Counted from the whole stretch's first letter, positions 1 to 62,682 are shown. The stretch: 62,682 nt of DNA, filler included, from Candidatus Fermentibacterota bacterium (GCA_016928395.1; 8 parts of 8 records of this genome joined end to end with filler, not necessarily neighbours in it), one strand, 5' to 3'. The notes: generated by a model from the letters alone, not told the origin. Numbers and translations are program-made.

Positions 1-990
1 AGCGGTGAGTGCAACGGCACGGAAGGCATCGGGGTTGTCGGCTGGGCAGGTGCCACGACGGGCGGCGCCAATGGCGTCTTCGGGTACGCTGCCTCACCCG
101 CGGGAGCGGGCGTGGTGGGCCAGGCCGCGGCGACGACGGGGGGGGCACACGGGGTGTACGGAACATCCGCGGCCAGTGAAGGCCGGGGGGTCACCGGCGT
201 TGCTACCGCCGTGTCGTACGCCACGGCGTACGGAGTCCACGGGATCAACAACTCCGCATGGGGCGCAGGCGTCTACGGCTACTCAAACCAGGGGAGTGCC
301 GACGGCGTGCTCGGTGAGAACGGCGCCGCCTCCGGCAACGCATGGGGCGTCTACGGCAGGACTGCGTCCACGCAGGGCTGGGCCGTGTATGGGTTCGCTC
401 ACGCCACGACCGGTAGCACTCGCGGCGTGTGCGGGCGCAGCGACTCGCCGAGCGGCTACGGGGTGTACTACCAAGGCGGTCTGGCCGGCTCGGGCACCAA
501 GAGCTGCGTGGTACGGACCTCCAAGGGGCCGTCTCTCATGTACTGTCAGGAGAGCCCCGAGAACTGGTTCGAGGATTTCGGCGAGGGCACTCTTGTGGAT
601 GGCAGATGCCACATAGAGCTGGACCCTGTGTTCCTGGAGACGGTGACGGTCGATGCGGCGAATCCCATGAAGGTGTTTGTGACGCCCCAGGATCCGGAGT
701 GTGAGGGCCTGGCGGCGTTGCCGCTGATGTCTGGTTTCGACGTCGTAGAACTGCGGCATGGGGTAAGCAGCGGTCGATTCACCTACCGGGTGGTCGCGAA
801 GCGCTCGGGCTTCGAGGCGAAGCGCTTGGACGTGTGCGAAACTGCGCTGACGGACTCATACCTCTACCCTGAACTGAAAGAGAAGGAGCGGGAAGAGGAG
901 GAGGCACGATCGGTACGGCGAGATCACGCGGAAGAGGAATACCAGCACCCCCATACCGCGCTGATGCCCGTGTCGGCGGTAGCGCCGTAA
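1..990 (+). CDS. Secreted Gly-rich repeat fibre-like protein, paralog 1 (5'-truncated at the window edge)
   Basis: Frame is open from base 1 (SGECNGTEGIGVVGW..). It has GVYG-type repeats and a C-terminal GTKSCVVRTSKGP..YCQESPENWFEDFG domain shared with 1741..3939. Confidence 0.85.
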   Translation, partial: SGECNGTEGIGVVGWAGATTGGANGVFGYAASPAGAGVVGQAAATTGGAHGVYGTSAASEGRGVTGVATAVSYATAYGVHGINNSAWGAGVYGYSNQGSADGVLGENGAASGNAWGVYGRTASTQGWAVYGFAHATTGSTRGVCGRSDSPSGYGVYYQGGLAGSGTKSCVVRTSKGPSLMYCQESPENWFEDFGEGTLVDGRCHIELDPVFLETVTVDAANPMKVFVTPQDPECEGLAALPLMSGFDVVELRHGVSSGRFTYRVVAKRSGFEAKRLDVCETALTDSYLYPELKEKEREEEEARSVRRDHAEEEYQHPHTALMPVSAVAP

Positions 991-1008
991 GGCCATGGGT
1001 CAGTGGTG

Positions 1009-1048
1009 GAGAGGCCGCTCAGGGGAGTGTTCTTCGGAGCGGCCTCTC
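1009..1048 (+). terminator. Hairpin after paralog 1
   Basis: GAGAGGCCGCTC...GAGCGGCCTCTC is a 12-bp inverted repeat about 20 nt after the stop codon. There is no clear U-tract. Confidence 0.45.
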
Positions 1049-1245
1049 TCCTAGGCCCCTCCTTCCGCGCCCGCTCGGCCGGATGCGGCCTTCATCGGGC
1101 GCTTGACTCCGGTTCCCGAGGGAGCGCCGTTGGCGATTCGTCGGAGGGTCAGGCCCCCGCCATGCCGGTGCGTTGGGCGCGAGGGACGGGCTCGGCGCCA
1201 GCGGCGTCTTGGCCTTCTAGACGTAGCCTCTTGCGAAACACTACG

Positions 1246-1269
1246 GACGACACAGAGGTCGTCCCTCCA
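1246..1269. repeat. REP-like palindrome
   Basis: GGACGACACAGAGGTCGTCCCTCC is a short imperfect hairpin of the type seen near REP-associated tyrosine transposases. Confidence 0.4.
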
Positions 1270-1685
1270 TTCGGGAAAGGTACCCCGTCCCTTGGTCGCT
1301 CTGGAGGGTCGGGCTTGGCCCAGCACCACTGGATGCTGCGGCTTCGTCCCGACCGCAACGCCACCAGGGTTTCGCACGCGGGTCGACTGAGAGGTGTGCG
1401 CATGGAATCCTCTCCTGAGCCGGTGTCTCCTCACTCCCCTCTTCGTCCTTGCTCTCCCGGCCTCCCGGGCGGAGCCGCCTCAACGTATCGCGCATTCATC
1501 ATGTATGCGCATCACAAGGGTGTTTCGTGTCTTGCGGCGGGCAGCCGAAGCTGCCGGTCAGAACCGATCGTCTGTCGCCACCCCAGCCTGCACCCGCGGG
1601 TGCGGGCCAAGCTGCTGCGCCGTGTGGAAAAGGTAGGGGCCTATGGGCCATAACCGCAACGCGGAGTGCAGACTGGACACGAAGA

Positions 1686-1851
1686 TGTGCATCATCACTG
1701 TAGCCACGGCGCTCCCCGCCGTGCAGAGAGGAAATAGGCGATGAAAGGAATGATTTCGTTCGTACTCGCGGTGCTGCTGTGCGGAATCGCCCTTGCGGAG
1801 ATCCCGCAGGTCATCAGCTACCAGGGAAAGGTAACCGATGCATCGGGGAAT
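1686..1851 (+). repeat. ~165-bp direct repeat (leader, RBS and signal peptide); second copy at 4031-4196
   Basis: TGTGCATCATCACTGTAGCCACGGCGCTCCCCGCCGTGCAGAGAGGAAA.. is near-identical upstream of both paralogs and contains the hairpin CACGGCG/CGCCGTG. Confidence 0.9.
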
Positions 1852-3939
1852 CCGATCGCGAATGACACCTACACCATGGGGTTTCGAATCTACGATGCGT
1901 TAAGCGGAGGCACGCAACTGTGGGACAGCGGTGACTGCTCAATCGCCGTCGCCGGTGGCGTGTTCAGCGTGCTGCTGGGGGAGAGCCCGCAGCCCTTGTT
2001 GGGCTTGGACTTCAGCCAGGAGTATTGGCTCGAGGTGGTCGTGGGCGGCGACACGCAGAGCCCGCGGGTGAAAATGGGCTCGGTGGGCTATGCCTACATG
2101 GCGAGCGGTCTGGTGGCGGGGACCGAGGTGAGCGGGTCAGTGACGAGCGGGACGTATGCGGCCATCAAGGGAACCAATGCCGCAACCACGGGCATCGTCT
2201 ACGGACTATGTGGCTTGAGTTCGTCGACCGCCGGCAGGGGTGTGGCGGGCTTCTCCACCGCGTCTGCCGGCTTGTGCAGCGGAGTGTACGGCCAATGCAC
2301 CTCCACCGGAGGGCGAGGCGTGGAGGGTTATGCTCAGTCCAGCACCGGCCCCAACTTCGGCGTATATGGTAGCAGCCCCTCAAGTGGTGGCACGGGGGTG
2401 TATGGGCTTGCCTACTCTTCCGTGGGGGCCACGCGCGGTGTGACCGGCATCGTCCCCTCGTCCTCCGGTAGGGGCGTATGCGGAGAGGCCACGGCGACGG
2501 GGGGTGATACCTACGGCGTCTACGGGACAAGCGCGTCTTCCGGTGGCACAGGCATCTGCGGCGAGGCACTCGCGACTTCGGGTGGGGCCCGCGGCGTAGT
2601 CGGGCTCAGCAGCGCCACGGGGGGTACAGGTGTGCGGGGCGAAGCATTAGCTACCAACGGCTACACCAAGGGGGTGTATGGGAGTAGCCGCTCTACGGCT
2701 GGAGTTGGTGTGCACGGGCAGACATGGGCAACCACAGGCACTACTCGCGCGGTCGTCGGTACCAACGCCTCTGTGGAAGGCACAGCGATCAGCGGTTACT
2801 CCGGAGTGCACAGCGGCACCAACTACGGTGTGGTTGGCGAATGTCTCAGCCCGGACGGTAACGGGATCTACGGCATCAACTCCGCCACGATGGGGTACGC
2901 AGGGGCGATCCATGGGCTCGCGATGTCGTCAGCCGGGAGAGGTGTGAGCGGTGAGTGCAACGGCACGGCAGGCATCGGTGTTGTCGGCTGGGCGGGAGCC
3001 ACCACGGGTTCGACGAATGGCGTCTTCGGGTACTCCGCCTCATCCGCGGGAGCGGGCGTTGTGGGCCAGGCCGCCGCGACAACGGGGCAACCGCACGGGG
3101 TGTACGGAGCGGCCTCCTCCACCGGAGGCCGGGGTGTCACCGGCGTGGCCACCGCCACATCAGGCACAACCCAGGGCGGCTACTTCGAGAGCTACAGCAC
3201 CTCGGGTACCGGCGTGTACGGCTACGCCACCGCAGCGTCAGGCACCACCTCGGGTGTCTATGGGCAGACGTCATCGACAACGGGCCGCGGAACCGTCGGA
3301 TGGGCGACGGCCGGGACAGGGACGGGTCGAGGCGTGTATGGCCGCAGCGACTCGCCGAGCGGCTACGGCGTGTACTACCAGGGCGGTCTGGCGGGATCAG
3401 GCACCAAGAGCTGCGTGGTCAGAACCTCCAAGGGACCGACCCTCATGTACTGTCAGGAGAGCCCGGAGAACTGGTTCGAGGACTTCGGCGAGGCCACTCT
3501 CGTGGATGGCAGATGCCACATCGAGCTGGATCCCTTGTTCCTGGAGACGGTGACCGTGGATGAATTGAACCCGATGCACGTGTTCATCCAGCCCTACGAC
3601 CAGGGAGCGGTTGGTGTCGTGGTACACCGGAGCTCGACAAGCTTCGATGTGGTGAATCTCAGCGATGGATCCGCTAATGGGGCCTTCTCCTACCGCGTGG
3701 TCGCCAAGCGCCAGGGGTTCGAGGCGAAACGCCTGGACGTGTGCGAGGCGGCGCGGGATGACTCCTTCCTCTATCCGGAGCTGCGCGAGAAGGAACAGGC
3801 CGAGCTTGCAGCAGAAGAGGCGCGGCACGGTGAGGAGCGCACCCGCCGGGACGAGGAACGCGTCAGGATGGAGGAGGAGCGGGCAGTCAGCAGTCAGGAA
3901 AGGGCGTTTGTCCAACCACCGCAGATAAGTGCAAACTGA
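1741..3939 (+). CDS. Secreted Gly-rich repeat fibre-like (beta-helix/roll) protein with conserved C-terminal chaperone-like domain, paralog 2
   Basis: Signal peptide MKGMISFVLAVLLCGIALA; N-domain IPQVISYQGKVTDASGNP..FSVLLG..YWLEV; many ~13/26-aa GVxG repeats; C-terminal ESPENWFEDFG domain and a charged coiled tail. Confidence 0.85.
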   Translation: MKGMISFVLAVLLCGIALAEIPQVISYQGKVTDASGNPIANDTYTMGFRIYDALSGGTQLWDSGDCSIAVAGGVFSVLLGESPQPLLGLDFSQEYWLEVVVGGDTQSPRVKMGSVGYAYMASGLVAGTEVSGSVTSGTYAAIKGTNAATTGIVYGLCGLSSSTAGRGVAGFSTASAGLCSGVYGQCTSTGGRGVEGYAQSSTGPNFGVYGSSPSSGGTGVYGLAYSSVGATRGVTGIVPSSSGRGVCGEATATGGDTYGVYGTSASSGGTGICGEALATSGGARGVVGLSSATGGTGVRGEALATNGYTKGVYGSSRSTAGVGVHGQTWATTGTTRAVVGTNASVEGTAISGYSGVHSGTNYGVVGECLSPDGNGIYGINSATMGYAGAIHGLAMSSAGRGVSGECNGTAGIGVVGWAGATTGSTNGVFGYSASSAGAGVVGQAAATTGQPHGVYGAASSTGGRGVTGVATATSGTTQGGYFESYSTSGTGVYGYATAASGTTSGVYGQTSSTTGRGTVGWATAGTGTGRGVYGRSDSPSGYGVYYQGGLAGSGTKSCVVRTSKGPTLMYCQESPENWFEDFGEATLVDGRCHIELDPLFLETVTVDELNPMHVFIQPYDQGAVGVVVHRSSTSFDVVNLSDGSANGAFSYRVVAKRQGFEAKRLDVCEAARDDSFLYPELREKEQAELAAEEARHGEERTRRDEERVRMEEERAVSSQERAFVQPPQISAN

Positions 3940-4085
3940 GAGCCGCGGGCGTAGCGTGACGATCAACCGTGAACGCCCACCAGGGAGGAGCGGTAGAGCC
4001 ACATGAGGAGTTGTAGAATGGTCACGAGGGTGTGCATCATCACTGTAGCCACGGCGCTCCCCGCCGTGCAGAGAGGAAAGAAGCG

Positions 4086-4404
4086 ATGAAAGGAATGATT
4101 TCGTTCGTACTCGCGGTGCTGCTGTGCGGGATCTCCCTCGCGGAGATCCCGCAGGTCATCAGCTACCAGGGAAAGGTGACCGATGCATCGGGCAACCCTG
4201 TGGCTGATGGTCCCTACACAATGCAGTTCCGGATCTACGATGCGGCCACGGGAGGAACCCTTCTGTGGAACAGCAACAACCAGACGGTGGCGGTGTCGGG
4301 TGGCATCTTCAGCGTGCTGCTTGGCGAGAGCCCCCAACCTGCTCTTTCCTTGGACTTCAGCACTGACTACTGGCTCCTGGTGATCTTCAATGGCGTCAAT
4401 CAGA
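4086..4404 (+). CDS. Fibre-like protein paralog 3 (N-terminus only, cut by contig end)
   Basis: Signal peptide and N-domain are nearly identical to those at 1741, with the same upstream leader. Confidence 0.85.
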
Positions 4405-4504
4405 NNNNNNNNNNNNNNNNNNNNNNNNNNNNNNNNNNNNNNNNNNNNTTAATTAATTAANNNNNNNNNNNNNNNNNNNNNNNNNNNNNNNNNNNNNNNN
4501 NNNN
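4405..4504. other. Artificial contig spacer (N run plus TTAATTAATTAA); also at 14709-14808, 37338-37437, 40046-40145, 49601-49700, 53918-54017, 58215-58314
   Basis: The same 100-nt N/linker block, with stops in all six frames, occurs seven times. Confidence 0.98.
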
Positions 4505-4617
4505 GCCATTGAGGCCCTTCGCAGCGCCCGAGTCGTACGGCAGGAAGGGCTGGCGGTCTCAGTCGACTGGTCGCGTCCCGAACCAGCCCTGGTGGTGGCA
4601 TGGCGAAGGATGCTGCC

Positions 4618-5193
4618 ATGAGATGGGTCGCGTTGGCGTGCATCCTCCTGGCCGGGTTTTCCTCTGCCCGCGCGGGCGATTCGAGGGCGGTGGCTGCCGT
4701 GCTGTCGGCAGTGGTGCCGGGCGTCGGCCAAGCTTATCTGGGCTGGCGAGGTTCGGCAGAGGCTTTCGTCATCGCGGAGGGGATGGTCTGGGGAGGCAGG
4801 CTCTACTTCGTCCGGCGGGCCTCGGGATCGAGAGACGCATACATCGCCTACGCCGCCACTCACGCGGGAAGCGATGCCTCCATTCGTGAGGAGACCTACT
4901 ACGATGACATCGACCGCTACTGGAACTCAGAGAGGGCGAACCAGCACTACCAAGACCCAGAACGGTACACCGGCTCCAAGGTGTGGCACTGGCACACGGT
5001 CACCGAACGGAGAGAGTTCAGCGCTTTGGTTCGGGATCGGCGGCAATGGGATTCCTCAGCCAAGAACGTGCTGGCCTTGGCCGTTTTCACCCGTGCAGCA
5101 TCTGTCATCCATTGCTTGAAGGCAGGTGCCGGCCAGAAGCCGGTTGAACTCATCTCCACTCCCACCGAGGTTGGTCTCTCGGTTCGCTGGTAG
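4618..5193 (+). CDS. Hypothetical exported/membrane protein
   Basis: Signal-like N-terminus followed by an SAVVPGVGQAYLG motif typical of DUF5683-like membrane proteins. Confidence 0.6.
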   Translation: MRWVALACILLAGFSSARAGDSRAVAAVLSAVVPGVGQAYLGWRGSAEAFVIAEGMVWGGRLYFVRRASGSRDAYIAYAATHAGSDASIREETYYDDIDRYWNSERANQHYQDPERYTGSKVWHWHTVTERREFSALVRDRRQWDSSAKNVLALAVFTRAASVIHCLKAGAGQKPVELISTPTEVGLSVRW

Positions 5194-5252
5194 CCACCTC
5201 CGGTGAGGCTGTCGGCTGTCCTGCCTTGTTTGAGAGTACCTGGCTTTGCTCT

Positions 5253-5335
5253 TGTCATTGCCCGACTCGTTCGGGCAATCCAGTCCAGGAATATGGACTT
5301 CATACCTGGATCACCCGGACAAGCCGTGTGATGAC
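5253..5335. repeat. Palindromic REP-like element
   Basis: TGTCATTGCCCGACTCGTTCGGGCAATCCAG...CTGGATCACCCGGACAAGCCGTGTGATGACA forms two inverted hairpin arms between convergent genes. Confidence 0.6.
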
Positions 5336-5525
5336 ATTCTGTCTCTGAGAGCAGATGATTCACACCGTACTCACAACCCCGAGAAATCTGAGTGCGCCCC
5401 GCGTCCTCAGAGGCCGCACTGAACCCTGAACCCTATCAATTGCTCGCCGGGCGAGCCATCCATCCGTCCAATCATCCATCCGTCCATCGTTCCACTATTC
5501 CACGTCTGCCCGGGCGGAGCTCCCG

Positions 5526-7607
5526 CTATGGTTCGCGAATGAGCAATGCCCCCGTGGTGCTTGGCAGGGTGAGCTGCCCCTGCAGGGAGCTGTTCGGCAT
5601 GGTTCCCACCTGGTCACCTATGACCAGAGGCACCCAGCGTCCGCGGGGCAGACGGGCTTTGACGTGGCGGGGCGATCCGTTGAGGAACACCAGAAGGTCA
5701 CCGGGATCCCCCAGATCGCTCGAGGCGATCAGTAGGCCGACGCAGAGGCTGTCGCCGGTGTCAAGCGGCGTAACGGACTCGCAAGAAGCCTCACCCAAGC
5801 CGCGGTAGGCTTTCCGCAACGCGATCATCGCCCCGTAGTATTCGATCAACCCGTTGTTGATCGCGGCGTGATCATAGTTCAGCCAGTTTGTCGCATTGTC
5901 CTTGTTATAGCTGTTGTGGTCGACATACCCGACCAGGGTATCCGGCGCGGCAGTGGGTGCGATTACCTTGGTTCGGGCAAACTCCTGGCCCTGAGCCAGC
6001 ATGATCGACCCCTGGCTGCAGCACAATGCCAGAGAGGCCAGTCTGTGCACCCGCAGTTCATCCTGGGTGAGCCGCACATGCTGGAGCATGTCGGCCACCG
6101 GTGCATGGGCATCCGCTTTTCCCAGGGCGATCCTGACGAAGTCACCCAAAGTGTGGTCATCGTGACTCTCTAAATAGTTCACCGCATGGAGAGGTGACAG
6201 CAGGGGCCCTCCCCCCTCTATGACGCTGCCCATGAGATGGTTGAGCACCGTGGCGTGATCTTCTCCCGGAAGGAAGGCGCCCAAAATGAGGCCGTGCTCC
6301 GATCCGGGTGTACGCCCCTTGATGCCGTTTCTGATTCGGTCGTTCCAGACCGACCATCCCAGGCGCGAAAACCTGCCCAAGTCGTACTCGCCACCGCCCC
6401 ACGGTTCGGCAACCAGAATGACGGCGGGGTTCAGCCCCCGGGCGCGCCGGGTTATCTCTTCCAGCGTCTCGTCGTCGATCATTGTGGCCAGGTCGAAGCG
6501 GAACCCGTCCACATGGTACTCCCGCATCCAGTGCAGGATGCTGTCCACGATAAGCCGCCTGGCCATGGGACGTTCAGTCTTGAAGTCATTGCCGCAGCCC
6601 GAGAGAGAGAGGAAGGTGCCGTCTTTGGCGAGGCGGAAATAGTACTCCTTGTCGATGAGCTTGAAGGAGTTCAGGTCATACTGGGAGACGTGATTGTAGA
6701 CGACGTCCACGATCACGGCGATTCCGTGGCGGTGGAGCGTCTTGACCATCTGTTTGAACTCCGTCACTTGGCGGCCGTCGGCCCCACAGGCGCCTTTTGG
6801 CTCGAGGCTCTGCCCCGTGGCGTAGTAGGCCTCGGGTGCGAAGAAATAGGAGGTCATATAGCCCCAGTGGTTTCGCTCATAGGGGTTCCAGGTATTGAAC
6901 ACGGGCGCCGAGGAGTCCCGATAGGAGACCTCCAGGTTGCCGAACTCGTGCAGCGGAAGGAACTCCACCGCATTGACCCCGAGTCTGAGGAGGTGGGGGA
7001 GGCCGCCGGGACCGTCTTTGTGGCAGAGCCCAAGGTAGGTTCCCCGGAGGGAATCAGGCACGCCGGAGCTGGGGTCGACCGTGAGATCCCTGACGTGGGC
7101 CTCGTAGATGATGAGATCCTCCGGTCGAAGCGGTATCCCGGTGTCTCCCTCCCAGTCAAACTCCCCGGGGGGATACAGCAGAGTTCGCCCTCCATGAGTA
7201 TAGTGGTTTTCCGTCACCACCGCGGGCGAGTACGGATCAGCCACCACCACCGAGGAATCGTACATCTCGCCGGGTTCGTCGGGCCCTGCGACGGTGTAGC
7301 CATAATAGCGCGCCTCGGGCGGCACGCGAACCTCCCCAGCCCAGCAGCCCTGAGCCAGCGGCGTCAGTGCATGGGAGGCGATTGCCGGCTGGAAGGGCTC
7401 ACCGAAGAGGTGGACATGCACGCGTAGGGCTCGCGGAGCAAAGATGTGAAACGTGGCCGATGAGTCGTCAATAGCAGCGCCCAGCGGGCCGTCCCAGAAG
7501 AGCGAATCGAGATCGACAGTCTCCGGGAAGGCCACGATGGCCCATCCGGGTGTGACGACAGCGATGGCCAGGACAAGGGTTACACAGGCCTTGCAGATGG
7601 TACACAT
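5526..7607 (-). CDS. Secreted GH13 pullulanase/glycogen-debranching-type enzyme
   Basis: Motifs IYEAHVRD, NHWGY, DVVYNH, DGFRFDL, AEPW and YLESHDD; N-terminal signal peptide. Confidence 0.9.
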   Translation of the reverse strand: MCTICKACVTLVLAIAVVTPGWAIVAFPETVDLDSLFWDGPLGAAIDDSSATFHIFAPRALRVHVHLFGEPFQPAIASHALTPLAQGCWAGEVRVPPEARYYGYTVAGPDEPGEMYDSSVVVADPYSPAVVTENHYTHGGRTLLYPPGEFDWEGDTGIPLRPEDLIIYEAHVRDLTVDPSSGVPDSLRGTYLGLCHKDGPGGLPHLLRLGVNAVEFLPLHEFGNLEVSYRDSSAPVFNTWNPYERNHWGYMTSYFFAPEAYYATGQSLEPKGACGADGRQVTEFKQMVKTLHRHGIAVIVDVVYNHVSQYDLNSFKLIDKEYYFRLAKDGTFLSLSGCGNDFKTERPMARRLIVDSILHWMREYHVDGFRFDLATMIDDETLEEITRRARGLNPAVILVAEPWGGGEYDLGRFSRLGWSVWNDRIRNGIKGRTPGSEHGLILGAFLPGEDHATVLNHLMGSVIEGGGPLLSPLHAVNYLESHDDHTLGDFVRIALGKADAHAPVADMLQHVRLTQDELRVHRLASLALCCSQGSIMLAQGQEFARTKVIAPTAAPDTLVGYVDHNSYNKDNATNWLNYDHAAINNGLIEYYGAMIALRKAYRGLGEASCESVTPLDTGDSLCVGLLIASSDLGDPGDLLVFLNGSPRHVKARLPRGRWVPLVIGDQVGTMPNSSLQGQLTLPSTTGALLIREP

Positions 7608-7754
7608 GGAGGCCTCCTCATACGGGAAGGTTTACGAATGCCCCTTCGGGGCGGACATTCTTCAGCTTCGCGGTATGATACGTGCCACAGGACGGACGTG
7701 GCAAGCCTGAGGACGGCCAATCGGCTATCCTTCACAGAGGATGGTGATAGTTCT

Positions 7755-8861
7755 ATGGGAATCGGCGGGCTTACTGCTGTAGCGACCGTCGTGATCGTGG
7801 GATCCTTGGGCGCACTTCTCTGGATCGCCCCTGCAGCCTATGGCTACCTGCTCATGGAGGACTCGCCCGTTGAGTGGCTTGACTTCTACTGCCTCGTGGC
7901 TGCCGCCGCCGCGTTCATTGCGGGTGCGCGGCGGCGATGGCGAAGGCCGCGGGTGGGGGTGGCCGTGGGCGTAGGGCTTGCCCTCTTCTGCCTTTTTGTG
8001 GCGGGCGAAGAGATCAGTTGGGGTCAGCGCATCTTCAGGTTCAGACCCCTGGACTTTTTTCAGTACCGAAACATCCAGGGAGAAGTCACCGTGCATAACC
8101 TAGACGTGGGCTGGATACAGCCCCGGATGGTGGCCATCGCCTTCATGATCGGCTATGGAGTACTATTGCCCTTGGCAGGGCGGCGCACGGCAGGCCGCGT
8201 GGGCATCCCGGTACCTCCGATTGGTGCACTACCCGCATTCTGCATCGCCGCATGGCTCTTCACCAATCCCATCACTCAGACTGACGATGAAGTCGGTGAA
8301 CTGGTGTTCGCTGCGGCGATGCTTGGCTCGGGGCTGCAGGCCTGGAACACCCGGGCAGGAGGCAGGGTCATGGCGCAGCTTCTGCCCATGCTCCTGCTTC
8401 TGGCTGTTCTGACGTCGTGGGCCAGCTACCAGTCTTTCGAGGAGCGCGATCACGCGCGTTTCGTCGGGCCGATGCAGGCAGGTCAGGCCTACGAGGGCAT
8501 TGGCAAGCTGAGACAGGCCGCCGTTGAGTACGAGAAGCTGGCGCGCTACTGGGGTTCAGACTGGGAGCTATGGGTCAAGGTGGTGACCTTGTACCGCGAT
8601 GCCCGATGCCATCAGAAGGCATACGACCTGGCGGCTGAACTCATCCTGATCCATCGCCGCGAGCCTCGGATCTGGGCGGCGCTCATCGATATGGCCGACT
8701 CCCTTGGAATCCGAGACGATGCAATGGCGCGGATCCGCGAGCAGTACGAAGCGCTGATGCGTGAGGAAACCAGAACCCATCACGACGAGAAGGATCGCGC
8801 ATTTCTGGAGAGGTTGGTGGGGGATCTCGGCCGTTCACGCGACGGGGAAGACAGGCATTGA
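7755..8861 (+). CDS. Multi-TM membrane protein with C-terminal TPR-like helices
   Basis: Hydrophobic segments, a GEEISWGQR..N.Q.E..VHN motif and a helical C-terminus. Confidence 0.7.
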   Translation: MGIGGLTAVATVVIVGSLGALLWIAPAAYGYLLMEDSPVEWLDFYCLVAAAAAFIAGARRRWRRPRVGVAVGVGLALFCLFVAGEEISWGQRIFRFRPLDFFQYRNIQGEVTVHNLDVGWIQPRMVAIAFMIGYGVLLPLAGRRTAGRVGIPVPPIGALPAFCIAAWLFTNPITQTDDEVGELVFAAAMLGSGLQAWNTRAGGRVMAQLLPMLLLLAVLTSWASYQSFEERDHARFVGPMQAGQAYEGIGKLRQAAVEYEKLARYWGSDWELWVKVVTLYRDARCHQKAYDLAAELILIHRREPRIWAALIDMADSLGIRDDAMARIREQYEALMREETRTHHDEKDRAFLERLVGDLGRSRDGEDRH

Positions 8862-8954
8862 TGCAGCCACACCCGGCCCGTACATTGCTGTCATCATGAT
8901 TGTGAAACGTTGCCGCGTCGTAGTGCCCACCGGGGCTCACCCGTAGGGGCGGCC

Positions 8955-9194
8955 ATGCACGTGTACCTGAGCTGCGGCCCTCGGCTGGCCCTCTACCTCG
9001 ATCCCGATGTGGATGCGACGACCCGGAAGGTCGTGGTGGACGGCAGGCCGTCCCTGCATGAGATACTGGCATGCCTGGGTGTTCCGGAGGCGCTGTTTGC
9101 CTATGGCGTCATAGGCGACCGATACGTGAAGCTGGACTACCGGCCTGAGCCGGAGGAGCGTATTCGGCTCGAGGTCCCCGTGGGCGGTGGCTGA
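8955..9194 (+). CDS. MoaD/ThiS-like ubiquitin-fold protein
   Basis: 79 aa, ending in PVGGG (C-terminal di-glycine). Confidence 0.7.
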   Translation: MHVYLSCGPRLALYLDPDVDATTRKVVVDGRPSLHEILACLGVPEALFAYGVIGDRYVKLDYRPEPEERIRLEVPVGGG

Positions 9195-9233
9195 GCACCG
9201 CATTTCCCAGAATACCGTCAAGGAGGTTGCGAA

Positions 9234-10409
9234 ATGAGAACCATCGTCACTATGCCCGGAGATGGAATCGGCAAGATCGTGCTGCCTGAAGGTCTGCGCG
9301 TGTTGCGGGCCGCAGGCTTCGAGGCAGACTATGTCCACGCGGACATCGGTTGGGAGTTCTGGTGCAAGGAGGGAAACCCCTTTCCCCAGCGCACCATCGA
9401 CCTTCTGGCTGAACACAAAATCGGCCTTTTCGGCGCCATCACGTCGAAGCCCAAGGATAAGGCGGAGACCGAGCTGGCGCCTGAGCTTCGGGGCAAGGGG
9501 CATGTCTATGCCAGCCCTATCGTGGGCATGCGGCAGAAGTTCGATCTTGACATCAGTATCAGGCCCTGCCAGTCGTTCGAAGGCAACCCGCTGAACTTCA
9601 TCAGGCGCCGGGGTGACGGTTTCATGGAGCCGAAAGTAGATGCGGTAATCTTCAGGCAGAACACCGAATGCCTCTACTGCGGCGTGGAGTGGACCAATCC
9701 TCCGGCGGAGGTCCGGCGTGCCCTGGAGACCCACAAGAAGATGAAGGCGTTCGCCCACGTGCCTGGCGAGGATCTGGCCATCTCGTGCCGCATCATGACC
9801 CGCGGCGCATGCCGCCGGATCTGCGAAGCCGCGTTCGCGTACGCCGCGAGGCATGGGTACAAGAGCGTCACGGTGTGCGAGAAGGCGAATGTCATTCGCG
9901 AGACATCCGGCCTCATGCGGGCGGAGGCCAGAGCCGTGGCGAAGAACTACCCGGATATCGCCGTATGGGACACCAATATAGATGCCCAGATGATGTGGTT
10001 GACGAAGAATCCGGAAGACTACGGCGTGATCGTATCCAGCAATATGTTCGGCGACATCGTGTCGGACGGGTTTGCCGGGCTCGTGGGCGGTTTAGGTTTC
10101 GCAGCAAGCGCGAATATCGGCCGCGATGTCGCGGTGTTTGAGCCGACCCATGGATCGGCGCCGAAATATGAGAAGCTTCAGCCGGCCATCGTCAACCCTA
10201 TCGCGATGATTCTCACGACCTGCATGCTGCTAGACTATCTGGGCGAGACCGACAAGGCCGCACGTATCAAGAACGCCGTGGCGGCGGTAGTCAAAGAGGG
10301 CACGGTCCGCACCTATGACATGCTCCGCCTCACCGGTGGGCCCGATGTCTTCTCCCACGGGGCCGCCACGACGACCCAGATGACGGATGCCGTCATCGCG
10401 CGCCTCTAG
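9234..10409 (+). CDS. Isocitrate/isopropylmalate dehydrogenase family protein
   Basis: Motifs PGDGIG, NMFGDIVSD, FEPTHGSAP and NPIAMIL; RBS AGGAGG. Confidence 0.92.
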   Translation: MRTIVTMPGDGIGKIVLPEGLRVLRAAGFEADYVHADIGWEFWCKEGNPFPQRTIDLLAEHKIGLFGAITSKPKDKAETELAPELRGKGHVYASPIVGMRQKFDLDISIRPCQSFEGNPLNFIRRRGDGFMEPKVDAVIFRQNTECLYCGVEWTNPPAEVRRALETHKKMKAFAHVPGEDLAISCRIMTRGACRRICEAAFAYAARHGYKSVTVCEKANVIRETSGLMRAEARAVAKNYPDIAVWDTNIDAQMMWLTKNPEDYGVIVSSNMFGDIVSDGFAGLVGGLGFAASANIGRDVAVFEPTHGSAPKYEKLQPAIVNPIAMILTTCMLLDYLGETDKAARIKNAVAAVVKEGTVRTYDMLRLTGGPDVFSHGAATTTQMTDAVIARL

Positions 10410-10462
10410 CGGCACGATGAACGCGGGGCGGGCTTCTGGGACCGCCCCTGGACTCTTTGGTG

Positions 10463-11086
10463 CTACGTCCCGAAGATCCGGTCACCCGCGTCGCCGAGGC
10501 CGGGCAGGATATAGCCGTGTTCGTTGAGCTGACGATCCAATGCGGCGGCATAGATGGGGACATCCGGATGCGCGCGAGTGAGCAGAGCAACACCCTCGGG
10601 AGCTGCTACAAGGCACAGGAATCGTATGGACGTGCCGCCCGATTCCTTGATGAGGCGAACCGCCTCCGCCACGCTGCCGCCGGTGGCCAGCATGGGGTCG
10701 ACCACGATGATCCAGCTCTCGGCCAGGCCATCGGGCAACTTCGCATAGTACACCACCGGCTGAAGCGACTCGTGATCGCGGTAGATGCCCACATGCCCGA
10801 CCCGCGCCCAGGGTACCAGTTCCAGCACGCCGTCCAGCATGCCGACTCCGGCGCGCAGGATCGGCACCAATACCAGTGGCACGCCGGGACGTACCCCGGT
10901 GGTCGTTTCCAGCGGCGTCTCGATTTGAGCCGGTATCACGGGAAAGTCCCTGGTGATTTCGTACACCATGAGCGCGGTGAGTTCTTTGAGCAGTCTGCGG
11001 AAGTCATGTTTCGGGGTGCGCTGGTCACGCAGGCTGGCAAGCTTGCTCTGGATCAGGGGATGATCGAGCACGAGGAGCCTATCCAT
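10463..11086 (-). CDS. upp: Uracil phosphoribosyltransferase
   Basis: Motifs [23 protein letters not shown] and [16 protein letters not shown]. Confidence 0.97.
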
Positions 11087-11159
11087 GAGAACCTCCCTAG
11101 GAGAGCGGTTGCGACCAACTAGCGCGAGTCGATGTCCGCCGGAAAGCACATTGTGCGCA

Positions 11160-11549
11160 ATGCTCGTGGTGGTCCTGGCGCTCCTTTCGGGATGCAAGGA
11201 GAAACGGACATGGGGTCCAGCTCCCGGCATGAAGTCACTTCGTCCGCTGGCGGTGAGCCTGGAAGGCATCTGGATCGGCCATCCCTGGGGCGAATTGGTG
11301 GTGTCCAAGGTTGGGAGGGATTCGCTCATGGCCGCCGCGGGAGAGGGATTGCGCATCCGCGGCGCGATCAACGGGTCTCGGGCCGATATTGTCATAGCAG
11401 GTGATCCCGTCCATCCCTCAGGCTATCTCTACCTCTTGCCGGCCACCGATTCTCTGTTCGTCGGCCTTCGTGACTCTACGGGCGGGTGGGACAGGTTCTT
11501 TACTCTGTACCGCCAGTCTTTGGAGCCGGTGGGAGGTGAGCACTCATGA
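11160..11549 (+). CDS. Hypothetical lipoprotein
   Basis: Lipobox LLSGC; its stop overlaps the start of the next gene (ATGA). Confidence 0.55.
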
Positions 11550-13066
11550 CACTGGAACGAATCGTGTTCACCCGGTGCCGCTGTTGGACAGGCGGCGCCG
11601 GGTTGGGCCTGACCTCCGCCGTCAGTATCGATGAGGGCAGGATAGCCGCGCTGGGCGATGAGGCCTCGAGGGCGGGATGGAGGCACATTGACTTGGGCGG
11701 CCGCGTGGTACTGCCTGGCCTGATCGATGCCCATTGTCACCTGACTGCGGCGGCATCCCGTCGGCTGCGGGTCGGCCTGGCAGACTGCCCGTCATTGGAT
11801 GCCGTGCTGGACGCCGTAGCAGGCTGGGGCGCGGCGCATCCCGGCGACGAATGGGTTCGGGGATGGGGGTGGGATCACTACCGTTGGGAGGATTCTGCGC
11901 TGCCGTCCCGTCACGATCTGGATCGCGTCATTCCTGACCAGCCGGTGTGGCTTTCCCGCCGCGACGGGCACAGCGCGTGGCTGAATACCCTTGCCATGAG
12001 ACGTCTCGGCCCGCTGCCCGATGCGTCCGAGGATCTCCTGCCGTGCGATGACCGAGGGCCCGTAGGGATTGTGCGGGAGACGCTCATGGATGAACTGGCG
12101 CTCCGTCTGCCGATTTATCCCATGGATGCACACTTCCGGGTGCTCATGGCGGAGCAGGAACACCTGCTATCGCAGGGCATCGTGGGGGTGCACACCGTGG
12201 AGCGTGCCCGGGGCGTCGAAGTACTGGATCACGCCGCCGGGCAGGGAGCCTTGACCTTTACCATGTACATCATGGGGGAGGGGATCCCTCCGGAGGAATG
12301 CCACAGGTGTGGCGCTTCAGTCGAAATCCAGGGGTACAAGTTGTTCGTCGACGGTTCGCTGGGCTCGGGTACCGCCTGGATGATGGGCGATGCGGGTACA
12401 ACAGGGACGCCGGTCATCGCGGGGGAGGAACTCGACGCGCGGGTTCGTGCGGCCCTGGAACAGGGCCTCGATCCCTGCATTCACGCCATAGGCGATCGCG
12501 CCGTGCGGGACGTGCTGGATGTGTTCGGGCGCTATGCGCCGCACCACCGGGAAAGGGCGTTCCGAATCGAGCATGTCCAGCACCTTGATCGCGGTGATTG
12601 CAGCCGCATCGTTGCGCCGAATCTCTACCTTTCAGTGCAGCCCTGCCAGTTGCTGAGCGATCGGCCGCTCATAGACCGACTTCCGGCGCGCCCACACCGG
12701 CTGGATTACGCCTTTGAGACCATGGTCAAGGCCGGCGCAACTCTGCTCATGGGAACGGATTTCCCCATCGAGCCCTCTGATCCGTGGCGCAATATCGCCG
12801 CAGCCTTAGATCGATGCGGAGAGGGCGAAACGCCGTGGCATGGCGATGAGCGGCTTGCCTGGCCCACGGTGCTGGATGCCTATACGGCCGTGCCGGCTCG
12901 GATGGCGGGGTGGCGTGATGTCGGCGTTCTTGCTCCGGGCTATGCTGCGAATTTCGTGGTGGTGGACCGCGACCCCGGCCAGGGGGCGCCGTGGAACCAG
13001 ACGGTGCACCTCACAGTCAAGAATGGCGAGGTCTTGTTTTCGGATGGGAGCATCGACCTGGGGTGA
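11546..13066 (+). CDS. Amidohydrolase (YtcJ-like, Amidohydro_3)
   Basis: Motifs PGLIDAHCH, DGHSAWLN, KLFVDGSLG, HAIGD, RIEHVQ and GTDFP. Confidence 0.92.
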   Translation: MTLERIVFTRCRCWTGGAGLGLTSAVSIDEGRIAALGDEASRAGWRHIDLGGRVVLPGLIDAHCHLTAAASRRLRVGLADCPSLDAVLDAVAGWGAAHPGDEWVRGWGWDHYRWEDSALPSRHDLDRVIPDQPVWLSRRDGHSAWLNTLAMRRLGPLPDASEDLLPCDDRGPVGIVRETLMDELALRLPIYPMDAHFRVLMAEQEHLLSQGIVGVHTVERARGVEVLDHAAGQGALTFTMYIMGEGIPPEECHRCGASVEIQGYKLFVDGSLGSGTAWMMGDAGTTGTPVIAGEELDARVRAALEQGLDPCIHAIGDRAVRDVLDVFGRYAPHHRERAFRIEHVQHLDRGDCSRIVAPNLYLSVQPCQLLSDRPLIDRLPARPHRLDYAFETMVKAGATLLMGTDFPIEPSDPWRNIAAALDRCGEGETPWHGDERLAWPTVLDAYTAVPARMAGWRDVGVLAPGYAANFVVVDRDPGQGAPWNQTVHLTVKNGEVLFSDGSIDLG

Positions 13067-13584
13067 GACTATCGGCAATCCTGGGCACGCGGGGGGAGGG
13101 AAAGACTACTGCGGCGGTGAGCCTCGGCTTGCGGGCCTCTTCAGCGGGGCTCATGACGGCCGGCATCGTGGCGCCGGTCGTGTACAACGAAGGGGTACGG
13201 ATCGGCTATGATGTGGTGGATCTGTGCTCAGGGGAACGCGCGCCGTGGCTCCGGCTGGCGGAAGGCGTACCGACGGTTGGGCCTTTCATCGTTGTCCACG
13301 GTGGCGAAACCGTCGCTCGGGGGGCCCTGGAACGGATGCTGTCGGGGGAGAGTGACCTGGCGATCCTCGACGAAGTGGGGGAGTGGGAGCTGGCCGGAGG
13401 AGGTCACTCGTGGGCCGTGGATCGGCTGGCGGACTGCCCGGCGGCGTCGATCGTTCTGGTGATGAGGGAGGGCGTCGTCACCCGAGTGAAACAGCGGTGG
13501 GGTTTCTCGTTCCGATGCTGGCGACCCTGCGAGGTACAGTCACTGGCATCGGCGCTTGGGCTTGGAGGTGAGGCTTGCCGTTAA
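13063..13584 (+). CDS. NTPase_1/DUF2478-like P-loop NTPase
   Basis: Walker A GTRGEGKT, a RIGYDVVDL motif, and ILDEVGEWEL. Confidence 0.75.
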   Translation: MRLSAILGTRGEGKTTAAVSLGLRASSAGLMTAGIVAPVVYNEGVRIGYDVVDLCSGERAPWLRLAEGVPTVGPFIVVHGGETVARGALERMLSGESDLAILDEVGEWELAGGGHSWAVDRLADCPAASIVLVMREGVVTRVKQRWGFSFRCWRPCEVQSLASALGLGGEACR

Positions 13585-14087
13585 CCACGAAGACAGGCGA
13601 TGAAGGGTGGACCCGCGATGGAGGGTCCCGCAGGGTCCGCAAAGACGACGTCCTCATCGAGGCGTACGGGGTTCTGGACGAACTCCAATGTCATCTATGG
13701 TGGCTGGCCGCTGTGTGTCCGTCGCACGTGGCCGCAATGGTTGCGCGATGGCACGGGGTGGTGACCGCGGCCGCCGAGACGGTGTGGGGGAGAAGCCCGG
13801 AGGTGGATTCGGCGATGGTGCGATCACTGGAGGACGACATCGCCGCGGTGCTCCCTGATCCCCCCGCTGGGTTCGTGACGCCGGGAGGCTCGGAGGCATC
13901 CAGTCGTGCCCACCTGGCCCGCGTCGTGTGCCGAACCGCGGAGCGTCGTGTCGTCGCGGCCATGGGTATCGGCGCTCCCGCTCTCCCGGTTCTGAACCGT
14001 CTCTCCGACGCGCTCTTCGCCCTGGCTGTGGCTCTGGGAGAGTCTGGAATGGAGAGCCGTTCATCTCAGTGTCGGGGGTCAAAGTGA
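13575..14087 (+). CDS. ATP:cob(I)alamin adenosyltransferase (PduO type)
   Basis: Motifs TKTGDEGWT, AYGVLDEL, HLARVVCRTAER and LNRLSDALF. Confidence 0.9.
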   Translation: MPLTTKTGDEGWTRDGGSRRVRKDDVLIEAYGVLDELQCHLWWLAAVCPSHVAAMVARWHGVVTAAAETVWGRSPEVDSAMVRSLEDDIAAVLPDPPAGFVTPGGSEASSRAHLARVVCRTAERRVVAAMGIGAPALPVLNRLSDALFALAVALGESGMESRSSQCRGSK

Positions 14088-14352
14088 ACTTTGTTTTTCC
14101 AAGTTCACCATTCTGCGCTTTCGATGCCCAGGATTCTTGATGTTCTCTTCTGCCGGAACGGCTTCTGCCGTGACAGGTCTACACCGACGACGCACAGCGG
14201 ACTAAAGACCTGGCGCGCCAGATTGAGGGAAAGAGGCTGACTATGCTTGCGGGAGAGCGATTCGATAGGGCAGTCCCCTCGCGGTGTGGTGTAACGGGCT
14301 GCGATTGACGCAGCATTCCCGCGTACTGAGTGGTTCACTCCTGGAGGATCTC

Positions 14353-14708
14353 ATGTATCGTCTCCGGTTCTCTGTTGTCGTCGCAGTAATGATTGCCATG
14401 GCAGCGCACCCTGTGCAGGGCGAAGACTACACTCTTACGTCCCTGAAGGCCGACGTGGAGGCGGCCGAGTCGGCGGAGGCGTTACGTGACGTGTTCAGGG
14501 AATACCTCCTCAATGCAGCCGACATCGACGCTGCCCGGGGGGCCCAGGATCAGTGGAAGTCCCTGGACGAGACCGCGATGCGAGCCTTCACAGAGAGCCT
14601 CTACATGACCAGCCCGGACTCCGGGAAGTGGGTCTATCTCCGGGGCCGGATTGCCCCGACGCCAGGGGAGCAGATCAAGATCGGCCGCCAGCTCGTCGCT
14701 TCACGGCC
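14353..14708 (+). CDS. Secreted hypothetical protein (truncated by contig end)
   Basis: RBS GGAGG, signal peptide, and a frame open to the gap. Confidence 0.6.
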
Positions 14709-14808
14709 NNNNNNNNNNNNNNNNNNNNNNNNNNNNNNNNNNNNNNNNNNNNTTAATTAATTAANNNNNNNNNNNNNNNNNNNNNNNNNNNNNNNNNNNN
14801 NNNNNNNN

Positions 14809-15672
14809 AACAACAGTGCGGTGTATCTCGATGGCGCCCTGGCGGCCCAGGAGTCATTCCCCACGGGTGACGGCGACAACTGGGCTGGATTCGCCACGGT
14901 CTCGGTGAATGATCACGGCGACTATGTCATCGCCGGCGATACGGATGGGCCGACGGCCACCGACGCCTTTGTCGCGGTCAATGGTCAGATCGTGATTCGT
15001 GAAGGCGATGTCATCGACGGCTTCACCCTCACGACCTCGGCCTCTCTCCGGGCGGTGAGCATCAACAATGCGGGATTTGTGGCCCATATGTGGGGTATTG
15101 GTGGTGGAGCGGAGGCGCTGTTCGTGGGGCGAGCGGCTGACCTGGCCGGCTCATCGCGGCTCATTGCCGCCACCGGTGCATCGCTGGATGTTGATGGCGA
15201 TGGCCTTGCCGATTATCAGCTCACGGATTTTTCGGCATCCTCCTCGATCAGCCCGGGACTTGACCTGGCCACGGGCATGGTGGTCTTCGCGGAAGTCGAT
15301 CTCACCCCTGAGGGCGGCGGCACGGAGATTGAGGCCATCGTCGGCTTTCCTGCCTGTGCCGGGCCTCTGATCCTCACGGGTACGCTCATCGACTCCACGC
15401 TGGTCGACCTGCAATGGACCCCATCCCCCTCGGTCTACCAGTACTGGCTGTACGGTGCAGGAAACCAGCAGTACTTCGTGCCCGGATTCGCGCCTGATTT
15501 CTTGCATCGCATAGGGATCTACCCGCCGGAAGTCACGAGCGCGCCGTGGCCTGGCCCTGGCGACCCCAATGACAATGCGACCTTCATCGTCATCGCTGTG
15601 ACGCCCAGCGGAGTGGAAATGACTCGGTCGAACAGGTTTGGCGAGTTCGACTTCGAGGCCGACATCCCCTGA
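14809..15672 (+). CDS. Secreted protein C-terminal part with GEFDF-ending domain (5'-truncated)
   Basis: Frame is open from the contig start; beta-rich repeats, a DVDGDG motif, and a final FN3-like domain ending SNRFGEFDFEADIP. Confidence 0.75.
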   Translation, partial: NNSAVYLDGALAAQESFPTGDGDNWAGFATVSVNDHGDYVIAGDTDGPTATDAFVAVNGQIVIREGDVIDGFTLTTSASLRAVSINNAGFVAHMWGIGGGAEALFVGRAADLAGSSRLIAATGASLDVDGDGLADYQLTDFSASSSISPGLDLATGMVVFAEVDLTPEGGGTEIEAIVGFPACAGPLILTGTLIDSTLVDLQWTPSPSVYQYWLYGAGNQQYFVPGFAPDFLHRIGIYPPEVTSAPWPGPGDPNDNATFIVIAVTPSGVEMTRSNRFGEFDFEADIP

Positions 15673-15685
15673 GCGCACGGTACAG

Positions 15686-16315
15686 ATGGACAAAGATGAG
15701 GCGGTGGTGAAGACCGCGGTCTTCACCACCGCGCGGCTCACGGTTCGCCCCGCACGCCCCACCACGGAGGACTCAGCGTTCCTCTATCGGTTGTGGACGA
15801 CTGCGGCGGTCATGCGCCCCGTAGGGTTTCCCGAAGGCCTTCGGACCACACCGGAAGAGATCCTCCTTGCAGTACAGGGCTATCGAAACCCGCCCTTCGA
15901 CATCCCGTTATTGGTTGAACTGGCGGCCACGGAGCGGCTCATTGGTCAGTGTAAATTGGGGACGCCGGATTCTGAGGGTGTCGCCGGAACCGATGTAAAG
16001 CTGCTCCCCGAGTTCTGGGGTCAGGGCTTCGGCTCGGAGCTGAAGCGGGCGCTGGTCTCCTATCTGTTTTCCCACACGGACTGCCTCGCGGTACAGGCCA
16101 CCCCGAACCGGGACAATATCGCGTCGCAGCGAATGCAGGAAGCGGCGGGTGGCCGGCGGGTAGGCGAGGGCGTGCATCGTTTCCCGGAGCACATGCGCGA
16201 GTATACGACGGATGTGGCGTTTTATGTGTATCACATACGAAGACAGGAGTGGGAAAAGGAGGGAGAAGACCTCGCGAGCTGTTGCGTGCACACCACGGCC
16301 TGGAATCGGCATTGA
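15686..16315 (+). CDS. GNAT N-acetyltransferase (RimJ/RimL-like)
   Basis: Motifs TARLTVRP, PEFWGQGFGSE and NIASQR. Confidence 0.85.
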   Translation: MDKDEAVVKTAVFTTARLTVRPARPTTEDSAFLYRLWTTAAVMRPVGFPEGLRTTPEEILLAVQGYRNPPFDIPLLVELAATERLIGQCKLGTPDSEGVAGTDVKLLPEFWGQGFGSELKRALVSYLFSHTDCLAVQATPNRDNIASQRMQEAAGGRRVGEGVHRFPEHMREYTTDVAFYVYHIRRQEWEKEGEDLASCCVHTTAWNRH

Positions 16316-16326
16316 GGCCGGATGGG

Positions 16327-16674
16327 CTAAAATACGATTGGGCCGATCCTGGGAACGGTGTAAAGGATACCCATCAGCATCCCAATTCCGATGAACATGG
16401 CCATGGCGACGAAGACCTGGAGGACAACGACCGCCAGTCCCCCGACATACGTGGTCTTCAGGATCGCGCTGTAGCCTGCGCCGCCCAGGAGCAGCCCCAC
16501 CAAATTGCCGGGACCGGGAAAACCCAGGCCGACAAGCTGCAGAGCGCCTGCGACCAACGTGGCAAGAAGACACCAGAGGAAACCATTCCTCTTGGCGCCG
16601 ACGATCACCGCGGCAATCTTGACCGGCAGAAGCGAGATGCACATCACTGCCGCGATGAGGAGAAGTCGTACCAT
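16327..16674 (-). CDS. Small multi-TM hypothetical protein
   Basis: About four hydrophobic helices; RBS GGAGG upstream on the minus strand. Confidence 0.65.
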   Translation of the reverse strand: MVRLLLIAAVMCISLLPVKIAAVIVGAKRNGFLWCLLATLVAGALQLVGLGFPGPGNLVGLLLGGAGYSAILKTTYVGGLAVVVLQVFVAMAMFIGIGMLMGILYTVPRIGPIVF

Positions 16675-16705
16675 GTCAAAAGCCTCCGATGAAAGCGAAG
16701 GGAGA

Positions 16706-18262
16706 ATGCCCATGAATAGCACGGCAGTCAAGGAGGAAACTTCCTGCCCGGGGTTCGCGCTGCTGCACCGCAGATCCGCGGGGATACTGATGCACCCGAC
16801 CTCATTGCCCGGGCCCGGCGGAGTCGGCGACTTAGGCCCCTCGTGCCATCAGTTCCTCGACTTCGCCGCCGCGGCCAAGGCATCTCTCTGGCAGGTGCTG
16901 CCCTTGGGGCCAACGGGGTATGGCGGTTCACCGTATCAGTGCACCTCGTCGTTCGCGGGCAATCCCTTGCTCATCAGCCTGGAGTGGCTGCGGGATCATG
17001 GGTTGCTGGATAGAGACGTTCTGCAGCACCCACTCCCCTCCGGGGCCCACACCATGCTCCGGGAAGCCGCGTCGCTCAAGGAACGCGCCTTGCAGGCGGC
17101 CTTTGACCGGTTTCGCGCCCAGGGTTCTGCCGGGCAATGGAGCGAGGAGTTCTCCCGCTTCAAGGATGAGCAGTCGTGGTGGCTTGAAGACTATGCGCTG
17201 TGTGCGGCCCTCAAGGAGGAGCATGACGGCGCTCCGTGGTTTGAGTGGCCCCAGGAGCTGAGAGCCCGCGACGTGGACGCACTCCGCGATGCAGGCCTGC
17301 GGCGTGGCGACAGAATCGAATACCGGCGATTCGTGCAGTTTGTCTGGTGGCTCCAGTGGCAGGAAGTCCGCGCGGAGGCAAGACGCCGGGGCATTCTCAT
17401 CATGGGTGACATCCCGATCTTCCCGGCCCATGACAGTGCCGATGTGTGGGCCAACCAGGCATTCTTCAAGCTGGACGAGAAGGGGCAGCCATTCATGGTA
17501 GCTGGCGTGCCGCCAGACTACTTCAGCAAGACGGGCCAACTCTGGGGCAATCCCGTATACCGGTGGGACGTGATCGAGGACACCGGGTTTGACTGGTGGG
17601 CGAAACGGCTCGGCTACACCTTCAGCCTCGTGGACATCATCCGCCTGGACCACTTCCGGGGATTCATGGCGGCCTGGGAGGTACCCGCGGGAGAAATGAC
17701 CGCGGTGCATGGGCAATGGGTGCCGGGACCGGGCAGGCGTATCTTCGAACATCTGGGCCGCACGGTGGGCACCCTTCCCATCGTGGCGGAGAATCTGGGC
17801 GTGATCACCCCAGACGTCGAAGCCGCTCGACAGGAGTTTGCGTTTCCCGGCATGAATATCCTCCAGTTCGCCTTTGACAGCGACTCGGCGAATCCCCACC
17901 TGCCGCACAACCAGGGCAAAGACGTGGTGACCTATACGGGAACCCACGACAATGACACCACCGTGGGATGGTTCGCGGCCGCCGGGGATGGCGTAAAGGG
18001 CTACCTCCGGGAGTACCTGGACCGGAGCGAACCACGGATCCCCTACGATCTTATCCGGCTTGCCTACGCCTCGGCCGCCAATACCGCCGTGGTCCCCCTG
18101 CAGGATGTGCTTGGCCTGGACGGGAACGCCAGGATGAACTACCCGGGACGACAGGAAGGGAATTGGGGCTGGCGTTTCACCGCCGACCAGCTCCAGGATC
18201 ACCATGTCAGGCCCTTGGCCGACCTGGCCCGCGCCTTCGGCCGGCTGCCGGAGTCTGAGTGA
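16706..18262 (+). CDS. malQ: 4-alpha-glucanotransferase (amylomaltase, GH77)
   Basis: Motifs GILMHPTSLP, WQVLPLGPT, GVPPDYFSKTGQLWGNP, RLDHFRG and TGTHDNDT. Confidence 0.96.
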   Translation: MPMNSTAVKEETSCPGFALLHRRSAGILMHPTSLPGPGGVGDLGPSCHQFLDFAAAAKASLWQVLPLGPTGYGGSPYQCTSSFAGNPLLISLEWLRDHGLLDRDVLQHPLPSGAHTMLREAASLKERALQAAFDRFRAQGSAGQWSEEFSRFKDEQSWWLEDYALCAALKEEHDGAPWFEWPQELRARDVDALRDAGLRRGDRIEYRRFVQFVWWLQWQEVRAEARRRGILIMGDIPIFPAHDSADVWANQAFFKLDEKGQPFMVAGVPPDYFSKTGQLWGNPVYRWDVIEDTGFDWWAKRLGYTFSLVDIIRLDHFRGFMAAWEVPAGEMTAVHGQWVPGPGRRIFEHLGRTVGTLPIVAENLGVITPDVEAARQEFAFPGMNILQFAFDSDSANPHLPHNQGKDVVTYTGTHDNDTTVGWFAAAGDGVKGYLREYLDRSEPRIPYDLIRLAYASAANTAVVPLQDVLGLDGNARMNYPGRQEGNWGWRFTADQLQDHHVRPLADLARAFGRLPESE

Positions 18263-18321
18263 GCGCGATCACGGCCCGCGATGCGTCGTTCGACGCACGA
18301 GTTCTACTATCGGAGGGTTCC

Positions 18322-21300
18322 ATGGTTCTCATCCTTGCGCTGCTGCTTGCCTGGTCCTCGGCGCAGGCCGAGCCACTTCTCGGGGCTCGGCGGCCGTGCC
18401 CGTCGCCTGACGGGGAGTCGGTGGCGTTCGACTATCAGGGCGATATCTGGGAGGTGGCAGCATCCGGCGGTCTGCCCCGGCGGCTCACGGCGAACGAGGC
18501 ATCCGACTGGGGCGCCCTCTACTCGCCCGACGGGCAGTGGATCGCGTTCAACTCCGACCGTGAGGGTGGCTCAGATGTGTTTGTCATGCCAGCCGAAGGG
18601 GGTTCTGAACGCCGACTGACCTTTCACAGTGCGGGCGACTACGCGGTCGCATGGGAGCCCGACGGTCTTGCCATTCTGACCAGTACCTACCGGTACGAAC
18701 CACGGGGCCAGATCGACCGCGTGCCACTGGATGGTTCGCTTCCCGTTCCCATCGTGTCCGAGGACGTGAATGACGCGGTCCTCAGCCCCGACGGGCGGCG
18801 CCTCGCGGTGTCTATCGGCGGCAATCCGTGGTGGCGCAAACACTATCGCGGAAGTGCAGGCGGTGAGATCTGGGTCCGCGACCTTGGCGATGCATCCTGG
18901 GCACGCATCACGACGACGCCAGACGATGAACGGTTCCCATGCTGGTCACCCGGCGGCGACTCACTGTTCTTCGTGCTGGAGGCCGACTCGGTGCCCAACA
19001 TCCACTGCGTCAACCTGCACACCAAGACGGTCACGCGCCTCACCACGCACGATGCATACGGCGCCCGGTTCCCCCGAACGTCGCGAACCGGAGTCATCCT
19101 CTACGAACACGGGCATCGGCTGTGGACGCTGGAGCCCCCCTATCGGCACCCGCGGGAATTGGTCATTGAGCGGGCGAGCGACTGCCCGGGTTCCTCCTCA
19201 GCGTTCCTCACCGAGACCACCGCGTCGGCCTTTGCGGTGTCGCGCGATGAGAAGTCGCTCGCACTCGTCGCGCGCGGCACTCTTGTCGGCGTGCCGCTGA
19301 CCAAGGACCGGACCGTGCTCTCTCCACGGCTGCTGGTGAGCGGTCCTATGCGCGTCGATGACCCTGTCTGGCATCCTAAAGGGATCGCCCTGGCCTACGC
19401 GTCTGACCGGGGAGGCGCCTGGAACATCTACGAGCTCACGCCAGATGACGGCAATCGGAGCTTCCTTCAAAACGACGCCTGGAACGAACGTCGTCTGACA
19501 GGCGGTCCCGGCAGCGATCGAGCGCCCGCGTATTCCCCGGATGGCGCACAGATCGCCTTCATACGAAACGAACGGCAGCTTTGTCGGATGAAGCGTGACG
19601 GATCTGACGTCCGAATGCTTGTCGAGTCGCCCGGCATCACGGGCTTCTTCTGGTCGCCTGACAGCCGTTTCATCGCGTACAGCGCCACGACATTGGAGTG
19701 GCGTGAAGACGTGTTCGTCGTGCCCGCGTCAGGCGGCGAACCGCTCCAGATAACGCGCCACCCCAACGACGACTACTCCCCGCAGTGGGATCCGAAGGGG
19801 CGCTGGATCTCCTTCGCGTCGCGCACCTCGGAGGGCGAATGGACCCTCAAGATGGTGTTCCTCACGCAAGGGGAGTTCGAGAAGACGAAGGAGGATCGGT
19901 TGCTGGAGGCGGAGAGCGGGGCTGACAGTTCCGCCGACGAGATCACGGTCATCATCGAGCCCGATGAGATCTTCAGGCGAGTCCGGACCATCACCACCGT
20001 CCGGGGCGACTACTATCCCTACAGTCTCAGCACCGACGGCGGCTCGGCGGTATTCAAGGCAACCACCTTTGACGGCAACGATCTCTTCGTGGTCGACGTG
20101 TGGGATGAGAAGCGGACACAGGTCACCACCGGTGGCCTCAATCCTGAGTCGTTTTCGTGGGGCCCGACCAGCGGGAGGGTGTTCTACCGCACGCCTGGCG
20201 GTGCAGTGGCCACGGTTGACAAGGAGGGGAAGGAGAGGACCTCGCTGGGCTTTTCCGTGCGGCTGCGGGTGAACCGGGCGACGGAGCGACGCCAGATGCT
20301 CGATGAGGCATGGCGTCTCCTCCGGGACCGGTTCTATGACCCGGCCATGCATGGTGTCGATTGGCAGTCGGTGCACGACAACTATGCCCACCTGATTGAT
20401 CCCTGCGCCACCGAGCCCGAGTTCCATAACCTGCTGCGGCAAATGATCGGCGAGCTGGGCGCGTCACATCTTGGCGTGTGGCGTGAGGGAACGGGCATCC
20501 CGGCCACGGGTGAACTGGGAATCATCCCGGATCCGCTCTACCGCGGCGAAGGCGTGCGGGTAGACCGGGTGGTACGACGTTCGCCGGCGTGGATGAGGCG
20601 CTCCCGCATCGAGCCCGGAGAGATTATCCTCAAGGTCGACGGGGCGCCTGTCCCCTCGGCCGAATCGTTCTTCGATCTCCTGCGGGGCACGGCAGGGCAC
20701 CCGGTCCTCCTGTCGGTCAAGGGTTCCGGCGCGCGCGCCGTGCGCATCACACCCATCGATCCATGGCCGCTACGGACTCTCCTGCGGGAGGAACGGGTGG
20801 AGACGCTGCGGGACCGCGTGGATTCGCTGTCGGGCGGTCGCGTCGGCTATCTCTACATCAAGGCCATGGGCGACGATGACTGGCTGACCTTCCAGCGCGA
20901 CTTTCTCGGCTTCAACTACGACAAGGACGCGCTGATCATCGACGTGCGCGGCAATACAGGCGGCAACATCCACGACAAGATCATCGCCATGCTGGCCGGC
21001 AGACCCTTCGCGCGATCCGTAAGGCGGAACGGGCGTGAGACGGTGGAACCCGCCCTGCGGTGGGACAAACCGCTGGCCGTGCTCATCGACGAGGGCTCCT
21101 ACTCCGACGGCGAGATCTTCCCCACGGGGATCAAGACCCTGGGGCTGGGTACGCTCGTGGGAGTTCCCACCCATGGCGCGGTCATCGGCACCAATGATGT
21201 GAAGCTGCTTGACGGGACGACCTTCCGCGTGCCCACCGTGGGTTGGTGGCGAGTCGACGGCACCAACATGGAGAACAACGGAATCGAGCCCGACGTGTAC

Positions 21301-21393
21301 GTCGAACGAATGCCGGAAGAGCACCGCTTTGGGCGTGACTCGCAGCTCCAGCGGGCGGTGGCGGTAATGATGGAAGCGCTCGGGAGGAACTAG
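18322..21393 (+). CDS. Tricorn-like S41 protease with PD40 propellers and PDZ domain
   Basis: SPDG repeats, MIGELGASH, IIDVRGNTGG and SYSDGE (catalytic Ser); an alternative start lies at 18259. Confidence 0.92.
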   Translation: MVLILALLLAWSSAQAEPLLGARRPCPSPDGESVAFDYQGDIWEVAASGGLPRRLTANEASDWGALYSPDGQWIAFNSDREGGSDVFVMPAEGGSERRLTFHSAGDYAVAWEPDGLAILTSTYRYEPRGQIDRVPLDGSLPVPIVSEDVNDAVLSPDGRRLAVSIGGNPWWRKHYRGSAGGEIWVRDLGDASWARITTTPDDERFPCWSPGGDSLFFVLEADSVPNIHCVNLHTKTVTRLTTHDAYGARFPRTSRTGVILYEHGHRLWTLEPPYRHPRELVIERASDCPGSSSAFLTETTASAFAVSRDEKSLALVARGTLVGVPLTKDRTVLSPRLLVSGPMRVDDPVWHPKGIALAYASDRGGAWNIYELTPDDGNRSFLQNDAWNERRLTGGPGSDRAPAYSPDGAQIAFIRNERQLCRMKRDGSDVRMLVESPGITGFFWSPDSRFIAYSATTLEWREDVFVVPASGGEPLQITRHPNDDYSPQWDPKGRWISFASRTSEGEWTLKMVFLTQGEFEKTKEDRLLEAESGADSSADEITVIIEPDEIFRRVRTITTVRGDYYPYSLSTDGGSAVFKATTFDGNDLFVVDVWDEKRTQVTTGGLNPESFSWGPTSGRVFYRTPGGAVATVDKEGKERTSLGFSVRLRVNRATERRQMLDEAWRLLRDRFYDPAMHGVDWQSVHDNYAHLIDPCATEPEFHNLLRQMIGELGASHLGVWREGTGIPATGELGIIPDPLYRGEGVRVDRVVRRSPAWMRRSRIEPGEIILKVDGAPVPSAESFFDLLRGTAGHPVLLSVKGSGARAVRITPIDPWPLRTLLREERVETLRDRVDSLSGGRVGYLYIKAMGDDDWLTFQRDFLGFNYDKDALIIDVRGNTGGNIHDKIIAMLAGRPFARSVRRNGRETVEPALRWDKPLAVLIDEGSYSDGEIFPTGIKTLGLGTLVGVPTHGAVIGTNDVKLLDGTTFRVPTVGWWRVDGTNMENNGIEPDVYVERMPEEHRFGRDSQLQRAVAVMMEALGRN

Positions 21394-21398
21394 ACCGC

Positions 21399-22244
21399 AT
21401 GGACGACGGGATCCTAATACGCCGGCATGGGAGCTCTGGTCCCGTCGTCATCGCGTTGCACGGAGGTCCGGCGGCAGCAGGATCCGCGGCGCCCATCGCC
21501 CGAGGTCTCTCCGGCGCTTTCCGGGTGCTGGAGCCGTGGCAGCGGGCAAGCAGCGCTGAGCCGCTCACCGTGGCCCGGCACGTGGCAGATCTCCATGAGG
21601 TAGTCCTGACTGCCGATTCCGGTGTCGCGCCGGCTCTGGTGGGAGAATCCTGGGGAGCCATGCTGGCGCTGGCCTATGCCGCCGCGCATCCCGCACACGC
21701 GGGTCCCCTCGTGCTGGTGGGCTGCGGCACCTTCGACACGGCGGCGCGGGCCCGCATCGGTGAGATCCTTGAGGAACGAACAGACGACGCCCTGCGGCAG
21801 CGCCTGCAGGAACTATCTCGGGAGTTCTCGGACCCCTGGGAACGTCTCGCCAAGAGGTACGAGCTGATCAGGCATCTCTACTCGTACGATCCCATCGAGG
21901 AAGATGCAGATGACGTGCCCCCTCTGGATGTGACAGCACACCGGGAAACCTGGGACGACATGCTCCGCCTCCAGAAGGAGGGGGTCTATCCGGCGGCATT
22001 TGCCGCGATCACCTCGCCGGTGATCATGCTGCACGGGGCATACGATCCCCATCCCGGACAGATGATCCGTGACAGCCTCGTGCCGTACATCCCACAGATC
22101 GAGTATCAGGAATGGGAGCGGTGCGGGCACCACCCATGGAAGGAACGGGCGATCCGAGAGGAGTTCTTCTCGACGCTGGGGGACTGGCTCATGCGGAACA
22201 CACAGGGGCCACACAGCACGTCTCCGGATCCTGCAGCGCCGTAG
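21399..22244 (+). CDS. Alpha/beta hydrolase
   Basis: Motifs LHGGP, GESWG nucleophile elbow, HGAYD and CGH. Confidence 0.9.
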   Translation: MDDGILIRRHGSSGPVVIALHGGPAAAGSAAPIARGLSGAFRVLEPWQRASSAEPLTVARHVADLHEVVLTADSGVAPALVGESWGAMLALAYAAAHPAHAGPLVLVGCGTFDTAARARIGEILEERTDDALRQRLQELSREFSDPWERLAKRYELIRHLYSYDPIEEDADDVPPLDVTAHRETWDDMLRLQKEGVYPAAFAAITSPVIMLHGAYDPHPGQMIRDSLVPYIPQIEYQEWERCGHHPWKERAIREEFFSTLGDWLMRNTQGPHSTSPDPAAP

Positions 22245-22278
22245 TGCTCACGACAACGCTGGGAAAGGACGCAGCACC

Positions 22279-22899
22279 ATGAATCCCCCCGCCAATGAAC
22301 GGCGAGCCAACCATCCCATTGATGATCGGTTCCTGGATCGCTGGTCACCGCGCGCATTTGACACGACCCCCGTATCCAGAGACATCCTCGACTCCCTGTT
22401 CGAGGCGGCCCGATGGGCGCCGTCATGCTTCAACGAGCAGCCGTGGCTGTTTCTGTGCGCCCACGAGGAGCCGGATCTGGATCTTTTCAGACGACTCCTG
22501 CGCGACTCCAACCGTGTCTGGGCCGATCGCGCCCCTGTGCTGTGCTATCTGTTCGCCCGAATGGCCTTCTCCCGCAATGGAAAGCCGAACCGCTGGGCGA
22601 AGTTCGACTGCGGTGCGGCATGGGTGTCACTGGCCCTCCAGGCGCGCAAACTCGGGCTCTATGCCCACGCCATGGCGGGATTCAGGCGTGACGACACATA
22701 TGATGAGCTTGGTGTGCCAGCCGAGGACTACGAGGTCATCTGCGCCATTGCCATCGGATACTACGGGGATCCGGCGCTGCTGCCTCCCGATGTCGCGGCG
22801 AAAGAGAAGCCCAACGACCGCAAACCGATGTCGTCTTTCGTAGTCTACGGACGGATGAACAAGCCTGCGGGCCCGGCATGTCCCACCCTGATTCCCTGA
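22279..22899 (+). CDS. Nitroreductase family protein
   Basis: Motifs RWSPRAF, AARWAPSCFNEQPW, FDCGAA and HAMAGF. Confidence 0.92.
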   Translation: MNPPANERRANHPIDDRFLDRWSPRAFDTTPVSRDILDSLFEAARWAPSCFNEQPWLFLCAHEEPDLDLFRRLLRDSNRVWADRAPVLCYLFARMAFSRNGKPNRWAKFDCGAAWVSLALQARKLGLYAHAMAGFRRDDTYDELGVPAEDYEVICAIAIGYYGDPALLPPDVAAKEKPNDRKPMSSFVVYGRMNKPAGPACPTLIP

Positions 22900-23352
22900 C
22901 TGGTTTCCCTGAAGGCGTGCACCCGGGATCGGCTCGCGGGGCGCACGGCACGAGGGGATAATGCCAACTTGCACGATGGAGAGTACTGCACCGCGGAGCA
23001 ATCCACGCTTGCTGATTTGGGGGAACTTGGCAAATTGCCGACATCCTCTGCGCCGGAGCAGTCGGGTGCAGGAGATCTCCAGGCTCAGGGAAGTACCGAA
23101 GGTACTTCAGGGCTCGCCATCTCTCGAGGCCACGCCACCATGAACGCCGCTCGAGCGTACACCGAACGCGACCGATTCACTGCACGCGATGCAGGCGGAC
23201 GCGAGGAGCCGACGGCGGTCGAGGCCCAGGAAGGGGGCACGTCGTGAGGGCCTCGGGGGACGTGCGCAGACCCTGGCACAGATCGAGGATGGCGGAATGT
23301 CCCGATCAGGCCCTTGTTTGCGGGTGGATGCCGGCGTATTCGAGGTGCATAC

Positions 23353-23649
23353 ATGACTGACTCACTCGCCTGCGACGACCCCGTGCCCAACGACGATGGC
23401 CGGGTGTGCGACACACCTCCGGACATCGAGGCGTATCTCGTGGACGGCTACCGGCGGATGAGCCCGGCAGAGAAGATGGACCGTGTACGCGCACTCAACC
23501 GTGCTGTGCTCGCGCTCGCTGAAGCCGATGTGCGGCGGCGCCATCCCAAGGCCGACCGACGCGAAGTAGCGCTGCGCGTCGCTGCCCGGTGGTTGGATGC
23601 GGAAGCCATGCGCCAAGCGTTCGGATGGTCGCCCGAGGGAACACCATGA
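23353..23649 (+). CDS. Small hypothetical protein, partner of the downstream nucleotidyltransferase-like gene
   Basis: DTPPDIE..YRRMSPAEK..RRRHP motif; translationally coupled (ATGA overlap). Confidence 0.7.
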   Translation: MTDSLACDDPVPNDDGRVCDTPPDIEAYLVDGYRRMSPAEKMDRVRALNRAVLALAEADVRRRHPKADRREVALRVAARWLDAEAMRQAFGWSPEGTP

Positions 23650-24257
23650 CACAAGGTGATCCTCTTCTGGTGGTTTCTGTCGTGGCAACGGTTCTGGAAC
23701 GGCTCGGGATTCGATATGCCATTGGAGGATCCCTGGCGAGCTCCCTGTACGGCATACCGCGAGCTACCCAGGACGCGGACATCGTGGCCCGTGTCTGCGA
23801 GTCCCACGCATCCATCCTAACCCACGCGCTTCAAGGGGAGTTCTATGTCGACGAATACATGATCCGCGAGGCAGTTCGCCGCCGCACATCGTTCAATGTC
23901 ATCCACCTCGCCACGATGTTCAAAGTCGACATCTTCGTGGCCAAGGGAGACGAATGGTCGAACGAGGAGCTCCTCCGGGCCCGATGTGAACGGGTGGGGG
24001 AGGCGGGAGCACCAATCGAATTGGTGTTCACGACTGCTGAGGATACGGTGCTCCACAAGCTTCTCTGGTATCGGATGGGAGGCGAAGTTTCCGAGCGCCA
24101 GTGGCGCGATGCAATTGGCGTGCTGCGCGTCCAGGGCTCCAGCCTCGATGGCGCCTACCTCGCTGCGTGGGCACGCCGATTGGGACTTCGTGAACTTCTC
24201 GATCGCGCCACGGCAGAAGCCATGCACGAAGGGAAGAGCCCCTACGACCCTCGCTGA
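23646..24257 (+). CDS. Nucleotidyltransferase-fold protein (TA-like pair)
   Basis: YAIGGSLAS..YG.PRATQDADIV is a Pol-beta type motif; also EDTVLHKL.W and SERQWRD. Confidence 0.75.
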   Translation: MTQGDPLLVVSVVATVLERLGIRYAIGGSLASSLYGIPRATQDADIVARVCESHASILTHALQGEFYVDEYMIREAVRRRTSFNVIHLATMFKVDIFVAKGDEWSNEELLRARCERVGEAGAPIELVFTTAEDTVLHKLLWYRMGGEVSERQWRDAIGVLRVQGSSLDGAYLAAWARRLGLRELLDRATAEAMHEGKSPYDPR

Positions 24258-24280
24258 TCTGCTGGGGTGTTTCTCCTTTC

Positions 24281-24558
24281 CCCTCGCTCCCGTGGTCCCC
24301 GTGGGAGCGCATGCTCGGGCGCTCCGGCGCCGACCATCTTTCTGTAGGATCGGCTTCAGCCGCGATCAAATCACCACGGCAGCGGTGCCCTGCCCGCCCT
24401 CTCTCCTCCGCGCCTCAGCGTCTCTGCGGGGGACCTTGTTCCCTCGCTCCCATTGTCCCCGTGGGAGCGCACGGCCTTCCTGTAGGAGCGGCTTCAGCCG
24501 CGATCAAATCACCGCGGCAGCGGTGCCCTGCCGTTCCCACACAGAGCAGGGGAACGAG
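24281..24558. repeat. Duplicated mosaic of GTAG-type REP palindromes
   Basis: TGTAGGA(T/G)CGGCTTCAGCCGCGAT at 24343 and 24481; CTCGCTCCC..GTGGGAGCGC occurs twice; lies between convergent genes. Confidence 0.75.
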
Positions 24559-24589
24559 TTTCTTCAACCGTGAACCGTTGACTCCCGCC

Positions 24590-25033
24590 TTAGAGATCCA
24601 GGACCACCCGGGCGACCCAGAGACCGTTGGTGCCCCGGCGCAGCAGTGGGCGGTGGCGGGTGACGGCCTTGATTTCGTGCACAAAGGTGGTGGCGGAACC
24701 AGCCATCGCATACCCATCAAGCCGGGCCGCCACCTGCGTATCTGACACGACGGAGAAGAGAGGCGTCCGCGTGAGCCAGCGGTCAACCTGGAGCCGGTAG
24801 TTCACCTCGCTCAACCAGTCGATGAACAGCTCGATGGTGTCCGGAGCATTGATCTCCACAGCCGGGCCGGAAACCGCTTCCGGTTCGCTGGGTGCCATGG
24901 TCGAGAACTCAATCACCGCACGGGCGCCGTGGTCGAGCAACTCAGCCAGCGTCATCCCCCACACCAGCAAGGCGGCGTCGCTGCCCCACCCCAGCTCGCG
25001 CCAGCCGCCGTCACGATCGGACGGGGGTGTCAT
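24590..25033 (-). CDS. Archease
   Basis: C-terminal EIKAVTRH and ARVVLDL; central LFIDWLSEV. Confidence 0.8.
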   Translation of the reverse strand: MTPPSDRDGGWRELGWGSDAALLVWGMTLAELLDHGARAVIEFSTMAPSEPEAVSGPAVEINAPDTIELFIDWLSEVNYRLQVDRWLTRTPLFSVVSDTQVAARLDGYAMAGSATTFVHEIKAVTRHRPLLRRGTNGLWVARVVLDL

Positions 25034-25061
25034 CGTGGCGATACCCCCGTGTTATCCTCTG

Positions 25062-30613
<5,552 letters not shown>

Positions 30614-30971
30614 CGCGAGCTCCGAAGTCGTCAGCGCGTGGAGGTCTGCCACCCAGTGATTGCGGTTCGCAAGGTACAACACGGCCCGCTCAGGGCAAGA
30701 GCTGACGCAGGCCATTGCCCACCCCTCATCCACACATAGATTGCCCTGCGATCGTTCTGCCAACCCCTCCACCGAGGTCGATGATCATCGCGTCAGTCGC
30801 AAGGCCTACGATGGCAATTCGGCTCCCGGGTTTGGGCGAGCCGACCCCGGCCGTGCACTTCAGGCCAAACGTGCCGTTGTGTCCGCGGGATGGGCTTACG
30901 TAGACGCGGAATCGTGGCACATCGCACACCGGCTCAGTGCGTTCACGCGCGGGAGACCGGAGGAGAGCACA

Positions 30972-32831
30972 ATGACCCTGAGCACCGTGTTGTTCTTCGC
31001 ATGTATGGTTGGATCCACGCCATTTCAGGCCATGCCCGACTCGATGGAGGCTGCCTACCGCTTCAATCTGCAAAAGAACTTCTATGCCTCGGAGGAGCTG
31101 TTCGAGCGCGATTTGGATCTACTGAGGGCCACAGTAGATTCGGCGCTGGCCTTCAAGGGCCGGGTAACCGCCTCGGTGGAGAATCTGGTGGCGATCCACC
31201 GGCTCATGGAGCATCTCGATCCTCTGTGGTCCAAAGCCTATGTGTACGCGCACCTCCGGTATTCGGTGAACACTGAGGATCGACGGTGCATGGATCGAAT
31301 CAGAGACATAAGCAGCGACCTGTCCAGCGAGTTAAGCTTCGTCGGTCTCGAGGTGGCTCATCTCTCGCCGGACACGCTGAATGCGTGGCTGAACGATTCG
31401 CTGATCATCCCCTATCAATGGCCAATCCTGCGGGAGATCCGACGCCGGGATCACCTTCTTTCCCTTCCCCAAGAGGAGCTTCTTGCCACGCTCCGGCCTG
31501 CCTTCGACCCGTGGCCCGAGGATCTGTACCAAGCATGCCTGGATCGGACACCATTCCCCACGGTCGTGGCGTCCGGCGGTGATACCCTCAGCGTGCTCTA
31601 CTCCTATGGTGAGCTGCGCATCGACTCCAGCCGTGCTGTACGGCGGGAAGCATACACGGGTTACATGGAAGCCATGCAACGCCACGCCGATCTCTACGCC
31701 CTGGCATTGCGCAGTCGCGTGACCACGGGAAACCGGCTGGCCTCTCTGCGCCGTTTCCCGGACTTCCCGGCGGAAGCCCTGTTCGACGTGTTCCTTGCCC
31801 CGGCCTCAGTGGATTCGGTATTCGACTGGATCAGTGCCCGGGCTGATCTGGGTAAGGCCTTCCAGGACCTTCGCCGGCGGCGCATCGCCGGATTCGCCCG
31901 GCTCGACACGGTGTTCATATGGGATATGAGCCTTCTCCCGCCGGGCATCGAACACCCGAGATGGACCATTACGGAGGCCTCTCAGCTGCTGTTGGAGGCC
32001 TTGGCCGTCTTTGGCGAAGAGTACCGCACCGAACTGGCCTCACTGCTGGATCCTGCCCATGGCCGGCTAGACCTGGTGGCGAGCCCTGACCGTGAGCCAG
32101 GCGCCTTCGCCTGGGGCTACTACGGCGCGCCCTGGCAGTTCTTCTCGTTTTCGTTTGAAGGGTTGTATGGCGATCTCTCCACGATGGCCCATGAGGCGGG
32201 CCATGCCGTTCACTACAAGCTCCTCTACAACCATGGCGTTCCCCCGCTTCTTGCTGACGGTCCCAGCTACCTCACGGAGAGCGCCGCGCTCTTCAATGAG
32301 ATCGTGGTCACCGACTACCTCTATCGAACCGCTGCCACAAGGGAGATGAAGGTCTACTTCCTGCAGAGACTGGTCGGCACGGCAATGTCGATCTTTGACC
32401 TTGTCTCCACCTCCGTGCTGGAACGCGACATCTACCGAATCGCGGCGGAGTCGAGAACCATCAACGAGGCCTTGTTGGACAGCCTGAACATAGCCAACAG
32501 CAGGATCTACTCGGTGTTTGCCGATCTGCATCCCGAGAGTGCCAAGGACTGGCAGCTCGTCTCCCACTTCTACGACTCGCCCATGTACTTCGTGAACTAC
32601 GTCATCGCCCAGCTCCTCGCCCTGTACTATTTTGAGCGCATGCAGACAGATGAGCTTTTCATCCCGCACTATCTCGCGTTGCTTTCCAGCCCCTTTGACC
32701 GCCCTGGTCCGGAGCTTTTCGCAGCCAGGATGGGAATCGACATCACCTCCAGGAGCCTCGTTGACGCGGCGCTTGGGCTGGCGGAACATTGGATGGAGGA
32801 ATTGGAGAAGCTCTGGAGGGAGGGATTATAG
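30972..32831 (+). CDS. M3B oligoendopeptidase F-like peptidase, probably exported
   Basis: HEAGH zinc motif, downstream ESA..FNE and HFY motifs, and a short hydrophobic N-terminus. Confidence 0.88.
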   Translation: MTLSTVLFFACMVGSTPFQAMPDSMEAAYRFNLQKNFYASEELFERDLDLLRATVDSALAFKGRVTASVENLVAIHRLMEHLDPLWSKAYVYAHLRYSVNTEDRRCMDRIRDISSDLSSELSFVGLEVAHLSPDTLNAWLNDSLIIPYQWPILREIRRRDHLLSLPQEELLATLRPAFDPWPEDLYQACLDRTPFPTVVASGGDTLSVLYSYGELRIDSSRAVRREAYTGYMEAMQRHADLYALALRSRVTTGNRLASLRRFPDFPAEALFDVFLAPASVDSVFDWISARADLGKAFQDLRRRRIAGFARLDTVFIWDMSLLPPGIEHPRWTITEASQLLLEALAVFGEEYRTELASLLDPAHGRLDLVASPDREPGAFAWGYYGAPWQFFSFSFEGLYGDLSTMAHEAGHAVHYKLLYNHGVPPLLADGPSYLTESAALFNEIVVTDYLYRTAATREMKVYFLQRLVGTAMSIFDLVSTSVLERDIYRIAAESRTINEALLDSLNIANSRIYSVFADLHPESAKDWQLVSHFYDSPMYFVNYVIAQLLALYYFERMQTDELFIPHYLALLSSPFDRPGPELFAARMGIDITSRSLVDAALGLAEHWMEELEKLWREGL

Positions 32832-32836
32832 TCCCC

Positions 32837-33739
32837 ATGCCCCCCCGTGCGGACTTGTGCCTGGCCTGGAATTGGGAGCATGACGTCTCCTTCGTGAATC
32901 TGCTTCTAGATGCCTGCCATGGCGCCGGCATCACTCTCATGCAGGTCACTGCCGACAGTGTTGACGAAGTTGCCTCTCGCCTGGCCGCTGACTCGCCAGC
33001 CTTTGCGGTGCTCTTCGACAGGGCATCGGATACCGACCCTCGATTCCTCCGGCTGGTGGACCATGCACAGCGGCACGGGTGTCACCAGATAAACACCCAT
33101 GCCCGGGCGGTGGCCTGCCGCAACAAAGCGTCTATGCACCTGGAGTTCATCACTGCCGGGCTCAACACACCGCACACCATCATCATTCCTTCCCACGCCG
33201 AACATGCGGACCTCCCCGGTCTGGACCTCGCTGTTCTGGGCGAGCAGTTCTTCATCAAACCGGCCCACGGCGGAGGTGGAGAAGGCGTTATCCGCCATGC
33301 AAGAACCCAGCACGATGTGGAGCGGGCGCGGCACGCCTTCCCCGGTGACCGCTACCTGGTGCAGGAATGGGTAATGCCAGCCTGGCTTGGCGGCAGGCCC
33401 GCGTGGTTTCGCGTCCTGTATTGCATGGGTGATGTGTATCCCTGCTGGTGGGATCCCTCGACCCACGTGTATGACCCTGTGAGCGAGGCAGAGGAATTCC
33501 GTCACAATGTGGGCGGACTCCGCGGCGTGGCCCATGTCATCGCCTGGGTGAGCAAACTGGACCTGTTCTCCACCGAGATAGCTCAGATCGATGATGGTCG
33601 CCTGGTGGTCGTAGACTATGTCAATGACCCGGTGGACCTCCGTCTTCGCTCTGCCACTCTCGACGGCGTTCCTGACGATTTGGTCCAGCGCATCGTCAAC
33701 CGTCTTGTCGCAAGGGTTGTGAATCTGGTGTCATCCTAG
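32837..33739 (+). CDS. ATP-grasp fold hypothetical protein
   Basis: Motifs NKA.MH, FFIKPAHGGGGEG, YLVQE and DYVND. Confidence 0.75.
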   Translation: MPPRADLCLAWNWEHDVSFVNLLLDACHGAGITLMQVTADSVDEVASRLAADSPAFAVLFDRASDTDPRFLRLVDHAQRHGCHQINTHARAVACRNKASMHLEFITAGLNTPHTIIIPSHAEHADLPGLDLAVLGEQFFIKPAHGGGGEGVIRHARTQHDVERARHAFPGDRYLVQEWVMPAWLGGRPAWFRVLYCMGDVYPCWWDPSTHVYDPVSEAEEFRHNVGGLRGVAHVIAWVSKLDLFSTEIAQIDDGRLVVVDYVNDPVDLRLRSATLDGVPDDLVQRIVNRLVARVVNLVSS

Positions 33740-33799
33740 CCCGCCAGATGTGAGCGAGCAGGGTTGGGGGTGCCGGATTCGGCTCGTTGCGCCAGCAGG

Positions 33800-34250
33800 G
33801 CACAGGGTTCAGGACTCAGAGTACAGTCGGGCCTCTGAGGGCGCGCGACGCACTCAGATGTTTCCGGGCTGAGAGTACGGCGCATCGCACGTGCGCGGTG
33901 CTGAGGCTTCTGTGCAGGAGCCCCGCATCCAGCGGTGCGGGGGCGCGACCGCCACCCCTGTCGGGCCTGAAGGCCCTCCTACTCTGGCAATGATCGCCCA
34001 CCGGTGAGAGAGCTCGGGGCCGGTATCGCTATCGGTGTCGTAATCGCAATCGCAATCGACGAGCTGGGGCAGTCGAGCGCGAGTACGAGTACGGGCTTTG
34101 CATGGTCTCTGGAACAAGTCGGGCCTCTGAGGGCGGGGGCGTCGTCATGTGCTTCAGGCTTGAGAGTACGCATCCCCCGCTTCGTTGTGTGTCCCTTGTT
34201 GTGTGAGACAGCCGACCCCTTGTGCCCCTGTCGGGGCGCACAGGTCGCCG
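33800..34250. repeat. Intergenic mosaic of REP-like and short tandem repeats
   Basis: GTCGGGCCTCTGAGGGCG occurs twice; GTCGGGCCTGAAGGCCCTCCTAC hairpin; (AATCGC)n and (CGAGTA)n hexamer runs. Confidence 0.6.
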
Positions 34251-34369
34251 GGGTATGGCCGCTGCCGCGAATCTCGGCCCCGAACTTGCATACTATGTGT
34301 ACTGTGCGCTTGACGTCGAATTCAGATTTGCTATACTCTCCATCGTGGCGACACCTGAGGTTATGACAC

Positions 34370-37195
34370 ATGAGACGACGATTCTCGATATCACCACACT
34401 GCACGAATCGACGCGTCTTTGCGGCGGGAGCCGCCCTTTGGCTCGTCGTCGCTTCCCCTTCGGCCCGGGCCGATACCCCCCCGCAGCTCACGGTACTGGC
34501 ACCCAGCCTTGCGAGCCCCCGCATCGTTTCGGTCGGCGAGTTTTCCCAGGATGTGCTTGAGGATCCGTGGGATTTCGACACCCTCGCCGACGCAACGCTC
34601 TACTACAATATGGGCAGCCCGTCCGTGAGCAACGGAATCCTGACAGCCACGGCCGCGACCAATGATCCATACCTCTTTCTTCTTCATCCCGGTTACGCCA
34701 GCGCCCAGACCATCGGACGAACCGGGATCGCCTACCCCATCGACCCCGCCACGTACCGGCTTCTCTCGATCCGAATGAATGTGAGCGCCTCCTCTGGCAT
34801 GTATGTCTACTGGTATCGGGGTAGTCTTGGATCGCCGGGTGCGACCCTTCACAACTCGACCCCCATCTGGCTGAACCCCGGCTGGGCCATCTACCATGTG
34901 CGATTGGATAGCGTCTCATCGAACTGGCTCACCGGTTCGGGCGGCAGCAACCTCATCAACGGCCTTCGCATCGATCCGACGTATGCCGCAGGCAGCACCA
35001 TCCAGATCGATTGGATCAGGTTGTCCGAACCCGGCGGCAACGCCACCAAGGCTACCATCAAGTGGATTGCCTCCGATGACATAAGTGCCTCGGTGCGCGT
35101 CCACCATGACGCAAACAACACCGGGTTCGACGGAACTCTCATCTGGGGCCCGGTACCGGCGACGGGGCAAGTCGACTCGATTCGCTGGTCCACTGCCCAT
35201 CTTCCTCATCCGGGGGGATACATCTACCTCTCCGTCACAGATGGGGTCAATCCGATCGTGCGCGCCTACTCTCCCGGCCCCCTGAAGGTGAACGACGTGC
35301 CGTCGGTGATCATCACCGATCCCGATGAACTGGGACCCTATGAGTTCGCCGCGGAAGTGCAGGGAAACTCTTGGGACATGAGCGGATGGGAAGACATCGG
35401 TGCGGTGTACAATGTCTCGAACCCATCCTTCTCCAACGGCGTCTTCTGGGGAACCAGCACCAACGACGACTCGCAGATCTTCGCTGCCCTGAGCCACCCC
35501 ATCACTACCCGACGCTACGGCGCGGCGCTCATCCGCCAATGGGTCGATCGGTGGACCGTCATGCGGCTTCTGTGGCGGCACACGACGACCTCAAGCTGGC
35601 ACACGACGGATGACTTCGTCATGCATCCACCCACAGGCCCCGGCTCGGTCTTTGGCCCGGTCTGGAATGAGTATCGCGTCGCTGACCTGACAGAGCTGAT
35701 CATGGAGCCCACCAGCCAGGCGTGGAGCGGGAGCATTGAGTCCATTTTCCGCCTTGACCCCAACGAACATGCCACCAGCCTATTCGGCCTCGATCACCTC
35801 CTCCTGTTCACCCACGACATGGCTGACAGCAGCTTTACTCTGCGCTGGGACCTATCGGATGCCGACGACCTGGTGGATCTCGCGTGGTACTATAAGACCT
35901 CGCTCACCGCGTCTGATTCGACCCTCATCACCTCCCTGGATGCCGTTACCCAAGGGCAGGGATCCTTCCAATGGGACATGAGCGGTCTTTCCGGAGGCGA
36001 CTACTACGTGTCATGTGTCGCGAACGACGGTCTCAATGCGGTGACACACAATGCCCGAGGGGTTCTGATCCTGAATCGGAAACCATGGTTCTCCTTCGTT
36101 CACCCCGGGGAAGGCGATCAGGTGGCGCCGGGCGAGGACTTTGCGACTGATACCTTGGGTGACGCGTGGGATATGGGTTCATCCGAAGATGTAGACGTCA
36201 TCAGCGGATTCTACTCGGATTCCACCACATGGAACGGAGGCGTCTTCCGCAGCGTATCCGACTGCACTGATCCTTATCTGCTGTGGCTTCCCCCCTCCCC
36301 CATCGTGGCCTCCGCTCACCCGACCCTCTCCTTTAGCATGTTTCTCGATGATCCCCAGAACCGGAATCTGAACATCGTCGTAAACTGGTATGCCAATGGC
36401 CAGTGGTCATGGACTGACAATATCCCCGCGTCCGAGGGTTGGCACGTCTACTCCATAGACATGAGCGCCCACCCCAACTGGTCCGGCAATGTGACCCGGC
36501 TCCGGCTCGACCCCGTATACCTCGCCAACGTGATCATCGCCATCGACTGGGTGCGGCTCCCTGTACCCAATTCGTCTACCTTCGATATCGCCTGGGAGGA
36601 CAGTGATCCGGATGACGACGCACTCATTGACCTTATCGCGTATCAGGGCTCATGGGGAGGATCACGGATTCCCATCACCCAGGGCATTCACGAGAACAGC
36701 ACGGTGGATCACTTCGCCTGGGATGTCTCGTTCCTGCCTGCCGGGTCCTACTACCTTCTCGCCACCCTCGATGACGGGATCAACAGGCCCGATACCCTGT
36801 ATGCGCCGTACCCCCTCACTATCGCCCATCCGCCGACGACTCCGGTCACCATTTCCGGATCCCTCGCTGAGAACGGCACGCTCGTGCTCACCTGGTCGCC
36901 CGCTGAGGGCAGTGTCTCCGAGTACCGGGTATATCGGGCACCCGTGCCCTACTTCCTGCCGTCGCCATCCCGCCTCATCGCGACGGTACCGTTCTGGCAG
37001 AGCTCATACTTCGCGGATCTCGGCGAGGCCGCCGCCAATCCGAATCTCAACTACTTCTTCCGTGTCACGTGGCTCAGCGGAAACACCGAGTCACCACCTA
37101 GTAATACCATAGGCGAGTTTGACTTTGAGACCGATCCAACGGTGAGCGGCGTTCCCATCATCCCACCATCCAACGAGCACGACTCGCCGACCTAG
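34370..37195 (+). CDS. Large secreted protein with three ~265-aa beta-sandwich/Ig repeats and a GEFDF-ending domain
   Basis: Signal peptide; repeats start EFSQDVLEDPWDF / EFAAEVQGNSWDM / DFATDTLGDAWDM and contain (L/F)R(I/L)DP..(I/L)D(W/H); tail SNTIGEFDFETD. Confidence 0.85.
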   Translation: MRRRFSISPHCTNRRVFAAGAALWLVVASPSARADTPPQLTVLAPSLASPRIVSVGEFSQDVLEDPWDFDTLADATLYYNMGSPSVSNGILTATAATNDPYLFLLHPGYASAQTIGRTGIAYPIDPATYRLLSIRMNVSASSGMYVYWYRGSLGSPGATLHNSTPIWLNPGWAIYHVRLDSVSSNWLTGSGGSNLINGLRIDPTYAAGSTIQIDWIRLSEPGGNATKATIKWIASDDISASVRVHHDANNTGFDGTLIWGPVPATGQVDSIRWSTAHLPHPGGYIYLSVTDGVNPIVRAYSPGPLKVNDVPSVIITDPDELGPYEFAAEVQGNSWDMSGWEDIGAVYNVSNPSFSNGVFWGTSTNDDSQIFAALSHPITTRRYGAALIRQWVDRWTVMRLLWRHTTTSSWHTTDDFVMHPPTGPGSVFGPVWNEYRVADLTELIMEPTSQAWSGSIESIFRLDPNEHATSLFGLDHLLLFTHDMADSSFTLRWDLSDADDLVDLAWYYKTSLTASDSTLITSLDAVTQGQGSFQWDMSGLSGGDYYVSCVANDGLNAVTHNARGVLILNRKPWFSFVHPGEGDQVAPGEDFATDTLGDAWDMGSSEDVDVISGFYSDSTTWNGGVFRSVSDCTDPYLLWLPPSPIVASAHPTLSFSMFLDDPQNRNLNIVVNWYANGQWSWTDNIPASEGWHVYSIDMSAHPNWSGNVTRLRLDPVYLANVIIAIDWVRLPVPNSSTFDIAWEDSDPDDDALIDLIAYQGSWGGSRIPITQGIHENSTVDHFAWDVSFLPAGSYYLLATLDDGINRPDTLYAPYPLTIAHPPTTPVTISGSLAENGTLVLTWSPAEGSVSEYRVYRAPVPYFLPSPSRLIATVPFWQSSYFADLGEAAANPNLNYFFRVTWLSGNTESPPSNTIGEFDFETDPTVSGVPIIPPSNEHDSPT

Positions 37196-37211
37196 TGTCA
37201 TCTGTACGGCC

Positions 37212-37337
37212 ATGCATTCTGACGCACTGCGGTGGATACAACAACTCGGCCTGGCTCCCCACGCTGAAGGCGGATACTTCGCGGAAACGTATCGCGCCGA
37301 ATTGACCATTCCGCATCAGGTGCTTCCCGGGCACTAT
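37212..37337 (+). CDS. Cupin_5 (DUF985) protein, N-terminus only
   Basis: MHSDALRWIQQLGLAPHAEGGYFAETYR; not in the ORF track and cut by the gap. Confidence 0.85.
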
Positions 37338-37566
37338 NNNNNNNNNNNNNNNNNNNNNNNNNNNNNNNNNNNNNNNNNNNNTTAATTAATTAANNNNNNN
37401 NNNNNNNNNNNNNNNNNNNNNNNNNNNNNNNNNNNNNGACTGCCGTCACCGGCTGCCAACCCGCCGCGCAAAACCATGGGTGGGCCCATCCAGCCACAGC
37501 AAATGTGGGTTATTCAGCGGAATCACATGTCAAGGCCTGACCCTAGGCAGCTCCACTCGAGTTGTT

Positions 37567-38057
37567 GGACGATGTGCACAGCCACCCCCAGTGGCGTGTG
37601 TCCTGCCGACGGAATGAAGAGCCGCAGGCACCGATGTGTGAAAGACATCGATAAAAGGAACCTGCCGCTTTGTCTCCGTCAATGGTCGCGTTCGCGCCTT
37701 GGATCAGGCCGTCCTCGGATGCTGTTCCGCCGATCTTACGTTGGCCACTGGCGACAAGTCGGTTCAGGCATCGGTTCAGAAGTCGTCCGACTACCTAAGA
37801 CGGAACGGATGAGCGGGGCGTTGTGCTGCATGAATGCAGTCGGGATGGTTGGCAGTTTGGGAATGGCGGAGCGGGAGAGGCGAGATTGGACCACCCTGGC
37901 CACTATTCTCACCTGAGAATAGTGGGGGCCAGTGGGCTTGGAGCAGGCTGCACGCGGCCAGGCGTCCGCCAGTTGGCAGGTTCCTTGCTCCTTCACCGTG
38001 CGACTCTTCCATTCGCTCCACCTCGCCGATTATCCGGCGCGTTCCCTACGTTCCGAG
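37567..38057 (-). repeat. Copy of the multi-copy non-coding element (inverted, ends missing)
   Basis: Reverse complement aligns by eye to about 58441-58934, including the CACTATTCTCACCTGAGAATAGTG hairpin. Confidence 0.9.
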
Positions 38058-38105
38058 GCCTCACCCAGGTCGGCCGGTGCATCGCCCAACCCGGATCTGT
38101 GTGCT

Positions 38106-38369
38106 CTAGACCGACCGATACACATCCTTCCGGTGTGCGATCTGGACCACTGTGACGGTGACTGACAACTCCTGAATCTGGTACACGACACGGTAGATCC
38201 CGGACCGTAGCCGGTAGAAGTCGGCAATGCCCGAGAGCTTCTTGGCGCCCGGCGGACGAGGGTTCTCTGCAAGTTGATCAATGTGGTGAGCGACCTGCCT
38301 TCGATGCTTTGCCGGCAGCGCCGCGAGCTGTCGCAACGCACCGGGACGGATGACAATCCGATAGCTCAC
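38106..38369 (-). CDS. RelE/ParE family toxin
   Basis: LAENPRPPGAKKLSG..YRLRSGIYRVVYQI..IAHRKDVYR. Confidence 0.92.
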   Translation of the reverse strand: MSYRIVIRPGALRQLAALPAKHRRQVAHHIDQLAENPRPPGAKKLSGIADFYRLRSGIYRVVYQIQELSVTVTVVQIAHRKDVYRSV

Positions 38370-38372
38370 GCT

Positions 38373-38621
38373 TCACAGCCCGAGTTGCCGCTTCGCATCC
38401 TCCCATGGGATGCTCTCCCCGCCTTCCTCGATAGCCTTCTGTGCCGCGGCCACATCCATCCGGTCCTCGATCTGCTCGAGTATGGCGGCATCCTCCACTG
38501 ACACGAGCACTGCGAGGGGGCGGTTGCGCCGCATGATCGTGACGCGCTCTCCGGCATACACCACACGGTTGATAGCATCGCTGAGGTTCTTCCTAAGCTC
38601 GCTGGCAAGTACGTGTTGCAT
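38373..38621 (-). CDS. Phd/YefM family antitoxin
   Basis: ASELRKNLSDAINRV..GERVTIMRRNRPLAVLVS..IPWEDAKRQLGL, directly upstream of the toxin. Confidence 0.92.
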   Translation of the reverse strand: MQHVLASELRKNLSDAINRVVYAGERVTIMRRNRPLAVLVSVEDAAILEQIEDRMDVAAAQKAIEEGGESIPWEDAKRQLGL

Positions 38622-38971
38622 GATCTATCCTCCTGTACGAATAAACTGCTTGTACAAGAAGGGCGCCCGAGCAGGGTATGTCAAGGGCGCCACGATCACC
38701 GTAGGCGAGGCATGCAGGGTTCCGGCGATAGGGACCAGGTTCCCCAAACGCGTGTGACGTGGAGGGATCATCGTGGACACGACGGATGCGCCTTGACTGG
38801 CGTACTACCTCAGCATCGCCAGAGCGGGACCAGGAGCACCGGAGGGGCCTTCGGTGAATCGACGGCCATGTACGTCATTGAGCGTGCAGGAAGTCGGTGC
38901 AGGCGGTGGGAGGCCGATATGATCGGGTCAACTGGGGAGGGCGTCCCCGGAGCCCGCCACAGGTAACCGTC

Positions 38972-39098
38972 GCTTGGCCCCGCACCTCCGGATGCGGGGG
39001 ATGGTGCCGGGGTGGCGCTCCCATAGATCGCTCCCCCTCCATCCTGCTGTCACGTGTCAAAGCTTGGCCCCGCACCTGCGGATGCGGGGGCCTGACCC
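38972..39098. repeat. Two copies of a GC hairpin repeat
   Basis: GCTTGGCCCCGCACCT(C/G)CGGATGCGGGGG at about 38972 and 39062; a related hairpin lies near 39855. Confidence 0.65.
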
Positions 39099-39261
39099 GA
39101 GGCCGCTCCCCTTTGGTCCCACGTCTATCCCTACAACCCGCCGGTACGTGCGATAGTTGGGCACAGATAGAGCACGAAGACGATTGCCACAACTCCCTGC
39201 GCGGTAGATGTTGCTTTCGCTTATTGTGCGTTCAGGGATGAACCAACCGACGGAGGATTCC

Positions 39262-39519
39262 ATGGCACGGTATCTGATCTCCTATGACCTATCAACCAAG
39301 GTGTGCGACCCTACGGATTTCGATGAGCTGTTTGCTGCGATTGAGGAACTAGGCCAAGCTGCCCACGTCCTGGAATCGGTATGGATTGTTGAAAGTGACC
39401 TTAGACCCGACGAGGTAGAGGCTATTCTTCTGCCTATCATGCATGAGGAGGATCGAGTTCTTGTTGCCCGATTCTCTCAGGTACTTCTACGGCACAACCT
39501 TCTTGAACGTGACTTCTGA
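39262..39519 (+). CDS. Small Cas2/VapD-like ferredoxin-fold protein (stand-alone)
   Basis: YLISYDL..LFAAIEELG..HVLESVWIV..DRVLV; RBS GGAGG. Confidence 0.7.
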   Translation: MARYLISYDLSTKVCDPTDFDELFAAIEELGQAAHVLESVWIVESDLRPDEVEAILLPIMHEEDRVLVARFSQVLLRHNLLERDF

Positions 39520-40303
39520 GCCATTCTGGGTCATGCCAGCATTTGCACCATAGCTCTGCCATCTCGGCAGCGGCGTCTGTGAACAGCTCCATGGGTACCC
39601 CCAAGTACTTGACGACCATACCTCTCTTCAGACGAACTCGGGCCATCTGAGGCGGCATGGAGTGCCCCTTCTGAGCGAACGCCTCTGCAGCGACATGCGT
39701 TTCTTCCATCTCTCCTACTCCTCTGTTTCATGTCCGCCGACCATCGGTGGGCTTACATAGAGAGGACGATGGAGCTGAAGTACTTGGGAACGCGGGGCCT
39801 GTGGGGTTGGGTCTGCTAAGTGCATAATTCGTATGAGAATAGTAGGTGACATCTGCCCCGGCGTCGGCGGATGCGGGGCACGAGTGGCCGGATCCATGGG
39901 CGGGTGCCGAGGATCGTCGCCGTGAGCGGGAGTTGAGGATGCGCGATCCGATCGTGTTCATCACGGCCCCAAGGTGAAGGTGTCTTTTGAGTGAGGAGAT
40001 AGGAGTAAGGAGTGAGGAGATGAAGAAGTCAAGGGGTGAAGGGGCNNNNNNNNNNNNNNNNNNNNNNNNNNNNNNNNNNNNNNNNNNNNTTAATTAATTA
40101 ANNNNNNNNNNNNNNNNNNNNNNNNNNNNNNNNNNNNNNNNNNNNCTTCACCCCTTCACCCCTCATCTCCCCGGCTGAACCCTACCCCTTGCCTGCCACG
40201 GGGGTTGACAGTTGACGGTTCGTAGCCCACTGTTCAAGCCACGCTTTCGTAGAGGCGTCTGAACTCATGATGAATCCATCCGCCCCGTGAGGAGGCATCT
40301 ACC

Positions 40304-41500
40304 ATGAAGAGAATACTCCCGGCATTGCTGGCCGTCGTAGCCTCATGCAGTTGGCGAAGCCCGGATTTGCCGCCATCGGACCTTCTGCTGGAGGGGACCT
40401 ACACCTTCAAGAAGTCTGATCTCAGCCGCGTGACGGAGCAACTGGAGGGTTCGTGGTTGGTGTTCTCCGCGCAGGGCGCCCTGTCATTGACCAATCCGGG
40501 GTTTGACACTCCTGACTATGGCATGGTCGACATTGTGGAGGAGGGTACCTACGCCATCCTGGAGATGGCCCCGGACTCGGGCTTTATCATGATGGACATC
40601 ACACGACAGTGGCCGCCAGCCCAGGCCATCTCCTATGTGTTTCATGGCGGACTCAATCGCCTTCACTTTCAGCGGGTCTTCGCAGAGGGGGAAGAGCACG
40701 TCATCATCCGGGTCGTACCCGATGGTACAACCCGTTCGTGGGCGACCTTCGCAAAGCGCGCCCTGCCGACAATCGCTGGTGACTATACCTACCTCAGTTC
40801 AACGAGCCAGGCCCTGGATGATCTCCTGCGAGGGGCGACGGCATCGTTTGCCACCGCGGATTCCACCTTTGAACTGAGCAATCCCGTTACTCTGGAGATC
40901 GATCACGCCGACACTATCGTCTTGGTATCGGAGCGAGCTACCTATTCGGTCAGCTTGGACTCCATTCGTTTTGTCGTGATCGCCCAGGAGCCTTTTGGTG
41001 CGGACAGTCTGTTCTTCCTGACGTCGCCGTCTGTCACCATGGGTGTCGCCATCGAGGATGGACAAATGGCTCTCTCGTCCCAGGCAGCCATCCGTGCCGA
41101 AACTACCTATTGGACCCCTCCCCAGACCATCGGCGAGGTCGAACCCAATGACACACCAGCGACGGCGACGGAGGTGGGCGGCACCGGTATGTACAATGTC
41201 ACAGGCGGTGTCGATCGGGGCGGCGTCGGGCTTGAAGGGTACACGGGCGACTTGGATTACTTCCGCATCGTCGCGGGCTCTGATGGCGAGTTGCGGGCCG
41301 ATCTCTCGTGGCAGGGCGCCGCTGATCTCGATCTGTTCGCGTTCGACCCGCAGGGAGTGGAGCTGGCCCGTTCAGCCAATGCCGGCCAGTCACCTCCGGA
41401 GGGAGTGTCAGTGACGGTGACTTCGGGTCAGGAGCTGTACCTGATGATCGCCAGCATAGACAATCCCGCGACCTACACCTGTTCTGTCAAGGTGCCGTAA
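40304..41500 (+). CDS. Lipoprotein with C-terminal pre-peptidase (PPC)-like domain
   Basis: Lipobox VASC; EVEPNDT, DLDYFRI and ADLDLF motifs; RBS AGGAGG. Confidence 0.75.
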   Translation: MKRILPALLAVVASCSWRSPDLPPSDLLLEGTYTFKKSDLSRVTEQLEGSWLVFSAQGALSLTNPGFDTPDYGMVDIVEEGTYAILEMAPDSGFIMMDITRQWPPAQAISYVFHGGLNRLHFQRVFAEGEEHVIIRVVPDGTTRSWATFAKRALPTIAGDYTYLSSTSQALDDLLRGATASFATADSTFELSNPVTLEIDHADTIVLVSERATYSVSLDSIRFVVIAQEPFGADSLFFLTSPSVTMGVAIEDGQMALSSQAAIRAETTYWTPPQTIGEVEPNDTPATATEVGGTGMYNVTGGVDRGGVGLEGYTGDLDYFRIVAGSDGELRADLSWQGAADLDLFAFDPQGVELARSANAGQSPPEGVSVTVTSGQELYLMIASIDNPATYTCSVKVP

Positions 41501-41658
41501 CCTCCAGCAGTAGCTCAAAGGCTGAGAAGCATGGATGCGACACCCAATCTCTCGTCGTCCGTGGAAACATTGCCTGTCGCGCATTGGCGTATGTTCTCGA
41601 GAGCGTCTTGGCAGCGCCAGTCGCAGCCGAGACATCCGATGCTTCGGCGGAAAGACCG

Positions 41659-44067
41659 ATGAGTATCTACCTCGGCCTTTTCCTTACTTCTTTCTCCGCG
41701 CTGGCCCTGGAGATCACTCTCTCCCGGCTTCTGAGTGTCATTACCTGGTACCATCTTGCGTTTTTCGCCATCTCAACGGCCCTGCTCGGGATGACCGCTG
41801 GCGCTACGAAGGTCTACCTGAATCCACAACTCTTCAGCGCGCGCACGTTGCGCACACAGGTTGCCCACGCCTGCCTTCGCTACGCACTCGCCATACCGGT
41901 GTCACTGATCGTGTTGTGTATGCTGCCGCTCGATCTTCAGAAGTCGGTGATGAGCCCACTGGTATTCCTGTTCGCGACCATGGTCTGCGCGCTGCCCTTC
42001 TACTATGCAGGCATCGTGCTTTCCGCGGTGATCACCCGATATGACCTACCTATTGGCCGTCTCTACGCCAGCGACCTGATCGGCGCCGCCATGGGGTGTC
42101 TATTCGTGCTCGGCGGCCTTGAGGTGCTGGATGCACCGAGCCTGATTCTGGCCTGCGGCGCATTCGGGGTGCTCGCCTCGATGAGCTTTGCCGGTGACTT
42201 GGCCTCCAAGGGATTCCGCCGTGGTTCGATCGCTCTTCTCGCCGTCTTTCTGGTTGTCCCTTTCATGAATGGTGTCTCGCCTCGGGGCATTCGCCCCCTG
42301 GTGGTCAAGGGTAAGCCGGTCAACATTGAGACGTACCTGATCGAGCAGTGGAACTCCTTCTCGCGAGTTGTGGTGTATAAGGGCCAGCGAGGGACACCGA
42401 GGTTGTGGGGCCCGAGTCCGCATCTGCCTCCGGAGGTCGTGGACCAGTTCCTGATCAACATCGACGGCGAGGCCGGCACGGTTATGTGGCGCTTCGGCAC
42501 CCTGGACGACCTTACGCTCCTCAAGTATGACGTCACGAATGTCGGCTACTATCTGGATCGCCCGGGCAGAGTCTGCGTGATAGGCGTCGGTGCTGGCCGT
42601 GATGTGCAGAGTGCCATTCTCTTCGGTCATGACGAGGTCGTCGGTGTCGAGGTGAACCCGATCTTCATCGATCTGCTCCGGGGCGGGTTCAGGGACTTCG
42701 CGGGACTTGCCGATCGAGAGGGTGTCGATTTGATCGTTGACGACGCGAGGAGCTACTTGACCCGTTCAGAGAACAGATTCAGCGTAATCCAGATGTCACT
42801 GATCGACACTTGGGCCGCCACGGGCGCCGGAGCGTTCTCACTCTCGGAAAACGCACTCTACACCGTGGAGGCTTGGAAGGTCTTCCTGGAACGGCTGGCT
42901 GACACCGGCTACCTCACCGTGTCTCGGTGGCACGATCCCGAGAATGCCGGTGAAACCGGCCGCGTGATTAGTCTGGGAGTGGCTTCCCTCCTGGCTGTCG
43001 GTGTACCCCATCCCGCCCAGCATCTCGCGCTCATCACCACCAACCGCATTTCGACGCTCCTCGTTAGTCGTTCGCCTTTTGAGGAAGACGATATCCTCGG
43101 ATTGCGGGCAGCGTGCGATGAGCTGGGCTATGACGCATCATACCTGCCGGGACAACCGGTTGAGAACTCCTCCCTAGCCGGGCTCATCTCCGCGACGTCA
43201 TGGGAAGAACTGAATAGCGCGGCATCGCGGTCGGAGTTGAACTACGCGCCCCCCACCGACGAGAGTCCGTACTTCTTTAACATGCTTCGTCTGCGTCATC
43301 TCGGCGACGCTCTGGACTTTCATGCGGGCGTGCTGCGGGGCAATGTGACCGCGACACTCACGTTGTTCATCCTCCTGATCTCCTTGGGCCTCATCGCGGT
43401 GATCACCATCGTGGCGCCGTTGGTGTTGAGGCCGAGACTGCGCTTCGGCCGAGAGACGCCGCTACGGGTGATTCTTCCCGGGGCGGCGTACTTCGCTCTC
43501 ATCGGCGCCGGATTCATGCATGTCGAGATAGGCTTGATCCAGAAGCTGACTGTATTCCTCGGCCATCCGGTCTACGCCTTGGGCATTCTCCTGTTCACGC
43601 TCATCGCCAGCACCGGTGTGGGCAGCTTCCTGAGCGACAGGTTTCCGCTTGCACGGAGGCTGTCTCTTGCGGGACTTGCCCTGATAACGGTCTTCGCCGT
43701 GCTTGCATTGCGGCATGCGATTCCCCTTGTGTTTTCCGGCTTGATAGCCAACCCACTCAAAGACCGGATTGCTGCGTCGATCCTCCTGATCTTCCCGCTC
43801 GGCCTGCTCATGGGTTGTTTCTTCCCAACAGGGATGCGGCTCGCAAGAGCAAGGGATGCGGATGACACCCCGTGGTTCTGGGCCTTGAACGGGATTTTCG
43901 GGGTTCTCTGCTCGGTAGGGGCGGTGTTCATCTCCGTCTATGTCGGCATCTCGACGAACTTCTACATTGCGGCTTGCTGCTACGCGGCGAGCGGGGTCTT
44001 CCTCACCATCATGCGCACTTCAGGCGGGCGGGTGACACCTGGAAGGCCTTTCCAACCGTCGTCATAG
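41659..44067 (+). CDS. Membrane protein with spermidine-synthase-like SAM-dependent domain
   Basis: N- and C-terminal TM bundles; LYASDLIGAA, VIGVGAGRD, VEVNP, DDARS and ENALYTVEA. Confidence 0.85.
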   Translation: MSIYLGLFLTSFSALALEITLSRLLSVITWYHLAFFAISTALLGMTAGATKVYLNPQLFSARTLRTQVAHACLRYALAIPVSLIVLCMLPLDLQKSVMSPLVFLFATMVCALPFYYAGIVLSAVITRYDLPIGRLYASDLIGAAMGCLFVLGGLEVLDAPSLILACGAFGVLASMSFAGDLASKGFRRGSIALLAVFLVVPFMNGVSPRGIRPLVVKGKPVNIETYLIEQWNSFSRVVVYKGQRGTPRLWGPSPHLPPEVVDQFLINIDGEAGTVMWRFGTLDDLTLLKYDVTNVGYYLDRPGRVCVIGVGAGRDVQSAILFGHDEVVGVEVNPIFIDLLRGGFRDFAGLADREGVDLIVDDARSYLTRSENRFSVIQMSLIDTWAATGAGAFSLSENALYTVEAWKVFLERLADTGYLTVSRWHDPENAGETGRVISLGVASLLAVGVPHPAQHLALITTNRISTLLVSRSPFEEDDILGLRAACDELGYDASYLPGQPVENSSLAGLISATSWEELNSAASRSELNYAPPTDESPYFFNMLRLRHLGDALDFHAGVLRGNVTATLTLFILLISLGLIAVITIVAPLVLRPRLRFGRETPLRVILPGAAYFALIGAGFMHVEIGLIQKLTVFLGHPVYALGILLFTLIASTGVGSFLSDRFPLARRLSLAGLALITVFAVLALRHAIPLVFSGLIANPLKDRIAASILLIFPLGLLMGCFFPTGMRLARARDADDTPWFWALNGIFGVLCSVGAVFISVYVGISTNFYIAACCYAASGVFLTIMRTSGGRVTPGRPFQPSS

Positions 44068-44402
44068 ATTCGTCTGGGCTCAAGCCAAGTGGATGGGCAA
44101 CCCAGCAAAAGCCCCATCGGCAGCCGAGCACAGCCCCACCCTGCATCACTCGCACTTCGCAGGCTACGGCAGCTCGACTTTGATTGCCGGAGGGATGGAT
44201 GACTGGAATACCGAGTTCGTCTGGGGAGGGCTTTTTCGTCCTGAGAGGAGTTCTCGGCCATGGGTTGTCAGATAAGGCGTCTGTCGCAGACCCAAAGAGG
44301 AGGAGGGGGTGAATCCCCACCTCCGCCTCTTGCCCTGAAGGCTTCGCTTCGTGTTCTCAGCTGCCGGTTCTCCGTCCATCCTGAATGATTGCCGCCACTG
44401 GC

Positions 44403-45299
44403 CTACTGCCGGCTGCCGAGTCCAAAGAGGCGCTGTTGTGCGCCGTACTCCTGCCATCGGAGCAGAACCATGTTGGCGAAGGCCACGGCCTGATGTCCAT
44501 CGGCGCCGCCATGGGTGGCCCGCCGCGCGTAGACGGGATTTGTGAGCATGGCCATGGTCTCTTCGACATTCCCCGCCCAGCGGGCCGGATCGCGGCCGTC
44601 CGCCGCGGAAAGTGAACAGGCATCGAGCACGTGCCCCAGCCCCGCGCAGTAGGATGCCACGGCGCACGCGACGCGGTCGGCTTCATCCAGGCGGTGAAAG
44701 GAATCGTACATTCGGCGGAAGTACCGTGCACCGGCTTCGATGTTTTGCCTCGGCTCCCAGGGATCGAAGATGCCCAATTCGGTCGCCGTAGCAGGCATGA
44801 CCTGCATCAAGCCTACGGCGCCCGCAGAGCTGGCGCGGCACGGGTCGAATCCCGATTCATGGAAGATCAACGCCGCGAGAAGTAGCCAGTCGAGGTCGTG
44901 GCGGGCAGCAGCCGCCCGGATGATGTCATCGTACGGGCTGAAGGGGAATCTGTCACCACGCCGGTCGTCTGCATGACTCAGGGCCTCCAGGGAAATACCG
45001 GCCGGGAGTCTCTCTTTCGAGTCGTCAGGAATGCTGCGCTGCTGCCATAGGGAGACGACATCCGCACGGCGGCGACACAGCCGGCGGGCGATGCCATCCT
45101 CGAGACGGGGCGCCAGGATCCAGAAATGAGCTTTCCTGCCGGCCCTTGAGACTGCGGCTGACCACGCGGCACGCAGGAGACGGCCTGCCTGTGTGTTCGC
45201 AGCAGGGAGGGAGGGGTCGTCAGTCAAGGGAGGCCCGGCCCCGTGGGGCCCCTTGCCCGCGCAGGCCAGGACGAGAGCCAGGGCGAGGCCCGGGGTCAT
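44403..45299 (-). CDS. Lytic transglycosylase (SLT domain)
   Basis: ALIFHESGF, GAVGLMQVMP, NIEAGARY and ASYCAGLGHV. Confidence 0.88.
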   Translation of the reverse strand: MTPGLALALVLACAGKGPHGAGPPLTDDPSLPAANTQAGRLLRAAWSAAVSRAGRKAHFWILAPRLEDGIARRLCRRRADVVSLWQQRSIPDDSKERLPAGISLEALSHADDRRGDRFPFSPYDDIIRAAAARHDLDWLLLAALIFHESGFDPCRASSAGAVGLMQVMPATATELGIFDPWEPRQNIEAGARYFRRMYDSFHRLDEADRVACAVASYCAGLGHVLDACSLSAADGRDPARWAGNVEETMAMLTNPVYARRATHGGADGHQAVAFANMVLLRWQEYGAQQRLFGLGSRQ

Positions 45300-45307
45300 G
45301 AAGGCTC

Positions 45308-46024
45308 TCACCTCGGGTGTCGCTCCGCTGTTGCGGCCGGTGGCAGGGGCCACGGCCAGTCAGGAGGGGTCGGGGCGTGAATGTCCATCTCCACGTCGCG
45401 GGTCGGATGGTGGATGCGGATCTCCTTGGCCAGGAGGGCGACTGTTCCGAACAGTCGGAGGCGTGATCCATACTTGACGTCGCCTACGATGGGATGGCCC
45501 CAGTGGGCTAATTGGAGGCGGATTTGGTGCGTGCGCCCGGTATGGGGATGGATCTCCAGCAGGCTTGCCCGCGTGCCGCTCTCCACCACCTGATAGTCCA
45601 ACTCCGCATGCCGTCCCCGGCCCGAGGGCACAACCCTTGAGGCTCGATGCTGGGTCCGCCGGGTGACGCTATCGGATAGGGTGCCAAAGCCGGCTACCCG
45701 CCCCTCCACCACGGCTTGGTAGGTCTTGCGCACGGCGCCCGTTCGGAACTGTTCGCTGAGCCGGGCGGCGGCCTTGGAAGTCTTCGCCAGGACCAGGACA
45801 CCGCCGACCGGCCGGTCGAGGCGATGGACCAGACCGACATAGACGCCTCCGGGCTTGTCATGACGGCGTCTGATCCAGGCCTTGGCCACGTCGAGGGTCG
45901 TGTTGTGGCCATGGCCCGGCCCCTGGCTCAGCAGACCGGCAGGCTTGAACACGGCCAGAAGGTGATTGTCTTCGTAGAGTACCAGGAGATCGGCGGCGGC
46001 TTCATGTACGGGAAGAGTTGACAT
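45308..46024 (-). CDS. RluA-family pseudouridine synthase
   Basis: KPAGL, VHRLDRPVGG, TGRTHQIR and HPIVGD.KYG. Confidence 0.93.
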   Translation of the reverse strand: MSTLPVHEAAADLLVLYEDNHLLAVFKPAGLLSQGPGHGHNTTLDVAKAWIRRRHDKPGGVYVGLVHRLDRPVGGVLVLAKTSKAAARLSEQFRTGAVRKTYQAVVEGRVAGFGTLSDSVTRRTQHRASRVVPSGRGRHAELDYQVVESGTRASLLEIHPHTGRTHQIRLQLAHWGHPIVGDVKYGSRLRLFGTVALLAKEIRIHHPTRDVEMDIHAPTPPDWPWPLPPAATAERHPR

Positions 46025-46055
46025 GCGAGTGCCGTCCCACCATACAATGCCGGTC

Positions 46056-46712
46056 ATGGCACGCTCCTCTTTACGCTCTGACCCATCGATGCTCCAGGCG
46101 CTCCTCGCGCGGGGAGGAGTCTCTCTCGGCGCCCAAGAGCTGGATCAACTGTGGAGATACTATGTGCTGCTCCACCTGCGCAACCCTGATCATGCCCTCA
46201 CCGCTTCGGTGGGGCTTCAGGATGTTGCCATCAAGCACTTCCTGGACTGCGCGATGGTACCCGATTTCGTCTCGCTTCCCAGCCCGCTGCTGGACATCGG
46301 CTCTGGGGCGGGCTTTCCCGGCGTTGTGCTCAAGATCATGAAGCCAGAGCTTCACGTGGTGCTAGCCGAGGAGCGGCCGAGGAAGGCCGCATTTCTGCGG
46401 GAGCTTCTGGCCGAACTGGCGCTGAGTGACGTGGAGGTGTTCGCGCGAAGGGTATGGGCACAGTCTCCCCTGGACGTCTCAGCGGTGATCACCCGCGCCG
46501 TGGAGCCTGTGCTAACGACCCTCATGCGCTGCCGGAGGTTTCTGCGTCCCGGCGCCGCGGCGATCTTCATGAAGGGCCCTTCCGTCGATAGCGAATTGCG
46601 GGATGCAGCGCGCCGGTCACGGGATGCCTACGTCCTGCGCAAGGATATAGCGTATGCGCTCCCCGGCACATCATACCAACGCCGGATTCTCGTGTATGAA
46701 CGAACGTCATAG
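46056..46712 (+). CDS. rsmG: 16S rRNA m7G527 methyltransferase
   Basis: KHFLDC, LDIGSGAGFPG, TRAV and MKG. Confidence 0.9.
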   Translation: MARSSLRSDPSMLQALLARGGVSLGAQELDQLWRYYVLLHLRNPDHALTASVGLQDVAIKHFLDCAMVPDFVSLPSPLLDIGSGAGFPGVVLKIMKPELHVVLAEERPRKAAFLRELLAELALSDVEVFARRVWAQSPLDVSAVITRAVEPVLTTLMRCRRFLRPGAAAIFMKGPSVDSELRDAARRSRDAYVLRKDIAYALPGTSYQRRILVYERTS

Positions 46713-47499
46713 GTCAGGCGAACGGGCGCCCCGGGGCAGGACGACCACAGGGAAAGCCCCGATCGTAAGCAGGGACAACCCCCGGTTCAGGCAACTTCTT
46801 TCCCTTCATCACGCCAAGGGGATCAACCGGCTTGGTGCCGCGTTGGTGCCCGGTGCTAGGCTCACGGCCGAAGTGGCAGCCCGGGACCCTGCACTCTGCC
46901 GGGTTCAGGTCGTAGACGATACGAGCGACCAAGCCCTTCCGGGGATCCCGTGTATCCGCCTTTCCCGAGCCCTGTTTCGCGAGGTGGATGTATGGGGTAC
47001 GGGGCCGCCGCTGCTGCTCGTCGAGGCTCCCCAATTGCCTCAATGGAACCGGATCGACTGGCCGCCGGGGTGCACGGTGGTGGCGCCGCTGCAGGACCCG
47101 AGGAATCTCGGCGCGGCGTTGCGATGCGCCGCCGCGTTCGGCGCGGGCACGGTGATCCTTCCCGCCCAGGCAGCCCATCCGTATCACCCGGAAGCCATAC
47201 GTCCTTCCGCGGGCGTGCAGGGTCTGCTGACACTGTTCCGCGGACCCGCTGTGGGCGACGGTGGGTGGATGCCGCGGCCGTTGCTGGTGCTGCATCGGCA
47301 GGGAATCCCTCTTCATGCCCTTTCGTGGCCGCCTGCGTTTGGACTTCTGGTGGGCACGGAGGGCCCCGGGGTTCCCCTGAATCTTGCTGATGTAACCTAT
47401 GCGGCCATACCCATGGCGGACGATGTTGACTCCCTGAACGCCACAGCGGCCTTGGCCGTGGCGCTCTACGCCTGGAGCACGAAAGAAGGCGGGCACTAG
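46696..47499 (+). CDS. TrmH/SpoU family RNA methyltransferase
   Basis: QDPRNLGA, GTEGPG and IPM..DSLNA. Confidence 0.88.
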   Translation: MNERHRSGERAPRGRTTTGKAPIVSRDNPRFRQLLSLHHAKGINRLGAALVPGARLTAEVAARDPALCRVQVVDDTSDQALPGIPCIRLSRALFREVDVWGTGPPLLLVEAPQLPQWNRIDWPPGCTVVAPLQDPRNLGAALRCAAAFGAGTVILPAQAAHPYHPEAIRPSAGVQGLLTLFRGPAVGDGGWMPRPLLVLHRQGIPLHALSWPPAFGLLVGTEGPGVPLNLADVTYAAIPMADDVDSLNATAALAVALYAWSTKEGGH

Positions 47500-47500
47500 G

Positions 47501-49165
47501 ATGGCGCCCGGCATCCGCCGGCAGGCCCTTGTGGCCTGTTGCGTGCTCCTGGCGTTTGTCATGCGGGGATCCGACCTGGTAAGCGATCCGCCCACTGATC
47601 TCGAGGACAGCGGCGGGTATTTCGCCGATGAAGGGTTCTGGACCCACAATGCCCGCAACAAGGTGCTGTTTGGAGAATGGGTCTTGGACGAGTGGAACAA
47701 TATGTACGCCAGTCCGTTGACCCACTGGCCGCAGTATCTCTCGTTTAAGTTGCTGGGTCCCGGCCTGGCGGAGGCCAGGCTGCTTCCCGCCGTGCTGAGC
47801 GCCGCCTGTTGCGCCTTGCTGGCGATGCTGCCCGGTGTGGCCGGCGTACTGGCTGCGGTCTTGTTCGCTCTGGATGCTCTGCTTCTGCACTTCGGCAGGA
47901 TCGCCTTGCTTGAGACGCCGTTAATCTTCATGATCCTGGTGTCCTGGTCACTCCTCTCCGGCGCACCCGGGCGAGGCCGGCTCGCGGGCGCCGGCCTCGC
48001 GGCCGGCTTGGCCGTGGCGACGAAGCTCTCCGTGTTTTACTTCGTGCCGGCGGCGCTGCTGGCGCTGTGTCTGGCCCCCGCGCCCGTGGGGCGGTGGCGA
48101 AGCATGGCGTGGTTTGTCGTTGGGCTTGCCGTTTCCGTTGTGGTGTGGGTTCTCCTGGTCGGACGGGGGCTACCCCTGTTCCTCCAGTACACACGGTACT
48201 ATGCCTCGCAGCAGTCACCATGGCTGGAACAGCTCCGCGCCAATTTGGCCTCTCCCGTGCTGTTTGCCCGATTTCGTCACTCACTCCCCGTGACGGCAAC
48301 CGGCTTCGTGTTATCGGCCGGGCTGCTCACACCGGCGCTGCGCTCAAGGCTCCCCCGCGAAGTGGCACTCGCTTGCTTCTGGTTCGTGCTGGGCGCTCTC
48401 TACCTGAACACCCTCACCTACGACCCACTCCGCTACTACATGCCGCTGTTGCCGGCATTGGTGATTATCGTTGCGTGGGCCGCGGTTGAGGCATGGCACG
48501 GTCGGCTTCGACTTTCGCCCTTTCCCCTGGGCGTGCTCCTCTGTCTGCTCTTCCTCTGGCCCATGGCATGGAAGACTGTCCTTGCCTTGCGCCCGCACGC
48601 CACGCACTGGCCTCGCTGGCGCATCATCGCCGCCTTTCTGATGGTTTCGGGGGGCGTGGGGGGTGGGTGGTGGATCGCCGCCCTGTTGGTGCGGCGCCGC
48701 CGGGTGGGCCGAGTGATCGCCTGCGCCGTTGTCCTGGCTTGTGTCGGCATGAGCAGTGGGGCCTACCTCAACTGGATGGGGACGCGGCAGCGAGCGGTGT
48801 TCACGTCCAGTCGTGAGCTGGCCGCCCGGTTCCCCTCGTCGGTGTTCACCGGCCAGTGGGCGCCGGAACTCTGCCTGGAGACTCGCCACCGGGCAGTCCC
48901 AGTGTGGCCGGGCTTCATCAATGGTGAGGGCGATCCCTTCGGCACCTACGGCATCACCCATGGCGTCATCTGGGGTCGTCACTGGCAGAAGTACACGTCA
49001 TGGTTCCCAGATGACTTTGCCCGGGCGCGTATCCTCGACACCTTGTGGATCAAAGAGACGCCCGTAGTCCTGTGTGAGTTCACTCCGAGGCCGCGCGCAG
49101 CCCCGGGGGACCCGGACGCCGAGGGCGCACCGCCCGCAGAGGCCGCACCGAACCCTGAACCCTGA
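47501..49165 (+). CDS. GT-C (ArnT/PMT-like) membrane glycosyltransferase
   Basis: Early DEG motif, about 11 TM helices, and ALLETP, ATK and RYYMPL motifs. Confidence 0.75.
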   Translation: MAPGIRRQALVACCVLLAFVMRGSDLVSDPPTDLEDSGGYFADEGFWTHNARNKVLFGEWVLDEWNNMYASPLTHWPQYLSFKLLGPGLAEARLLPAVLSAACCALLAMLPGVAGVLAAVLFALDALLLHFGRIALLETPLIFMILVSWSLLSGAPGRGRLAGAGLAAGLAVATKLSVFYFVPAALLALCLAPAPVGRWRSMAWFVVGLAVSVVVWVLLVGRGLPLFLQYTRYYASQQSPWLEQLRANLASPVLFARFRHSLPVTATGFVLSAGLLTPALRSRLPREVALACFWFVLGALYLNTLTYDPLRYYMPLLPALVIIVAWAAVEAWHGRLRLSPFPLGVLLCLLFLWPMAWKTVLALRPHATHWPRWRIIAAFLMVSGGVGGGWWIAALLVRRRRVGRVIACAVVLACVGMSSGAYLNWMGTRQRAVFTSSRELAARFPSSVFTGQWAPELCLETRHRAVPVWPGFINGEGDPFGTYGITHGVIWGRHWQKYTSWFPDDFARARILDTLWIKETPVVLCEFTPRPRAAPGDPDAEGAPPAEAAPNPEP

Positions 49166-49198
49166 ACCCTGAACCCCGAACCCTGAACCCTGAACCCT
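49150..49198. repeat. Heptamer tandem repeat (GAACCCT)x7
   Basis: Read directly from the sequence; two further units lie near 5421. Confidence 0.9.
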
Positions 49199-49218
49199 CA
49201 CAACTTGAGCGGTTGCCT

Positions 49219-49600
49219 ATGAGAATCATGAACCCCGGCCCTGAGGACTTTCACGTTCATTCCCTGTGCTTCTCGGATGGGATCAACACGGTCGACGAGA
49301 TCGTACACTACGCTGCCAGGTGCGGGCTCGAGCGCATCGCCATCACCGACCACAGCCAGGCCTATCTCGACAGCCGGGGCTTCGCCAAGAAGACGACCCG
49401 AAGCGCAGTAGCACGATGGCGGAATGTGCACAACCATGTGGAGGTCGTCTTCGGCGTGGAAGGCGATATCCTGAACCGAGCGGGGGACATCTGTGATCAC
49501 ATCCAGGGGAGGTCCGGGGAGCTTCTGATCCTCTCGGCTCACGAGAAGCCCTTCGCCGATGATCCTGCGTGCATCACCGAGGCGTATCTCAACGCCATCC
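49219..49600 (+). CDS. PHP-domain phosphoesterase (truncated)
   Basis: DFHVHS..SDG, AITDHS and GVE motifs. Confidence 0.88.
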
Positions 49601-49700
49601 NNNNNNNNNNNNNNNNNNNNNNNNNNNNNNNNNNNNNNNNNNNNTTAATTAATTAANNNNNNNNNNNNNNNNNNNNNNNNNNNNNNNNNNNNNNNNNNNN

Positions 49701-51302
49701 CCACACGCCGAAGTTGTCTTCCATGTCATCTTCGAATCGTACGAACGCCGGGCCGACCACCCATTGCAGCGTATCCTCGACGCAGGCATCACCGAACCGC
49801 AACTCAGCGAAGAGGGTTGCCACATGATCCTCCGGCGTGAAGGGATCGATGCGGACGAGGAACGGATCATCTGTGGTGCGCTGAGTCCACTGCGCGGCTA
49901 TCGTCCCAAGCTGTGCCTCCGCGTCGAGAATGCACACGTACGGATCATCGCTCCGAATGGCGACCGACACCTCGGGCGCGGGTGCGAAGAGCCCCCGATT
50001 CTTGATATCAAGCACCAGACCTGCAGTCTCTCCCGGATCGAGGCGTGCATTGCCGTCGCCTCCCTGGACAATGGCCTCCTCGATGGGGCAGTATGAGCCC
50101 GCCACCCATGTCGTGTAGATCTGGGGCCACAGCGCGTCAGTGCATACCGGAGCAATATCCTCTTCATGCCACGACAATCCCGCCAGTTCGTGCGTACAGG
50201 AAAGCACTACCCCTTTGGTCTGACACTCGCCTATGGCCCAGTCCTTGCTGGTACCTGATGACCGCCAGGGCAGTTGGCCATAGTCGTAGCAGTTGTACTT
50301 GGTCATTCCACGGCACCAGTCCAGCAGCGTGCTGTGATACCCAGTGGGCTCGGCAGTGTAGCCCCAGGGCAGGTAGATCGCACGCGCCGAGGAGTGGAAG
50401 CTGATGTGGGAGACGAAGTCTCGGCCGATCATGAGACTCATCATGGCCTGAACCTCGGGCTCGGAGCCCGCCCACGGACCCCGATAGTAGTCACTGGAGG
50501 GATCTGAAGGCGCACCGGTCCCTCCCCAATGGTACGGGTAGTTGCGGTTCAGGTCCACGCCCCAGGTTCCGTCCCCGTTGTCGCGGCGGTTCTTGCGCCA
50601 CCATGCCCCTCCCTCCGGGCTGACCGTCTCCAGGTAAACTAGTCCATCGGGGTTGACGATGGGCACGAACCAGATCTCGCGGTGATCAACCAGGTACGTC
50701 GCGTGAGGATCCCGACCGTACCCCTCGCAGAGCCACCGCATGTAGCACAGCACTACTTCGACACTGGGCACCTCGACTGCGTGATGGAGCGCATCGAACA
50801 GTACTTCCGGCTCGTCTTCATCGATGCCTGGATTGTCCGAGATCTTCATGGCCCAGATATCGCGGCCCTCGTGGGTCAATCCGATGGACTGCTTGGGAGT
50901 AGTGATCTGAGGACACGCCACGTGGAGGCTGTCAAGGAAGCCCTCCGTCTCCGAGTAGGTGTGGAATAACCCGAAGTTGCCTCCCTGCCCGCTCATCCGG
51001 CTGGCATAGTAGGCCTGCAAGTCCTCGATCTCCACGTCCAGGCCGAATCCGTGACTCCTCAGCTTCTGGATCTGGCGGTCATCCAAAGCCAGCCTTGCGC
51101 AGACTCCCGGCTGCAGCTCAAGGAAGTCGGAGCCGCCCAGTCGGCGGAACCGCTCCCACTCGGCCTTGTCGCGAAACTCGATCCGTACCTGCTTGACGGG
51201 GTCGGGCAGGGGAGTGGCGGTGACAGCAGCACTGGCACCGGATCCCAGGAAAACCGGAAGCAACAGCAGAAGAAAAGCATGCCGAGGTATCGTCTTCATC
51301 AT
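49701..51302 (-). CDS. Secreted M14 zinc carboxypeptidase (CPT-like), 3'-truncated
   Basis: KISDNP..DEDEPEV, HHAVE, NPDG, WRKNRR, GVDLNRNY, SEPE and SFHS; signal peptide. Confidence 0.9.
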
Positions 51303-51452
51303 GGTAATCCCACGCAGCAATGTCCCGGGCACGGGGTGCAAGGGGCAACAACCCTCGCGCCAAACTTCAAGTACCTGCCCTCATGCGGCCCTGTCAAGTG
51401 GGATATGCGTCATGGCTCTCGTGGGCAGGGTGAGGTAGCTACGGGTCGGGCT

Positions 51453-51671
51453 CTATCGTCTCGTCGAAACACCTCGTGCGACTGCCTCTCTGATCTCTTG
51501 CTTCTTTGCCTCCTCCACCATCCCCAGCCATGCACCTTCGACCCGACCGCTTCTGCTCACAACTACGGTCAGCGGCACCCCGTGGACCTTGTATCCCTTC
51601 GCGAACCTCTCCGGCTCACGGATCACCCCCACCGGAAGGGTGAAAGCCTCCAGTACCTCGTCGAATGGCAT
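51453..51671 (-). pseudogene. C-terminal fragment of a TlpA/thioredoxin-like protein
   Basis: YKVHGVPLTVVVSRSGRV..WLG has the cis-Pro motif, but the CxxC N-terminal half is absent. Confidence 0.5.
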
Positions 51672-51757
51672 CCGTCTTGGTTACCGGTCCGGTTGCCGCC
51701 CAGTTCTATGACGAGTAGTTTGACGAGAAGTACGAACAATGGTTGGATCTGGAGGAG

Positions 51758-52209
51758 TTGACGTCTGTGCGGGTGTCTTCGATGTGTGCTGCCTGAATCG
51801 TCCGTTCGACGACCAAGGTCAACCGCGCGTCCGTCTGGAGGCTGAGGCGGTTCTCTTGATCATGGGGAGGTGTCAGGCTGGCCAGTGGGAATGGATTGGC
51901 AGTGAGGCCGTCACTGCGGAGACTTTGCGCAACCCCGATCCAGTGCGGAGAGAACGAGTGCTCGAGCTTGCTGAGCATGCAGAGGAGGTCATCCGCTGTG
52001 ATGGAGCAGTACTCGTGCGCGCGCACGAGATCATGAGGCTTGGGTTCTCGCCGCACGACGCGCTCCACATAGCCTGTGCTGAGGCAGGCAACGCCGACGT
52101 GTTCCTTTCCACGGATGACTCGGTGACCGCCTCTGCACGGCGAACAGGGAATCTTCTCACAGTACGGGTGCGAAACCCATTGGCATGGATCGAGGAGGTG
52201 GAACGGTGA
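51758..52209 (+). pseudogene. PIN-domain toxin with an apparent 1-nt frameshift near the start
   Basis: DVCCLNRPFDDQ.Q.R.RLEAEA, DALHIACAE and FLSTDD. The GGAGGAG RBS-led frame (TTG ACG TCT GTG CGG GTG T-C) is out of phase with TTC GAT by one base. Confidence 0.75.
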
Positions 52210-52424
52210 CACCTACTATGACCCTCGAACAGATCAGGGAGGCCGGGCTCAAGGCGCTTTCCCGCGAACTTGGCCCTGTGGGGCTCGTCCGGTTCATCCA
52301 GCAGTTCGAGCCCGGCACGGGAGACTATACCCGGGAGCGGCATGCATGGCTGGAAGGTGTCAGCCTGGATGAGTTGGTAAGGCAGGCCGAGCGTTCCGAA
52401 GGGGAAGACACCCGACCGCAGTGA
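52206..52424 (+). CDS. Small antitoxin-like partner of the PIN protein
   Basis: IREAGLKALSRELGPVGLVRFIQQF..G.GDYT.ERH.W; GTGA overlap with the PIN stop. Confidence 0.8.
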   Translation: MTPTMTLEQIREAGLKALSRELGPVGLVRFIQQFEPGTGDYTRERHAWLEGVSLDELVRQAERSEGEDTRPQ

Positions 52425-52607
52425 AGCCCAGTGTCCGGATGCTCCGGGTGGCGGGGGACCTATTCTCCCCGCTGACCAAACTGCGTGGTCTGTACCATCT
52501 TGCGTGGCACCTGCCAGCTCGAGGTTTCTTCCCAGCCTGGCGAGCGCGCCTTCGGAATGCGGAGTGAGAGGCTGTAACGTCCCCGACTTTGACCGACAGA
52601 CCTCACA

Positions 52608-52799
52608 TTATCGCACGACCACCAGCCGGCGCTGCGTCTCCCTTGACGGTGTCTCCAGGCGAATCAGATAGGTGCCGTTCGGGAGAAGCGCGTGCGGGAG
52701 CGTCCACACCCGCGATCCGGCATCGATTCCTTCCCTGAGCAGCAGTCTTCCTCCGAGATCATACAGCCCGACCCTTCCCGGCTCCGGGAGTCGAAACAC
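52608..52799 (-). pseudogene. Orphan T9SS-type C-terminal sorting domain fragment
   Basis: LYDLGGRLL..LPNGTYLIRLE..RRLVVVR; its last 81 bp recur at 53837-53917. Confidence 0.7.
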
Positions 52800-52829
52800 G
52801 AGGCGCGCGGCGCCGGGCGCCGGATATGG

Positions 52830-53039
52830 TCATGCGGTCTGCTCAGGCATCTCCCCGGCCGAGCGAGGGCTCCGCCGGACGAGTGAATGGCCGGCCGCTT
52901 CCTCTCCTTTCCGGATCCGCTCACAGAGTGTCTCAAGGTCGTAGCCCGCTTCGGTAAAGAGCCGGTCGCGAACCCTGCGAACCTCAGTGACAATCGGATC
53001 CTCCCATGGAGTGGGAGAAGTAGCAATGGTCTGAGTCAT
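52830..53039 (-). CDS. Small antitoxin-like hypothetical protein
   Basis: WEDPIVTEVRRVR..GYDL motif, of a type usually found beside PIN toxins. Confidence 0.6.
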   Translation of the reverse strand: MTQTIATSPTPWEDPIVTEVRRVRDRLFTEAGYDLETLCERIRKGEEAAGHSLVRRSPRSAGEMPEQTA

Positions 53040-53199
53040 GGCGCGTTTCCTATTAAGTCATGTTTCGCGTTTCACGACGACGCTGGGATCAGGGCTCTGC
53101 GGCCAGAGAGCGGCACGGAGACAAGACCCACGACAGCGGCGCAGCGGCTCAATCGTCTGAAACAGGGGCTGTCCAGCGACTACTCGGCTGGCGTGACCC

Positions 53200-53430
53200 C
53201 TATGCTGCCCGCAGCGAACGAGCGGCGAGTATCTCCGTAGCGGCGAGGGGCCGAACGTCGGAAGTCGTGAGTGTGAGCAAGGCCTGCGTCCGCCCGGAAC
53301 CAGTGACGAATTCGATCTCGACACCATCGGGCTCATAGACCTCCACGACGGCACCGATATCGCCTCGACACAGCCCATGGTCCGGGATGTCTCTGCCAAG
53401 CACTACGGTATCGAGGACGGAGAAAGTCAT
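53200..53430 (-). CDS. DUF4926-domain protein
   Basis: LDTVVLGRDIPDHGLCRGDIGAVVEVY..IEFV..G.T.ALLTL. Confidence 0.85.
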   Translation of the reverse strand: MTFSVLDTVVLGRDIPDHGLCRGDIGAVVEVYEPDGVEIEFVTGSGRTQALLTLTTSDVRPLAATEILAARSLRAA

Positions 53431-53768
53431 GGCATCGCTCCTGGAAACGCCGTGACGAAACGTGGCGTCTCTTCTCCACTTCGGATTACCCACACCGTCA
53501 CGATCCTGGCGGTTTTGCCCGAAGGGCTCGTGATGGTGCCATAGACCACGTACTTCACCCCAAATGTCGTACGCTCGACTCTGGCAACGTCATTGGTGAG
53601 TACCTGTCGTAGATCCTGCTCCAACTGCAGCCAATTGTCCTGTGTGTACCCGAGGGACACGAAATACGCTGCCTTAAGGCGCCCGACCGGGTGTACCGGC
53701 GACAAAAGATAGTCACGCAGTTTCTCGATTGGTACGTGTGCATTTTCTCGGTTTGGTACATGTGCCAT
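53427..53768 (-). CDS. DUF6883-like protein (toxin-like partner of DUF4926)
   Basis: KLRDYLL..HPVGRLKA..LGY, FGVKY, TVW and PRFVTAFP; coupled to DUF4926. Confidence 0.8.
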   Translation of the reverse strand: MAHVPNRENAHVPIEKLRDYLLSPVHPVGRLKAAYFVSLGYTQDNWLQLEQDLRQVLTNDVARVERTTFGVKYVVYGTITSPSGKTARIVTVWVIRSGEETPRFVTAFPGAMP

Positions 53769-53833
53769 CACAGAAGAATACTGTTACGCGCCGCACATCG
53801 CCAGGGTGCAAGCACAACTTCTGTCGTTTGGGC

Positions 53834-53917
53834 CTATCGCACCACCACCAGCCGGCTCTGCATCTCCCTTGACGGTGTCTCCAGGCGAATCAGATAGGTG
53901 CCGTTCGGGAGAAGCGC
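53834..53917 (-). CDS. 3' end of a T9SS-CTD-bearing gene (rest lies beyond the gap)
   Basis: ALLPNGTYLIRLETPSREMQSRLVVVR-stop. Confidence 0.65.
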   Translation of the reverse strand, partial: ALLPNGTYLIRLETPSREMQSRLVVVR

Positions 53918-54109
53918 NNNNNNNNNNNNNNNNNNNNNNNNNNNNNNNNNNNNNNNNNNNNTTAATTAATTAANNNNNNNNNNNNNNNNNNNNNNNNNNN
54001 NNNNNNNNNNNNNNNNNCACTGCGCGGCAGCTCTCAGCTTTCTGCCATCAGCTCTCTGCCAGCCGACTGCCGCTTCGCTCGCAGGTGACAGGGGGCAGGA
54101 CGTTGGTAC

Positions 54110-54582
54110 CAGGTAGTGCATTGGGGGATTTGATGAGGTCGCGCTTCGGGGACGTGGAACGCGCCCGACAATCGGCGAGGTGGAGCGAATGGAAGAGTCG
54201 GAGGGTGATGCGCGAAGAGTCTTCAAACTGGCGGACTCCTGTCTGTGTGCAGCCTGCTTCACGCCCACTGTCCGTCACTATTCTCAGGATCGGCCGAAGA
54301 GCATGCGAGGACGGCCTGATCCAAGGCATGAACGCGACTGTTGACGGAGGCGAGGCGGCAGGTTCCTTCTGCCGATGTCTTTCACACATCCACATCGGTG
54401 CCTGCGGCTCTTTAGTCCGCCGGCAAGACACACGCCACAGGGGGTGGCTGTGCACGTCGTCCAGCAACAGGGGGCTCATCCTTTCGCAACCGCAGGCCAA
54501 GGTACGCCAAGCGATCGCTATTCCACGCCTGTTCCGTCTCTTCCCGTCGCCCATTCGCCAAGAATCCCAAATGCAATACCTG
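54110..54582 (+). mobile_element. Non-autonomous TIR element (MITE/REPIN-like), internally deleted copy
   Basis: Left end CAGGTAGTGCATTGGGGGATT and right end AATCCCAAATGCAATACCTG; body aligns to 58406-59058. Confidence 0.7.
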
Positions 54583-54603
54583 AGCCTACTGAGGCCTACC
54601 GAA

Positions 54604-54744
54604 CTGCAGGAGCCCATCCCCGACCCCGCTCGATTCCCCTGGAATGAGGTCTGGAAGGTTCAGCACTACTGGCTTCAGGTCGACGCGATGACGAAGCCGA
54701 TGCGGGTGCGCGAGGAGTCGTCCCCGTTCGGAGGAACGACATGA
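54604..54744 (+). pseudogene. 3' stub of a DUF3883-ending SNF2 helicase gene (copy 1)
   Basis: LQEPIPDPARFPWNEVWKVQHYWLQVDAMTKPM; no upstream gene; overlaps the next start (ATGA). Confidence 0.75.
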
Positions 54745-56432
54745 CGACCGAGCACTTGCACGGGCTTATCGAGGCTGGCGAGAGATCTGATGTGGAGTTC
54801 AAAGGGGAGGGAATCCGACCCCTCTCCGACAACGAGCTTGTGGAGGCGGTCGTGTGCCTCGCCAATCGTCATGGCAGCACGGCCGGGTGGGTGCGTGTGG
54901 GCGTGGAGGATGATGGCTCGATAACTGGTGCTCGCCCCAGGCATCACGATCGCACCGACCCGCTACGCGTTCAGGCGCTTCTTGCCAATCGAACGAGGCC
55001 ATCGCTCTCGGTCCGGGCCGAACTGGCCGTTCTCTCCGGCAAAGAAATCCTTGTCATCGAGGTGCCCGCGTCACGGACGCCTGTGGGAACGGCGGATGGC
55101 AAGTACCTGCGTCGCGCCATAGGCGGAGACGGCACGCCTGCCTGCCTACCGATGCACTTCCACGAGATGCAGGCCTTGCAGGCCGACCGAGGCCAGCTCG
55201 ACTACTCCGCCCTCATCCTGCCTGACGCGACATGGGATGACCTCGATCCCCTTGAGTTCGAGCGCTTCCGACGCTTCATCCGCGAAAGTCATGGGCGTGG
55301 TGATGATTCGCTCGTCGGACTTCCCGATCTGGAGCTTGCCAAAGCGTTGGGGGGAGTCCAGGCGAACCATGCGGTCTCCGCCATCCGCGTACTGGGCGTG
55401 CTGCTGTTCGGACGCGAGGAGGCGCTGTCCCGGCTGCTGCCTACCCACGAGGTCGCATTCCAGATGCTCTCCGGCCGTAGCGTAGAGGTCAACGACTTCT
55501 TCCGATGGCCGCTCCTGCGGGTCGTGGACGAGATCTTGGCCCGATTCCGGGCGCGCAACCGGGAAGAGGAAATGCTGGTCGGTATGCTTCGTATCGCTGT
55601 GCCCGACTACTCACCGGCGGCGTTCCGGGAAGGCGTGGCCAATGCCATCATCCACCGTGCCTACACGCGACTTGGGGCGGTGCACGTCCAGTGGCACGAC
55701 GACCATGTCGAGATCTCCAATCCTGGTGGTTTCCCCGAAGGAGTGCGACTCGACAATCTTCTTGTCACTCCGCCGCGGCCGCGCAATCCTCTCCTCGCTG
55801 ATGCCTTGAAGAGAGCTGGAGTCGTGGAGCGCACGGCGCGCGGCATCGACACGATCTTCTACGAGCAGCTTCGCAACGGCCGCCCAGCTCCCAGCTATGG
55901 GCGCAGCACGGAGAGTGACGTCGTGCTCGTGCTGCCGGGCGGCAAGGCGAACCTTGCCTTTGCTCGCCTCGTCGCTGAGGAGGGACAGGCGGACCGGCCA
56001 CTGTCGCTCGACGAACTGCTGCTTCTCAACCATCTCTGGCTTGAACGGCAACTGACCACGACCGAAGGGTCATTCATCATCCAGAAACCGGAGGCCGAGG
56101 TGCGGGGCCGGCTGCAAGGGCTCGTCGAGGCAGGTCTTGTCGAGGCGCGGGGGGAGCGCAAGGGTAGGGCGTGGCATCTCTCCGTAGCGACCTACCGCCG
56201 TCTGGGCGAGAAGGCCGCCTACGTCCGCCAGAGGGGATTCGAACCCCTCCAGCAAGAGCAAATGGTTCTGCAGTACGTGGGCACGCACGGGCGGATCACT
56301 CGTGCAGAGACCGCCGATCTCTGCAAGTTAGGTCCGCGGCAAGCCGGCCGCCTGCTGGCGAGGCTCGCCAGAGAAAAGAAACTGAGACTTCACGGAATGA
56401 GAAGGGGAGCGTGGTATGAGCCTTGGTCATAA
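54741..56432 (+). CDS. AlbA_2/Schlafen + HATPase_c_4 + wHTH protein (RecG C-terminal-like)
   Basis: GERSDVEFK..VVCLAN..GVEDDG; REGVANAIIHR, ISNPGGF, PRNPLLAD and RGIDTI; C-terminal HTHs. Confidence 0.88.
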   Translation: MTTEHLHGLIEAGERSDVEFKGEGIRPLSDNELVEAVVCLANRHGSTAGWVRVGVEDDGSITGARPRHHDRTDPLRVQALLANRTRPSLSVRAELAVLSGKEILVIEVPASRTPVGTADGKYLRRAIGGDGTPACLPMHFHEMQALQADRGQLDYSALILPDATWDDLDPLEFERFRRFIRESHGRGDDSLVGLPDLELAKALGGVQANHAVSAIRVLGVLLFGREEALSRLLPTHEVAFQMLSGRSVEVNDFFRWPLLRVVDEILARFRARNREEEMLVGMLRIAVPDYSPAAFREGVANAIIHRAYTRLGAVHVQWHDDHVEISNPGGFPEGVRLDNLLVTPPRPRNPLLADALKRAGVVERTARGIDTIFYEQLRNGRPAPSYGRSTESDVVLVLPGGKANLAFARLVAEEGQADRPLSLDELLLLNHLWLERQLTTTEGSFIIQKPEAEVRGRLQGLVEAGLVEARGERKGRAWHLSVATYRRLGEKAAYVRQRGFEPLQQEQMVLQYVGTHGRITRAETADLCKLGPRQAGRLLARLAREKKLRLHGMRRGAWYEPWS

Positions 56433-56650
56433 GTATAGCCGCGGTCATACATGTTATGACCGCGGTCATAATCTATGGCCGTGTGACATACTCCCTTGCC
56501 CTGAGACCACCAGGAATTCGGGCGGATCGGAGGTAAACCCCGGCCCATCAGCATCCTACTGGTCTAAGCCCGAATCGCTTCGAATGTGCCCGATTCCGGA
56601 CTGGGGTGGGAATGACGACAGAACCACTCACAGGGGTCTGCCCAACCCGA

Positions 56651-56932
56651 GAGCTACGGCTCATCGAGGTCAAGGGGTTAGCGGCAGTTTCGGGAACGGT
56701 CCTGCTGACGCCCAACGAACGCCGTGTGGCCGAGGATCGACGCGATTGCTACTGGCTCTACATCGTGACAGACTGCGGCTCGCAGCCCGTGCTCCAGGAG
56801 CCCATCCCCGACCCCGCTCGATTCCCGTGGAACGAGGTCTCGAAGGTTCAGCACTACTGGCTTCAGGTTGATGCGATGACCAAGCCAATGCAGGTGCGCG
56901 AAGGCGGGGAGCTGTTCGGAGTGGTGGGGTGA
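56651..56932 (+). pseudogene. 3' stub of a DUF3883-ending SNF2 helicase gene (copy 2)
   Basis: ELRLIEVKG..LTPNE..YWLYIVTDC is a PD-(D/E)xK-type DUF3883 core, followed by the same tail as copy 1. Confidence 0.8.
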
Positions 56933-57732
56933 GAAGATCCGTCGGATCAGACGGATCGGTCCGATCCCATCGGCTCCGCCCTTCAGGCGGTTATCGTGAC
57001 AGCGCGAGTTTCCAGACGACGACGCTCATCTACGACGCCACCTACTGGTTTTGCGAGAAGTTCCTCGATTCGCGCTCGCGCACGGTGGACCAAATGGTGC
57101 AGGCTGCGCGGTCCGGCCGCCAGAACATCGCTGAAGGCAGCCGAGCCGCAGCCACCTCGTCGCAGACCGAGTTGCGACTGCTCAACGTGGCCCGCTCCAG
57201 CCGGGAGGAGCTGCTCCTCGACTTCGAGGACCACCTGCGGCATCGTCATCTCCCGCAATGGGCCCCGGGGGCCTCCGAGGCTATGGCTGTCCGCGAGGTG
57301 CCCCACAGGTTCAAGAAGGATCTGTCCGATCCGTCGAATCTGACCGATCTGACCGATCAGCAGCGCTGGACGCTCTACCAGCCATGGCTTGAACACGCCG
57401 ACCCGGCAGTGCGCGCAAACGCGATCATCTGCCTCATCCACCAAGCGAACTTCCTGCTCGACCAGCAAATCGCCGCAGTGGAGAGGCAGTTCGTCGAGGA
57501 AGGCGGCTACAGCGAGCAACTCGCCGCCGCCCGCCTTGCCGAGCGGGAGAAGCGGAGGAGGGGCGATCGGTCGGATCAGTCCAATCAGTCGGACCCGGCT
57601 GATCAAATTCCCCCCTGCCCCCAATGCGGCAAGCCAATGGTCCTGCGCACTGCCAAGAGCGGCAAGAGCGCAGGCCGCCAGTTCTGGGGATGTTCCGCCT
57701 ACCCCGACTGCAAAGGAGTTGTGGACCTGTGA
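56929..57732 (+). CDS. Four-helix-bundle suffix domain protein with C-terminal topoisomerase C4 zinc finger
   Basis: [51 protein letters not shown]. Confidence 0.9.
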
Positions 57733-57754
57733 AAGCCATCGCGATGGTGCGCAA

Positions 57755-58030
57755 ATGATCCCACGGGACTGCAAGCGGCTGGCGGAGGTGGATTTTCCGA
57801 TCGCCGTGGTGTCGAAGCATGCGGCGAGGGAGAAGTCGATACGGCATGGGCATCCGAGCACGCTGCACCTGTGGTGGGCGAGACGTCCTCTGGCATCGTG
57901 TCGGGCCATGCTGATGGCGTTGTTGCTGCCCGACCCACGCGATCCGCTCTGCCCGGAGGAGTTCAAAACCAAGGCGAGGAACTTACTGCCACGCGTTCAA
58001 GGGAGGCCAGGGCCGACCGAAGCGGGCTAG
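57755..58030 (+). pseudogene. 5' stub of a DUF1156 adenine methylase gene
   Basis: [37 protein letters not shown], then a stop after 91 aa; full proteins are about ten times longer. Confidence 0.85.
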
Positions 58031-58045
58031 GGACGTAGGTAAAAT

Positions 58046-58214
58046 GTCAACTTGCGGGGAGCCACGGGCGCCGATTCCGAGGTTGCCGAACGAGAATCTG
58101 CGCTGAGGAGCGGGCACGTGGCCGCTGCGCGGCAGCTCTCAGCTTTCTGCTATCAGCTCTCTGCCAACCGACTGCCGCTTCGCTCGCAGGTGACAGGGGG
58201 CAGGACGTTGGTAC
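58046..58214 (+). repeat. Leader module of the repeat unit; copies at 54018-54109, 58315-58405 and 62456-62597
   Basis: GCGCCGATTCCGA..GCCGAACGAGAATCTGCGCTG..GCTGCGCGG, then (GCTCTCA/GCTTTCT)n; in three copies it continues CGACTGCCGCTTCGCTCGCAGGTGACAGGGGGCAGGACGTT. Confidence 0.88.
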
Positions 58215-58405
58215 NNNNNNNNNNNNNNNNNNNNNNNNNNNNNNNNNNNNNNNNNNNNTTAATTAATTAANNNNNNNNNNNNNNNNNNNNNNNNNNNNNN
58301 NNNNNNNNNNNNNNCACTGCGCGGCAGCTCTCAGCTTTCTGCCATCAGCTCTCTGCCAGCCGACTGCCGCTTCGCTCGCAGGTGACAGGGGGCAGGACGT
58401 TAATA

Positions 58406-59058
58406 CCAGGTAGTGCATTGGGGGATTTGATGGGGTCGCGCTTCGGGCACGCAGGGAACGCGCCGGATAATCGGCGAGATGGAGCGAATGGAAGAGTCGT
58501 ACGGTGAAGGAGCAAGGAACCTTCCACCTGGCAGACTCCTGTCTGCGTGCAGCCTCCTTCAAGCCCACTGGCCGCCACTATTCTCAGGTGAGAATAGTGG
58601 CCAGGGTGATCCAATCTCGCCTCCCTCGCTCCGCCATTCCCAAACTGCAGACGATTCCCGGTTCCATTCATGCAGCACAACGCCCCCCTCATCCGTTCCG
58701 TATTGTGTAGTCGGGCGACTTCTGGCCCGGCGCCTGAACCGACTTGTCGCCAGTGGACAACGGAGGATCGGCGGAAGAGCAGGCGAGGACGGCCTGATCC
58801 AAGGAGCGAACGCGACTGTTGACGGAGGCGAAGCGGCAGGTTCCTTCTGCCGATGTCGTTCACACATCGGTGCCTGCGGCTCTTTAGTCCGCCGGGAGGC
58901 CACACGCCACTGGGGGTGGCTGTGCATATCGTCCGAGAGAATGGGATTCAACATCCTGTGCCTGCGCACTCAGGCTTGCGCACCAATGCTCTTGCCTTCC
59001 GCGCTCGGCTCAGCCATTTCGCCTTCTGTTCCTGCAAGTCCCCCAATCCAATACCTGG
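58406..59058 (+). mobile_element. Non-autonomous TIR element (MITE/REPIN-like), longest copy, 653 bp
   Basis: 23-bp TIR CCAGGTAGTGCATTGGGGGATTT / AAGTCCCCCAATCCAATACCTGG (3 mismatches); internal 12-bp hairpin GCCACTATTCTC-AGGT-GAGAATAGTGGC; no credible ORF. Confidence 0.72.
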
Positions 59059-59077
59059 AATTGGCACCCGCCACCTC

Positions 59078-59290
<213 letters not shown>

Positions 59291-59299
59291 GAGGCAGCC

Positions 59300-60406
59300 A
59301 TGATCAAGCTCGGACACATCACCGTGCGTGGGTTCAAGTCGATCCGCGATCTTGCCCGGTTCGAGGTCAGAAACCTAAACGTTCTCATCGGGGCCAACGG
59401 CGCGGGGAAATCAAACTTCCTCTCCCTGTTCAAGCTGCTGAACTGGATGGGGCGGACCCCGGGTGAACTCCAGCTCCACGTCGGCATGGAAGGAGGGGCA
59501 AGCTCGCTCTTGCACGATGGACCAGCCATGACCCCTGCGATCGAGGTGGAGATGGTGCTTGTCGGGCAGAAAGTCACCTACGAGCACCGCTTCCGGCTAG
59601 CTCACGCCGCGGAGGACACGCTGGTATTCGCCGAGGAGCAGATACGGCTCCAGAGGCTCACTTCGAAGAAGTCGGAACCGTGGGGTTCTCTCGGGAGTGG
59701 GCATCGGGAGACGAGGCTGCTGGAAGCCGCAGAGAACCAGAATCTCGTGGCCCGTGCCCTTCACAATCAGCTCCGCGACCTGGTCGTCTACCAGTTCCAC
59801 AACACGTCGCAAACCGCCCGGGTCCGCCAGCGGTGGAACGTTGACGACAACCATGCACTCAAGGAGGATGCGGCCAATCTGGCGCCGATCCTGCGACGGC
59901 TTCGCGAAGACGAGCCTCACTGCTATCGGCAAATCACCGAGACGCTCCGGGCCATCGCGCCGTTCTTCGCTGACTTCGTTCTGGAGCCACAGAACGGGAC
60001 CATGTTGCTACAGTGGCGCGAGGTAGGGAGCGACGTGGTGTTCGGCCCCCACCAGTCGTCAGACGGCTCGCTCAGGGCCATGGCCCTCATCACCCTGCTC
60101 CTGCTACCGGAAGGACTCCTGCCTTCGGTGATCATCTTAGACGAACCCGAACTCGGGCTACACCCGTCGGCCGTTGAGGTGGTGGGCGGTTTGATCCGTA
60201 ACCTGTCACGCCACCGGCAGGTCATCATCGCCACGCAATCCGCAGCCTTCGTGAATCAGTTCGAGCCTGCTGACATCGTGGTTGTGGAGCGCAAGGGCCG
60301 GGAGTCGGTATTCACGCAACTCGACGAAGAAGCACTGCGGGAGTGGCTGACAGATTACTCGCTGGCCGAGCTGTGGGAGAAGAACGTCATCGGTGGGACG
60401 CCCTAG
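59300..60406 (+). CDS. AAA_21 / ABC-type ATPase
   Basis: GFKSI, Walker [10 protein letters not shown], signature SDGSLR, Walker B/D-loop [10 protein letters not shown] and IATQS. Confidence 0.92.
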
Positions 60407-60408
60407 CC

Positions 60409-61095
60409 ATGATACGACTGCACCTGGTTGTTGAGGGATGGACCGAGCAGCGGTTCGTGAAGCAGGTCCTTGCTCCCCACCTCGCGAGCCATGGGGTTGC
60501 TGCCACCGCGCGTTGCGTTGAGACGAGTCGAGATCGCTACCGGATCTACCGGGGCGGAATGATCTCCTACACCAACATACGAAACGATCTCAGACGGTGG
60601 ATGAAGCAGGAGCCTGGGCCCGACGTACGCTTCAGCACAATGATCGATCTGTATCGATTGCCCGATGGCTTCGCAGAGTTCCCCGTAGCGAAGAAGATCC
60701 CCGATCCACGTCAACAGGTGATGGCGCTGGAGACGGCGTTCGCGGCAGATGTCAGCGATCCCCGCTTTGTGCCATATATCCAGCTTCATGAGTTCGAGGC
60801 CCTGGTACTCGTTGATCCTCAACGGCTGTCTGCTCATTTCCCCAACGCCGACAAGGCAACTCAGCGGCTATCTCAACTCGGCCAGTCAGTCGAGACACCG
60901 GAGTTGATCGACGACAAGCATCCGCCGTCGAAGCGCATCATCGAGGAGCTACCGGAATACGAAGGTCGGAAGGCGGTTGTAGGGCCGCTCATTGCAGCGG
61001 AGATCGGGATAGAGGCTTTGAGGGTCAGGTGCCCCCACTTCGCGCAGTGGCTCGGGCGGCTGGAGGCTCTTGGAACAGCAGTCGGGAGGAGCTAG
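60409..61095 (+). CDS. DUF4276 (TOPRIM-like) protein
   Basis: LVVEGWTEQRFV, TMIDLY, YIQLHEFEAL, PSKRI and CPHFAQWL. Confidence 0.88.
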   Translation: MIRLHLVVEGWTEQRFVKQVLAPHLASHGVAATARCVETSRDRYRIYRGGMISYTNIRNDLRRWMKQEPGPDVRFSTMIDLYRLPDGFAEFPVAKKIPDPRQQVMALETAFAADVSDPRFVPYIQLHEFEALVLVDPQRLSAHFPNADKATQRLSQLGQSVETPELIDDKHPPSKRIIEELPEYEGRKAVVGPLIAAEIGIEALRVRCPHFAQWLGRLEALGTAVGRS

Positions 61096-61097
61096 CG

Positions 61098-61250
61098 ATG
61101 GCGGCCAAGGAGAAGGGCTCCACGCGCAAGGGGCAGAGTAAGGTTCGATTCGATGACCGACTGGTTCTCAACCAGTGGATGCTGTCGCTATTCGAAGTGA
61201 AGGAGTTCGAGCATCTCGCCGAGCCTCTCAAGGGACGGCTGGTGGGGTCA
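61098..61250 (+). pseudogene. 5' stub of a type III restriction (Res) gene, cut by the TIR element
   Basis: RBS GGAGGAG; FDDRLVLNQWMLSLFEVKEFEHLAEPLK resembles Res N-termini; the frame runs into the element TIR. Confidence 0.65.
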
Positions 61251-61251
61251 G

Positions 61252-61541
61252 AGGTATTGCATTTGGGGATTTGATGGGGTCGTGCTTCGGGCACGTTGGG
61301 GAAGCGCCGGATAGTCGGCGAGGTGGAGCGAATGGAAGAGTCGGAGGGTGATGCGCGAAGAGTCTTCAAACTGGCGGACTCCTGTCTGCGTGCAGCCTGC
61401 TCCAAGCCCACTGGCCGCCACTATTCTCAGGTGAGAATAGTGGCCAGGGTCATCCGATCTCGCCTCTCCCGCTCCGCCATTGCCAAACTGAGAACCACTC
61501 CCAACTGCATCCATGCAGCACAACGCCTCGCTCATCCGTTC
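61252..61541 (+). mobile_element. Left half of the TIR element
   Basis: AGGTATTGCATTTGGGGATTT end plus body, including the central hairpin; truncated near 61541. Confidence 0.75.
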
Positions 61542-61982
61542 TTGATGGGTAGTATGATGGAGTTCAGCTGGCTTCGTTGATCGAGTTGCCGTCGAAGGCA
61601 CCAGTGCCTCGCCGAAGCCCATAGGAGCACAGCCCGAACGACAGCCCGAACTTCAGTATTGACTACGATGACCTTCTTCGCTGTTTCGTTTCCCAACAGC
61701 ACTTCGACACGGGCTGGCGTGAACTGGCGCACGTCTACTCTAAAGGAGGCCTACTGATGCTCCCTGGATATGGGGCTTCACCTCGTGCTCCTGCAGTCTC
61801 AGCGCAATGGGGTATTCCCTCTTCCCATCAGTATCTCGGGCTCCGTCCGCCCTGCGGCCGCCTGAGCGGACCCCGCATCGGATTCAGAACTGCCACAGGT
61901 CAAGCCCTGTGACCCGAGGCAACTCCCTTCTTGCTGGCTGTACCGCGCAGAACGCACCACATCCGCACCCAGAGGAGGCACA

Positions 61983-62450
61983 ATGCTCTTGATACTCTTC
62001 GGGCCGAGTTGCTCAGGGAAGTCATCCGTGGCGAGAATCATTGCCGAACGTACCGGCGCTTCAGTCTGGACAGGGAATGACTACCTGCGCCTCGCCAAGA
62101 CCGAGCCGGAGGCCTGGAAACGTTTCGAAGCGCTGCTGGAACGAGCCGCCAGCGCTGGGCCCCTCGGCCCTGGCTCGGTGATCTTCGCTTATGCCGGGCC
62201 CCTGCCCGAGGCGCGGTCTCTCCCCACGGGCCCCGAGGTTCGGCGTCTTCGGTTCATCGCGAGCCAGGAGGTGCTTCGGTCACGGTTTAGTCCACGCGTC
62301 GGCGGGCGGGTAACACCAGCGATTTCGTCCATGCTGGCCCGTGTTGCCGAACAAGCTGCCTTACTGCCGGCTGATGCTGAATACGACACCAGCACACGTT
62401 GCGCGGAGGATGTCGCAACTGAGATCATGCGGGCGGTCCACGCACGATAG
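61983..62450 (+). CDS. Small P-loop kinase-like (AAA_17/AAA_33) protein
   Basis: GPSCSGKS Walker A; RBS GAGGAGG; YDTS near the C-terminus. Confidence 0.75.
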   Translation: MLLILFGPSCSGKSSVARIIAERTGASVWTGNDYLRLAKTEPEAWKRFEALLERAASAGPLGPGSVIFAYAGPLPEARSLPTGPEVRRLRFIASQEVLRSRFSPRVGGRVTPAISSMLARVAEQAALLPADAEYDTSTRCAEDVATEIMRAVHAR

Positions 62451-62597
62451 CACACTGCCAACGTGCGAGGAACCGCAGGCGCCGATTCCGAAGGTGCCGA
62501 ACGAGAATCTGCGCTGCGGAAGTGGAACGTAGCCGCTGCGCGGGAGCTCTCAGCTCTCAGCTTTCAGCTTTCAGCTTTCTGCTCTCAGCTCTCTGCC

Positions 62598-62647
62598 GGT
62601 CAAGTCAGAACATGGGTAACGTTTCAGGTTCAGAACATAGGTAACAC
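62598..62647. mobile_element. IS481-like terminal repeat remnant
   Basis: TCAGAACAT(G/A)GGTAAC occurs twice, 25 bp apart, resembling the iterated transposase-binding sites of IS481-family ends; no transposase is visible before the window ends. Confidence 0.5.
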
Positions 62648-62682
62648 TTCGTCATTGCGCGGATGGCGATGGACTGGGACGA

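Follow-up and report, generated by a model that had tools for sequence, protein, structure and literature searches.

The locus analysed here raises the question of how intact accessory defence genes came to be bracketed by short remnants of core defence genes, and what part was played by the repeat found at the ends of these remnants. The window, that is, the whole 62.7-kb stretch of DNA under study, comprises eight contigs joined by N44-TTAATTAATTAA-N44 linkers, and their order and adjacency are artificial. The defence blocks lie on two separate contigs of ~4.2-4.4 kb, namely contig 7 (54018-58214), which begins and finishes within the repeat, and contig 8 (58315-62682 and beyond), which likewise begins within it. 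The gene caller's record of the stub protein lists a 4197-nt contig, the same length as contig 7. The gene content described in the initial annotation, intact accessory genes bracketed by remnants of core genes, is confirmed, whereas the array into which it placed the three blocks is not supported, as these blocks lie on separately assembled, linker-joined contigs. The relevant features are as follows.

37561..38054 (-): element copy F, contig 4, by sequence similarity; both inverted ends absent
53918..54017 (no strand): artificial linker between contigs 6 and 7, non-biological
54018..54110 (+): contig 7 start, within the S1 part of the S0S1 module (rich in the heptamer CAGCTYT)
54111..54581 (+): inverted-repeat element copy A, 471 nt; both 17-nt ends present
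54604..54744 (+): helicase tail stub 1, final 46 codons of a SNF2/DUF3883 helicase, by alignment to P0002
54741..56432 (+): intact 563-aa AlbA_2 and HATPase_c_4 gene (cargo 1), by domain matches
56439..56465 (+): 11-bp perfect hairpin just 3' of the AlbA gene stop codon, read from the sequence
56645..56932 (+): helicase tail stub 2, final 95 codons, by alignment to P0002 (ORF called from 56606)
56929..57732 (+): intact 267-aa gene with four-helix bundle, 4helix_suffix and Top1-type Zn-ribbon (cargo 2), by domain matches
57755..58030 (+): DUF1156/HmaB head stub, 91 codons, homologous to about residue 85-89
58031..58214 (+): S0S1 module copy B, to the end of contig 7
58215..58314 (no strand): linker between contigs 7 and 8, by its sequence
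58315..58407 (+): contig 8 start, within S1
58408..59056 (+): inverted-repeat element copy C, 649 nt, the most complete; both 17-nt ends present
59060..59290 (+): type III Mod tail stub, ~75 codons, by MTase_III match
59300..60406 (+): intact HEC-01A (ABC-type ATPase, AAA_21), by profile match
60409..61095 (+): intact HEC-01B (DUF4276), by profile match
61098..61251 (+): type III Res head stub, ~47 codons, homologous to about codon 44-47
61252..61541 (+): inverted-repeat element copy D, truncated to its leftmost 290 nt; right end absent
61983..62450 (+): 155-aa P-loop, kinase-like ORF with weak family matches only
62456..62597 (+): S0S1 module copy E, 83% identical to copy B
62598..62682 (+): start of another, much deeper repeat; these 85 nt open a 1330-nt Logan contig

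The two helicase stubs are C-terminal pieces of a ~1145-aa SNF2/DUF3883 helicase. Stub 1 is 84% identical to residues 1098-1142 of P0002, a helicase of 1143 aa, and stub 2 is 94.7% identical to residues 1049-1143; the ORF that contains the latter (56606-56932) matches NOV_C/DUF3883 only at positions 39-88 of 91. Over 141 nt, the stubs show 82% identity to each other, with one identical 32-nt run. Because the 37 conserved codons differ by 8 synonymous and 2 non-synonymous changes, the stubs must derive from two distinct genes with a history of selection, which supports the earlier proposal of several donors. The HmaB stub covers positions 8-65 of 967 in the HmaB profile and positions 2-61 of 73 in DUF1156. 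The cargo slot is the one known from Hma systems, flanked by the SNF2/DUF3883 helicase on one side and the DUF1156 methylase on the other, but the Hma system here is incomplete, being limited to the last 46 and 95 helicase codons and the first 91 of ~967 HmaB codons, and the DUF499 gene is missing. Searches with tblastn, using full-length relatives as queries (for DUF499, 934-aa ORFs assigned by size and position), detected no further pieces of the helicase, DUF1156, DUF499 or Res genes in the window.

Intact relatives show what this slot normally looks like. Among eight orthologous helicase-DUF1156 loci from Myxococcota genomes, the two genes abut in four and are separated by an insert of 1.4-1.5 kb in the other four, the insert being HEC-04 in three loci and an AlbA_2/HATPase-like gene in one (genome G026). 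According to the main text of a 2024 preprint, embedded genes are present in 62.7% of 1,485 Hma systems (10.1101/2024.01.29.577857). The background assumption of variable slots made in the initial annotation therefore holds; for mod-res pairs, an intact example with only a short gap is described below. The same text states that systems with pseudogenes were left out of the survey (10.1101/2024.01.29.577857). Since an extra helicase-tail stub was present in none of the eight intact loci, the stubs are not a normal feature of the slot.

The third block has a different parentage. Its Mod tail matches MTase_III only at positions 977-1054 of 1057, and 61098-61229 aligns to residues 5-47 of a 1056-aa REase_III protein, so that the type III restriction-modification system is likewise incomplete, reduced to the Mod tail and the Res head. 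Between them lie adjacent full-length HEC-01A (429.3 bits, profile positions 5-362 of 363) and HEC-01B (TOPRIM-like; 228.2 bits, positions 12-227 of 230; DUF4276 positions 1-192 of 192), which identifies the pair as HEC-01. Known HEC-01 occupies an Hma locus, whereas the pair here is flanked by type III stubs. The preprint's main text reports no protection by a HEC-01 representative against the phages tested (10.1101/2024.01.29.577857).

Two plasmids serve as points of comparison for this block. Hymenobacter swuensis plasmid pHsw1 (NZ_CP007144.1) carries intact Mod and Res genes (1113 and 1104 aa) assigned to the same PADLOC models as the stubs in the window (MTase_III PDLC03646 and REase_III PDLC03654). 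The Mod tail is 57.5% identical to the last 73 residues of the pHsw1 Mod, and the Res head is 39.5% identical to the Res N-terminus, but the pHsw1 genes are full-length and the 268-nt gap between them is free of cargo. In Aeromonas media plasmid pMC64A (NZ_CP047963.1), a SNF2 helicase, HEC-01A/B and the head and middle of a type III MTase are followed by IS66 and IS256, beyond which the MTase tail (profile positions 492-566 of 575) directly precedes Res. This finished sequence is a precedent for a comparable layout, produced there simply by IS elements that interrupted a type III mod gene: as in the window, the HEC-01 pair is embedded and a short methylase tail lies beside a repeat or mobile element. 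By analogy, a short-read assembly of pMC64A would yield the same contigs with a stub beside a repeat. The cases differ in that the interrupting elements of pMC64A are coding, whereas the repeat in the window is non-coding, and in that both gene halves of pMC64A lie on one finished molecule, whereas the other halves of the genes in the window were not seen.

The repeat itself is a non-coding element of 471-649 nt with 17-nt inverted ends, accompanied by the ~180-nt module S0S1. Four copies of the element (A, C, D and F) are present in the window; copy A lacks ~176 nt that are present in copy C, the ends of which pair (z -2.85). In an independent Logan k=31 assembly of the probable source run, depth is ~120-130 over repeat segments, an upper guide because it sums all matching contigs, compared to 12.7-13.3 over unique sequence, and this ~10-fold excess fits roughly ten copies. 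The other repeat, from 62598, has a depth of 202 vs ~13 for unique sequence. The motif AGGTAKTGCATTKGGGG occurs five times, against 0.31 expected, and none of 100 shuffles reached five. None of the six ORFs of the element matches Pfam, the 189-aa ORF of copy A included, and a search of 54018-62682 against Rfam gave nothing at E up to 1. Copy F lies directly downstream of a Phd/ParE pair. The contig 7 start (54018-54110) is 98% identical to 58125-58214 and 58317-58406, and JGI contig L003 starts at the same base as S0S1 copy B, with 95.6% identity over 90 nt. Exact-pattern scans for the element returned one 2-kb contig from metagenome_contigs, no match from viral_contigs and, from genome_contigs, only a 50-nt similarity to a group II intron. 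A group II intron was rejected given that only ~50-58 nt resemble an intron 5' end and that neither Rfam domains I-IV nor V-VI match.

The element resembles MITEs in being short, non-coding, multi-copy and equipped with terminal inverted repeats. Unlike MITEs, it has no target-site duplication (no direct repeat is common to the flanks of copies A and C) and no known parent IS, its left side carries the S0S1 companion, and several copies are truncated. The lack of a duplication at copies A and C fits an exchange of flanks between copies.

The position of the repeat relative to the stubs is informative. The tight junctions between stubs and cargo noted earlier are real (an ATGA overlap at 54741, a GTGA overlap at 56929, and distances of 22, 9, 2 and 2 nt elsewhere). 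The accompanying claim that the outer stub ends stop at the repeat applies to four of the five ends, which lie 0-22 nt from the element or its companion module; it has to be amended for 58030, which abuts S0S1 and not the inverted-repeat element, and fails for 56645, which abuts neither and is preceded by 212 nt of unique sequence. All four repeat-abutted junctions are oriented as expected for insertion into a gene: a 5' gene part is followed by the left end of the repeat (DUF1156 head and S0S1; Res head and left inverted end), and the right inverted end is followed by a 3' gene part (helicase tail; Mod tail).

Taken together, these observations lead us to consider it probable, if by no means certain, that copies of a MITE-like repeat either landed in core genes next to two embedded-gene slots or recombined there, and that the repeats are where the assembly broke. 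Under this scenario, the contigs would hold parts of three or more defence loci, including two of the Hma type and one type III-like mod-res pair, with the multi-copy non-coding repeat in or at the core genes on either side of the slot. Insertion into these genes, or recombination between copies, would have removed or separated the remaining gene parts, and a short-read metagenome assembly that broke within the repeat would have left only ~4-kb contigs of slot contents and stubs.

Several observations run against simple insertion. The left end of stub 2 is away from any repeat, beyond copy D the Res head is followed by unrelated sequence rather than by the remainder of Res, and the rest of the helicase, DUF1156, DUF499 and Res genes is absent from the window. 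The co-orientation of repeats and neighbouring genes in four of four independent contigs (4, 7, 8 and L003) is mildly unexpected under random insertion. Furthermore, all five stubs are short (46, 95, ~90, ~75 and ~47 codons, from parents of ~970-1145 codons); with uniform breakpoints assumed and no correction for ascertainment, the chance that all five breakpoints fall within 100 codons of the slot is of the order of 1e-5, and accordingly, plain random insertion does not explain the stub lengths.

The shortness of the stubs would be explained if pairs of repeats near the embedded-gene slot acted as a composite transposon that carried cargo and stubs to new sites, where the units accumulated, given that small composites move more easily. 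This possibility, which we consider unlikely, also fits the co-orientation and the fact that one repeat family bounds Hma-slot contents, type III-slot contents, a small kinase-like gene and ParE/Phd pairs. MITE pairs that mobilise integrons have been described; as here, such mobilisation units consist of pairs of copies around short gene segments. However, neither target-site duplications nor a transposase with matching ends came to light, the right end is missing from copy D and both ends from copy F, and the sequence flanking the units on the outside is not covered by the contigs.

Somewhat less likely again is an artefact of assembly or binning, in which chimeric paths through ~90%-identical repeats would have created combinations of stub, repeat and neighbour that exist in no one genome. 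Comparison of contig 8 with Logan k=31 contigs of the probable source run yields evidence on both sides. The Logan contigs break within the repeat, the interior of which they do not bridge; none of those listed spans 61340-61431, and cover is thin over 58899-59044 (depth 4.07). In addition, the contig ends overlap other repeat copies at 98% rather than 100%. However, a 2117-nt Logan contig matches 59224-61340 with 0 differences, from the end of the Mod tail through HEC-01A/B and the Res head to 89 nt of the repeat, and thus bridges the junction between Res head and repeat, and a 1085-nt contig matches 61431-62515, again with 0 differences. Moreover, the stubs lie in unique sequence, and chimerism within the repeat cannot produce truncated gene ends.

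A silent cassette library, with the stubs as homology arms through which homologous recombination would swap cargo into an intact locus, Hma or type III, at another place in the genome, appears distinctly improbable. The helicase C-terminus is indeed very conserved (71-95% amino acid identity among the 120 relatives listed, which are full-length or longer and span several phyla), the stubs share the identical 32-nt run, and a public assembly contains the full-length P0002 helicase that is so similar to stub 2. The words 'recombination', 'exchange' and 'acquisition' are absent from the preprint's main text (10.1101/2024.01.29.577857), so that cargo exchange is not discussed there under these terms. 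Conversely, an intact recipient locus is neither known from this organism nor present in the window, the two stubs are no more than 82% identical to each other, the arms measure 135-290 nt, and nothing connects the repeats to cargo swapping.

The integron-like capture array of the initial annotation, in which the repeat would be an attC-like site served by a recombinase encoded elsewhere, is scarcely tenable: cargo and repeat do alternate in a single orientation, and the element does have inverted ends and a variable middle, but S0S1 has no advantage in folding over its shuffled versions (z +0.61 for copy B and +0.29 for copy E, with 140 and 124 of 200 shuffles folding at least as well), the units of 180-650 nt are unlike REP or attC sites (attC, ~57-141 nt), pieces of adjoining genes are included in the cassettes, an array as such is not supported, and no recombinase, integrase or HUH domain was detected in the ORFs scanned on contigs 7-8, nor a recombinase domain in 10 large ORFs scanned on contigs 1-5.

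What was observed directly is the set of stubs, the intact accessory genes and the family of repeats located where the stubs end; the data support neither a dedicated capture machine nor adjacency of the three blocks. Beyond the insertion or recombination that we favour, the repeat-bounded units could conceivably form a cassette store, in which the repeat would excise or mobilise slot contents together with arms of 45-95 codons from the highly conserved flanking core genes for exchange into intact Hma or type III loci. We regard such a store as improbable; if it exists, it would provide a mechanism by which embedded defence genes move.

On contig 7 (54018-58214, 4197 nt) and contig 8 (58315 to the end of the window), intact accessory genes, or cargo, are flanked by short pieces (stubs) of core genes of the Hma system (SNF2/DUF3883 helicase and DUF1156 methylase HmaB) and of type III restriction-modification. 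The individual parts of the observation are real, and profile searches confirmed every domain call made in the initial annotation. The features comprise the stubs, the cargo, an inverted-repeat element (copies A, C, D and F) and the S0S1 module (copies B and E); HEC denotes an Hma-embedded candidate.

Contig 4, from 37561: element copy F, lacking both inverted ends, directly downstream of a Phd/ParE pair
54111-54581: element copy A, complete, with AGGTAKTGCATTKGGGG ends, in the same orientation as copy C
54604-54744: helicase stub 1, C-terminal 46 codons, SNF2/DUF3883
Contig 7: intact AlbA_2 + HATPase_c_4 gene, 563 aa, its ATG overlapping the stop codon of helicase stub 1
Contig 7, between the AlbA gene and helicase stub 2: 212 nt of unique sequence with an 11-bp hairpin at its start
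56645-56932: helicase stub 2, C-terminal 95 codons, NOV_C positions 39-88 of 91
Contig 7, after helicase stub 2: intact four-helix-bundle/4helix_suffix/Zn-ribbon gene, 267 aa
Contig 7, 22 nt after this second cargo gene: DUF1156 methylase head, first 91 codons, HmaB positions 8-65 of 967
58031-58214: S0S1 copy B, after the DUF1156 head
58408-59056: element copy C, complete, with AGGTAKTGCATTKGGGG ends, in the same orientation as copy A
Contig 8: type III Mod tail, C-terminal ~75 codons, MTase_III positions 977-1054 of 1057, E 5.7e-5
Contig 8: full-length HEC-01A, 429 bits
Contig 8: full-length HEC-01B/DUF4276, 228 bits
Contig 8: type III Res head, first ~47 codons
61252-61541: element copy D, its left end marked by AGGTAKTGCATTKGGGG
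62456-62597: S0S1 copy E, after a small P-loop ORF

The two weakest domain calls, the Res head and the Mod tail, were each checked separately. The Res head aligns with database protein P0001 (1056 aa; 779 bits against the PADLOC REase_III model) over residues 19-47 at 79% identity by BLASTP and over residues 5-47 by tblastn. The Hymenobacter swuensis plasmid pHsw1 carries intact genes for Mod (1113 aa) and, 268 nt further on, Res (1104 aa); the Mod tail in the window is 57.5% identical to the last 73 residues of this Mod, and the Res head 39.5% identical to the first 45 residues of this Res. Both helicase stubs correspond to the C-terminal end of helicases of ~1145 aa, stub 2 being 94.7% identical to database protein P0002 over 95 residues. 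Across 37 conserved codons, 8 synonymous and 2 non-synonymous changes separate the two stubs, which therefore come from two different functional genes rather than from duplicated scrap. No further helicase, DUF1156 or Res pieces, and no matches to the 934-aa ORFs of related loci (assumed to be DUF499 from size and position, not from a profile scan), were found elsewhere in the 62,682-base window.

The last ~90 helicase residues (56645-56932) are unusually conserved, with 71-95% identity among the 120 longer relatives listed (P0002-P0121), the source names of which include Firmicutes, Chloroflexota, Bipolaricaulota, Acidobacteria, Bacteroidota and Poribacteria. The protein database contains 3391 longer relatives of the helicase tail and 972 tail-only ORFs of 59-189 aa, many of which cluster at 128-129 aa. 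The tail-only ORFs, mostly located on short contigs, may be contig-edge partials; a few of the 972 sit on contigs of 0.3-4.3 Mb.

The view that a variable accessory slot separates the helicase from DUF1156 was borne out by eight orthologous loci from Myxococcota, obtained in a search for the full-length helicase in 401 genomes with two candidates scored per genome. The DUF1156 gene adjoins the helicase in four of these loci, and in four an insert of 1.4-1.5 kb separates the two, holding an AlbA_2/HATPase-like gene in one genome (G026) and a HEC-04-like ATPase in three (G328, G309 and G332); a second helicase-tail stub was present in none of the eight. According to a 2024 preprint (10.1101/2024.01.29.577857), 62.7% of 1,485 Hma systems carry embedded genes; the preprint names HEC-01, the representative of which gave no protection, and the words 'recombination', 'exchange' and 'acquisition' are absent from its main text. 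Full-text literature searches found no published report of stub-flanked cargo. Downstream of the helicase, four of the eight relatives (L044, L045, L047 and L049, from G328, G309, G135 and G074) have two tandem full-length DUF1156 genes at a spacing of ~2.9 kb. At another locus (L042, from contig C62 of the Myxococcales genome G001), a HEC-01A-like ATPase gene (9682-10890; 24% identity to HEC-01A of the window) follows DUF1156 and precedes a 934-aa ORF that, judged by position rather than by profile scan, is probably DUF499, so that cargo may occupy a second slot in the operon as well.

The repeat is a new family. Its 17-nt motif AGGTAKTGCATTKGGGG was counted five times, where 0.31 would be expected, and the element copies are 86-93% identical to each other, with copy A lacking ~176 nt in a gap whose start lies within the loop of a 13-bp internal palindrome. 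None of the six ORFs in the element copies matched Pfam, and no Rfam family was found in the window at the gathering score, nor at E up to 1 in 54018-62682. The S0S1 module, ~180 nt long and containing a CAGCTYT heptamer run, precedes copies A and C. A scan for promoters and terminators returned 0 sites of the first kind and 3 of the second, compared with 5.0 expected in shuffles. Exact-pattern scans for the element detected two loci, with intron similarity only, in the genome_contigs collection, one locus in metagenome_contigs and none in viral_contigs. The JGI metagenome contig L003 starts at exactly the same base as S0S1 copy B and extends over the left 107 nt of the element, beyond which lie a ParE/Phd pair and part of an IS110-type transposase (so designated from an ORF reading, not a family search). 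On contig 4 (37561-38621), element copy F lies within ~50 nt after the Phd/ParE pair (38621-38106, minus strand); the unrelated L003 has such a pair as well, located just after the left part of the element.

We rejected a group II intron as the identity of the element: ~50-58 nt of it (58456-58512 in the window; similarity at 7852-7905 in locus L002), containing …GCGCCGGATAATCGGCGAG…GAAGAGTCGTACGGTGAAGGAG…, resemble the 5′ end of an intron (RF02005) in a Myxococcales MAG and nothing else matches, and the score of L003, 16.2 bits, falls short of the gathering score (49). In the Myxococcales MAG G001, the RF02005 intron is repeated 13 times, with one copy ~1.8 kb from an Hma helicase gene (C62:76061-76227 and 70909-74304, respectively).

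Of the five outer stub ends, four adjoin a repeat boundary. Helicase stub 1 starts 22 nt past the right end of copy A, and the Mod tail ~6-20 nt from the right end of copy C; the Res homology ends ~22 nt short of the left end of copy D, and the DUF1156 homology ~17-20 nt short of S0S1, which the stop codon of the ORF touches. The exception is the start of helicase stub 2, where there is no repeat. All five stubs are shorter than 100 codons, compared with ~970-1145 codons in the parent genes; under uniform breakpoints, the chance of five such short stubs is on the order of 1e-5, with no correction for case selection. In 4/4 independent contigs, the repeat is oriented as the neighbouring genes are.

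The blocks had been described as an array, which proved to be an artefact of joining contigs: seven identical linkers (44 N, TTAATTAATTAA, 44 N) split the window into eight contigs, so that continuity across 58214/58315 rests on file order, not on sequence. The extent of contig 7 agrees with the database record of a stub protein of the window itself (P0123), on a 4197-nt contig. Sequencing run X1, probably the source, contains 93% of sampled words, and its independent k=31 contigs were placed on contig 8. A 2117-nt contig matching 59224-61340 with 0 differences connects the Res head with 89 nt of copy D, and one of 1085 nt (61431-62515) bridges the end of the copy D homology, the P-loop ORF and S0; none of the k=31 contigs listed bridges 61340-61431, and cover of 58899-59044 is thin. 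Depth is 12.7-13.3 in unique sequence and ~120-130 in the repeat segments. Because the stub ends lie in unique sequence, they are real; the pairing of repeat copies with their neighbours is only partly verified. Runs X2 and X3 yielded only repeat pieces or a heptamer-rich stretch.

The end of the window is a second, more abundant repeat, beginning immediately past the heptamer run in S0S1 copy E: the last 85 nt (62598-62682) form the start of a 1330-nt Logan contig with a depth of 202 versus ~13 for unique sequence. On contig 6, two 83-nt stretches (52609-52691 and 53835-53917) are 96% identical, and the second reaches the contig end, another repeat-induced assembly break; both encode the C-terminal part of a putative secretion-sorting (T9SS-type) domain.

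Taking these lines of evidence together, we favour, with moderate confidence, a reading in which the repeat lies in core genes, the assembly breaks within repeats, and some loss or rearrangement has occurred. In this simplest account, a MITE-like repeat would sit in core genes beside two embedded-gene slots, and the assembler would have stopped inside repeats. Contigs 7 and 8 both begin inside S1, upstream of which the absent 5′ portions of the helicase and Mod genes may lie. All repeat-abutted junctions have insertion polarity, that is, gene head then left repeat end, and right repeat end then gene tail. No target-site duplication was seen in the sequence flanking copies A or C, which points to exchange between repeat copies; together with the joining of the Res head to unrelated sequence by copy D, this makes some loss or rearrangement likely. 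Repeat insertion, the ordinary explanation, is directly exemplified in the finished sequence of the plasmid Aeromonas media pMC64A. There, an SNF2 helicase and HEC-01A/B precede a split type III methylase, the head and middle of which lie before IS66 and IS256 copies and the last ~75 residues after them, immediately upstream of Res.

Two other ideas are kept alive by the short stubs, the co-oriented repeats (4/4) and the two source genes. That repeat pairs mobilise the slot contents together with short arms appears unlikely. Even less probable is that the arms allow recombination with intact loci, a role that the extreme conservation of the helicase C-terminus in several phyla would fit. The integron-like capture model of the initial annotation fails the tests applied, S0S1 being rejected as attC-like because it folds no better than shuffled sequence. 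The regularity of the short stubs is the one feature worth following up.

Embedded accessory genes in Hma, BREX, DISARM and restriction-modification loci are now used for finding new defence systems. If the repeat-bounded stub-cargo-stub units are mobile or recombinogenic, they would offer a testable route for cargo exchange. If they are merely repeat insertions in a fragmented assembly, they would represent ordinary erosion of defence loci, as well as a warning against taking linker-joined MAG contigs for one locus.
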